Below are positions 1 to 64,000 of a stretch of DNA of 64,000 nt, piece after piece (the stretch's first letter is position 1; each line of letters starts with the position of its first letter). Location of the stretch: positions 21,824,001 through 21,888,000 of the forward strand of contig JAGIQG010000026.1 of the NCBI GenBank assembly GCA_024679065.1, written 5' to 3'. This DNA comes from Sphyrna mokarran (Eukaryota). Below the pieces are notes generated by a model. That model saw only the letters and a list, made by a program, of their open reading frames with translations, had not been told where the DNA came from and did no database searches. The translations under genes and the position numbers were made by a program.

Positions 1-44
1 TTTGCTGTGTAGTATATTAAAGCAGAAATATGGATTCAAATTCA

Positions 45-218
<174 letters not shown>

Positions 219-239
219 CTAGCAACTGTTACAGTTGTT

Positions 240-780
240 ACATTTAGGCTTGCTTAGAAAAATAGTCTAAAACACTTCAAAGAGATCACTTTTAAGGTGT
301 GTTATAGAGTTGGCAAGAGATGTATAGAAGCAGACTGATTTATGGACGGAATTCCAGAACTAAAAGTTTAGGTAGTCGGAGGTATGGCTGGCAATGGTTC
401 AGTGATGTAAAGCAATATCTTGCAGGAGGCTGGAGGAAGAGTTCAGATATCTGGTAGGGTTATAGAGCTGGAGGAGGTGACATGAGTATTAGGGAATTTG
501 AAGAAAAGAATTAGAACTTTAATTCTGAGACACGGCCAGACCTCAAACTAATGAAAGTAATTGAACAGATAAGTGACGTTAGAATAGTGAATGAAGTCAA
601 TTAGCATATGGTCAGAAGAATATGGATGAGATTAAGTTTATAGGGGGTTATAGACAAGTATAATAAAGTCTGGAAATAATAAACTTTTTAATGGGCTGAT
701 ATAGATGGAAACATGTAATATTAGACAGATGGAAGTAGGTAATCTTGGTGATGGAAATTATGGGGGTCAAATTGGCTTTG
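240..780 (-). mobile_element. Old LINE (L2-like) 3' fragment; a related fragment lies at ~37130-37570
   Basis: Purine-rich degenerate segment sharing 'gaattccagaa...tagg' context with 37.3 kb; family call from recall, boundaries approximate. Confidence 0.4.
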
Positions 781-856
781 CAACTAGAGAATAATAGTTT
801 TGTTAAAGAAACAACCATACTAAGTTTATTTAATCCTCTAATTGTTATAAATAAAT

Positions 857-1275
857 AAAGAACTTGCTTTTATATAGCAACTTTCGTAAACTCGGGACAT
901 CTAAAGCAATTTTTCCCAATTAATTTTTTTTGGTGTAGCCTCTTGTGTAACATAAAACATGACAATCAATTTGTGCACAGCAAGGTTCATAAGTAGTATG
1001 GTAATAATGATCAGAACATTTTTTTTCAGTGATGTTGGGTGAAGGATTAGTATTGACAATGTTGCTTTTTAAAATAGTACAATGGGGTCTTTAATTCTTA
1101 CCTGAGGGCCACATGATTCATTGGTTTAATATCTCTTCCAAATGATGGTATTTTCAGTATTCTTTCAGCACTGCAATGTAGTATCAACCTACATTTTGTA
1201 CTCAAAACTTTTGAGTGGGATTTGAACCCCCAAAACCTCTGACTCAGAAGTGACAATGCTTTCAGCTATCAACTA
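857..1275 (-). mobile_element. tRNA-derived SINE, DeuSINE/SacSINE1-like
   Basis: Minus-strand head with B-box-like 'gggttcaaatccc', central domain and 'ctatataaaagcaagttc' tail; a partial related copy lies at ~8330-8500. Confidence 0.55.
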
Positions 1276-1276
1276 A

Positions 1277-1622
1277 GGGTGGCATAGTGGCACAGTGGTT
1301 GGTACTGCTGCATCACAGCACTAGGGATCTGGGTTTGATTCCCTACTTGGGTGACTTGTCTGTGTGGAGTTAGCACATTGTCCCTGTGTCTGCATGGGTT
1401 TCCTCCAGGTGCTTTGGTTCCCTCCCACAGTCCAAAAATGTGCGGATTAGGTGGATTGGCCATTTAGTATGTTTAGTAGTGCCATTTAGTAAATTGCCCC
1501 TTAGTGTTGGGGGGCTAGTTAGGGTAAATGCATGGGTTATGGGGATAGGGTCACGGTGGAATTGCAGTTGGTGCAGACTAGATGGGCTGAATGGCCTCCT
1601 TCTGCACTGTAGGATTCTATGA
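1277..1622 (+). mobile_element. HE1-like V-SINE (shark tRNA-derived SINE with CR1-derived tail)
   Basis: A-box tggcacagtgg, B-box ggtttgattcc, V-domain tgggtttcctccaggtgc...cccacagtccaaa, CR1-type tail gggctgaatggcctccttctg...ttctatga. Confidence 0.8.
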
Positions 1623-2169
1623 GAACTGAGTCAGGAAAACATCTAATAGAATATGCCCCTGATGTATTTATTACTCAGGTACATAAAATACCTTTAAATA
1701 CAATTGTAAAACCACCCTTTTTTTCCCCCCAGAGTCACCACATCAAGCATTTTTCTGGCTGGAAGGGTAAATGTAATGGAACTAATATCTTCCCCCGTAT
1801 TGATATAATATTTTAACTGGAGTCAAAATAAATCGTTTTCATTCCATAAAGATAGCAGGACATCAACGTTTCCTCCAATCTTAAATTAAATTTAGATAAT
1901 TTGTTTTGTAATGCTAATGGACATGGTTAGGTGTCATGACTACATAACAACATGGTGTGACATGTTAATTTGATCTTTGATAATAGTGTAAGATTGGCAA
2001 CTTTAGCTTGTCCTACCTAACTTTCATTTCCATTAACTTGGTCAACACAAGAATTGGGCCTTTCATATGTATGGTGATTTTGAAAGCACGTGAATAGGAT
2101 TCAACTCTAAGAGTCAATAATGTGCTCAACAAATATTCTAATTTCAAAACGTAGAAAACTCTGACTAAC

Positions 2170-2322
2170 TTGCTATCCAGGAGGTCCATGAGTGGTTGGA
2201 GAACATTGTCAGCATCCTGAGCCACACTATTACAAGTGCTGGCAGGGACATTTCCTGTTCCCTTCACCTGGCTGAGAATATCTCCCATCTGCTTCACACA
2301 TTCCTCAATGTGAGGCTGAAAA
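2170..2322 (-). CDS. UNC13A: UNC13A exon 15: [50 protein letters not shown](N)
   Basis: cttttcag|T ... AA|gttagt; 153 nt. Confidence 0.93.
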
Positions 2323-2487
2323 CTGAAAAGTACGAGAGAATTAAGCACGGCATTGTAAATAAATCATCATTTAAAACAAGCCAAACTAAAGCTGTAAAAC
2401 AGAGTACATTAAGCTTTGGTGTCTTTCATAATATGTAATTAATTATATTTGCAATAGTTAAACTGCAAACAAAACATTAAATATAAT

Positions 2488-2624
2488 GGGCAGAATCTTC
2501 TGGCCAATCATGCTAGTGGGATTCTCTGGTCCCATTACTGTGAACAGAGATTTGACTGAGCGCTAAACTCTCCGTCCCCCACTTGCATTGGCAACAAGAC
2601 GTGAATGGTTGGAAGATTCCACCC
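2488..2624. mobile_element. Short MITE, PIF/Harbinger-like
   Basis: TIRs gggcagaatcttc / gaagattccaccc; 3-bp TSD aat (2485-2487, 2625-2627). Confidence 0.7.
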
Positions 2625-2966
2625 AATATATTTATAAAAATTTTAATTAAAATAATTTCCTATCCCAATGAAATTGTTATTAAACTCACTGGACTTAATG
2701 CTTGTTATAAAACAAATTTTCAAAGCAATCATATAAAAATCATTATCACTGCATATTGCATTATTTAGTCCTAGTACAGCCTTTTGTTGCAAGAATTATT
2801 AGAATACCAGTTTGATAAACTATCAAATATACGTTAGGTTTGGTATGAAATTCTTGATTTTGAAACTAATCATTTAAAACGATCTTCATCCAATTAAAAG
2901 TAGTCAATACATGACTGTATTGAATTGCAGAGGTTTTAAATATTACAAATTTGTTGAAATTCTTAC

Positions 2967-3055
2967 CTTAATGCAAACACCCTGCTGAGATCATCCAACA
3001 CATTATTGAGTTTTATTTGTAGCTCTTTTAAAATGTCACTGGCTTCAGCATCCAA
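2967..3055 (-). CDS. UNC13A: UNC13A exon 14: [29 protein letters not shown](S)
   Basis: ttcag|TTG ... AG|gtaaga; 89 nt. Confidence 0.93.
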
Positions 3056-3678
3056 CTGAAAATGCAAGCAAGTATTCACTGTACATACTATCATTATTCA
3101 GAAAACCACTAGCCAAGCTGAACACGATGGAGGGGAGAGCAAACGAGGGAAGAATTAAAAAAAAAATTTAAAGGACCAGAAGCAAAAAGTGAAATGTGTC
3201 AAATTGTTTATTTCTGTTCAATCTTTTCTTGCATGCTCATGTCTTTTTCGTAATTGCACAATTAAAACATAGTCCGATATATCAATGAGAAATCCTAAAG
3301 CTGAAGTACTGTCTTGGATTGTTTGTAAACTCAGAGTGTACAGTTTATCTCCATAACAGAATGGGAACCACTAAATAATACTTTTCAATACTTTTCTTGA
3401 ATGACAGACTAATACCATAGGATAGAATTAAAAAATACACCCTGCTCCTCATTAGTAGATGCTACTCTTGACATATATGAGCAGTCCAACTCAGAAGCAA
3501 CTGGCTGTGTGTAATGCTTTCTTAACCATGAAGAATAACTAGTAGACAGTATTTATTTTTTTACATAACAAAGTAGCACCAAATTCTAAAGCTTCCATAA
3601 AATTTTCTTCCTGTTTCTATTCCAAGATTAACAATACACAGGGACAAGTTCACAAGAATTTTAAGTTTCATAACAGTA

Positions 3679-4387
3679 GCCCAAATCTTTCAGTCTCCAT
3701 TGTCAGAGATTGAATGTATGGCTGAAGTGTGCACCAGGATCCCTGTGAAAGTCTTGGTGTGTTGACCTATGTGGGAATTACCCAGCAAGTTTCAATTTCT
3801 GATCAGCAATTTTCTGGATTCTCAGGAACCTCTGGGAGATGGATCTGGAGACAGATTGTAGTACTCATCTTAGAAGTTATCTAAGAAATATTAGAGTAAA
3901 ACCTATTTTTTCATCTGAGTAACTGCACAACTAAGTCCCCCATCACTCCCTGACCCACCAACTACCCTTTGGCCCAGCTAACTACACCTCAGACCTTATG
4001 CTCCCAAAATAGCCCAACTACTGTCGACCACCTCCCACAAAATGAACCAATCCCCCGACTCAACTACCCAATCAGATCAAACTAATCACCTGCCACCTCA
4101 CCATTCCGCTACCTTACTCACTTACATTCTCACACTAAAATTAATTTACTAACATTGAAACTGGACCATTAAACATACCATGTGGCTAATAGCGAATAAA
4201 AAGAGGGTGTGTTCAGTTTTCCTCCTGACTCTACTGTCACTCCAATAGGGTTCCCCAAGGGACACTGCATTGCACATTTCTGTGGAAGCTGGACTTGAGA
4301 GGTCCTGCTAGAAATGTACAGTGTTGAGGAAATTTTCCATTGCAGTAGCAATCTAACAGCATTTGTTGCTGCTTGGAAAATCAGGGC
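3679..4387. mobile_element. Degenerate non-autonomous TIR element (Harbinger-like) with C-rich interior
   Basis: Imperfect ends gcccaaatctttc / ggaaaatcagggc; C-rich interior resembles 47085-47850; no clear TSD. Confidence 0.4.
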
Positions 4388-5399
4388 ATTATATTTGGTA
4401 AAAATGATATTTGTTTATAAGCTGGAATCCAAACATCATCTTTGAACAGAAAACAATACATGAGAATAAATTAGATTGAAATAAACAAAACGGGTGAAAG
4501 TCTCTCAATCTTTGACAATGACTCTACAGTTATGCCAATATAGTGCCGAAATGTTAGGGAAAAATCTGTGCTTTAAGGCATCATGCCAATTTTCTCCACA
4601 GTCAGAAGTGGTCTGCCTGTGGCAATTAAAAGTGGCAGCCGCTCTCAAATCTTATGGCTCTGGATCTTTCTACATTGCCAGTAAATATGTGTGCAGCATT
4701 AACCAAGGAACATTCACAGTATAAGGTGCCATGATGACATACATTTGGCATTGAAGATGCCAAGCAAACAGCTACTGATGTGCATGAAAAGGAAAGGGAG
4801 ATACTCCTATGCAAGTCACCCATTTTTAATACAAATCAGACAGTATTCTTATTTGTCACAACCAGAGCGTAGAGGGCAGATTCTGCAAGACTTTGTCATA
4901 GATTGATGGATTATAGTGGCATTACTTTGGCTTTATCTTCTATACATGCCACCAGACGGTACTTCCTTGGTTCAACAATATTTTGCCAGGAAGTATCCCC
5001 AAAATGCAAAACTTTGCCAAATGAGGGTTCCCTTTCCATAAAGATGATTATAACCATAAATAACCAAGTTTATAATAACTGCAATGTGTATTCTGAACAA
5101 AACATTACATTATTTATTTAAGAAATATTCCTTTCTTTCTTATCAGTTTTCTTTCTTTTGGCTCAATGCATTCTAGTCCTTGTGCTGAGTTTAAGTGTTC
5201 CCTCAGCAGGAGGATTGGTTGGCCCTTTATACTATAATAAAGAGGGTACTAGACTGAGATGGGCCTTAACTTGTGATAGCTGCTTCCGAAGATGAAGATT
5301 CTATTAACTAAATTTCTGCAGATTGCACCTGGGTAGCCTCATGATACATGAATCACATAATAACTCAGGCATGTGCTACTGTCCTCAGAGATGACAATA

Positions 5400-5880
5400 T
5401 CAGGCACAAGGAGAGTTTTCCTTCATTTTCATCTTTGTTTAGGTTTTCTGATTTTATTTGAGGTCACCAGAAATGCTGGTTGATCTTGCCTCTACCTCAT
5501 TCCTCTTCCATTCCTTGTGCATTTAAGACTCTTGTCATACACATCTTCTCATCTGGTCTTAGGCTTCCTCTTCTTCTACTTCCAGACTGTGCCATCTCCG
5601 TCACTATTACTGCCATTTCACTGGGATCTGACTCTGTAACCCCACTGATCTGCTGCTGGCTGATCTAATGACAGCTTTGAGAGCTGTCCAACTAAGAAAT
5701 AATAGTGGTTGTAATTGAGGCAGTGATGAGCACAAAGCTCCATTCTGACCCCATTTGCCTCCTTTGCTGCAGTTTATGCATCTACGCAGATGGAAGTCTC
5801 CACTGGTTCCCTGCTGTCTATTATCTGGGGCTACGTTGGAGTGCATTGTTACCTTTAAAAGTGAGAAGCCTTCATAGCTG
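5400..5880 (-). mobile_element. Possible decayed Harbinger Myb/SANT-like ORF remnant
   Basis: Fragmentary minus-strand translation (VAP..., ALKAVIRSASSRSVGLQS..., EVEEEEA) loosely resembles Harbinger ORF1; heavily degraded. Confidence 0.3.
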
Positions 5881-6292
5881 CTGTTGCAAAAGAGAAATTT
5901 AAAAACTTAACCACGTTGTTGCCAAAATAGATATATTGGAGGTGCCATGGTGTCAGAGCAGAACTAAGAAGGAAAATACCTAAGGTACTATCTTAAATGT
6001 CAGTACTATAGGGTTCGGCTGAACATAGAAAGCTGTTGTAACAATCCATTAAGGCACTCAAATTTCTTGGAATTTTAGTTGCTCATATATATTATACATA
6101 TGAATTATCCTAAAACAGCTGCTCATATGCAAATGGTCCTAAGGCAATTTCTGTGCTGCTCTCCAGCTAGTGAGAGAGATTATTTTCTGGCCCTATATGA
6201 TGCTACAGAAGTTAAGGAAATTTAGCAGCAAAAGTAACATAATTCTGTAAATGATTAACTTCAAAACATTTAAAAGTAAAAATGGAGCTTAC

Positions 6293-6370
6293 ATCTTTTC
6301 CTCCCATCGCTTCAAACATCTTTTCCAGTTGTACTCGAAGCTGCTGGATGTTGTTCATCAGAATACATGG
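6293..6370 (-). CDS. UNC13A: UNC13A exon 13: [26 protein letters not shown]
   Basis: tttgtag|CCA ... GAT|gtaagc; 78 nt. Confidence 0.93.
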
Positions 6371-8699
6371 CTACAAAGGGTTTGACATTATATTGTTAAT
6401 TTTTTTTTAAACGCAGAGACCGACTCTTATTTTCAGGTGAAAAAAAGTTAAAAAATGACATATCTATTAAAAGGGTTGATAATCATTTAAAAATCACAAA
6501 CTTAGTCACACAGCCAAAACTATGAGAAATCACAGGTCTCAATTAAAGTGGACCCAGATAAGAATCAAGGACTATAAAACTCCCAATGACAATGAGGCCT
6601 CATAAGCATACACAGAAAATCTCCATTATCGAATAGTATAGCTGCAGATTGTCAGGTCCATTCCAACACGAGACAACGCTATATCAATGGTTAGAAACAT
6701 AGTTATCATAATTGTATCTGGAAGTTGATCGATACGTAGAAAGAAATATGTGCTTGATGATATTATAATTAGGTGGAAATGCACAAGTTGTAATTGGACA
6801 ACTATACCCTTTTGTGCATAATGTAAACTGAATCGATAGTTGTAAGTGGATATAGATAATTTCTGTACAAATGTACACCTTTGATTGGTACATGCAAATT
6901 TCTTGTAACTGGATCTTAATTATAACTGTCCGTACAGTCCGTACAAAAGAACTGAGGCTCTTCCTGGTGTGCCACTAGTTGGTGCACTGGGGCCATCCAG
7001 TACTATAGTTCTGAATAAAGTCCTTGTCTGAAACTCCAAATCTGGTTTTCTCAAAAGTAAAATACGCTACAGCTGAATAACTGTATTTTTCCTTTAACAT
7101 CTGTATAAATAAGTGTGACTAAATATATTTTATATGTTTACATAACTTCTATTTGCCATAATGACATTAGGAAGCATCTTAAAATTCTACTAAATTATAT
7201 ATTTTATAAATATAAAATAAATGTGCATTTCTGAAGGATTGAACAATTATTGACTGATGAATACTGACACTATTTAAAAGGAAATATCATGGGCAAATAT
7301 TTCAAACAAAAGGAAAATCTCAAAATTGTATAAAAATATAAACAACTATTTTCAGGGTAACATCACAAGACAAAAATATTGGTATAAAACATAAAGCGGC
7401 AGTTCTTTTTATACAGCTATAGCCACCCACAAGTAACTCCTGCACTACAATTAAACAGGTAATTTTTAAAACTACCTGCATTCCTTTGCAATGTTTCTCA
7501 TCTATATGTCTGTCTCAAGGGGCAATACAGATGTAATCTGTAGTCAAGAGCTAAATTTTGGTTCCCTATTAAAACATGAGATGGCATGCAGCTGGAGACA
7601 GATAAATGTACCATGCCTGACTAGATTCTCCTTAAATCATTCCAGGGTGCATAAACCATTTAGTGGAATTACACAGAGATGCCAATTAATGAGTCATGGA
7701 TTTTGCATAGCCTTTTGCACAGCCTTTTGCACCTACCATTCTTGAAACAATATTTGATAATTAAATCTTTTTTGTACCTTTTAAAGTATTTACTACCCTT
7801 GCACAAAGTGATTTGCAAGATAATTTTTAGCAAGTTTTTTCAAATGTTGTAAACTAGCAAGTGAAGAATGTAGAAGAGATTCCTTGTTTCTCTTTTCCAT
7901 TTTTGTGACAAAAAAGCAACACTGATGTTATTATTCCTCAGAACTTTTAATTGCCACAACATTTTTTGATTAGAGAAAATTAAGTAGAATAACAAAATGG
8001 AGCCATTTTGGCAAACGGCAAATAGTAAAAAGGAAACTCAGATCTAAGTAGGACAAACAGTACTGTGAGACATTAAAGAAAGAATGTTGCTAGGCTCCAC
8101 AAATAACAGATGTTTTCGACAAATGGTTGAGAGATGTATTATGTATGCTGATCAAAAAAAGGAACCATTTGTTCTACATGGAGTAATAACAGATGTCATC
8201 TGCACCTATTATGGCAAGAGATACAAGAAAAGACAGCTAATAGTGAAGAGCTTAAATAAAAATAGAAATGCTGGACACAAAAAAATACTTTTGTATGAAT
8301 ATAGAGCTATTCACAACTTCTAGGACATCGCAATAGGCTTTAGAACCAATTAAGTACTCTTGAATAGTAATCACTGTTACAATGTAGAAATTGCAGCACC
8401 AACTTACACAAGGCAAGTTTCCATGTGATCATGTCCAGATGACCTGTGCCAGTAATATTGGTTGCAGAATAAATATTTGGCAGGCCATCCATAAATATGG
8501 TATATTTCAGACTGATTACTATCTGTAAAGAGGATTACTATCAGTTCAAACTAAAGTTCTGCATTTGAACTATTTATTCTTCCTTTCTCTTTATAGATGT
8601 CATCAGAATTGCTGTGTTTTACCAACATTCTTGAATTTATTCTCTGATACTTGCAGGCTGTAGTAAATATATTATCTATAATATGGAGGAATAGGTTAC

Positions 8700-8777
8700 C
8701 ACTTTCTCCTTTGAGCAGTATGATGCATAATCCTTAGCTATTATCTCAGCGTACTGCAGTAGCACATTGCTGATAGT
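8700..8777 (-). CDS. UNC13A: UNC13A exon 12: [26 protein letters not shown]
   Basis: ttttccag|ACT ... GTG|gtaacc; 78 nt. Confidence 0.92.
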
Positions 8778-9985
8778 CTGGAAAAGAAAATAATTTTATG
8801 AGCAACACAAGAGATTGCTTTTGTTCAAACAATATAGAAAGAAGGCAGAAAATGACAAATATTGAATTGTTGAGCCAGTGTGAATTATTCGAAGTTTCTT
8901 AATATTTTCTTCTAATATCACATCTAGCTTGAATTTTTGCTACAAGGATGTTTAAATAACTATATTATATAGCATATGTTCACAGCAGCAATCATTGATG
9001 AAAGTTTTATGTCCAGTTCTTTGCACTATTGAAGTAGGGCAATGCTGCTCAGAAATAGCCCAATGCTCTGTTAGAGTGAACACTCTGGGTCCCATATTTG
9101 TGAACTAAATTACATATCATGGCTCTTCATCATGTTAGCAGAAATAATGTCCCATATTTCCCTATTTTTCTTCCACTTGCTTTATGGCAGAGAACCATTT
9201 CACCAGCTTCCTTGTATGTGTTTTCATTTCAGGAACTTTTACCTGGAAGTTATGATAAATGTTGAATATGTTTGTCCATCTTTTACAAATTTAAGTGTTG
9301 GGCAAATAGGGAAAGTAAAATATCTGATACATTTTCCCGTCATTAAAGACTTCAGCAATTCTGGTGTGTCAACATTTATCAGGGAGGACGTGGTGAATGA
9401 CGACATAGTTTGTGGTGGTGATTGATGGGGATAGATCTGCTTGATAAAATTCAATAAATTGTCAGGCCAAGTCCAATTCAATACAAGGTGCATTAGGCGA
9501 ATAGAATTTTTTTTAAAAAATGGTTTTGTTATTGCAGCTACAGGAATCACTAATGTCTGACAGGAGGAATTACAACAATTTTTCGTCTCAATTATCTCTT
9601 GCCAAGCCATTCCTTTAACAATTTGACTCAAGATTCAGTGGCACTAGAAGAATTGTCAGAAGGCCAATATGAACAAGAAGGTGACGTTGACCACAAAAGA
9701 TCTCTGAGGATGAGTGTCATGGAGAGATGCAAAACCTGCACTGTCATCAAACCAACAGAGTCCAAGAGTTATAGGTCTAAATTTTCCAGTCCTACCCCTG
9801 TGGGAATCGTCACATTTGATGAACAAGCAAATGTTCCAAAATCCCACTCATAGTAACAAAATTTATGCCAATATGTTTTAAAGTTTTAACGGTAGAGGAG
9901 AGAGCAATTTCTGTCTTAGAATTTCTTATCTGAAAGCATTTCAATTGACAATAAAGCTGAACTTTGACTCAAATGCAGGTTTTCA

Positions 9986-10288
<303 letters not shown>

Positions 10289-11489
10289 TCAGTTTTAAGT
10301 CTCACATAAATGATAGTTTTTTTTTTGTTGCTTCATATGTTAATGGAATGCAAAATGAAAGACATTGAAATTGTCTCTCCTTTTTATTAAGGGACACAGT
10401 ACAGTTTTGTAAATCCGTTGCAAGAATGTTGTTTGTGCAATGCTTTATCAAATGTATATTACAATCAATTGCTTTTGGTACAAAACTTATTTATCCAAAT
10501 AAATAAAAGTAAATCTGGTCTTTTCCTGTACTGGTAAAATTTTTGTAGATCATGGGACAATATTTGTCATCAGGCAATTTGCCAATTAGTGCAAACGTCC
10601 AATTGACTAAACGTTAAAAAGAATTAGGAAGATTTATTTGAGCAAGATTGTGGTAGAATAAAGCTCCATCCATGAGCACTGCCATGGCAAGTGTCCAAAT
10701 AAGGTAATAATAAGGAATAATGACATACCCTGCTAGAAGTCCAAAAAATGTAGCTAGATAGATCCCAATAAATTTGCTGGGGGTCTGTCGCATATTTGTT
10801 GAACGCTTCATTAGAAGGAATGTATTATTAGCTACAACATGTTCACAGTAATGGAACTGGGGATATGCTATGCTTCAGATCTAAATTTAATGTATTCTCT
10901 TGATATGTGATTAAGGCTGCTACTGAAAATGATATATTCCATACAGTATTTATTCCTCTGAAAGAAGACATTAGGAACCATCATTAGGTATAAACTATTC
11001 TGTGTTATTTATTAATTACATCATAATTTAGTTTCAAATTTAATTATTTACTAAATTTAAATCATCTTTCTTGCTAAATTTCAAAATTAATTTTCTGATG
11101 GCATTTAACATAATTCAGTTACTGAATGTATTTAACGTATTTAGCACAATTAGCACTTTACAGAGTTTAACTTGCTTGCTACTTGCTTAATAACGTCCAC
11201 ATTGATAAAAATGAATTCCTGACTTCAATGTATAGAATGATTACATTGTACTTCCTCCTGAGGGAATTGTGGATTTCTTGTCATCTTCTTGTCATATTAT
11301 TACATGAATAAAAATGACAGATATTTGAATTTACTAAGTAATAGGAATTCTAATAAATCCGAACTGCCTAAACAATACTGACATTCTCATTCAAGTGAAA
11401 ATGATTGGTTTATTATAAGGCTATTGCACACATTTGCCGATTTCATAACAGACATTTAAAAACAAAATAGGAAAAAATATTGAGGCTAT

Positions 11490-13065
11490 AACAGCATGCA
11501 AGAGGCTGGGAACCCTGTGGAGAATAAGTCATCTTCTGACTCCCCAAAGCCTGTCCATCATCTTCAAGGCACATTTCAAGAGTGTGACAAAATAAATTCC
11601 ACTTGCCTAGATGATTGCAGCTCCAACAACACTCAAGATGCTCAACACCATCCAGGACAAAGCAGACTACTTGACTGGCACTCTATCCACCAACTTCAAC
11701 ATTCACTCCCTCTACCACTGATGCACTGGCAGCAGTGCATACAATCTACAAGATGCATTGCAACAACTCAAAGTTCCTGCGACAGTATTTTCTAAACTCA
11801 CAGTCTCTACCACCTTGAATGACAAGGACTGTAGACGGACAGGAACATGACCACCTACAAATTGCACTCAGAGTCACTCACTATATCTCCATTCCTTCAC
11901 TATCATTGGGTTAAAGTATTGGAACTCTGGCTATGATTCTCCTATTGCGACCGGCAAATTGTCTGTCGGCTTGCGGTGGGAGACACACATCATCGACCTT
12001 GTTCAGGAAAGCACGCGCATCTCCCAGAGCCTGCAAACAGTCACCAGTCAAACCACACTGGAAACCAGCAGAAAGGCAGGTAAGTAATTTGAATCTTTTT
12101 AAAATGTATTTTAAATATGTTTTGAAGATAATTGTCAGAAACATTCCTGTCCTGATTGAATCTCCCACCCTAACAGGAGCAATTCATTCCGGTGGGTTTA
12201 TACTAGCTCCCCATGTTTGGAATGATGGGGTGGGGCAACTGGGGCTCCCTGAGGAGGAGTGGTGCTTCAGGAGCATGGGCACCTTGGTAGTGCCAGCCTG
12301 TGCCTCCTAGCACTGCCCAAGGAGCAAAGTGTCCATGCCCAGGGAGCACCTTGGCACTCCCCATTGGGCATCAGGCAGCGTCAAACAGGCAGGGCCTGTT
12401 GTGGTCAGGGCTTAGGGGTGATCAGTAGGGCCGAGGGTCCTGCTGTCACTCTGCATATAGGATCAGTCCAGGATGGAGGGAGGGCTGCCTCTGGTGGGGG
12501 GGGGGGGGGGGGGGGGGGGGGGAATCCTGCCCACAGTAATGAGGGGGAGAGGAATCGCTGGCTGGAGTGTGGGGAAGAGAGAAAGCTATGCATAGGGGCA
12601 CTATGGGACGGTATGGGAGGGGGTGTGGTGGACAGGGCTGCGATTGGACTTGTGGGGGGGTGAGATGGTTGGAGGGGCAGCACTGTGGGGGTCCTGGGCA
12701 GTCCTGTGATTGAACTAGCCAGCAAACAGGGAGTCTGAGAAATCGGAGCCACTGTGCACGAGCAGAGTTCCAGAACTGTTAGACTCTGGCACAAATAGAC
12801 CCCGCCTCCCTCCGTTTTTAGTGATATTCATGACTTGGACTTCTGCAGTTCACAGAGTGCAGAGATTCAGGTAAGAAACTGAACTGAGAAAACAGTCAGG
12901 ATCTGGAACAGTTTTCCTGGCAATTTAGCACTTTTGGGAGAATCATGGCCTCTCTTTCTAACAGCACAGTGAATGTAGCTACCACACACAGAGTAGCTCA
13001 CCCTTACTTCCAAGAGGCAGCTAGGCTTGGGCAATAAATGGAGGTCAAGCCAGTAATGCCCGATG
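11490..13065 (+). mobile_element. CR1-superfamily LINE 3' fragment, split by a MITE at 11929-12950
   Basis: Homologous to 46560-47075 (caccatccaggacaaagca..., gggttaaa...ggaact|...aacagcac...ggcaataaa). Confidence 0.7.
11929..12950. mobile_element. Non-autonomous PIF/Harbinger-like DNA transposon, 1022 bp
   Basis: 14-bp TIRs ggctatgattctcc / ggagaatcatggcc (1 mismatch); 3-bp TSD tct; interrupts a LINE cleanly; GC-rich interior with G27 run. Confidence 0.8.
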
Positions 13066-13710
13066 AAAAATACATTTCATCTGAATTTATTAGTTTGCAC
13101 TCTAACGTCTTATTATAAACTGGCAATGCCATAGGAGATCAGATGGTATTTAACATATATTTAGCTAATAAATACAGGAATTGAGGGCATTTCAGATACT
13201 TCATATTAGACAATGTGTGGAATGATTACACTGTATTTTCTACTGAGGGAGTTACTGATTTCTTGTCGTATTATTACATAAATGAATGTGACAGATATTT
13301 GAATTTACTAAGTAATAGGAGTTCTAATAAAGCCAAACTGCCTAAACAGTACTGACACTCTCATTCAAGTGAAAAATATCAGTTTATTATAAGGCTACAG
13401 CATTCATTTGCCAATTTCATAACAGACATTTAAAGCTAAAAGAAGAAAAAAGTCCTCTACCTACCTATAAGAGAATGGCACTTATCTAACCTTTATTTAG
13501 CTTGAATTATATACATCCAAAACGTACCAAGAAGCTGTGATTCTACCTATAGCAACAATTCCTTTTTTATTAGTTTGTTGATGCTAAATTTGTTGTTCCT
13601 TTTAGGCCAATAAAACACATATCCGTATATAGAAGTGAAAGTAGCTTTCCATCGACCTGAAAAAAAACACTGAAAAAGCATTTAAGCAGCATTACATTAT
13701 TGCCTATGTT

Positions 13711-14002
13711 AAAGTTAAAAGTTTATTAATTAGTCGCAAGTAAGGCTTACAATAACACTGCAATGAAGTTACTGTGAAATTCCCCCAGCCGCCACAAGCC
13801 AGTGCCTGTTCAGGTCAATGCACCTAACCAGTACATCTCTTTCAGACCATGGGAGAAAACTGGAGCACCCGGAGTAAACCCATGCAAGACATGGGGAGAA
13901 CTTGCAAACTCCAAACAGACAGTCAACCAAGCCAGGAATTGAATCCGGGTTCCTGTTGCTGTGAGGCAGTAGTGCTAACCACTGTGCCACCACATGCTAT
14001 CC
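13711..14002 (-). mobile_element. HE1-like V-SINE
   Basis: Minus strand: gtggtggcacagtggttagcac..., ggattcaattcc, V-domain gggtttactccgggtgctccagttt. Confidence 0.75.
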
Positions 14003-14362
14003 ATTATTCCAAAACTCCTATGAATCCATTTACATATGCATTTGAGTGCAGCTCCAGACAGAAACCCATTACTTTTTTTCTTATTGGCCCCACTTGGATC
14101 CATCATTTCTTTGTTACCTGGACATGTCGACTCTCCTCTTAAGACTCTGCTTAAAGTACACCAGTACATCTTTTTGACCAAGATTTTGGTCATTACTCCA
14201 ACATATCTTTTTAGTTCGGTGTTCTTTTTATCAATGGTGTACAGATTGGCCTTCTTCTGTGCTGTGCTTCTTCTGATTCTAAGTATACTGCCAAATCAAT
14301 ATGTCTCTAATCAAAATAACTAAAATACTTCTTCTGCACATTCAAATGCAGCACTCAGTTCA

Positions 14363-14509
<147 letters not shown>

Positions 14510-14929
14510 TTAATACCTTTTAAATTTGAGAAATATATCATCCCTTTCATTGGCAATTAATATGGTTTATAAACAGCTGTGCATTGATAAGGGTAAAGGA
14601 GGAAACAATCAAAGAAAAAATTTGACAGTATTTCATGAGACACACTCCATCAGAGCAGAACAGTTTAAATGATAATGCCTATAACCCTAATACAGAAGGA
14701 CAGAAATTTAGAGAAAACATCTGGCCTGCATTTTTCACTAGACAATATTCACAATAGCTTTTCCAGATTTATTTCCATCTATTAAACATGAATAAAGTCT
14801 GACTTTCCAATGGGTAAGACATTGGTTCTCCTATTATTTATCGCTAGTAGCATATTCTGCTGTTGTGTAGCAAGTTGCAGAACCCATTAGTATAGCAATG
14901 GGCTGACACTCTCCTGAAGATAATTCAGC

Positions 14930-16330
14930 CAGAGAGAATTGCATGGAATTTACAACACAGAAACAGGCCATTTGGTCCAACTAGCGTATGTCACTTTTTA
15001 TAAAAAGCTCCTAATTAATCCTTCCCACCCTGTCTTCTCCAAACCTTAATTCCCTTCTTGCTCATGCTTGCTTCTAAATGCATTAAAGCTTCCCATTTCA
15101 ACTATCTGATATGGCAGAAAATAGTGCTTTCTCACCACTTTGTGCACCTACCTCAGTCAGAAAACACACGGTTTGAACCTTACTCTATATAATCCCAGAG
15201 AGTGTAGACCAGATGTATAGGAATTTTAAATCAACATCCAGTGGGATGCTTGTGTTCCAGTGGATGCAGTTGTCCGTAGAATTCCCATCATATAGGAATA
15301 AATACCCCATCAGCCAGTGCATTGTTTGTTACAATCATGGAAGGAACATCCATGTTGTGGCCTGTTGAATTGTTAATCGCCCTGGAAATTTTCCCATTAT
15401 TTCACACCATTTCGAAGAGACAAAAACACTCCGTGTGTGAAGTAATACATCCTAAATTTGATCATGTGTGTGATAACTCTCATGATCTGCATTGGGAATC
15501 ATTAGTTCACCTCCCAGTTGGGCTTGTTGAATACAAGCTCCTTGAAGACTGGTAATTAGCCCACCGGGTGGAGCTCATATATTGAGCCTATACAAGGCAA
15601 GACTGAGGGGGTTCATTAACCTTTTAGTCCTAGTTGGGGCCTGTTGTTTTCACCACAGACTTATGGTTATTGTTTATTTTCATTTGTGCAATAAACACAT
15701 GGTTCCTTCATAGCTGACTCCTGGAGTTATTATAAGATGGTTACTATCTCATAATTGTACTCCCTGTTTTTGGATTCATCCGCGTGCAGAAACAGTTTCT
15801 CCCCATTTGCCTTCTCAAATCTCTTCATAATTGGAACATTAAAGATCTCTACCAGGCCTTTTACTCTTGTTTGCTAGAGAAAAGAACTTCCCTGTTAGAT
15901 GTATCCTATAAACTTTATCCTTGCAACTTACTTGTAAATCTTTTCTAGGTTTTCTCTAATATTTCAAAATCATTTTTGTACCATTCAGAAAACATTGCAA
16001 TTGAGGTCTAGCCAAGGTTCTGTACAAATTTAACAATACCCCATTCTGCTTTGCCATTCTATAAATTGAATTAATCTCAATACTTGTTTCATTCTTTATG
16101 GCCTTATCAACTGGCATCGTTCCTTTTGTATTGATGTATCTATATTCCCAACTATCTTCCTCTATTCCATTTAGTTACTTAAATTCCAGGGAAAAGGTGA
16201 TATTTTTATTGCTCTAAAATGAAACACTTCATTATAGTGAATTTAATTTGCCATTTATCCACACACACTGCAGATCTGCCTCTTTTCAGTGCAGTTTTCC
16301 ATATTGTGTCCTCTGTTCTGTCATGAAGCA
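14930..16330 (-). mobile_element. Old CR1 LINE 3' fragments interrupted by an LTR-like segment (~15250-15735)
   Basis: CR1 tail 'acagaaacaggccatttggtcc' and degenerate RT C-terminal text; boundaries approximate. Confidence 0.45.
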
Positions 16331-17522
16331 ATGTTTCATAATTGTCTACTCTTCATTTCACTTTGCTTATGAACAGCAAATAGTGACCAAATAGTCGTTT
16401 TAAAAATGCATAACAATATCTTTGATGTTGATGATCTAACTGTATCTGCTGATTTTTTTCATTTAGAGTGTGGTTTTGTATTATGATTGTTCTAGCTCTA
16501 TTCTCTCATTCGTGGTAATAACAACAGCTGTCACTTGGTCAGCCTTTATGTTTGCTAGTTATCTGCACACAAAATGATAAAATGTAAAGCATTTAATACC
16601 TATTCATTCATTTATCTATGATTCTTCAATACATAAAAAAAATCCTCAATAGATTTTCATTCTAATTAAGAAATGACAAGTTTTTTTTAAACCAATCTGC
16701 AAAATTAAAGAAACATAATTTTAGCAGACTGGTTTACAATGCAAGTTCAGTAACAATTTTATGCAACCACAAAAAGAACATATTCCAAAAAACCATGAGA
16801 TTTTATTTTAAAGTATTATTTTTGTATTGATATTATTTGCTGATTTACAATTTGATGTCACGAGTTAGTACTGAATGAGTACTAACTTAGAAATTTCTAT
16901 AATGTATTGGAAATTATTTACCTGGAACTGGTTGTGAGCTTGACAGACATAAATTAATTAATTTAACTAATTTGACAGGACACTTTACCAATCTGGAGGT
17001 GTTTTGACCCAATCTAATACTTTTGCTTCTTTCATACATTTAAGATGAAGGAAATCATAGTCTAGCCTCCACAATGATGCAAGTTGGAACCCAAGTCCAA
17101 ATAGTTGTACTGCTGCAAAGTAGACAAACGTATACTTGGTTTTCAGATGAAAGAACATCTGTGGTTTTCATTACATTAAGCTTTTGATTTATTATAATAA
17201 TCTGAGTTTTAAAGTGGCAGATTTGCAGCATCTTTGTGACCACACCAAAATATAAAAACAAGAAACTGCTGTTTCAACAGAGCTAGGAACTTTTAAAATC
17301 CATAGATCTTGAGAATGGAGGGCAGTATCACACAGGTGAAGTAACAAAGACAGACATTATTGCATGTTCCCATTTGCCCTCCTCAGCATCTTCAAATAGT
17401 AAAAAAAAAATCACCTTCAATGCCTCCAATCAGTAAAATTTCGCAACATTGAAAGGTAAAATTGTTGTGAAAAACCTGGCCATATCATGAGTTAATTTCT
17501 GAATTGATAGTGCAATACTTAC

Positions 17523-17649
17523 GCTGGGTACTCTGGGACTGAATTCTTGAAAGCTGGCAGGTCTTTTACATACTCATTATACAGCCACTTCACTTTGAAG
17601 TGTAGATTCATGTAATCTGCACTTTTGCAGAGTCTGTGCTTTTCATGTT
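17523..17649 (-). CDS. UNC13A: UNC13A exon 9: [41 protein letters not shown](A)
   Basis: tctttcag|AA ... GC|gtaagt; 127 nt. Confidence 0.93.
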
Positions 17650-19419
17650 CTGAAAGACAAAAGTGATAAGTTTTGCAGGAGAATCAAAAAGTCCAATTGT
17701 GTCTTAATTAATGGCTACCACGCAATTTTTCAACACTTTTTCTGCATTATTTGTATTTGTTTTGCCACAATACTTACAATTGTACACTATCTTTTGTAGG
17801 CAAATAGTTCAAAGTGTTTTAATGTTATTAATTATTTTTGAAATGAAATAGCTCTCATGTTGGCAAGAGTAAATTCTTGCTAACTGCATACATTTAGATG
17901 TAATTGCTAGTAAGTGACTGCTTCTGCGCCTGGAATATTATATTCAATTTATCATCTGAACTGTACTCTTGCTTTGTGTCATGTTCTTTATGACCTGCTT
18001 GTATTGTTTTTGGCTTCCATTCAAAACCCAATTAGGATATGAACAGTCTAAAAGTATTTCTTTGGACAAACTTTATAGGCGCTAGGGTTTCTGGTGATGG
18101 GACAGGGTGAGTTAATAGGGAATATGTCCCCGCTGATGCTGGTGTTCACACCAGGTGCACAGGCCACTCCTGTAACTACATGTTGTCCCCAGATTCTAAG
18201 TCCCATAGCCAGGGTGGAGTAAGTGTTTGAAGGCTTGTAATGGAGTTTGGAGGAAAGACGAGGAAAGGATAAGGAGGCGGGGGGAGGGGGTAGTGGTCCA
18301 GTTAGCAAGGTCCAGTAAAAAGGAAGCATCCAATGGGTGAAAACCTTGGTGGAAGGGGAGGGGAAGCTCATGTGAAAAGGGAGTTAATGAGAGGGCATCT
18401 CCCCCCTGAAGCCCAAATAAGGTGACCTGCCAGGTTGCCTCTTCATTCCAGGACTAACTTGCCATATGAGGGCTTAAATGGGTGAGGGCTCCTTGTAAAA
18501 ATGAAGGTAGCTAAGGGGCATGTGGGAGGGCAACTTTACATGCCACTCTGCCTGCAAACCTGGTGGTGGGGGACGCCTGTCTTCTTGACATTGAAAACAA
18601 CCAGCATAAGAACTGAGCAAAAACTTGCTTTGGATTCAACAGCTTTATTTTGGAAAAAACATTCAACACTGTCCAATTATCTTTACATAAGCAAAGCAGC
18701 ATCACTGAAAAGATACTGGGATAAAGCCTGCTATATAAATATTTCGGTAGTATTTTTTGCAACCTTGAGTTAAACTATGGAAAGTTCATATCTTAATCTC
18801 AGTTCCAAAGTAAATAGAAATCATAACTTTTTTTTAAAAACATTTTATGTTATTCTTGAAATTTCAGTTCAACACAAAACCTACCATATTACACTTCTTG
18901 AAGGTGAACGCCTGCTGAGTTAGTCACTAATAGATAATAGCCAATCAACCAATGCCATGAGAACCCAAGGAGGTTTTTATTCATATGCTGTATTATAGCA
19001 TAACGATCTTCAACTGCCACAGTGCAGCAGCAAGACTATCTTATTGCAGTTATATCTCAAACACCAAACAGTGATGTTGCATTTAAACAATGCAGTGTTT
19101 TTATGTTGCTGTACTTGTCCATGGTTTTTCTTGCTGGAGTGGGTAGTTTAAACAGATGATTATTTTTAGAAATGTTAAGCTCAGTTTTAGGCTTGAATTG
19201 ATCTGCAAGCAGTACAATAGGGAAAATTTGTAATTCCTTCAAAATGTCTGTGGAAAATGTCATTGCTTTCAAGAATGCTTAAAAGGAACTTTGCATCAAT
19301 TATAAAGGAATCAATTGTACTTTTCTTCAACAAATAAGAAATAATAATATGTGACCTGAATACCCTTGACCTGGAAGCAAGAAAGGTCGAGGACATTTCC
19401 TCATGTTTGTGCCTGAATC

Positions 19420-19700
19420 CAGAACTAGGGAGCATATTTTAAGATCAAGGGTATCCCTTTTAGGAAAGGGTGAGGAGAAATATTTAGAGGATTATACAAT
19501 TTTGTAACCCTTGGAAACAGAGTCATTGAACATTCTTAAGGCAAGGGTAAATAGATTCTTGTTAGGCAAGAAGATCAAAGTTTATTGGAGTTGGTGGGAA
19601 CGTGGAATTCAGAACATAAATAGAACAGCATGATCTTACTGAGTGGCGGAGCAAGCTCGAGGGCTGAATGTCCTACTGCTATTCCTATTTCATGTTTTTG
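19420..19700 (+). mobile_element. CR1 LINE 3' end
   Basis: agaactagggagcat..., tail gggctgaatgtcctactgctattcctatttcatg. Confidence 0.6.
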
Positions 19701-21404
19701 TGAGCAGACAAGCTGGCTGTTGAAGGCACAAATGCAGACACAAAAAGAAAGCTGATAGAGACAGAAAAAAAGAACACACTAAAATTCTGATGAGAAGAAG
19801 CAGCAATCGTTCAAGAAGATGCCAGTTTTTCTGTTTGGTAGAAAAGGAAAAGGTCTAGGAGGCAATGAGTAAGCTGGCTAAAAATGTTGAAAAATTGGAA
19901 AGCTGTACTAATACCTCAGATGCCAAACAGCTGGGTGTTATTCCAGAAATGGCCAAACTGTGAACCAGGGTGTTTTGGTTGGTTGAAAAGGACATCTAAA
20001 AAATTATACAATTGGGACAGTCATGACCTGAGAGCGAGCAAGGAGAGAGAGGAGAAAGAGAGACAGCGAGCAAGAGAGTGAGAAAATTATACTTTACTGA
20101 CTATAATTGTACCAAAATTCAGGACAGGGAGAGGGGTGGGAATGTTGAAAACTATTGCCATAGTATCTGATTTATACTGTGAGATTAAAGAGCAGCATAT
20201 TGTGCAACTGTGTAGTGGCATGGTCTGCAGGGAGTGATGTGGGTGTTTGTGGTTATGTAAGAAAAATCTCTGTTGAATTGATTATTTGGAAAGCGAAATT
20301 TATACTTTTTATTTGAATTATCATTTGCTTGTTAATTCATTTATCATGAATCAGAACCAATGTAAATTAAAGTAAAAGTTAGAAAAGGTTGTTGGTAATT
20401 TTTTGATTTGGGTGTCATTCAGTTAATTTGGTTTCCTGCTTTCCCCCGAGGTTCAGAACAATTCATCTCAAACCTTTCTCTCACATAATTGGATTTTTCT
20501 GGCAGACTGATGACTGATAAGGCAATCATCATTTGAACTTATCGCGCTTTAGTTATTCCATCCAAAGATAAATCCTTGTTAATGACTCGGGCAAAAAGCA
20601 CTCAATGGTTTTTGACCATCTGATTTTATTTACATTACAGAATAATCTTAATTTTCTGAACAATTTAAATGACAGGTGCCTTTTACAAAATGTGTAGTCA
20701 CAAATTGGTTTGCTTGGGTATAAAAATAACAGTCTTCAAGCAAAACTGGAGATCAGAAAAACTTTTGTTTTCCAAAAAAAATGAAGCAGATGTGAATGAC
20801 ATATTCTGAGTAAACACAGTTTACTGCTATATTAATGCCTTAAAAATAACAGTTGGACATACATGGGTAAGAATAGTACTGAAGGTTTGTACAGATACAG
20901 TTGACTACATACTCCATCTAACAAAATAGTCCCAGTGTTGCCGCAACCATAGCTGAGACAGCTGGGCATTGCTGTCAGTAGTATTATTTCTGTTGTGAGA
21001 ATCTCTTGGGATTAGCCCTGCAGGCTGCTAATTGAAGTCGGCTATTTTCAGGCTTATGCGGATGGCATCTCAAATGTCTACTACCCTTCAGAGCGAATTA
21101 AACTAGAGATTATGCCCCACTGCATGAATGCTGGCTATGTCTGAATCTGTGGCTCAGGAAGAAAGCTGAAATATAAAATGCAAGTCTCAATCAGTCTGAA
21201 AGCTATCTGATTGATTGTTTTTCTTCTACAGCATGGTAAATAGTGTTATATACATTCTTTAAGAGTTCTGAGGAATCAATTTAAACAGAATTTCCTCTTC
21301 CGCCAAAAGCATATCTTTTCACTTCTGAGCAATCTTTCATCATCACTACATTGCAAGTTATTTTATTTTGCAGTTACATTGATGATTCTGAAACACATCT
21401 TATC

Positions 21405-22171
21405 GGGGCGCTTTTCCAACCTCTTCTTGCCTCACTCAGTTCACGATGATCCCGGAAAATAGCCAGCAGGCTTAAAAATCAGTTTCGTGCCCGGCGCCAA
21501 ATAGTTTGCAATCGTCCCAGTCTCTCTCTAATAGCGGAAACTGGATCAGAAAGGGCGAGAGGCCAATTAGCATATTTAAAGTAGCAATTAAATACACATA
21601 ACCCATTTGATGTGGATTCTCCCAGCTCCTTCCAACCTTTGGCCATGCTGCAAGATGGGCCAGAATCACTAATGGTCTCCAGTAGTGGAGACCAGATGTG
21701 ATAGCCATTCTGGGGGCTCGGAAGTCACTGAAGTCCTCAGGTGGTTGAGGACATAGCTGGGCAGTTTCCACGGGATACTCTGGGAGAATCGCTTGATTCC
21801 TGAGTGGGGATGGGGTCTGTGTGACTGTATGATGTTTGAGGGATGGGGTTTGTGACTGGGTCATCCTCATGCATGTGTGGTATGTTGTGGAAGGAGGATT
21901 TGTGGGATGAGAAGAGAATACCACCCTTTTGGTGAGTGATTGTAGGTGCTCCCCGGTGAGTGGAGCGGCACCATTTTATTTTTTGTGAGGAGGGAGACGT
22001 TAAATGATCACAGAGGTGAGCGCACCATTTAAAAATTAGCATCCATCAGGTGGCAGAATCCCACTCGATAGACACTGCTAACATCCGCCGGAAACATCAG
22101 TGAGTTTCCCCATGGCATCAGTGAGTTTCCCCATGGCATCAGCATAGAACTAATTTGGGAGAATCATGGCC
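21405..22171. mobile_element. Non-autonomous Harbinger-like element
   Basis: Right end ggagaatcatggcc identical to that of 11929-12950; imperfect left end ggggcgcttttcc; TSD atc on both sides; internal 21-bp tandem duplication at 22095-22142. Confidence 0.65.
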
Positions 22172-22879
22172 ATCATGTATTCCTCAAGATTTAGATAATT
22201 TAATGTTCATTATGAACATCTGGTTTGAAATTTCAGATCTGTAGCTAAGCAGACGTTAATGCCCTAAGGTCTATGGATTAATTACTCATCAGAAAGCACT
22301 GAAGCAATGTGATAAATTGCTTTGTATCATTAACCAACAGTAATAAAGACCATGGGTTCAATTTCCATACTGCTTGAGATTATCCATGAAGATGCCACCT
22401 TCTCAACATTCTGCTCGCCTGAGATGTGGTGATCCTCAGGTTAAATCACTACCAGTCAGCTTTCTCTCTCAAAAAACGGAAGAGAGCAGCCTATGGTCTT
22501 CTGGGACTATGGTGACTTTCAATAGTGCAGAGATAATAGAAGGGTCTTACTTTTATCCAATGCATTTTAGCCCTTTAATACTTATTAAAGGTAGGCAAAT
22601 TGATGTTTCGTTTCGTTGCGTTGCAGAGAAAATGATTTCATACTACAGATTGCTAGTATGTTTCACTGGATATATTACAATTTAAAATAAATTGTAATGT
22701 GCTTTATGTCACCATAAAACTGCTCTCCCCAGCTCGAGTAATAAAAAGTATTCAAAATATTCTCAACCACACTAAATGCACAATTTCCAAGTCAGTGTAA
22801 CTTGGTTTGAAGCCAGTGATAAATCTCTAGACATAACCAGCCAGAAGCATTCAACCCTAAAGATATTAAACCATAGGAT

Positions 22880-23020
22880 CCAATCTGACTTTTTTTTGGA
22901 AGGAGACTAGAAGCATGAACTGTTTCTCTCCCCACAGATGCTACCAGACCTGCCGAGTTTTTCCAGCACACACTGTTTTTATTTTCGATCTCTAGCATCT
23001 GTAGTCATTTGCTTTCATTT
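22880..23020 (+). mobile_element. Penelope-like 3' end (pLTR) fragment
   Basis: tgtttctctccccacagatgctaccagacctgccgagttttccagca, shared with 44115-44215 and ~8570-8660. Confidence 0.55.
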
Positions 23021-26000
23021 TAGTACTACTCTCGAGAGTTAGTTTCCAATCACATATGAGTGCACTTCAGTTGCTTTTATGTTGGTCTATTTTTAATTCA
23101 GGTTTTGGAATTCCTTTATCTGTGAGCCAGCTCTTCGTGTTTGTGCTGTTAAATCCATTTCCCATAGCTTGTCTGCAAGCTTGTCAATCCCGTAAATGGA
23201 TTTGTAATAGCATTAATGCTGGCTGCTGGCTTTCAGGTTCTAAATCTAAAGACCAATATAAAAGCAGCTTTAAGTCAAATGGTGCAAAAATGCAGCCACT
23301 TAGCATTCTCACACCATTTTAACTTTGTGCCAGGTTCATTTTAAACCAAACTTGGCACACAATGGGAAGTTTTGAAATCCCCTTCAGTCTATCATTTTGT
23401 TAGAACAACAGTCAGCAATCAGACACAATAAAATTCTTATAGCTAATAAAGCTTTGTAATGATATATTTCTACTGTAATGAAAAAGCAGACACCCAAATT
23501 TACACTCTGGTTGCACTAAAAAACTGTCTGAAGTTCAGCACAATGGTCTTTAGCCATGATAACCTTACTGAATGGATGAGCACAAGCCATTAAAACTTAA
23601 GTATGCTGAATGCACATTATGCCACACTGATAAGACCAATAACTGCAGAATAATTACAGCCCTAGTTGACATATGTTGAACTTAAAAAGATGCTTCAAAA
23701 GCAGTTCTATTGGACTGCAGAGGGCTAAAATGGATCAACTCTGCAACAATGCTCAGAAATTACCTTATTTTTACATTGCCAAATACAATAGCATGGTGTA
23801 AGAAGTTTCTGCTCAACCCAATCATCAGCTGACTTTCCAAGCATGGATGATAACCTAGGTGGGCTTCCTGGGAGACGTCTGATGAAAAGAACTGCCAGAA
23901 ACTTTGGCTTCTATGCAAACTTTTATCTTTAGAAATAGGCAAGTGTGAGGAGATAAATTGCTTCATACCTTTAGCCAATAGTAATGAAGTGACAATGGAA
24001 GAACGTTATTTTTATCCCATTCACTTAAACATGGAGTGTGATTTTCTTTTGGGTATTAACAGCTTGACATAACAATTGAATAGATAGATGGAAAGAAAAC
24101 TATTTTTACTTTGTTTTTAACATTTGTTGAAAAGTTAATTAAGATAAGGTATGACAGTGATGGGCAATACAACGGAGTTATCTTTCTAATTCAAGAGCAG
24201 TAACTTTTACAGAAAGAAAACTGAAAAAAATGAATGGTGCTGCCTTGTCTATTGTCATTGGTACTTACACTGAATCAAACAGCTTTAGATTTGCAAAACT
24301 GATACATGATTCATTCATTAACTGATGATTCTTCATTCCAGCCAATCATTAATTTCTGCCCAACATGTAATGCTACAATAAGTGATGTCTTTGTAAGGTA
24401 TTTTATTAGTTGGATTTAAATTCCACCACTTGGTTTGGAGAGGGGGATTTGAATCTATGTCCCCAGAGCATTGACCTGACTAGGTCTCTGGATTAGTGAC
24501 AATACTGCTCAGCCACTATCTCACATTGTAAGATATGGCATTATGAATACATGCTAAATGCAGGTACTCAACTTTCTAGCATTGTTTTTGACTGGCCTTC
24601 TTCAGAAACTCCCAGATATATGCATCAGATCTTTCACATTAATAAATCTCAGGATATTGTGTTAATGATTTTAGAGTTAGCAGAACACAGCTAAAATTTA
24701 GAACAGAAGGGAGCTTTGCCTCATTAACCAACTATTATTTCATCAGCAGTAGCTCTTAAGAGTTTGAAGGCTCAAGATGAGTTGATTGCCAGTGATAATT
24801 GGTTCTCGTCCCAGATTGGCATCGCAGGGGGTTCTGAAACACTCACTATTGAATGATGAAGGGTATTTCACATAGAAATATTAATAGCACTGTCAAGAGA
24901 TTAGACCAGGAGGTATTTAAAGTGACATTTTCTGGCTGCTCCTGTCGAATATGTTTAACTAAAGAATTTAACAATTTGCTGCATTTAAAAAACCTAATAT
25001 TAGCTACTTGATTGCCTTACTGTGAATAGCGAATTCAAGACTAAAATCGCAGAAAGTAAATGGTTGATATCAGGTTATGTACTATTACATGTTTTTTTTT
25101 CCTTTCCCAGCATGCTACCATACATTACACACTGTGACCTACAGGCAGTGATTGCACAGTTCATTTGTTCTGAGCCCCAGGACTCCAGATACATGTTCAC
25201 TTTGATTTTCTGGAACTGCATAACCATTTTTATTCTGTGGATGCAAATGATAATTTTAACATCAAAACTAAGACTTTTTTGTACTTCTATGCTTTAAATA
25301 GAATATTCTTATAAATGTACTCATAATATATTTGTTGTTAATGTGCAACATCCTAACATACTTTATATCAATACTAATGTAAAATCAATTGAATAAACTG
25401 CTTTCCTAAGGAGCTATCAACCAAAAAAGATTCTCACTCCTGTGTTGTGTGTGGAGAGATGGAAGAATTTCAGATCCTACAAGCCCAATCTTTAAAAATG
25501 GCTGGCTAGATATTGGATTTGGTCCAGGGTGGGCTGTGAGCTGAAGTTGAGCAGCCTGGGAGGAAGAGATGAGGATGGGGACACAGGTTGGGCAGAAGTT
25601 CTGCCTCAAGGATTCTAAGTTTAAAAATAAAGATTAAAACATTAAGTATCCCTTTAGCCCTAATACTTCACCCTCTTGAAGGGAGCTGTCAAGCAGTTAA
25701 AGTATTTAAAAGACTTCTCCTTTAAATCTTTGAAAAGATTTCTGCACTGTTTGAAAAAAAGACTGATTGCTATTTCACTCTGTATGTTGACATAACGCTG
25801 TAGGGTTTCCTCTGACACAGATGCCTTAAATGCCCTGGCCTATCCAGGCCTTAGTCTACCAGAGGTTGCTCATTACAGTCACAAAGGCCACAGAGCAGAG
25901 AGAGAAGCAGCCTTCTTTCAAAATGTCTGGAGATGTTCAGGATGCATCTTGCTATATCAAATGGAAGTATTTTAAAAAGAGTTCATTTCCACACATTGAG

Positions 26001-26439
26001 GTAGCACTGGTGTTTATATTTTAAGATTTTGTTAGTATTGCGTTAAAATGTTGCTGTGCTTCATTCAGCACATCTTTTCATATGCTGAGGCTCCATGTTT
26101 GCACTTCAGTGATGTAGTATGTTTAATACAACGTGTTTCAAGGACACTAGCTGTTTGCTCATAGATTGAGGTGCGGCCTCTGTGTTGACCAAGGAAGAGC
26201 ATTGCGAGTTCTCAGATGCAACAATATGCATCGTTTAACGCAAGTAGACAAAACTATTGATTTCATGTAATTTGATGGTGACCAGTTGGTGGGCAGTTGG
26301 ATGTGGGTCAGTATGAAACCATTGTTTGCTATGTATTAACTTCCATGGCATTCCATTCACGCAACCCTCTGATGTGAATCCCCTTCCTCATCATTCTATA
26401 CATCCCCATCCCCCACAATAAATGAGGCTTCTGTTTCTT

Positions 26440-27852
26440 TTTCCTCTGAGTGAAACTCATCCCTCTTTAATGGTGATATTATACAGTGCACATCACATAA
26501 TAACTGACACTTTTACTGTGTCATACTGGTCAGCACCCTCCGAATGATCAAGGCAATGGAAGCTTAGATTTGCTTTATGATGTTCTTGTTGCACCACTGT
26601 TCTGCTTTAGTTTGAAGGTTTCTGACTAGGATCATCCCTTGATTTGTGGCCTGAAACAAATAAGTTTGCTACCGAAACAGAGGCACTGTGGCTGCTGCTG
26701 GGACATTGGATGCATACACTTGCATGCATACACTTGCATGATTCACTTTTTATAGTCACATTTTAACTGACTTTGAGGGAATAGAATCTCTTTCTATTAA
26801 CAAATGCAGCCCACTGTTCAGATGATGCACTGATGACAACATGGATGCCACAAACAAACAGAAAGCTATCAATGGCTGTGAATCCCACTGCATCCTCTTC
26901 CATCTGGAATTTTTTGAATTTTCCATCCCTCTTGTATAGTGCATTTGTTATCTCCTTGATGCAATGGTGAATGGTTGCTTTGGAAATACTGTGGATGTCA
27001 CCAGCAAACTGTGGGAATTAACTGGCCACGTTGAAATTAAGAGCTGCAGTGGTATTGGCGTAGGATGCTTGCACTATTCCAATGGATGTAGTGTTTTCAT
27101 AATGACGATACACAGTTTGGTGACAGTCTCCTCGAAGATGCATAGTCTCTTTGGGTATCGTCTCTCCAACGTGTGTAGGTACATCATCCTTGTCTTGTAA
27201 ACTCAGATGTGCTAGGGACATGCATCTGCCATTATACTTCCTCCGATTGCTGCTGCTGGACTGATTGCATTGATTCCTGTGCAGCATGGTGTTGTGCATT
27301 GCTAACTCCCCCCCTGCGCTCGAAGATGAAGGAGTATAAGGTGAATATTTTCCTCTGTGTAACACTCTCTCTCTTCTTCCCCTCCTTTTGAGACAACCTC
27401 CACTTAGAATCTCAGATATATAATGCCACTTTAGTAGGTGGCCCTCTGTTCCTAGGCTTTGTGCTCTTCCTGTAATTTCTGGAACCAACATTTTAAGCTT
27501 AGTCACTTCCTACTTCAGACTCTGGTGCTCAGAGTGTCAGATTATCAAGTTTGAACGCAGAGAAAAAAAATCTTCAAAGGCAATGCAGTGCCTGTGACTC
27601 ACTCTCAACAGCTCTCAATGAGTCAGGTAAGCCACATTTACATTGCCAGCATTCAATGAGATGGGTTATCGATGGCATGGGAGATTTATATCCCTTTCAT
27701 TTAGTTGCAGAGGCTGCATTAAATCTTGGTGAATTATATTTAGGTTACATGCCAGAGGTCGATTTTCAATATTTATGAAGTTCCCACCAATAATAGGCAA
27801 GTTTTCAGCATACTTATCTTGCCCACTGCAGCAGCCCCACAAAATCCAGCTC
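26440..27852 (-). mobile_element. Decayed PIF/Harbinger transposase (HARBI1-like) element
   Basis: Minus-strand frames: VYKTRMMYLHTLERRYPKRLCIFEETVTKLC...TTAALNFNVAS*FPQFAGDIHSISKATIHHCIKEITNALYKR, with stops and frameshifts; TIR-like aaaatccagctc at 27841-27852; may extend left to ~25400. Confidence 0.7.
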
Positions 27853-29382
27853 AAAGTGTTGGGGAGAGCTTGAAATACAGGTTGATAATATTGAGGAAAC
27901 TTTCAATGACATAAGTTTAAGAATCACTGTCCTATTTGGTTAAAGGATCTCTTTTCAAATGGATTAGTGATGACAGACAATTTCTCCATGTAAATTATAA
28001 TACTACATAATAAAACATACAAGTGTTGCATGTAAAGAGCATATTGATAAAAATATTAGAAATGACATTTATGACAGATATAAAGATCTTAATGCTGCTC
28101 CTAGGTGAGACATCCAACCCACTTTGCACTGGAAATGTGGAGCCTGCACTCTGCTCCAGCTACTAGCCCATATCAAACCCATCTTCAGCTGCCCACGTTG
28201 ACCGTCCATAAAGCAAGCCCTCCATACTGCTGGACGTGGCAGACACATCCTAGTGTATCTTCCTATCAAATCTCTGGACTATTGAAAGGATCCCCACTGT
28301 CCGGGATCAGGTGAGTGTTCCATTCAGTTAGGACTCTGGAAGAAAAGCAGTAGAAACTACTTCACAATTTGAGGGAGTGGAATTGAAGGCGTAACTTTGT
28401 AGGTTATTCAGTCCTGCTCCCTCTCCCACATTGGTGACTATTTTATCACCAAACCCATAACACAGAAATTAGGTAATGGGAAGAGAAACACCAGATGTAG
28501 AATGCAGTAGTTCATTGGGAGAAGGCAACCCCCTCCACCCCCCAGTTCCACTCCACCACCAGCTCACCTCATCCCACTCTCTTTTCCCTCCTCATGACAT
28601 TAAATAAGTTATTATTAGTACACCACTCTGTAACATTATCTGGTATTGGCTTTGGCTTAATGAGTGCACACTCACTTCTGAATTAGAAGCTTGTGTTTGT
28701 AAGTTTCACTCTAGCAACATGATCTAAAATTCCATTTCGTGAGGTTGTGAAAGGCACTATAAAGTGTGTGTGTGTACATGTGCGTCTGCATCTGTGGGAG
28801 AGTTGGTGCAGACTTGATGTAACAAATGGCTTCTTTCTGCATTATAAGGATTCTGTGATTCAGGGTCTGTCCTCAATTTTAGAACCACTGATCTAGGGAC
28901 GCTATATCCATCCTTTTGGAGAAAGCCTAGATATGTCTATCACAATTAGAATGCAAGATTGAATTACTTTCAAGTCAGGCAGGATAATGATTTAACCATT
29001 CTACTTTGTATTTCTAGAAGCATTTAATAAAAATAGTAGGGATGGCCATAATGACCATAAATCATAGTGATGACCGTAACTCTAGTATAGCTACCGTTGA
29101 TAATTGGGTAAAGATTGAGTTTAATGAGGGGTGACCAGCTCCCAGAGATCAGGTTGAACTGGCTAGAAACTTTCAAAATAAAAGAAGTGGATCTGCATGG
29201 AGTCATCACAAAATACCAGATGTATTCGAGGACGAACTGGGGAAAAATCAAAGGATTGTAAGCAAAAATCCAAGATCCAGAGCCACACCAAAATTCTTAC
29301 AGAACAAGACCTGTGCCCTATACACAGTAAGAATTTAGCAACACCAATTATTAATCCAACCGATTTATTTGATAGTAAAAAA

Positions 29383-29416
29383 GCGAGCTTTCAACACTCC
29401 CGTGTCTTCATCAGGC
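29383..29416 (-). ncRNA. Minimal type I hammerhead-ribozyme-like motif in PLE 3' end
   Basis: Minus strand reads GC-CUGAUGA-A-GACAC-GGGA-GUGUU-GAAA-GCUC-GC: both core boxes, helix II hairpin, palindromic AGCU in place of helix III, only 2-bp helix I. Confidence 0.65.
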
Positions 29417-29631
29417 AAGTGCAGTGTTCTGGTCTGCAATAGCACACATCAGCACAGACAGTCAGAGATTGCTGATTAGAATGCGAATCCTTACATCTAA
29501 CCTGCTATTCAAGTGTTAAAGTGGCTAACAATGTGTGTGAAGGGGATCCTGAGCATTGTTAGAGAATTGTGTATTTTCTCCAGACAGCACAGTAAGTGAG
29601 GTTTTTTGCTAACCCAGGCAAGTTACGGGGG

Positions 29632-30471
29632 TTACAGATAGTGTGTCATGAAGCCAAGATCCCTGTTAAGACCGTCCTCATGTGTGCGGAGCTTGGCTAT
29701 CAGTCTCTGTTCAGCGACTCTGCGCTGTCGTGTATCACGAAAGCCCCCTTGAAGAACATTTACCCGCAGGTCGGAGGCCGAATGCCCATGACTGCTGAAG
29801 TGTTCGCCCACAGGAAGGGAACTGTTTTGCCTGGTGATTGCTGAGCGATGCTCATTCATCCGCTGTCGTAGTGTCTGCATGGTCTCCCCAATATACCATG
29901 CTTCGGGACATCCTTTCTTGCAACGTATTAGGTAGACAACGTTGGCCGAGTTGCAAGAGTATGTACCGTGCACCTGGTGAATGGTATCCTCACGTTCGAT
30001 GATGTCGTCCATGTCTATGATCCGGCATGTCTTGCAGAGGTTGCTGTGGCAGGGTTGTGTGGTATTGTGGTCACTGTTCTCCTGAAGGTTGGGTAGTTTG
30101 CTGCGAACAATGATCTGTTTGAGGTTGTGCGGTTGTCTGAAAGCAAGAAGTGGGGGGGTGGGGATGGCCCTAGCGAGATGTTCATCGTCATCAATGATAT
30201 GTTGAAGACTCCGGAGAAGATGTCGTAGCTTCTCCGCTCCGGGGAAGTACTGGACAACAAAGGGTACTCTGTCCACCGTGTCCCGTGTTCGTCTTCTGAG
30301 GAGATCAGTGCGGTTTATCGTTGTGGCACGTTGGAACTGTCGATCGATGAGTCGAGCGCCATATCCTGTTCTCACGAGTGCATCCTTCAGTGTCTGGAGG
30401 TGTCTGTCACGATCCTCCTCATCTGAGCAAATTCTGTGTATACGGAGGGCTTGTCCATAGGGAATGGCTTC
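29632..30471 (-). CDS. PLE ORF C-terminal fragment: RT thumb, Cys-rich linker, GIY-YIG endonuclease (5'-truncated, no authentic start)
   Basis: ~280 uninterrupted codons; VVYLIRC...WYIGET...LRQRMNEH...PVGEHF...EQRLIAKLRTHEDGLN. The listed ORF start (30507) lies in the mirrored arm. Confidence 0.8.
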   Translation of the reverse strand, partial: EAIPYGQALRIHRICSDEEDRDRHLQTLKDALVRTGYGARLIDRQFQRATTINRTDLLRRRTRDTVDRVPFVVQYFPGAEKLRHLLRSLQHIIDDDEHLARAIPTPPLLAFRQPHNLKQIIVRSKLPNLQENSDHNTTQPCHSNLCKTCRIIDMDDIIEREDTIHQVHGTYSCNSANVVYLIRCKKGCPEAWYIGETMQTLRQRMNEHRSAITRQNSSLPVGEHFSSHGHSASDLRVNVLQGGFRDTRQRRVAEQRLIAKLRTHEDGLNRDLGFMTHYL

Positions 30472-30718
30472 GAAGCCACTCCCTATGGACAAGCCCTCCG
30501 TATACACAGAATTTGCTCAGATGAGGAGGATCGTGACAGACACCTCCAGACACTGAAGGATGCACTCGTGAGAACAGGATATGGTGCTCAACTCATCAAT
30601 CGACAGTTCCAACGTGCCACAACGATAAACCGCACTGATCTCCTCAGAAGACGAACACGGGACACGGTGGACAGAGTACCCTTTGTTGTCCAGTACTTTC
30701 CCGGAGCGGAGAAGCTAC
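30225..30718. repeat. Spacerless palindrome, 2 x 247 bp, centre TTC|GAA at 30471/30472
   Basis: Arm-by-arm comparison gives 5 mismatches, all transitions. Confidence 0.95.
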
Positions 30719-30738
30719 ATCATGACCCCTATACACAG

Positions 30739-31046
30739 GACAGTGATAGCCTTTTTGCTAGGATGGAGAAAGCTAGCACGAGGGGACACAGCTTTAAATT
30801 AAGGGGTGATAGTTATAGGACGGATATCAGAGGTAGGTTCTTTACCCAAAGGGTGGTTCGGGAGTGGAATGCCCTGCCTGCGGCAGTTGTAGATGCGCCA
30901 AATTTGGTGGCGTTTAAGAGGTTAGTTGATAAGTTTATGGAAGAGAAGGGAATGGTTTAGTTTGGAGGGTCATTGCTTTTTATAATGGTCGGCGCAACAT
31001 CGAAGGCCAAAGGGCCTGTTCTGCGCTGTAATGTTCTATGTTCTAT
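30739..31046 (+). mobile_element. Young CR1 LINE 3' fragment
   Basis: Encodes TRGHSFKLRGDSYRTDIRGRFFTQRVVREWNALP; tail aagggcctgttctgcgctgtaatgttctatgttctat. Confidence 0.85.
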
Positions 31047-32421
31047 ACATGAGCAGTGATTGCAGATATAGAGCTAAAATGAAGGAGATTTGGATATTAT
31101 CAGGCTTGTACAGTTTGCTGACTGGATAGCACACATTGTGTCAGTAGTTAAACCAAACAAGACTGTGTTTGAGGTGGACAACAAGTTGAAAGAGAATTAG
31201 GATTAGATGACATATCAAAATATTATGTCACTATAAATACTCTTAAGGGATTATATCAATATACATGACTACTGTTTAGGGTTTTGTTGGCTTATGCCAT
31301 CTTTCAGTGAGCTATGGAGAGTTGTCATTTGCCTGGATGATATTTTAATAGTATAATCCACCAAAGAGGAACTGACCCCTGGAATATCTCAAAACACAGA
31401 TACTTCCTTGGGATGGTCAGCTATTATTGGTTGTTCCTCCCAATATATATCCACACTACTAGAATCATTGCATATAAAGGAGTGCCAGAGATGATATTGG
31501 AAAATACCACAAAATAAAAGGCTTTCAACAAAGTTAAGCAGGCACTTCAGTCAACATGCTTATTAGTCCCTTTCAACCCATCTAAGCAGATAGTACTTAC
31601 TTGCAATGCATAACTGTATGGGCTTGAGCTGTGTTATCCCACATAATGGATAATGGGTCCGAGAGACCCAATTGGTATATTTCAAGAACTGATCAGATAA
31701 GGAAAGTGAATATTCCCAGACACAAAAAGAAAGCCTAGCTATTACCTTCAGCAGTAAGGAATTTCATCAATACATATATGTGAGATATTTTACGATCATC
31801 ACAGACACAAGGCCACTTTAAGATTTTTCAAGGAAGACAAAGCCATTCCACCAATTGCTTCTTCTAGAATACAACAATGGGCACTATTCTTGTTGGTTTA
31901 CGAATATACCATTGAACATTGGCTGAGAGAGTCCCTGGCCAATCAGATGTCTCACATCATCTTCCATTACCAGAAAGCACACTACCCCTTCTAATATTGG
32001 AAGGGATTGTAATGTCTTTCAATTTTCTGGATTCCTTACCTGTAACAACAGGACAGATTAAGTACTGGACTAGTGAAGATTAAACATATGATAATGTATG
32101 GGTGGCGGAATGTGTTTAATAGGGAATTAAGCTTTATTGGTTCAGGAAACACGAGCTTAGTTGTGAGGATGACGTAATCTTTTGGAGAACGATATTGGTC
32201 TTCCTTAGACCTGGAAGAGTTACATAGTACCCATCCAGGCATGTCGAAGATGAAAATGCTAGCAAGAAGCTATGTTCGGTGGCCTGGTATCAATGCTGAT
32301 ATAGAAAGGGTTATGAAACAATGTGACCAGTGCCAATTTCAGCAGAAGTTATCTACTACAGTCCCCTTACACCTTTGGGAATGGCCAGGTCAGAGTTCAT
32401 GTAGGTTATGTCTGCCCATTT

Positions 32422-32698
32422 CATAGAATTCCTACCGTACAGAAGGAGGCCATTTGGCCCATTGAGTCCCTATTCACATAATCCCGCACATTTACCCTGA
32501 CACTAGGATCAATTTAGCATGGCCAATCGACCTAATTCATACATCTTTGGACTTTGGAAGGAAACTAGAGCATCTGGAGGAAAATCACACTGACACGGAG
32601 AATGTGCAAACTCTACACACAGTGATCCGAGGCTGGAATTGAACCCAGATCCCTGGCGCTGAGGCAGCCATGCTAACCAGTGTGCCACATGCTGCCCA
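32422..32698 (-). mobile_element. HE1-like V-SINE inserted in the Gypsy integrase
   Basis: Minus strand gggcagcatgtggcacactggttagc..., gggttcaattcc, CR1-type tail. Confidence 0.75.
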
Positions 32699-33954
32699 TG
32701 TTGTGGCATAATATTCCTTTCACTAGTGGATGTGCATTCGAAATAGACAGAAGTATTTGAAATCCACAATTTCACACAACACAGTTGAGAAAGTGCACCA
32801 ATCCTTTGCCACCCATGACGTACCAGAAGTACTTGTCTCAGATAACGGAATGGCATTCACAAGTGCTGAATTCCAGAGGTTCATGATATTTAATGCAGAA
32901 ATTAACAGTGCCATATCACGCCCTCATCAAATGGATTGGCAAAACCTGCAATTCAGACTTTCGAGGTTGGTATGAGGAAACAATTATTCATGTTGCTAGG
33001 AACCAAAATAGCACAGTTTCTTTTAGTCTATAGAACCACCCAACAGACCACTAGTGGAATAGCTTCAGCTAAGCTGCTGATGGATCAACACTTGAGAAAC
33101 AGTTCCAATTTTGGCAGGGAGGATGGAGACAAGGCAGAATTATCAGAAAAGAGCTGTGACACATTGAAAGTGCAAAGAGCCTTTGTGATACATGATCCAA
33201 CTTCTGTAAAGAATTTTGGAAATGGACCAAGTTGAATCTAATTTTGTGGCCAGCCACTGTCCGATGAAGTAAAATTGCAGGGCAAATTTCTGAAGAAACA
33301 CACATATATCATTTGCAGAGACAGGAACTGACCCAGGAGCCAGTGTTACTGCCTGATACAACTGTGTCACCAAGTAGTGTTGTTTGTCCAAGGAGCGAAG
33401 TGGCTGATCAGCCAGTAGCAGGCCAAAGCACTGCTCCCAATGAAACAGAAAAGTGGAAAGAGATGTGCTGGTACCAGGAAAGAGTTGTAATGAAGTCAGT
33501 CCAATCAAAACAATCCCTATGGTTGAACCCCAACCGGCTGAGCTACGTTGTTCCCAGAGAAGTCCCCGACAGATGATTTTGAGATTAAACTGCATTAAAA
33601 ATGTTTGGAAATGGGCAAAGAGTACAGGAATCTCAGGGCAAAGCATGTGATTTTGCAACTAGATCCTAGGGCTGAAAATGAACACATTGACTTGTAGCAC
33701 CCTGTACATAAATCTAAACAGTATTACACTCATTGCTTTTTAGTTAACTGGTTGTCACTAATTATTGCATTTATTACACATCCATCTTACTTCTGTCTTT
33801 CTCTCTCTGTGCTCCCTTTTTATTTCTGCACATTGCCTCCCCTCTCGTTTTTGTGCCTATGCTCCTTCACTCTTTCACTTCTTTTAATTATCTAATTTTT
33901 TTTGCCTCTGTTAAGATATCCAAAGTTAGATGACAGCAGTGACCTTCAACGATG

Positions 33955-34696
33955 CTACTACTGAGGGGTCACAGGCTTAGGGTGAGGGGGGTAAGGTATA
34001 ATTTGGATGCTAGAGGGGTTTTTTTCCCCACACAGAGGGTGGTGGGGGTATGGAATGCGCTGCCAAGTAAAGTGGTGGAGGCAGGCACTCTGGAGTTCTT
34101 TAAGAAATACTTAGAAGGGCACATGAACAGAATAGGAATAGAGGGGTATAGAAAACTGATTTAAAATAGGGATCATGAGCCTTGGGAGTCCGTGGGAAGT
34201 GAGTAAATAGATGATGATATTGATGTACTTGTTTTTATCCTACAGGTGCTTTGGTCCACCTTGTTGTCTAACGAGGGGCATACGCGCAATGGGTCGTGAG
34301 AGGACTGCTCTTGGATCTTTCGAGAGTATCCTACTGCTTCACGTTGTTAGTGTACGCTTGACCTGGACCATCTGATGGGCAACACGACAGCTCAGTGACT
34401 ATCGCTGTGCTGTGCAGATACATGGATTTGGGCCTGTGTCTGTGGAAGTTTGCGCATTCTCCCCGTGCTTGCGTGGGTTTCCTCTGGGTGCTCCGGTTTC
34501 CTCCCACATCCCAAAGATGTGCTCTTAGGCTAATTGGCAAAACAAATTCTCCCTAAATTGTCTCAAATTTGGTTTTTAAATCCACTGATCTATAAACATG
34601 GACAGGGATCGCGGGTAGAGATGGGAACATCGGGGTGGCGGCGCGGGCTCGTTGGACCGAAGGGCCTGTTTCCCGTGCTGTTTTGTTCTTTGTTCA
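33955..34696 (+). mobile_element. CR1 3' fragment with long 3' region containing a V-SINE-like core (~34430-34540)
   Basis: RGHRLRVRG...FFPTQRVVGVWNALP ORF end; tail ccgaagggcctgtttcccgtgctgttttgttctttgttc. Confidence 0.7.
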
Positions 34697-35573
34697 GAAT
34701 CTACCCCAGAAAACTGTCTGTGCCGTTCAGGCAATGGATGTAACAGACGACCAATATACATCCACCAGTTATTCACTAATGCTCAAAAGGAAAATTACTC
34801 GTTACTTTGTAGTCATAGTAGGCAAGTCGAGATTTAGCTACCCTAGCCAGGCTGTTCTCACTACCCCCAATCCTCCTGCATTAGATATAGCTTGCAGACA
34901 TCAGGCCTGGTTAACTCTTTTCTTTCTCTCTGCTAGATTCCTGCCTTTGTGGTTGGCCTTGAGTTAATTTCTTCCTCTCTGGTGCATTTCTCTTTTTCAC
35001 TGTCAATTGCTCTCAAATACCTCCCTGCTTTATCCAGATTTTATTTGTACCTGGTGATCAGATCTGGCATATCTGACTTGTTAGCAGCATCCCAATTTCT
35101 GCTTCAGTTGCAATCTCCTAGCTTCGTACAGAGTAAGAATAGAACTGGGAGCCGTTAGTGCTTCACTGAATGCTGTGCTGCTAAGCTTTTGAGGAAGCTG
35201 GCAATCATTTAAATAATAGGTTTAAAAAACTAATGTGCTGATCTTTTTGTGACACACAGACAAAAACAAAAGCTTATGTTGACAGCGGATAAGCCTCTTC
35301 CAAGATAACTTTGCTTTCACGCAACAGATAAGCAGAGATGTTGATCTTAGCCAAATTCAAGTCTGCCTTGCTAATGGAGTTGACACATGATTAATACTCT
35401 CAATCCACTTAGTCCTGTTCAAGAGGACAATACTGTAAATTTTAAAGTGGAAAAGGGTTACTTTCTCTTTCTAAAATTAAAACCTTTACTTTCATTCTCA
35501 AATTGTGCTAGGAATTGTATTCAACATTGAATCTTAAACAAAAATAATAAAAATATGTATATTTTCGTTTCAT

Positions 35574-37117
35574 GTAGAACATAGAACATTACAGTGCAGT
35601 ACAGGCCCTTCGGCCCTCGATGTTGCGCCGGCCAGTGGACCCTCTAACCTAAACTATTCCAATATCATCCATATGCCTATCCACCGAACATTTGAATGCC
35701 CCCAAAGTAGGCGAGTCCACAACTGCTGCAGGCAGGGCATTCCACGCCCCCACCACCCTCTGTGTAAAGAACCTGCCTCTGACATCCGTCCTATAACTAC
35801 CACCTCTTAATTTAAAGTTATGTCCCCTCGTGTTGGTCATCACCATCCGAGGAAAAAGGCTCTCACTATCCACCCTATCCAATCCCTTGATCATCTTATA
35901 CGCCTCAATTAGGTCACCGCGTAACCTTCTTCTCTCTAATGAAAATAACCTCAGGTCCCTCAGCCTTTCCTCATAAGGCCTTCCCACCATACCACGCAAC
36001 ATCCTGGTAAACCTCCTCTGCACCCTATCCAATGCTTCCACATCTTTCTTATAATGCGGCGACCAGAACTGTACGCAATAATCCAAGTGCGGCCGCACCA
36101 GAGTTTTGTACAGTTGTAACATAACCTCACGGCTCCTAAATTCAATCCCTCTACCAACAAAAGCTAACACACCGTACGCCTTCTTAACAACTTTATCAAC
36201 CTGGGTGCCAACTTTCAAAGAGCTATGTACTTGTACCCCAAGATCCCTCTGCTCGACAACACTATTAAGGGTCCTTCCATTAGTCCTATATTTCATATGC
36301 CTGTTATTCCTACCAAAGTGAATCACCTCACACTTATCCGTATTGAATTCCATTTGCCACCTCACGGCCCAGCTCTGCAACCTATGTCCCTCTGCAAACT
36401 GTAACATCCATCCTCGCTGTCTACAACTCCCCCCACTTTGATATCGTCAGCAAATTTACTAATCCAACCCTCTACACCCTCATCTAGGTCATTTATAAAA
36501 ATGACAAACAGAAGTGGCCCTAAAACAGATCCTTGAGGTACACCACTTGTAACTGCACTTCAGGTTGAATATTTCCCATCAACCACCACCCTCTGTCTTC
36601 TATCAGCTAGCCAATTCCTAATCCAAACTGCTAAATCACCTTCAATCCCATGCATCTGCACTTTCTGCAGTAGCCTACCATGGGGAACCTTATCAAACGC
36701 TTTGCTAAAATCCATATACACTACATCAACTGCCTTACCCTTATCTACCTCTTTGGTCACCTCCTCAAAAAACTCAATAAGGTTTGTGAGGCACGACCTA
36801 CCCTTCACAAAACCGTGCTGACGATCCCTAATCAATTTATTTCTCTCTAGATGCTTATAAATCCTATCCCTTATAATTCTTTCCAAGACTTTGCCCACAA
36901 CAGAAGTCAGGCTCACCGGTCTATAATTTCCAGGATGGTCCCTACTCCCCTTTTTGAGCAAAGGGACAACATTTGCCATCCTCCAGTCTTCCGGCACTAT
37001 ACCTGTAGCTAACGACTACATGAAGATCAAAGCCAAAGGCTCTGCAATCTCCTCTCTAGCCTCCCAGAGAATCCTGGGGTAAATCCCATCTGGCCCAGGA
37101 GACTTATCAATTTTCAT
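35574..37117 (-). mobile_element. Young 5'-truncated CR1 LINE (RT domain to 3' tail)
   Basis: ORFs 36560..36997 (PGNYRPVSLTS, QHGF, YMDFSKAFDKVPH) and 35649..36407; QGSVLGP/FADD region between them; (ttctatg)n tail. Confidence 0.92.
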
Positions 37118-37849
37118 ATAACGGCATCTGTAACATAATGAAACATGCCAAGCTGCTACACAGAAGCATAATCAAACAAAATTTGATATAGAGCCATACA
37201 AGGTAATATTACAACACATACCAAAAAGGTAGGTTCTAATGAGCATCTTAAAGAAAAAAATAGACTAGTGAAGAGATTTATGAAGGAAATTCCAGAATTT
37301 AGGGCCTTTCAATTGAATGTATGGCTGTGAGTGGTGAAATGACTGAACTAAGGAACGCCTAGAAGGCTAGAATTGTAACAGCACAGGTATCCTGGCTGTT
37401 TGTAGGAGTGGAGGAGATTTGAGAGAAGAGGGGTAAAGGCCTGAAGGTAGTTCAACAAGGCTCAGGCAGTTCTAAATCAGGAGCCAATGTAGAATTGCAA
37501 ACACGGCATGAAGAGTAAATGGAACTAAGGATACAGGCAGCAGAGTTTTGGATGTCTTCAAGTTTGTAAAGAGTAATAAGCTTTGCATTTTAATAATTTA
37601 AAAACTCAAAAAAGACTTGCATTTCTGCTGGAGCTATTTGTTTTGATCAGAGCAATTGATTTTAAAAAACTTACTTACGTAGGCTTTAAAAATGCTGTTT
37701 ACATACACTTGCAAATGAGGTAAAAAGAAATCTAAGTATATCAACGAGAGAAAGTTAAAGGTGGTTGGGAGGCATAGATATAATATTGTAAAGACCGGCA
37801 AAGAGCTGTTGAACTTATTTCTGTGTTGTAAATGTTATATAATATTATA

Positions 37850-38140
37850 CAAGATGATCCTCCTCTGGTGGGAATCCTGGGAAAAGATGGAATAACCTTT
37901 ACATTGGGCTAGGCCATTCAAGAACGTTGGAAAATACTTTTTCACGCTAAGAACAGTGGAAAAGCCCTTGTGGCTAGGTCAATTGAAGATTTAAACTTAA
38001 GTTGAAAGAATTTTGTTAGGCAAAGGTATGAAGGGTAATGCAACAAAGGTTAGAGTCAATGAAGATGAAGTCAAGAGTCAGATCAGCCATGATCTAATGT
38101 AGTGGTGGGACAGACTTGATGAACTGAATGGCTGCATGCA
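37850..38140 (+). mobile_element. Old CR1 3' end
   Basis: gatcagccatgatcta...gaactgaatggc tail. Confidence 0.5.
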
Positions 38141-38810
38141 CTGAAGTATCAGTTGTAAAATCAGTGCTAGATTAAAGAACCTGGCATTGGGAAAATCTGG
38201 CGGAACTGGGAGATGGGACAGGAAGCATTGAGAACCATCCCTTTCCAAATGCCTCTGATACCCTCCTTGCCTTTTACCGCATCCCTCAGCCTGCCCTTTC
38301 TTGCTTGTAGCCTGGGCCCTTATTGATCCTGGGCCTTTGGTGGGTACATCACCTGTACTTTATCCTCTTGCAAATATGTGGGTCCCTGTGCCCTAAAACT
38401 GACCTCTGATTTTCAAAACGTTCCCAACCTAAATAAAACTAGTCCCAAGAAGCTCGACTTCCTGAGCAATTGAAGGCATCATTGCTGCAGTGATGCTGCC
38501 TGTAATGGGCAGCTGATAACAACTGATTGGCAACAGTTATCAAGGCGGGATTCCTATCCCTGGGGGTTCCTGATTCCAGTGAAGGTCCACGGATGGGCAT
38601 TTAAGTGCTGGCTGACAATTCCTCAAAAGAAGTCGAGACAAGGCTCTAGTCGGTTCTTCAGCCAATAATACCCCATCACCTGGATTAAATATCCATCAAG
38701 GTTTTTAATAACACTATAACTCGGATAAACTCAACCATTTTTTTCATAAAATGAAAAAGCAATTGGATCACTGTCCAATCATGTCAAGGAATAAAAAAGA
38801 ATGACTGTTA

Positions 38811-39041
<231 letters not shown>

Positions 39042-40929
39042 TTAGTATCACCTACTTCCATAGGAATTTATTGCTACAAGAAACAGTCATCACTTTTACT
39101 TACGATTAATGGGCCTAGCGTGGTTAAACACCGATGAATATAAAAAAGAAAAAGCAGATATTTTCATTTCATTACTCTTCAATGTTCTTTTTTTCCTCTG
39201 AAGGAAGTACTATCTTGTGCTGGAGTACAGTTTGTGTTGACCACATTTTGGTACCTCAGACAACCCGCAGAACCTCAGCAGAACATAAGGGAAGTCCGTT
39301 TGCAAGTTATTCCAAACATGGATGAAATTATTTGGGGTATTGGTGTTAATCTCTGTGATTGCTGACTTAAAATACAGAGGCAAGAATAGCAAGAGAGGCA
39401 TGTTTAAATGCCTACAATTGCCTATAAAGCTTAAGCTCTTTACCATAGAACCACAATGCAGAAAATAATTTTCCAGCTCATTGGGTCTGCACCAACTCCA
39501 TTTTATTTACGAGGGGAAAACTTGTGAAAGTCAGAGGTCAGTTTCAGGGCACAGGATCCTCACATTTGCAAGATTGTGTTTTTAATAAAGATGAGAAGAG
39601 GGTTACTGACCAACTCTAGATGGAAATGTTCTTGGAAATTTGATGACATAATGTTCTGATCATGTGACCTATGATTACGAGCAAATATCTATCCCATTTT
39701 CTATGAAATGACAACTTTTCTCTGTTGCAATAATCACAGACATGGAAGACTCCACAGTGTACCAGATATAGAATCTGCCTCCTCCCTTTCCCCTCATTTT
39801 TTTTTTCCCCCCATGAGAATCCTTAATTCCACACTTTCCCACTTGTGGAAACAATTATTCACTGCTTACCCACAACAATGTCCCAAGGTTCACTTAATTC
39901 TTTGAACTGGCTGCTCCTTTCTCAATGCCACTCGCACTTGTCATCGTGTTGCTGCTGCTCCCATTTCTGTGTAAAATACTGGATCCCATAGTCACCCTAT
40001 TCCCCATCATCTTCCTGTCCAGATCTCTTACTACCCATCTCTCCCATTTATTCCCCTCTCTCTATTCTCAGCCTCTCTCTCCAACTTAGCCACTAACAAG
40101 GACACCCACACAGATTTCAGAGACCTCCCACAACCAGTCGTGATTCTATGAAGATTCTATAAAGCTCTGAGCAATAGTCAGCGATGAGCACTGTGGGAAA
40201 GGCTTTGAAATTAATCTGTTAAAAATTATACAATTTAATCACCTTCTGACTCCCAATTCCAAGATAACAATAATTAGTTGCTGCACTCCACATAAAAGTG
40301 TTTGTTCATGTGGGCTTGGAAGTTTAATGATCTAACCAATTTAGGGAAAGTAAGGTGTCAACTATATAATTGCAGAATGCATTGGGCAGTTCTCTTCATT
40401 GCATGGAAAAGATTCAAGAACTTGCAATAAATGTCAATAAGGTTCTACTCAGCCCTCAAGATTGCCAATCTTGTCTATAAATGCATTTACAGACAAGGTT
40501 GGCAAAGTAAATTTGTAGGCCTAATAAAAGCTCACATGAAATGCAATTGTATTTTTCATGCAGCAGTTATCAAGTCATCATCTCATGACATCTCACAACC
40601 TGTAGACATGTAAGATTTTGATAATACTAATTTTTAGGGTTGTATATTGGCCTGAAGTAATAGCTATGGATCATTTTTAACCATTTTTAAAATAATTCAG
40701 GTTGAATTTCTGTTAGTTGGGACATCTTACAAATGGCATCCGTTGCGCGTGAGAAACTACACTTAATGGATTTATGACTAAGTTACCTGAGACTGGCTCC
40801 AGCAGTTGTACATTGCTTTAATAATATCGTGGGCAATTAATAGTCTTATTATCAATTTTGAAGAAATGGCTGAGTTAAAATGATGCTATCTTGGAACAAA
40901 ACCCATGTATTGGTTTAAGTTTTTAAAAA

Positions 40930-41890
40930 TTCATTTGAGATGCGAGTATCACTGGCTTGACCAGCATTTATTGCCCACCCATAACTGTCCTTGAGAAGAC
41001 GGAGTGAATTGCCTTTTTGAATTGCTGCTGTCCCCGAGATATAGCAACACATGACCTAGGAGCTGGAGTAGGCAATTCAGCCCCTCGAGTTTCTTCCACC
41101 ATTCAATATGATCATAGCTGAAATGCCTTGGCCTCAACTCCATAATTCTCAACCCACCACTAATTAAAAATTCATCAATCTCCTTCTTAAAGTTACTCAA
41201 TGTGCCAGCATTCACTGCATTCTGAGGTAGTGAATTCCACAAATTCACGATCTTTGAAAGGAGCTGAATGATCCTGGCAGAACCCAAGTGCAGCATCCAT
41301 GATTAGATTGTTGTTAAGCAAGTCCCACTTGATAATTCCTGTTAATGACTCCTTCCATCATTTTACTGATGATCGAGGGTAGACTGATGAGGAGGTAATT
41401 GGCCTGAGTGGATTTGTCCTGTTTCTTGCATACAGGACATACCTAAGTAATTTTCTACATTACCACGTAGATGCCAGTGTTGTAGTTGTATTGGAACAGT
41501 TTGACTAGGGATACTGCATGTTTTGGAGCACAAGTCTTCAGTACTATTGCTGGAATTCTGTCAGGGCCCATCGTCTTTGCAGTATCCAGTGCCATTAGCC
41601 ATTTCTGGATATCACGTGGAATGAATTGAATTGGCTGAATAAGGGAATCTGTGATGCTGGGGACCTTCAGAGAAGGCTGAGATAGATCATTCATTCGGCA
41701 CTTCTGGCTGAAAATTATTGCGAATGTCTCAGCTTCAAATTTTGCACTTACGTGCTGGGCTCCTCCATCAATGAGATTGGGGCTATTTGTGGAGCCTCCT
41801 CCACCTCCAGTTATCCAACACCATTCCCTACTGGATGTGGCAGCAACTGTAGAGCGTAGATCTAACCTATAGGTTGTGGGATTGCTTAGC
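40930..41890 (-). mobile_element. Cluster of CR1-superfamily LINE fragments
   Basis: ORF 41455..41694 (LDTAKTMGPDRIPAIVLKTCAP) and ORF 40949..41296 (IVNLWNSLPQ...FKKEIDEFL). Confidence 0.7.
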
Positions 41891-43799
41891 TCTGTTGATT
41901 GATTACTTAACTGATTAACCCTGTTGTGGGGCAGAACATCTGCATTAGAATGAAATATTTATTTCCCTTTTGACATTATGCTAGTAAACATTATTGACAT
42001 GTAACCTTTATGACTTAAGTATTCGTGGGACTTAGGTTAAAATATACTGGTGTAAATATTTATGTTAGGTGTATTAGTGACAAAAGGATGTGACAGTGAC
42101 AGAATTTTCCCATAATCTGTCACTGTCCAGGCTCTGTGCATCCTCCAGATGCACAGTCAAGTTTTCGGACCTGATCTTCTGACATTGAGCAAAAAGAATT
42201 GGGGATGTGGTTTACATCGGCACCATAAAAGGACAGGAATAGGCTTGATAAGGCTGGTAAAGCAGGCTCCACACAGTCCATCTTTAAAGGGTACCCTGAT
42301 CTGAACTAAACATAAACTCATTAATTATATCAAAGTTTATTTAATTGTATTATAATGAGGTTCTCTTCCTATATGTGGATTTATATAGGAACGTTAGATC
42401 ACCAGTGAGGAGCAGGAGAAAATTGGAAAATAAGATCTCCCTGGTGAGAATGTAATTTCTTCACTCATGTAAAAATTTGCACACTTGTTTTCATTTGCAA
42501 TCACAATGGGCGCAAAATTACCTCCATTACTTATAACTGCTCTGTACCAAAAGGAAATGCGTCAGTTGTTCACAATGGAATGTAAACTCTGGCATCCAGG
42601 GAATAAAAGTTTTATCTTCAAGACTACATTACTCTAATCACAGAGATCGGATGACATCAGATAGCCTGTACCCCAAGCCAATTGAAGAAGTGAATTTGGA
42701 TTATTTCCAAATAAGAGATTCCAGGGTCATGAAAAATGGGGGTAAAGTCAGAAAATTTGAGTCATTGTTGGCATTCCTTTACCATGACTTCTGTGGTATG
42801 ATTCTTCTGCAACACAGTTCAACATCACTTCAGAGGAAAAAAAAAGAAGAGAAAGGCAATAACTGTGCTGACAATACTTAAGGAATCCTCGGTAATTATA
42901 GGATAAGAGACTTATCTTCAGTATTTTGTTAAGAATATCACAATGAGAGTTACATATGAACATAGATATTAGGAGCAGAAGTAGGTCACTTGGCCCCTCA
43001 AGCCTGCTCTGCCATTTAATATCATCATAACTGATCTGATTGTAGCCTTAACCCCACATTCCTGCTAATCCACGATAATCTTTCAGCTCCTTGTAGATCA
43101 AGAATCAATTTAAAAAAAAATTGGGATTATATTGGCATTCTGCATCAGCAAAGAAAGCACATATGGGTGTGTCCATAGTTAAATAAATAGGGGGAAGATT
43201 ACTAGAGATAGATAGTTAGGTTGATGCATTTGTAGTGAGAAGTTGTGTTCAGTTTGAGTTACAAGTAAATAAATTGGATCTAAAATTTACATTGAGATAA
43301 GTGGGAAACTTGGTTTTATAGTTGTCAAGTTTCAAAAGGAAGTTCAGAGGTGATAAGGAATATTTGCATTTTCCAAAGGTTCCATAAAAGTGGAATTTAT
43401 AGTAAAGGGCACTCTGATCTCAAATTGAAATTGAGGACTCTCCACTCTGTTCTCAATGAATGGATGATTTCCCACCTCTCTCCCCAACAAAGATTGCTGG
43501 CACTGGGGCACTCCAAATGGGTTCCTCTACATGATCCCCTTTTTAAACCCCCTCATGACTCTCAATGCCCCACCCTCCTCTGCCCCAGCCCCTAGGCAAT
43601 GCCCACTTGGTAATGCCCATCTTGAAACCCAAAAATCATACACTATTCACCTATTGCTCAAAACAGTAGTTCATAACAAGAGAAAAACTACAAGTTGAGA
43701 TGGATGTTCTTTTTGAGCTTTTAAAAGGAAGATGCTTTCAGAGTATCACACAAACATGTAGACACTGGGACTAATAACCTTCCCAAAATGGAAAGGAAA

Positions 43800-44215
43800 T
43801 AAATCTCCAGCAAAGCCCCACACACGCTGGAGGAGTATTGTCTCATCTTCTGGTTGGGTACGCTGTAACCCTCAGGACTCAACACTGGGTTCAGCAACTT
43901 TAGATTTTGACCTTTCTTCTTAAACCTCCTTTCTTCTCTTTTCTTTTTAATATTCCATATATCTATTGCTTCAAAGAAAAGCATCCCCACTCCCTCTTGC
44001 ATTTGGCCATCTGTCATTTGTTCTTAAAGTTGCTACTTTTCTTTGCAGTTTTTTTTTGCTCTAACATTCTCCTTCCCTTCAGTTCCTGTGAAAGATCCAT
44101 GACTTGAAATGTTAGCTGTGTTTCTCTCCTGGTAGATGGTGGTAGACCTGCTGAGTTTTTCCAGGTTCCTCTATTCTTGTTTCAGGTTCCAGCATCTGTA
44201 GTATTTTACTTATTT
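43800..44215 (+). mobile_element. Degenerate Penelope-like 3' end (GIY-YIG C-terminus plus pLTR)
   Basis: LEEYCLIFWLGTL*PSGLNTGFSNF resembles the PLE endonuclease C-terminus; decayed hammerhead-like ctgtgaaagatccatgacttgaaatgtta at ~44086-44114. Confidence 0.6.
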
Positions 44216-44562
44216 TAAATTTGTGTATGTGCTGTTGTTGCCAATCAATAGTTTAAGAGATTAAACAATTGATCATAGAAAATATATCCCATCAATTCCC
44301 TTTAAAGTTAATATTATTGCTGAAGGAGTCAAAGACACGGGGCTAGAAATATATGTTTTTCATTAATACATTGAAGACAAATTAAATCACTTGCTTTCTC
44401 CATCCCCCCTGAGGAATGGCAAGTGGTTGACTAGTAAAAGCCATTATCATTTTTGGCTGATAAGCAATTAATGCCTACTTGAAAATGCAATGTGTGCATT
44501 GGCCTTTTATAACATGTATGGTACTGTACTCCAGTGAATTGGAAACTAAATATAGATACTTA

Positions 44563-44748
<186 letters not shown>

Positions 44749-45879
44749 TTATCCTTAGTGGCTACCTCCACCACTAACTAAAAGAATTATTGTGACAAGT
44801 ATTGCATGGAAATGCAAATCTCGCCTACTTCCATCTCTTGCAATGACAGATAGTTTTAATTTAAAAGCACCACTGTCTACTCAGGTATTAGATTTCTTCC
44901 CCATTCTGTACATTGAAATATGCTGCACCAGAACAAGAATAGCACAATTAGAATTTAATCGCCTATTACATTGCAACCGTTACGAGATTATTTTCATAAA
45001 TCAGATGTCATGTTTTTGAATGGAGCCTTGATGATTCATTAGTATAACTGCAACTTTTCTTAAACAGTAATGTCAATCAAGGAATCTTTTCTCAATTTCA
45101 CATATTAGAGCAAACTATAAAACTTATACTTTGTCAAAATGCTCTGCATAAATTCTGTTATTATGAAAGGAAATTGCTCAAGATTGTAGCTTTATTATGT
45201 AGCACACGGATTTTAATACGAGGGCCTACTGTTTGGAAACAAAATACTGTCTACAGGAACGAGACATGTTAACATGATGAGACTATAGAAAGTGACATCA
45301 TGCAAATCTTACTGTAAATCAATGCTCCATTATGATATTTTACAGCTGACAATAAAAAAGTTATAGGTTTAGTTTATTGACTATAGTTATTACAATTGTA
45401 CGAAGGGATATTAGTAAAATGTTTCTTAAGGCTTTTCAATTAATATAATTACCTGGTTATTGTTCACAGATTTTAAGATGTTAACAGCTTTGGAACAATG
45501 ATTCACGAGTAAAATTCACAAATTATAGTCCAGACTTTCTGATATCTTACCTTGAAAAACATGCTAAGCAACCAGTCAGAAATCCCAATGCACTAATTCC
45601 GTGGTGGAATCCCCTAGAAAGTTTGAATTCCAATGGGAAATTCCTCTGCTTCCTGAGACTCTCCGAAAAAGTCTGTAATGTTGTGGTATTGCCAGAGTCT
45701 TTGGACAGTTCTAATTTACTTACCTGGATAGATACCCAGGAAACATTAGATCGCAATGGAAACCACCCCCCTGCCCACATCTCTAAACACTCCAATCAGT
45801 TGTTGTTGGGTCATCTTGGAAGAGGTTGGGTGTCTTAATATTAGCAAAAGATCCAGTTGGAGCCAGCTGAACAAAAGCC

Positions 45880-47075
45880 GAACAATAGAGATCATTGATA
45901 AATGAATAGATTCCTTCACTTGGTTTTTAATTCTGATGGTTGAATTTTGACCACTCTGTGATGATGCTTCAAAAAACATTAAAATACACTGAACTCCAGA
46001 GGTATGGTGAGAATGACTGTCCTTGACATCAAGGCAACATTTTACCAAATATGGCTTCAAGAAATCCTAGAAAAACTGGAGTCAATGGGATCGGCGGGAA
46101 ACTCTCCAGTAGTTGGAGACATACCTGGCACAAAGAGCAATGGTTGCAGTTGATGAAGTTCAATCATCCTGGGTATCTACCCAGGTAAGGAACATTACTA
46201 CAAAGGTTCCTCAGTGTATTGCCCTAGGCCCAACCATCTTAATTGTTTCATTCCTTCACCATAAGGTCAGAATGGGGATGGTCACTAATGGTTGAACAAT
46301 GATGAGCACCATTTGTGACTCTTCAGATGCAGAGACAATATGCAGAAATATCTGGATTACATTCAGGTACGGACAGATAAGTGGCAAGTAACATTTATGC
46401 CACACAAGTTTGAGACAGTGACCATCTCCAAGAGAAGAGCATCCAACTATCTCCCCTTGACAATCAATGGCATCATCATCCCTGAATTTCCCATTATCAA
46501 TATCCTGTGGGTTACCAATGACCATGAACTGAACTGGACGAACCATATAAATACACGGCCACAAGAACGTGCCAGAGACTGAGAATTCTCCAGCAAGTAA
46601 CTCACCTCCTGACTCCTCAAAGTCTGCCTTCAAAGCACCAGTATTTTGGAATGCTCCCCCCATGCCTGGATGAGTCTCTGACAACACTGAAGCAGCTCAG
46701 CACTATCCAAGACCAAGCAACCTGCTTGATTGGACCATATCCACCACCTTTAACATGATGCACAGTGGCTGCAGTGTGTACCACTTATAAGGTGCACTGC
46801 AACAACTCTCCTTCAACAACACCTTCCAAACCCAGAAATTCTATTGCTTCAAAGCACCAAAGCAGTAGATGCATGAAAACACCACCACCTAGAAATTTTC
46901 CTTCAGCTCACAAACCATCCTGACTTGGAACTATAATCGCTGTTCCTTCATTGTCACTGGGTTAAAATCCTGCAACATCCTTTCAACAGCACTGTGGGCA
47001 TACTTACACTACATGGACTGCAGCAGCTCCAGCTCAGCTCAGGGTAATTAGGGCTGGGGAATAAAAGTGTTGACC
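45880..47075 (+). mobile_element. Decayed CR1-superfamily LINE (RT to 3' UTR)
   Basis: LDIKATF, VPQCIALGPT and QKYLDYIQVRTDKWQVTF fragments; 3' part homologous to 11490-11928. Confidence 0.7.
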
Positions 47076-47428
47076 TTAGTCTAACCATCCTGTCCTCCTG
47101 ACTTCCCCAACCTAAATAGCCCTCACCACCCCCCACCTAATCAGGCCCAACCCCACCATCCAACTTTCTCCCTCACCTCAACTTGACTGACTAGATCCAA
47201 CCACCTGATTATCCTGACCTGACCCAACTCAACCATCCCAAACCACATACCACCCCAACCACATCACGCTAATCCACCTGCCACCCTACTCACCTCTACA
47301 CTACTGACCTGCCATGTGCCCCACTTCGCCCACCTGCCACCTTGCTACCGTTCCCACGTGCCATCCTACACTCTTCCCTACTCACCTAACACCTTACACA
47401 CATCTCACCTGCCCTATCCCAAATAGGG

Positions 47429-48186
47429 GAGTTTCCTAGTAGCACGTCTAGAAATTTAATTTAATTTGCCTAGCGATAACAGGCAAAAAGTAAGTGGCTA
47501 AAGCCACTTACTTTACCCATTCTATCCTCCACCAAACTTATCTCACTGGCTCTATCCCCTTATCCACTTCCTTCACCCAGCCACCAACTTACCTTCTTCC
47601 CTTCTCTCCACAGTTTTTTAAGGCAGCTTTGGGACATTTAAAATCTTTACCTACCAGAATAAAGCAGCTGGTGCTCTATCATGGAGGCATTGTTTTTACA
47701 TGGTTTCCCTTGAATGATGTTTCTGAATTGTCCTGTGTTGAGCCAGTTTGGAAGTGTACCCTATTGGAAAATTGGATGGAAAAATTGGAGGAAGGTAAAT
47801 GGGGTTCTGATCCTTATCAGAAGATTTGGGTTACTGTCATCCTCCTAGTATAGAAGTAAGTGCAGTCTTGCATAGATTATATGCCTCAAACAATATAAGA
47901 CAGACTACATTGTATGCTTCTAAGATGGTCGATGGGTGCCAGTCTGTCTCTACAGTCATAAATGATTTATGTTCTTGATGGGTTTAATATATCAAACCAG
48001 GATGAACATTTCTGAAAGTGTGAATGATATCCATTTTGTACTTAATTCACTTGGGAATAGACATTGTCAGAAAGACAGATTAACAAGCAAGGCATTGTAA
48101 GTTATTCACATTTCTATGTGTGCATGTATTTTCTGTTATCGCTAGGCAAATTAAATTAAATTTCTAGACGTGCTACTAGGAAACTC
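47429..48186. repeat. Perfect 54-bp inverted repeat pair (47429-47482 / 48133-48186)
   Basis: gagtttcctagtagcacgtctagaaatttaatttaatttgcctagcgataacag and its exact reverse complement. Confidence 0.95.
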
Positions 48187-48709
48187 AACTATTGTCAATA
48201 TGAGATAATTTTGTTAATGTACATGCTCTCCTAAAGTGTCCTATTATTTTAATGAATATGACACAATAAATTAATTTTAATTTCATTTAAGTGCAGTTGT
48301 AAATGCTATTTCTGTCACAGTGCATGTTCAAGCAGAGCTGGAAAGATTCACAGAATCTCAGGGTTGTTAAGGTGCAGCAGGGGTCCATTTGGCTCATCAT
48401 GTCTGCAACAGCTCTCTGAATGAGCAACTCACCACTACCATTCCTCCACCTTCTCCTCATAACCCTGAATTCTTCCTTTTCAGATAATAGCTCCATTTCT
48501 TTTGGATGCTTATTGAACCTGCCTCCACCACACTCTCAGGCAGTGCATTCTCCTCCCCTTAGATCAAGTAAATACCATTAGATTCTAAACAATGCATGTT
48601 GGGAGAAAGGAACAGTTAAACATCAAGGGGAAAATATATCAAATTATAAGCAATTTTGTAGACTCCTTGCAGTATTTACTCTACTCTGAAACACACAATG
48701 AATCATCTA

Positions 48710-48865
<156 letters not shown>

Positions 48866-50519
48866 CTAAGAAGAAAAAACAAAATAAGTCTCAAACGATT
48901 GCAAAATCATAATACATTGTTCTGGTACTTTCTTAATACCTCCAACAGTGTAACACTAATTTTTTTTTTTAACATGAATAAGGAATATTACACAAAACTG
49001 AAATACTGTCTCAGCTGAATATCATTTCCTTGCTCTGCAATTGAAAAACAAACATATCTTCAACCATATGTTCTCCATATTTTTGATTGTGTGATCAAGA
49101 AATCATGAGGCACATTAATACCCCAGGAAATGACGGCACATACAAACCTGAGGTGATTTCACTATCTTTCATTTAATGTTCCCGCCAACCAAATTTGCTT
49201 TAAGCTATATCCTGAGACTTTTAATTTAAACATTCCATCTCCTTAAAAGTCTCAATTTCTTTCTTCCTAATGTAAACATTGGGGCTGGAATTCTCCCAAA
49301 AAAATTCTAAGTGCTGAATTCTTATAAAAACTGGAATCACTCTTGTTGTTTTTTGCAACAGCGTTTTCAAAATGAAGCTCCAACACTCTAAGCGTCCTAG
49401 AGTGAATCATGATGAAAAGCTGGGGCAGGACCAATTCTCGCTGAACAGCGCAGCAGCATAGCGCTCAATGGGCCATTGCGCATGTGCCCATGTGTCAGCA
49501 CCAAGATCAGTGCAGGTATGGTAGCCCACACTGCCAGTCTCACAATCACTGACCAGTTCTGTGACCCTGCGTTGCTGGTCAAGAAATACCTCCTATCCCC
49601 TCCACTGATCACTGGTCTTCTGGACATGCCAGGCCAATGCTGACACCCGCCCACCTCCTCCTGCCCAAGTGAAGCGATCAAACTTCATTTCAAGTATTGT
49701 ACTCAGTTCTGGGCATCACACTTTAGGAAGGACATACAAGGTAAATATATCCAGTGTCACTGTGTGTTTTATGTTCCTAAATAGGAAATTCTCATGCAAG
49801 TGTACAAAAATCCTGAACAGGTAGCCTGTTCAGCTTCCCCACATATTTGCTTTCATATAGCTCACACGTAGCAAGTCTATTGCAATGATACTTTGCATCT
49901 TTCCACATCAGGGATTCTCTTCTTTTTCCTCTACCATGTTCATATACAAACCAATATGATGTCCCTTCTGTGTCACAAAGCCACAATGTGCAGTCAGGCC
50001 ATCTTCATCAATCCATGGAGAATATTTGATATTAGCGACATTGGTAATTGAAAAAAAAACCTCAGGTCCTTTAACAATTGTAACCATTGTAAGAATTAGT
50101 ACACAATATGGTCTCTGATATATTATTCACTGTTGTTTTGTTATGTACAGAATATCCTATAATGTTTTGCAAGATCACATTCTAAAATTGCATGGTTTAC
50201 AGAAGATTTTCCAATATGTAAATAAAGGTTTGACCTGAAATTAGCAAAACATGTTTTTTAGTAATAAGCACATCTTTTGCATTTTTTTTAATCTAGTGTA
50301 AAAGATCGTGAATATTTGATTCACACTGGACATGACAAGCAATTGAAATTCCTTTTGTGTCAGTTTGGCTGACTTTATGTGAATGAAAGGTAACCTAGAG
50401 AACTCTTGATTGGCATATTTTCACATTATGACTCTGTATTTTGCAGCTCAGGTATTTTTCTGTTATAAACTACGTGACCCGGACAGTATTAAATGAATAT
50501 ATCACATTTGTTAACCTAC

Positions 50520-50609
50520 CTTCATTCGAAAGAAGGTTATACTGGTTAAGAGATCAACTGTGGACTTCAAATCTTGTAATCTTTCAGGACTGCTTGCTGG
50601 AAAATTGTT
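50520..50609 (-). CDS. UNC13A: UNC13A exon 5: [30 protein letters not shown]
   Basis: aaacag|AAC ... AAG|gtaggt; 90 nt. Confidence 0.93.
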
Positions 50610-51339
50610 CTGTTTAAAAGGAAGTATTTTATCCACAAATGCAAGCTATTCTTAAATAAACAACAACAAATTCATTCAAATGTTAATGGCATTATAAAGC
50701 ATAGAGCACGTTCTAATTGTGTAAAATCCAGAAGTTTAGCATTTCAGCTCTATACATCAACACCTTGTACTAAGGGACAAATTCAACAATCTCAAACATT
50801 TCTGTTGCTTTGTTTGGTCTGCATTTCAGGGAGCTTAACTTTCAATAATATTTATTTTTGTATTAAATTTAATCATACTTTTTATTCCATCCTTCCCCAC
50901 AACTTAAGTGAAACTCTCATGCTACTGAAGTTTAATATTGCAGATAGCATTATTTACAACTCATCACTATAAATCTTCAAGCAATAAATTAGATTTCCTT
51001 TCTGCACTGGGTTTTACATTTATACTAACAACATTAGAATTGTAGGCTGCAAAGTAATGTTGCTACAGCTATTGATTCATTTAATGTACTACTATTCAGT
51101 TTACACAAAAACATATATAAATTTACAGTAACCTTTCTAGAAAGAAAAGGCTACACCACTCAGTGGCACTCTGTCTTCTCGTGAGTCAAACAGAGATACA
51201 AAAAGCACCAATTTTCTGGTCTGGTACCCAAGGGAATTTGAAATATGTTTAACTTCATATTATTTAAAGTAGGCATTAGATTCCTTGCAGATGGTAATGA
51301 GAAACTGTTTTAGGACCTACTTTAGGAGAGGGGAGAGGG

Positions 51340-52230
51340 GTTTCATTTTCTGGGCCTGTCAATGGCGAGCGCAAATTCCATTCTGGTTGGAAACTCATGC
51401 AAAAGGGCTATAATGAGATTTGCACTGGGCAGACATCAGAATGAGATCTTCCCTGCCTGCTCCCACCTAACCCCCCTCACCACCACCACCGCTGGCGACA
51501 CAATCAATTTCATGCCCAGAAAGGGCTTGAACCTGATATGAATGAATTTAAGTGAAATACAATCTAATTAAAAGGCAAAATGCCATATCTTCCAGAAACA
51601 TCTCATGTTCCCATCCGCCAGTGTGACATAGTGCTTTGCAACAGTTGAGATGTCTATGCAAGGAGGTGTGAAGGCCAATATAGCTCCTAAATGGTCAGGA
51701 CTCCTAGCATTCTGGCAGTGACAACCTATGGTGGGGCAAGAACAACAGGCAGACTCATAACAGGGTTTCCATAGGTTGGGTGAGATGATGTGCTGGTGAT
51801 TAAGACCAGAGTGGGGGCAAACTGTCTCTTCACTTTGAGATTGGGACATTCTGTAACATTGGGGCACCAAAGTCTGTGGACCCAGACGTGCCAGCATCAT
51901 TAGACACTGCCTCTCAGGTATCACTGTGCAAAACGCAATCCCCTCCTTTCTTTGTCAAAGTGTTAGAAGGTCCAGAGAGAAAACTTGCCTTTTCTCCAGA
52001 GAGATATATGCTGGTTTTCAGTCAGAACTTGAACTTTCCTGTTTTTTTATAAAATTCCACCAATTATTGAAATTGTTTGGCAGAGAGATGAAACTGGCCA
52101 GTTCCACTCAAATATTCACCCATTTGCTAGCTCAACTAGTGGTTCCTAAAGAACTGAGAACTAAACGATAAGCATGTTTTAAAAATTTACTTTTAAATTT
52201 AAATTTACTTTTATGTGTAAATCTCAGCCC
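51340..52230 (-). mobile_element. Harbinger-like deletion derivative with transposase remnant
   Basis: Minus-strand IPERQCL... resembles the transposase N-terminus at 27.1 kb; end aaatctcagcccc; boundaries approximate. Confidence 0.4.
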
Positions 52231-53154
52231 CAGAACACTGCACATTAGCTTTTCTCCACCTCCCACCCCTCAAGGTCTGACCTGGGATTTACTGAAGTGA
52301 GCATCACCAATTGCAGAGCTGTAGACTGTTACGCATACATTACTTTTTTATTGTATAACACATAATTTATAGTTTATTTTGAGAGCAAACATGCTCGAAG
52401 AGTTAATAGGAACATTTTAGAATAAATAAACAAAATGTACTGTTTCAGCAGTATGACTTTAACCTTACCTTCATACAAACACAAAACATTGCAGAGCTTA
52501 GAATCTGAAATGAAAACAAAAAATACTGGAAACATTCAGGAGGTTGTCAAGCTGAGGGTTTCCAGCATTTCAGTTCATTTCAATGATCTTAATCCTGCAC
52601 TAAATGATGTCTCTATTCAGGACATCTGATTCTTGATGTAACACTTCCAGTTCAAAAAGACATTAGAAATTTCTTGCTATCAGTTTGAATTTACTTGGAA
52701 AGAAAATAAGACTGCCAATATCCTTTTCCATTAGGTGATAATTAGTAACTAGAAAGGTTAGCCAGGGTTCTACATTAGCTTCTATTTGCACTAATACTAC
52801 TAACCTGCTGTAACTCTCTTCCCTCTGCAGAGGACTGTTAATGCAAAATATATCCATGACAACTTGTTTAACACTTTACATCTCAGTGTCAATTTAATTA
52901 ATGCAGTAAGTTAATACTGTTAACAAAAAGAAGATTGCACCAACAGAGGCCCAAATATGCAAGTAATTATCTCATTCTGGGACAGCAAGCTGGACAATCT
53001 GAAAAAAATGCTTTTTTCTCCATTGTAATTTTTTTTATTGATGTATTTACTATTTTCTGAATGTAGTACAATTTTGGTAATCCTCAAAAGGTGACTGGCA
53101 TTAACACAGGCTACTGTATATTTTGTACATTTTAAATTTCTAATAAGGTTTTTA

Positions 53155-53304
<150 letters not shown>

Positions 53305-53939
53305 TCATGACAATTTGAATCACAAGGCTAGATTGTCAACCTACTGCCTGGTCAATAAACTCCTATTGAAGATCAACTACCCCTCCTACAGACTGTCCAA
53401 TTTTCATTTCTATTGAGTCTGTTGAAAACAAAATATATCCTGACAATATCAAAGTAGGCAGTAACTCTCACCAATAATCCACTATCTAAGTAATGCTTGC
53501 ACATCATCTCAATCAAAATAAGTAATTTGCACCAAATTATTTTCAACTGACTCAGAAGAACTAAACAACATCTACACCATCTTTCATGATGGGAGTAGTT
53601 ATAGAATTGGAATCACAACTCATACACATAACTGCTATACCACTGTCGTGTGACTTTCATTTTTCTTTTTGCTGCTTTTCTGCATAACAAACACTCTAGA
53701 CTCCACTGGGATTCTAAAACAGATCAGTCATCATGTGCTGGCACAAACTGGGCATTATTCTTTTATTGTCAACATACATGATTTGTCATATTTATTGCAA
53801 AATGTTTACTTTGAACTTAAGTTATTTTTCTATGTACAATTATCCCATAAATAATTTTCACACATGCAGAATGTACAAGAAGCCAATTTACATTAATTTA
53901 AATCAAGTTGAATCCAAATAAAAACACCATCATCAGATC

Positions 53940-54560
53940 ACCCCCCTCCCCCACAAAATTTTCAAACCTTGTCGACATTTATAACAGATTCACCCAGATA
54001 TGAATCTGTCTTGGTGATCCAGGAGATCCTCTGAAAATATTCCATAGCCTCCTAGAGACAGTGCCAGGAGCAGGCCAAGAAGAGCCTCATGTGCAGGGAC
54101 TAATCTATTTGTAGTGGAAGGGGCGGTGGGGGGGGGAGAGTTGGCATAAGAGAGTGATGGAAATGCCAATGTAATCAGGGTGGAGGGGGAAAGGGATGAT
54201 GTTGACAATGATGGGGATGCTGGCAATGATAGGTGGTGTTTGGGGGGGGGGGGGGGGGGGGGGGGGCGGTGTTGTGGGGAAAAAGGGCAGGGAGCGCAAG
54301 CCCTGAAGATGGAGAAGATTAGTTTTTGTTTCTGTGACCAGGGTGCCTTTAATGAAGGCAGCCCGATCTCAACGGAGCTGTTTCTTGTCTCAAAGTACTT
54401 GTCCTACCAGACTGACAGTGCAAACCATGCCCACTTTTTTTTTTGGCATTTTAAAAGGACAAGATCTGGAGAGAAAACCGGCTAGTGGAGCTGGGGAGTT
54501 CCATGCTAGTTTTCTCTCCAGAGCTGATACTTTGCTAAATTCTTGCAAGATTTTGACCAT
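53940..54560. mobile_element. Non-autonomous TIR-type element with G25 run and subterminal hairpin
   Basis: GC-rich interior like 11929-12950; hairpin ctggagagaaaac...gttttctctccag at ~54466-54521. Confidence 0.4.
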
Positions 54561-57500
54561 TGTTCCAATTTCTCCAAGGCTTGAGGAATGGCGGAGTAAA
54601 TACATGAAGAATGCTTACCATTTAACCAATTATATAGAGTCATAGAGCATGGAAACAGGCACCTTGGACCAACATTGTCCATGCCGCCCTTTTTTTTTAA
54701 GCCCCTAGGTTAATCCCAATTGCCCGCATTTGGCCCATATCCCTCTATACTCATTTTATCCATGTAACTATCTAAATTGACAAAAACATTTCAAACTGCA
54801 TCTATTCACTTAATTTCTGAACAAAGGTACTTAGATAAGTAACGGAAATTATCAAGAACAGACATGTCCCATTGTCATAATGCAGCCAGTGATATTTATA
54901 TTTATTTATACCACTGTCAAGAATAAACTTTGTCAACAGATAGAGTTGACTGAAGCAAATTTTTCAAATCATCTGTATACAGATTATCTGAAGTCAAAGA
55001 AAGAAGAACTAAGTGACCTCTTTTGTCATTTACCCAACGTATATTATCTAGACACACTTGCTTCAGGAATAATTAAGACGCAGTTATGCCCTGACTTCCC
55101 ATTTTATGTTTCCTGTCAGATACACGCAACAAAGTAATATCCTTTCAAGAAACCACCTTTGAAGCTAATTTTTGTTGACAGACTTATTTTTCTTATTCTC
55201 TAAATGAAGTAAACAGCTTTTGAGATATTGGAAAGACGTAGTTCATTCCAGCCGGAGTGCCACAATCATCTATACAATGAAGATGATCTTCTTTCTCAAA
55301 TTTCTGAAGACGACAACAAAAGTCTGGAAACACTGATGTTCTACTTCATCTCAGTCATGATAAATACTTAACAATTCATCTCTTGTTGCCAAAATGGTCC
55401 CTCAGTATAAATGAATGAGATTGGCCACATGGGTAATGCCTCAGATCTCACAGAATATCTCTAAAGGCAACTTTAAATAATATTTTCCAGTATTTCAGCA
55501 GTGCATAGAAGATCTGATCCAAAGAATGAGAAATATACCAGAACAATTGGAAACACAATGCTTGCAAATTTGGCAAGACATATTGACTGTCTTAAATCAT
55601 GATAGCGGTGGTTTATTTTGTATGGACTATTAGTCCTAGATACCAACAACCTTAGCTTTCAAAATGTCAACATAATGCATATTTGCGCCTCGTTTTCTCT
55701 TAATATATAGTCCTTGCATTACAAATTTTAAGTCACAAAGTAACAAAGAATGTTTGATCTTAAAAACTATCAAATTTAGTTCCTATTCAATTTTAAAATA
55801 ATCTCCTTTTATTAAAGTGGTATGCAATCCATAAATTATTCATTTAAACAGATCATGTCCCAAGAAGTACTGTGTCTTTATAAATTATTATAGTAATATA
55901 CAGTGTGATTACGGTTCATTTTCAGTAGCTATATAAATCTTGATACAATGGATTCCAAATCAGCTGTAATGTTTTTATTAACCTTTCTAAGCACATATGT
56001 TTTTACAGCACATTAATTTAATCCTCTGTGTGGGGAAGGGAGAATCAATGATAATGAAAACATAACAGTTAAACATGTTATTTTTCTAGGAATTCATTCA
56101 CAAAGTGACTTGGAGTATTATTGGAGTTATAACATGGAGTGGTAGGGGTCTGAAAATAGCTGTAAAATTTTATCACTTGAATGGACTCAGTTAACACATG
56201 CTTACTTTGGGCAACAGGGAAGAGACATGAGAATGGGATGAGCTGGATTGATTGCTCTTGAACAGGGCAGATTTGGACTCCATGGGTTTACTGGGATCCT
56301 GCTATGCTGCAACCAAGCAGTATTTAATGATAAACTAGCAGTTGTAATACTCACAGAAGTTATTCCCAAACATTCCCAGGAGCACAGATTTCTCAGCATT
56401 GACGGGTTAAAGGACAGTTGATTCTGTTAATATCTTCTACCATGTCCTTTTGCATGACATACCGTCTGGAACATTCAACACTTGGTCTAGAGTTTTCTTT
56501 ATGGGTGCAACCAGGAAAATGCACCCAATTGTCATGCTCATTCTGCTGATGCAAAGTTGCATCCAATCTCATTTGGAAATGTCCAAACTTAAAATGGGCA
56601 AAAATCAATAAAAGCAAATTCAGGCCCAAGGAAAGTAGTGAACTTGTACCATATGTTTCTTCCTTAAGTGTAAAAACATAAACTTTAATTAACTTAACCA
56701 CTATCCATGTCCAGATGGCACAGAATGTTTAGAGATCTGCAATCAGAGCAGCTTTTCAATTTGTAATGATACTTCTGCCTTAAAATGTTTAAAACTAAAC
56801 AAAAAATTGAACTCAGGTCTCAGCAAGGATAAATTAAAAGAAATCACAAGAATAATTTTAATTTCTGCTATACCTGAAAATCTGAGAGATCAAATTTATG
56901 AGTAAACATTAAATCAGGATTTAATAGCTGATTATAAAAGATCAAGGAGACTTGGAGTATTATATTTATACAACTAATCTATTTACACCCAAAATTCTGC
57001 AATCATTTAAACTTTGCAATTGGGCTATTCCCAGCTTATATACATCTCTGGGCACAAATGTAGAGGTGATTCCAGGCTATAGTCTGCAGATAATGAGAAC
57101 ACAATTTGTTACCTCTAGGATTCTTGTGAATGTCTTGATCTCATCATTAATTAGATGATATAAAACAATTACTGATGCAATCCATAGCAGGAAGCTTATG
57201 CTATATTTTGGAATGACTACTATAATGAGCAATGTGAATAATTACAATGCTTAGTAGAAAACTAAATAATAAATAGGATGCACGGGTTTAGGTCAACACC
57301 TCTGCTTTAGCTTCTAACCTTTCTGTGGATAAACAGATAGTAAAGGTTTCTGTTAAAACGAGTTTATCAATAAAGAAATCTGCCATTTTTGTCTAACAGC
57401 TTAACAATAAAAATTGTAAATTGTCCATGGACTTTTGTTTCAACTCTCAGTCTTTACAATTAGAAAATATAAAGTTCAAATAAGCTCATTTCAATCTTGC

Positions 57501-57581
57501 TGCCCAAAAATATGTTAACATGAAATCCATGTCAATGAAATTAGAGGTGAATTGTCACAACCGTCACAGAAATTTTTTTTA

Positions 57582-57851
<270 letters not shown>

Positions 57852-58828
57852 CTAAATTTTAATTTGTCTTTTAAATATACAATATCTATTGAAGATAAAT
57901 GCAATTCCAATAGAAGCCCTAACTGAGTCACTGAACTGCATCATTTTAAACTCAAATAGTTCCAAGTATATGCTACTTATTTCAAAATAGTCTTCAGTTG
58001 GGTCTGTGATAACTGGCACTACAATTGGTAGTACCTTAGGTTAGAGGCAGACACTTGGCTGTCCAGTGGTCACTGTCAGAAATGCATATGTGCACACTGA
58101 ATAAGGACAGGATAAGACTTGATTATGTTCTCTGTCCATCACAGTGAAATGGCTAACTGACACCAGCAAGACATACACTTAAATAATAACCATGGGAACA
58201 AGAATTCAAAGGGTGTCTTCCTCATAGCAGAATGAGACAGTCAATACAAGTGTACAGCGAAGAATAATTGACAGACAAAGTTTATAAGAAAAGGAAAATT
58301 GTAACTGCAGCAGAAATATTAAGCAACTAATAGCTGGAACTGCCAACCTATGATTTGCTGAAGTTATGAAACCAGAGGCCAGTTCTTTGAGGAATCAAAT
58401 AAAATGTTTTAATTGGCTATATTATGTCATCTCTGCATGGCAGAAATCAATTTGGCAAGTAACAAACATTCCCTTAGCAACAGTTCTGGCAAGAATGACA
58501 GTCACATCTGTGGTAGTGAATGTTGTTTTTAGTGATTTGAGCGATACCATCTGCTTACACTCCATCTTTTTACTAAACAATCTACTGAATGCAATACTTA
58601 TGATACCTTTGACAAGAAGTGATCAAAGAGTAGTTCCTGCTTGTTATAGGAATTAAGGTAAAATATGAAAGAGTGAAAATGTTGACATATTTTACAATCC
58701 TCTGACTGGATGCACCACAATCTTTTTAATCATATTGAAGGAAGTTGTATCTGAATTGCCAGCATTGAAAGAATGAATTAAATGATCTGCTCAAAAAAAT
58801 ACTAATTGAAACAGCAGCATGAACTTAC

Positions 58829-58992
58829 GTCATAGCCTGGTAAATGGATTCTATACCAAATCGCATTGCAAACTCATCCACTATTTCTTGGGCAGTTTCA
58901 TCAAAATAAACTTTCCAAGCATCATCTCCTTTTGCATCTGGAATTTTCACAACTCCATTGTTTTGTATATCAGTCAGGTAATGAAACTGATT
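58829..58992 (-). CDS. UNC13A: UNC13A exon 2: [54 protein letters not shown](T)
   Basis: atacag|AAT ... AC|gtaagt; 164 nt; inside ORF 58825..59085. Confidence 0.93.
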
Positions 58993-59795
58993 CTGTATGT
59001 AAAGGTATACAAAAATCAATACAATCTTTTGACAATAAATCACAGCTAGTAAATCACAATAAATTTTGTTTATACAAAAAAACAAATTTGTTTAAAACTT
59101 TTAATTAAGGCATTGTTGTGTGACCAATAATGTATCTCTAAATTATATATTAAATATAAATATGCCCTATACAAGACAAGGCATTTGTGGAAGAAAGGAA
59201 AATAGATTATTTTGTTCCTTCCAATTTCTGAAATTGTTCACATAAATGTATATAAATGAACAGTTATACCAATCAACTTCAGGTAAATCCAGCTCTGAAG
59301 GGTGACATAAATGGCATGTGATATCAGCTATACATTCCAGTGAAAATTGTCAGGATTGCCACTAAAATTTAAAACATAATTTTAAGCTGAAGGAAGCAAA
59401 GGGACAAATTCTCCAAGAAAAAGCAAACTTCATCATCAATGGAATCAGAAAAATCTTGAGAATTACCCTCAGTCAAGAGCAATTAAGCTGTAAGTGAATC
59501 AAGAAATCCAGCTAATGCCATAAAGTGATTTTTAAGTTAATTAAATCCAGTTACTGACATTGAATCTCTTCTGAAATAGATGTTTTATTTTGCCACAAAT
59601 AATTAGGAGTTTATTGCTAGCTCTAAAAGAAAATTTTGCTAGTTGAGTTGATATTCATGATATTCTACATAAGTTGCACCACTCTGGTTCACCCATCCCA
59701 ACGATGGGAAAATTCCATCTAATATTTAGGATATCAGGCAGTCTTCAGGAGACTACCCATCAAGAAATAAACAAAGACACCAATATAATAATTCA

Positions 59796-59939
<144 letters not shown>

Positions 59940-61832
59940 TCATCAATAGAATACAGAAAAATGCGTTAAACATTACAGAAGTAAAACTAGAGCCAAAGGT
60001 GGTCTGAATCCATTTTGTCAAGCTTCTTTTTTTTTAAAAAAAGAATAGAATAACTTTGCACAGTAGCAATTAATTTGGAGACATACAGCTCCGAACCATA
60101 CCTTGAGAATTTATAATTTTATAATGAGGGTCATAAGAATAATTCTGGGAAAATATTTCCATCTACATAAGAAACTTACAAATGATTATATCCATAACTG
60201 GAGACCTGTGTAAGTGAATTTCTCATTTTATAAAAATGCTTTTATTATGGACAGAATTTTCCAGCCCTTCTCACTAGGGCGATCCCCGACCCCCCCACCT
60301 GCTGCAGGAAAATTCCTCTTTGGGCTTAATGTTTGTCCTCAACAATATTTTTAGTCAACCATCTATTATCAGAAAGAAGTAGCCTAAATTATGAAGGAAA
60401 ATTGCATGCATCCTTCTAGTAACTTAGACAAATAAGTGAGTAAAATTCTCATTGTCCTCATTTTTTTTTTGGCTTAATTTCTAACTGGGAATTCTTTTTT
60501 ATTTACATATATATATTTTAGAAGCAATTGAACATTTTGATTAGCCAGTTATATCTTAACACAGGAACACTTTCATGACTTTGTATATGGAAGTTAAGAT
60601 GAAAAAGTTTCCTGCATCTAAAGACACATGAGCAGATAAAGCTCATGATGATGTAGCTAGTTTTTCCTGGAAAAGGCCAGAGAGGTGGTTTCAGAGATGG
60701 CACTCTGCATTAAGCATGGCTAACCAGGAGATTCCCCCACTCTTCCTGCCTGCCACAAATGTATTAAAGGATATACGGGTTAATCATAAACTCGTTTGGC
60801 CATATGTTATGAATGCATTTTCCATGGCCATCGAGTTCCGGAGTGGATTTAAACACAGAGCTTCTGGCTTAGAGGTATTGTGTCACAAAACTGCCTTAGA
60901 GGTCATTATCATAGACACAATTTGACCATTCAATTACTCTTCTAAGCATACCAGCACATTCTTCTTTATATTAAACAGTAAAGAACTAAAAGTAGCACTG
61001 GAGAAAGAGCCATCCTTCAGCTCTGATAGTTAGTACATTAAAACAGGAAAAAACAAGTTATTCTTGGATTATAGTATATTTAATAGCAAGCAAATATTTG
61101 TTCAGAACAAATTAATTAATCTTTCTGAACTCAAATATGAAGAATTATACTAGTTATTAAACAGATGGGACCGAACAATTTACCATCTGATCTCTGTCAA
61201 AATGATAAGGAAAAGAGGGGCAATTTTTGCATATTTTAATATATAAAAGTTATGCCACAGTTTGCCATTCATTGCAAAAAAACGTCAGCCTAATAAAGTA
61301 ACTTAAATGTCCACATTTTTATAACTGGAAATAAAAAAAACACAATTAAATTGGGAAACTGATGGTTTCACAAAGTCAGCACCTTGTAACTGTGATTTTT
61401 TGGCCTCTGCTCCACTGAAGTGTAGCTCCCTGTTGTCAGTATGAGAAGCATGAGGTACAGTAAATTCCAATGATTTTAATTATAAATTAATCAAGGATTG
61501 TACTAATGCAACAAAAAGCTCAGGTGTGGTTTCAGTTCATGGGTAGCACATTTTCTTCCAATTTTTGTTCTATTCACTCATAGGAACAAGTGCCATTGGC
61601 ATTTAGTGTTTGTTCCCAATTGTTCTTGAGACAGTGAGTTTCCTTCTTGAACCACTGGAGTCCATTTGATGCAGGTATGCTCACAGTGCTGCTATTATAT
61701 TGAAGCTTTAAAAAATACAGGACACTCTTTTCTTTACAGTTTGCATCAGTTTTTCAAAATATTCCTTCAGTTTCTTCTTACCTCAGGATTAGGGAATGTA
61801 TTATATAGGATGTGTATTCTCAAAAGAATAAC

Positions 61833-62015
61833 AAGTCCAATAGATTTATTTGGAATCACGAGCTTTTGGAGCACTGTTCCTTTATCAGGTGAGTGGATGA
61901 AAGAGCAGCGCTCTGAAAACTCGTGATTCCAAATAAACTTGTTGGACTTTAACCTGGTGTTGCGAGATTTCTAACTATGCCCACCCCAGTACAATGTAGG
62001 CATTTCCACTCATCA
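61833..62015. mobile_element. Fold-back pair of Penelope pLTR ends with decayed hammerhead motifs
   Basis: Arms 61833-61886 / 61896-61949; TSD-like tcaaaaga at 61820-61827 and 62013-62020; homologous to 29322-29420. Confidence 0.8.
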
Positions 62016-63431
62016 AAAGACAGTAGTAGTAGTGGAGAAAAAAATTGGAAGACAGAAGAAAAAGCAGTTGACTTGAGAAACTGGGTTAACAAGTATTTAG
62101 CTTCTTCCAAATTGACATCATTTTTAAAGCTTTTGCAATTATAAGGAAGCCAATGCAATTAAACCAAAGTACTAATTTTTTTTTAGAGTAAGCTCCTCAA
62201 GTCTCTGATATTCAGCCAATATTGGCATTAATATGTTTTTGCTCCTTGACAAATTCCAAAACAAGTTTAAATTGACAATTTGGCACCGAGATTCGTAGTC
62301 TAGATTATCATCTGATCTGAAAGAATTCACTTACAATTCGCATTTCCCTTTTACAGCTCAAAGAGAAAGAAACTTTCCTATGTCAGGAGATTGCTATGGA
62401 ATAATTTAAAAAGCAAAATTCTAAGGTGTAGAACTCTGAATTATGCAGAAAAATTTAAAGGAATTGACTTTTCCCACCACGGAAAACAAATTTGAAAGGA
62501 GTCACAATTTAGATTATTAAAAATAGTAAACAAAGTGAGTTTGTAAATGTCTGTACATTATTTACTTTGGACAATACTAGAAGTCATGATAATTGAATTA
62601 ACATGGTTGAGATTACAAATTGTCCCTTCCATCTGCCCCCACCCCCCACTCCAAAAGAAATGCAGATAAAGCAGCTAAAGTTGTGCTGGTTCATAGCAAA
62701 TGGATAAATATGTGGTTATGCACAGCTTTCTGAGACAGCTGAAGCATAAATAAGTGAATCATTTTTTCATGCTCCAATAAACACTTGTATTGGTGCGGTA
62801 ATAACTAGCCATTTTTATTTTCAGATCATTTAGAATGTTCCAGTCAAAGATCAATAAAAACAATAGAAGACAGATTTTGGAGATGAATTGCTTATTTATA
62901 ACGTGCTTATTTCCATCAGGGTCCACCCAGTGTACAGTTATTATTTGCAAACAATAAGTGTCTTTGTGGTATGACGTACTTTAAATGTTACACAAAAATG
63001 ATTTCAGAATACATCATGAACTGTGATAGACCAAAGGCTAAAAAAAAAAGTGTAAAATGATTGCAAAGTTTCTTACCATTCAAATGAATTAATGATTCTG
63101 TTTCAGCAGGAACACTAAGCAGTACCACAATCTAATTAAAGATCATATATATTGAGGAGAACATATGAGAAAATAGTTGTCTTTTACAATACTTAAAGCA
63201 TTTGTTTAAGCAGTCACAGAAAGGGTATCTTCATTAAGTTTTTGGCTGGTTACTGTCTTAGACTATTAGTATGTCACATTTTCCAAAACTTGGAGAATCT
63301 TATTTATTAATAGTCTAAGACAAAGAAACAGACATTCACTATTTTAGGTTTTTGAATGAAGAAAACTCTTCCTTTTACAGAAAATAAGTATTTGTCAGTT
63401 TCTGTCGCTGATGCTATGCCCATTATGAGCT

Positions 63432-63594
63432 AGTAAGAAGTCTTACAAGACCAGGTTTATTTGGTAGCAAATACCACTAAGTGCTTCAAAAGCTAGTGGC
63501 ATTTGCTACCAAATAAACCTGTTGGATTTTAACCCAGTGTTGTAAGACTTCTTATTGTGTTTACCCCAGTCCAAACTCTGGCATCTCCACATCA
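63432..63594. mobile_element. Fold-back pair of Penelope pLTR ends
   Basis: Inner stem 63452-63479 / 63494-63521 (27/28), outer stem 63432-63448 / 63540-63556; TSD cattat(g/a)agctag at 63421-63433 and 63593-63605. Confidence 0.8.
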
Positions 63595-64000
63595 TTATAA
63601 GCTAGACATTATACTTTCTCTTTATAAAAGAAATTGGTTTAAAATGTTCAATGGTGGAATTAAAGAAAAACTAGTTTTTAACCATAATTCTTCTTTGAGT
63701 AGCTGCTATACAACTCGACAGCAGATTTTCATTCAATCCTACACTTCATAGCTGTTAGAGAAGAGTTCACATAAAAATTGGTTTTATATCAATTCGCTAA
63801 TTTTCAAAGCACTTGGATACCATTGCGCAAGAGTGCCCCTATCACAGGTTGCACTGGAAGACCTCCCCCCTCCCTTCCCCCACAGAAGAAGGGACAAACT
63901 TCCCACTCCCTCCTCATCAGTGGCATGTTCCTACACCCCTCTGCTGACATGGGTCACTGGCATTAGGGCCCTCCCAATAGGTCCCACTGTTTGGCCCTCC

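Follow-up and report, generated by a model that had tools for sequence, protein, structure and literature searches.

An inverted and truncated copy lying next to the element is called frequent among Penelope-like elements (PLEs), and the way in which PLEs form tandem and inverted structures is stated to be open, in PMC8557442. In the Pen2 and Pen3 elements of Adineta vaga inverted pLTRs are found with a tail and a target duplication, and palindromes at the junctions have been read as products of self-priming (PMC3846280). Both the mirror-image layout and its self-priming reading are already published, and the layout is routine for the family described here, whose host resembles a shark in its repeat motifs.

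In twin priming of the L1 element the second target end primes a cDNA of its own, leading to a 5′ inversion. The inverted piece is an upstream and largely non-overlapping part of the same RNA. L1 twin priming is discussed in 10.1101/2024.12.14.628481. Purified protein of the Poseidon element of Anolis (PAc) nicks and extends both strands, two RNA start sites bound the tail on either side, and a dimer has been predicted (PMC11167929). For the R2 protein, snap-back of the cDNA before 5′ joining is a named class of junction (PMC11371274). A search by title and abstract gave no paper on topic that joined Penelope with twin priming, most subscription journals, including the PLE papers of 2005-2006, lying outside its coverage; a term search of the available text of 10.64898/2026.07.22.740005 gave nothing relevant.

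A truncated element and its mirror image

We have analyzed a 64-kb stretch of DNA (the window) that is free of N and contains a PLE insertion with a palindrome at its center. The features of the insertion are collected in Table 1. In the assembly the palindrome is present as the original prediction had described it, with two arms of 247 bp each that meet with 0 nt between them and differ at five positions, all of them transitions. These are T>C at 30479, C>T at 30585, G>A at 30590 and 30598, and C>T at 30699. Three of the five lie at CpG sites, and the five show no strand coordination. The center junction is found once in the assembly. The arms are predicted to fold into a hairpin of 247 pairs at -520.8 kcal/mol. 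Elsewhere in the window there are further self-inverted stretches at 61833-61949, 63452-63521 and 40462-40505, which are 77-91% complementary.

At all five differences the derived state is that of the inverted arm; the 40 genomic matches scored, out of 542 candidates, are all identical to the left arm. From every one of the 28 youngest family copies the forward arm differs at 2 of 1144 nt, in agreement with the young age that had been proposed for the element, and at five diagnostic sites young alleles are common to both arms. The inverted arm is therefore changed at 5 of 247 nt compared with 2 of 1144 in the forward arm (Fisher p = 0.003, the test having been picked post hoc). What is rare at this locus is the zero offset, the internal origin of the inverted arm and the placing of all five differences upon it. 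That the inverted sequence is internal to the ORF was also part of the original prediction, and is supported.

Table 1. Coordinates of features in and around the PLE insertion, numbered within the window
Feature	Position	Strand	Description
Left target-site duplication	29316..29327	+	CCCTATACACAG
3′ pLTR region, forward arm	29328..29631	-	finishes at the short (tail-less) end of the family
Minimal-hammerhead-like core boxes CTGATGA ... GAAA, short stem between	29389..29414	-	motif match only
5′-truncated ORF	29632..30471	-	279 codons: C-terminal part past the RT core, CX4CxxC linker, GIY-YIG
Left arm of palindrome	30225..30471	-	ORF sequence; the 40 genomic matches scored all show 100% identity to it
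Inverted arm	30472..30718	+	247 nt, ORF-internal, young-subfamily alleles, all 5 derived transitions
PLE tail terminus	30715..30726	+	overlaps end of inverted arm by 3-4 nt of microhomology
Right target-site duplication	30727..30738	+	CCCTATACACAG
LINE 3′ fragment	30738..31046	+	97-98% to nearest copies; 7-nt target repeat 31043-31049

The 12-bp repeat CCCTATACACAG flanks the insert on both sides, bearing out the claim of a single integration. The last 3 nt of its left copy also match the short end of the element, so the duplication may be taken as 12 bp, or as 9 bp plus 3 nt of microhomology. On the right, the inverted arm closes with the last 11-12 bases of the element tail; the forward arm is tail-less. 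Between the inverted arm and the tail end ~930 nt are missing. Past the microhomology, 8 nt agree with the tail up to its very end, and all 8 are reached by 5 of 43 tailed ends. The pattern at the tail junction has eight matches in the genome, and the junction to the stub is unique to this insert. We rejected a mobile deleted derivative as the source, given that the center junction occurs only here and the seven other matches to the tail junction run into ordinary ORF sequence. Chance decay of older ORF sequence is an unlikely source of the tail terminus; 5 of the 8 nt could be met in this way, but two changes from the young allele and three further matching bases would be needed. Among the sampled loci there was no other tail stub; one candidate (L056) was rejected as it continues into the ORF start.

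The element has the character of an EN+ PLE, with a single ORF containing RT together with a GIY-YIG domain at its C-terminal end, and a tandem or inverted pLTR arrangement with target duplication. Its minus-strand frame, predicted to start at 30471 with about 280 codons, runs from 30471 to 29635 with 279 open codons and matches GIY-YIG (PF01541, E = 5.6e-5, above the curated cut-off). In a near-full-length member of the family (L116, 785 aa) RVT_1 is matched with E = 8e-10 and GIY-YIG with E = 4e-4, which falls slightly short of the curated cut-off. The DKG and CCHH motifs named for EN+ PLEs (PMC8557442) can be read by eye, the former as KPADKGG and the latter as C..C with two later histidines around GIY-YIG. 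The linker that joins RT to EN is CHSNLCKTC. According to PMC8557442 a CX2-5CxxC linker of this kind is found in Neptune and Nematis but is missing from Penelope/Poseidon, and its presence speaks against the latter clade. The element is thus classed by its linker sequence as a PLE of the Neptune/Nematis type, an assignment that does not tell these two apart. Minimal hammerheads occur in pLTRs (PMC4209133). The hammerhead-like core of the present pLTR has the core boxes, with no match in Rfam and a fold no better than those of shuffled sequences (z = +1.14). Within the intron, 29364-29414 of the minus strand presents this core together with AATAAA in the sense of the host gene.

From its coding sequence the host is a UNC13A-like gene, as predicted, and the insert sits in one of its introns. 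To either side of the insert there are minus-strand exons of the MUN domain (17519-17665 and 38850-38936), and the exon at 10019-10189 resembles solved Munc13-1/UNC13A chains (E = 1e-27). That exon has VFSQ and VGHY like the Munc13-1 chain; two paralogous exons have VFTQ, and VAHY or LAHF, and fit the chain less well. The forward arm reads in the sense of the host gene. The modeled hairpin would form in the pre-mRNA. The ~247 bp of dsRNA that had been foreseen is physically right as a prediction, but it is not special because long inverted arms are common in the family (33 of 79 loci; see below). The insertion is a young, dead, 5′-truncated copy and inert debris.

The neighboring LINE fragment, which we take to be CR1-like, is presumably nested in a decayed pol remnant resembling that of an LTR retrotransposon; Pfam gave no name for either flanking remnant. 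The right target duplication of the PLE straddles the 5′ junction of the LINE fragment. Since the latter is 97-98% identical to its nearest copies, a later chance insertion of the PLE is likelier than a joint event, and by this comparison the LINE fragment is likely older than the forward arm.

Head-to-head insertions in the family

The family is very abundant and young; exact copies of a 30-mer from the end of its ORF number 7,781 in the genome. With thousands of near-identical copies, fold-back can be separated from twin priming by computation alone, from junction offsets, the placement of the tail and the haplotypes of the arms. The first 100 matches listed, all on one contig, fall into 81 clusters, of which we surveyed 80. 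Removal of a duplicate (L087, equal to L086) gave 79 loci, and in the table of target duplications L042 and L064 yielded no chain. L086 and L087 contain the same head-to-head insertion twice, ~9 kb apart, as a local or an assembly duplicate.

Head-to-head arms are present in 33 of the 79 sampled loci, with 35 junctions, and in 21 of the 33 both arms extend to the pLTR end. The junctions comprise 23 with inserted sequence, ten with microhomology and two that are blunt. Fold-backs had been expected at the truncation points of other copies, and this expectation fails in part: in the 35 junctions the offset between the 5′ ends of the arms has a minimum of 15 nt and a median of 378 nt, and none is spacerless. 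Small offsets are in excess: nine are ≤100 nt, where shuffled pairings give 2.9 (p = 0.001), and five are ≤40 nt where 1.7 are expected (p = 0.017, L091 being counted twice). A zero offset is expected by shuffled pairing 0.06 times in 35. Because small offsets exceed those of shuffled pairings, a fold-back class likely exists within the family. Short-loop palindromes are found in L037 (loop of 26 nt), L063 (40 nt) and L091. The last (L091:5530-6830) is a palindrome of 1.26 kb with an 11-nt loop, a 12-bp duplication and one tailed end. The insert at its junction is itself mirrored, and of all the sampled loci L091 looks most clearly like a fold-back. Short internal inverted pieces occur at L081 and L058.

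Copies of the family stop at the short end or ~40 nt further on, with a tail. Exactly one outer end is tailed in 19 of the 21 scoreable head-to-head pairs of the unbiased sample, and in none are both tailed; single copies divide into 18 tailed and 22 short. The present locus conforms to this rule, with the tail terminus alone. Target duplications of 11-14 nt were found for 34 of the 86 inserts tabulated.

Several further features of the sampled loci were observed. 5′ truncations are bunched just ahead of the second half of the GIY-YIG core, 13 of 43 ends falling within 40 nt (reference 2152-2191, L095-based) in L050, L074, L082, L083, L089, L091, L099, L106 and others (scan p = 0.0009, the uniform null taking no account of the rise of truncations toward the 3′ end). 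The long copies L043, L051, L078, L095 and L111 have a common 5′ boundary that lies ~24 nt upstream of the reference used for mapping and may correspond to an RNA 5′ end or a splice site. At the 5′ junctions of L081 (4975-5060) and L110 the target DNA has been copied back on itself into a short inverted repeat, much as happens when end-joining leaves templated inserts. In the tandem junction of L078 the tail terminus leads into ATG-started sequence, and the tail appears to stop at the ORF start.

Formation of the palindrome

The original prediction was that the cDNA end folded back and primed itself. This stands in part, in that such fold-back likely occurs in the family, as judged from the excess of offsets ≤100 nt and from L091, but it is not the whole story. 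In a pure snap-back the inverted piece would be wholly templated by the first cDNA, but its last 8 nt are tail. Fold-back alone is insufficient because the tail-less forward arm could not template the tail terminus, and a second priming or a later deletion is needed to supply it. Nor is there the ready-made stem and loop that pure snap-back calls for. The family sequence has no natural inverted repeat or stem at the fold point, where upstream sequence reads ..GTTAAA/GAAG, and in predicted folds of the cDNA end the pairing falls elsewhere. There is no pile-up of family 5′ ends that would make the base at the fold point a truncation hot spot.

Our favored account, to which we give an even chance, is a single integration in which both staggered-cut ends were likely primed and the gap-free center likely came from the longer cDNA turning back. 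Its observed basis is the 12-bp duplication, the short left end of the element, the tail terminus at its right and the start of both arms at one base; we infer the order of steps, the fold-back and the origin of each strand. Priming of both target ends is likely at this insert. The left 3′-OH would prime at the short start site and 1,144 nt would be copied before a stall. The cDNA end would then fold back and self-copy at least 247 nt, by means of 2-3 untemplated bases or a U-turn of the polymerase, one of which is required because the fold point is without a natural hairpin. The right 3′-OH would prime at the tail start and make only ~8-12 nt, all tail. Since the first cDNA lacks tail, the right cDNA would be without long homology for pairing, and the two strands would be united by the 3-4 nt that ORF and tail end have in common. 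The product would be a dead, 5′-truncated copy.

The favored account is supported by the tail rule, the match of the tail to its limit, the excess of small offsets, the 11-14 nt duplications and the short-loop palindromes of the family, and also by the young alleles in both arms, the inverted pieces of L081 and L058, and the findings of PMC11167929 and PMC11371274. The in vitro support comes from the Poseidon element, which belongs to a different clade. The fold-back is weakened by the ages of the arms, since a self-copy should age like its template and yet 5 of 247 nt are changed compared with 2 of 1144. The lack of a natural stem, of spacerless junctions among the other 35 and of a second tail stub in the sample weakens the account further, and typical pairs of the family show little resemblance to fold-back copies.

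The zero spacer could also be explained without a hairpin, if both target ends copied an RNA with a break at one and the same base, the cDNA primed at the tail jumped from tail to ORF through the 3-4 nt match, and the two cDNAs were extended to the 5′ end of the RNA and joined bluntly. Twin priming is apparently the rule in the family, and blunt joints exist (2 of 35). However, a template jump of 930 nt and a shared RNA end are needed, and there is neither a pile-up of 5′ ends at the base nor a second center junction in the assembly. Moreover testable arms come mostly from different templates, in which case the zero offset is expected just 0.06 times in 35. We regard this as unlikely.

To much the same degree we doubt a later deletion, in which a full 2.3-kb spacerless palindrome with a tailed arm lost ~930 bp by microhomology-mediated repair. 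The 21 of 33 head-to-head loci with both arms reaching the pLTR end would provide the precursor, the tail junction bears microhomology of the deletion type, and repair beside a break might explain the extra changes of the short arm. Against this, the five changes are not strand-coordinated and the origin of the zero spacer is left unexplained. Long palindromes tend to lose their center, but here it is intact.

Spacerless mirrors are a known artefact of long reads. A fold-back chimeric read that made the mirror, or polishing that overwrote private variants of the forward arm, is quite improbable; mosaic haplotypes do exist among young copies, and none of the contig matches listed (90% likeness) crosses the center, in a listing so swamped by other copies as to be uninformative on that point, but a chimera would not close with a tail terminus followed by a matching target duplication, and the differences are all transitions, three of them at CpG.

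Templates of the two arms and comparison with described systems

In the nine youngest pairs (two from the unbiased sample and seven picked separately) 17 of 65 segregating non-CpG sites distinguish one arm from the other, and such differences are present in seven of the nine. Over those sites no differences are expected if one arm was copied from the other, and 25 if the arms were random young copies. The sequences thus suggest two separate templates for each head-to-head insertion, although the arms might alternatively derive from different units of one tandem transcript, or differ through later gene conversion or as mosaics of polishing. The palindrome arm at the present locus spans one common variable site, and is therefore without power in this comparison. 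A block made up of three of the five changes of the inverted arm is seen 17 times in the genome, but a control triple taken from L059 is seen 15 times, and the block was rejected as evidence of a different template for the inverted arm. The block also sits on both arms of one other pair, and young alleles were found in none of the 11 loci examined from the 20 matches that carry the first variant.

We tentatively propose, as possible though not the likelier outcome, a dimer with two RNA templates, in which one protomer would prime at the tail start and the other at the short start on the opposite strand. The present locus would be the limiting case, the tail-primed cDNA having aborted at ~12 nt and fold-back having closed the gap. 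Two-template arms, if true, would lend the dimer of PMC11167929, there a prediction, support from genome sequence, and would argue against self-priming as the main route.

Like Pen2 and Pen3 of Adineta vaga (PMC3846280; scheme in PMC8557442), the present locus has a 5′-truncated copy with an adjoining inverted copy, a tail at one end and a target duplication. It is unlike them in having an inverted arm made of ORF-internal sequence plus no more than the final 11-12 nt of tail, in its zero offset, and in the length of the mirror, 247 bp compared with 18-38 bp (PMC3846280). The start sites of PAc match the short-end and tail-end rule of the present family, but PAc is from another clade, and inverted insertions and the template of each strand are not treated in the main text of PMC11167929. 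With R2 the favored account shares a cDNA 3′ end that primes on itself before joining, whereas the R2 insertions are engineered, at a fixed site and without a tail, and priming at internal positions of the cDNA leaves a loop (PMC11371274). As in L1 twin priming, the second target end would prime its own cDNA to give a 5′ inversion; unlike L1, both arms at this locus cover the same sequence.
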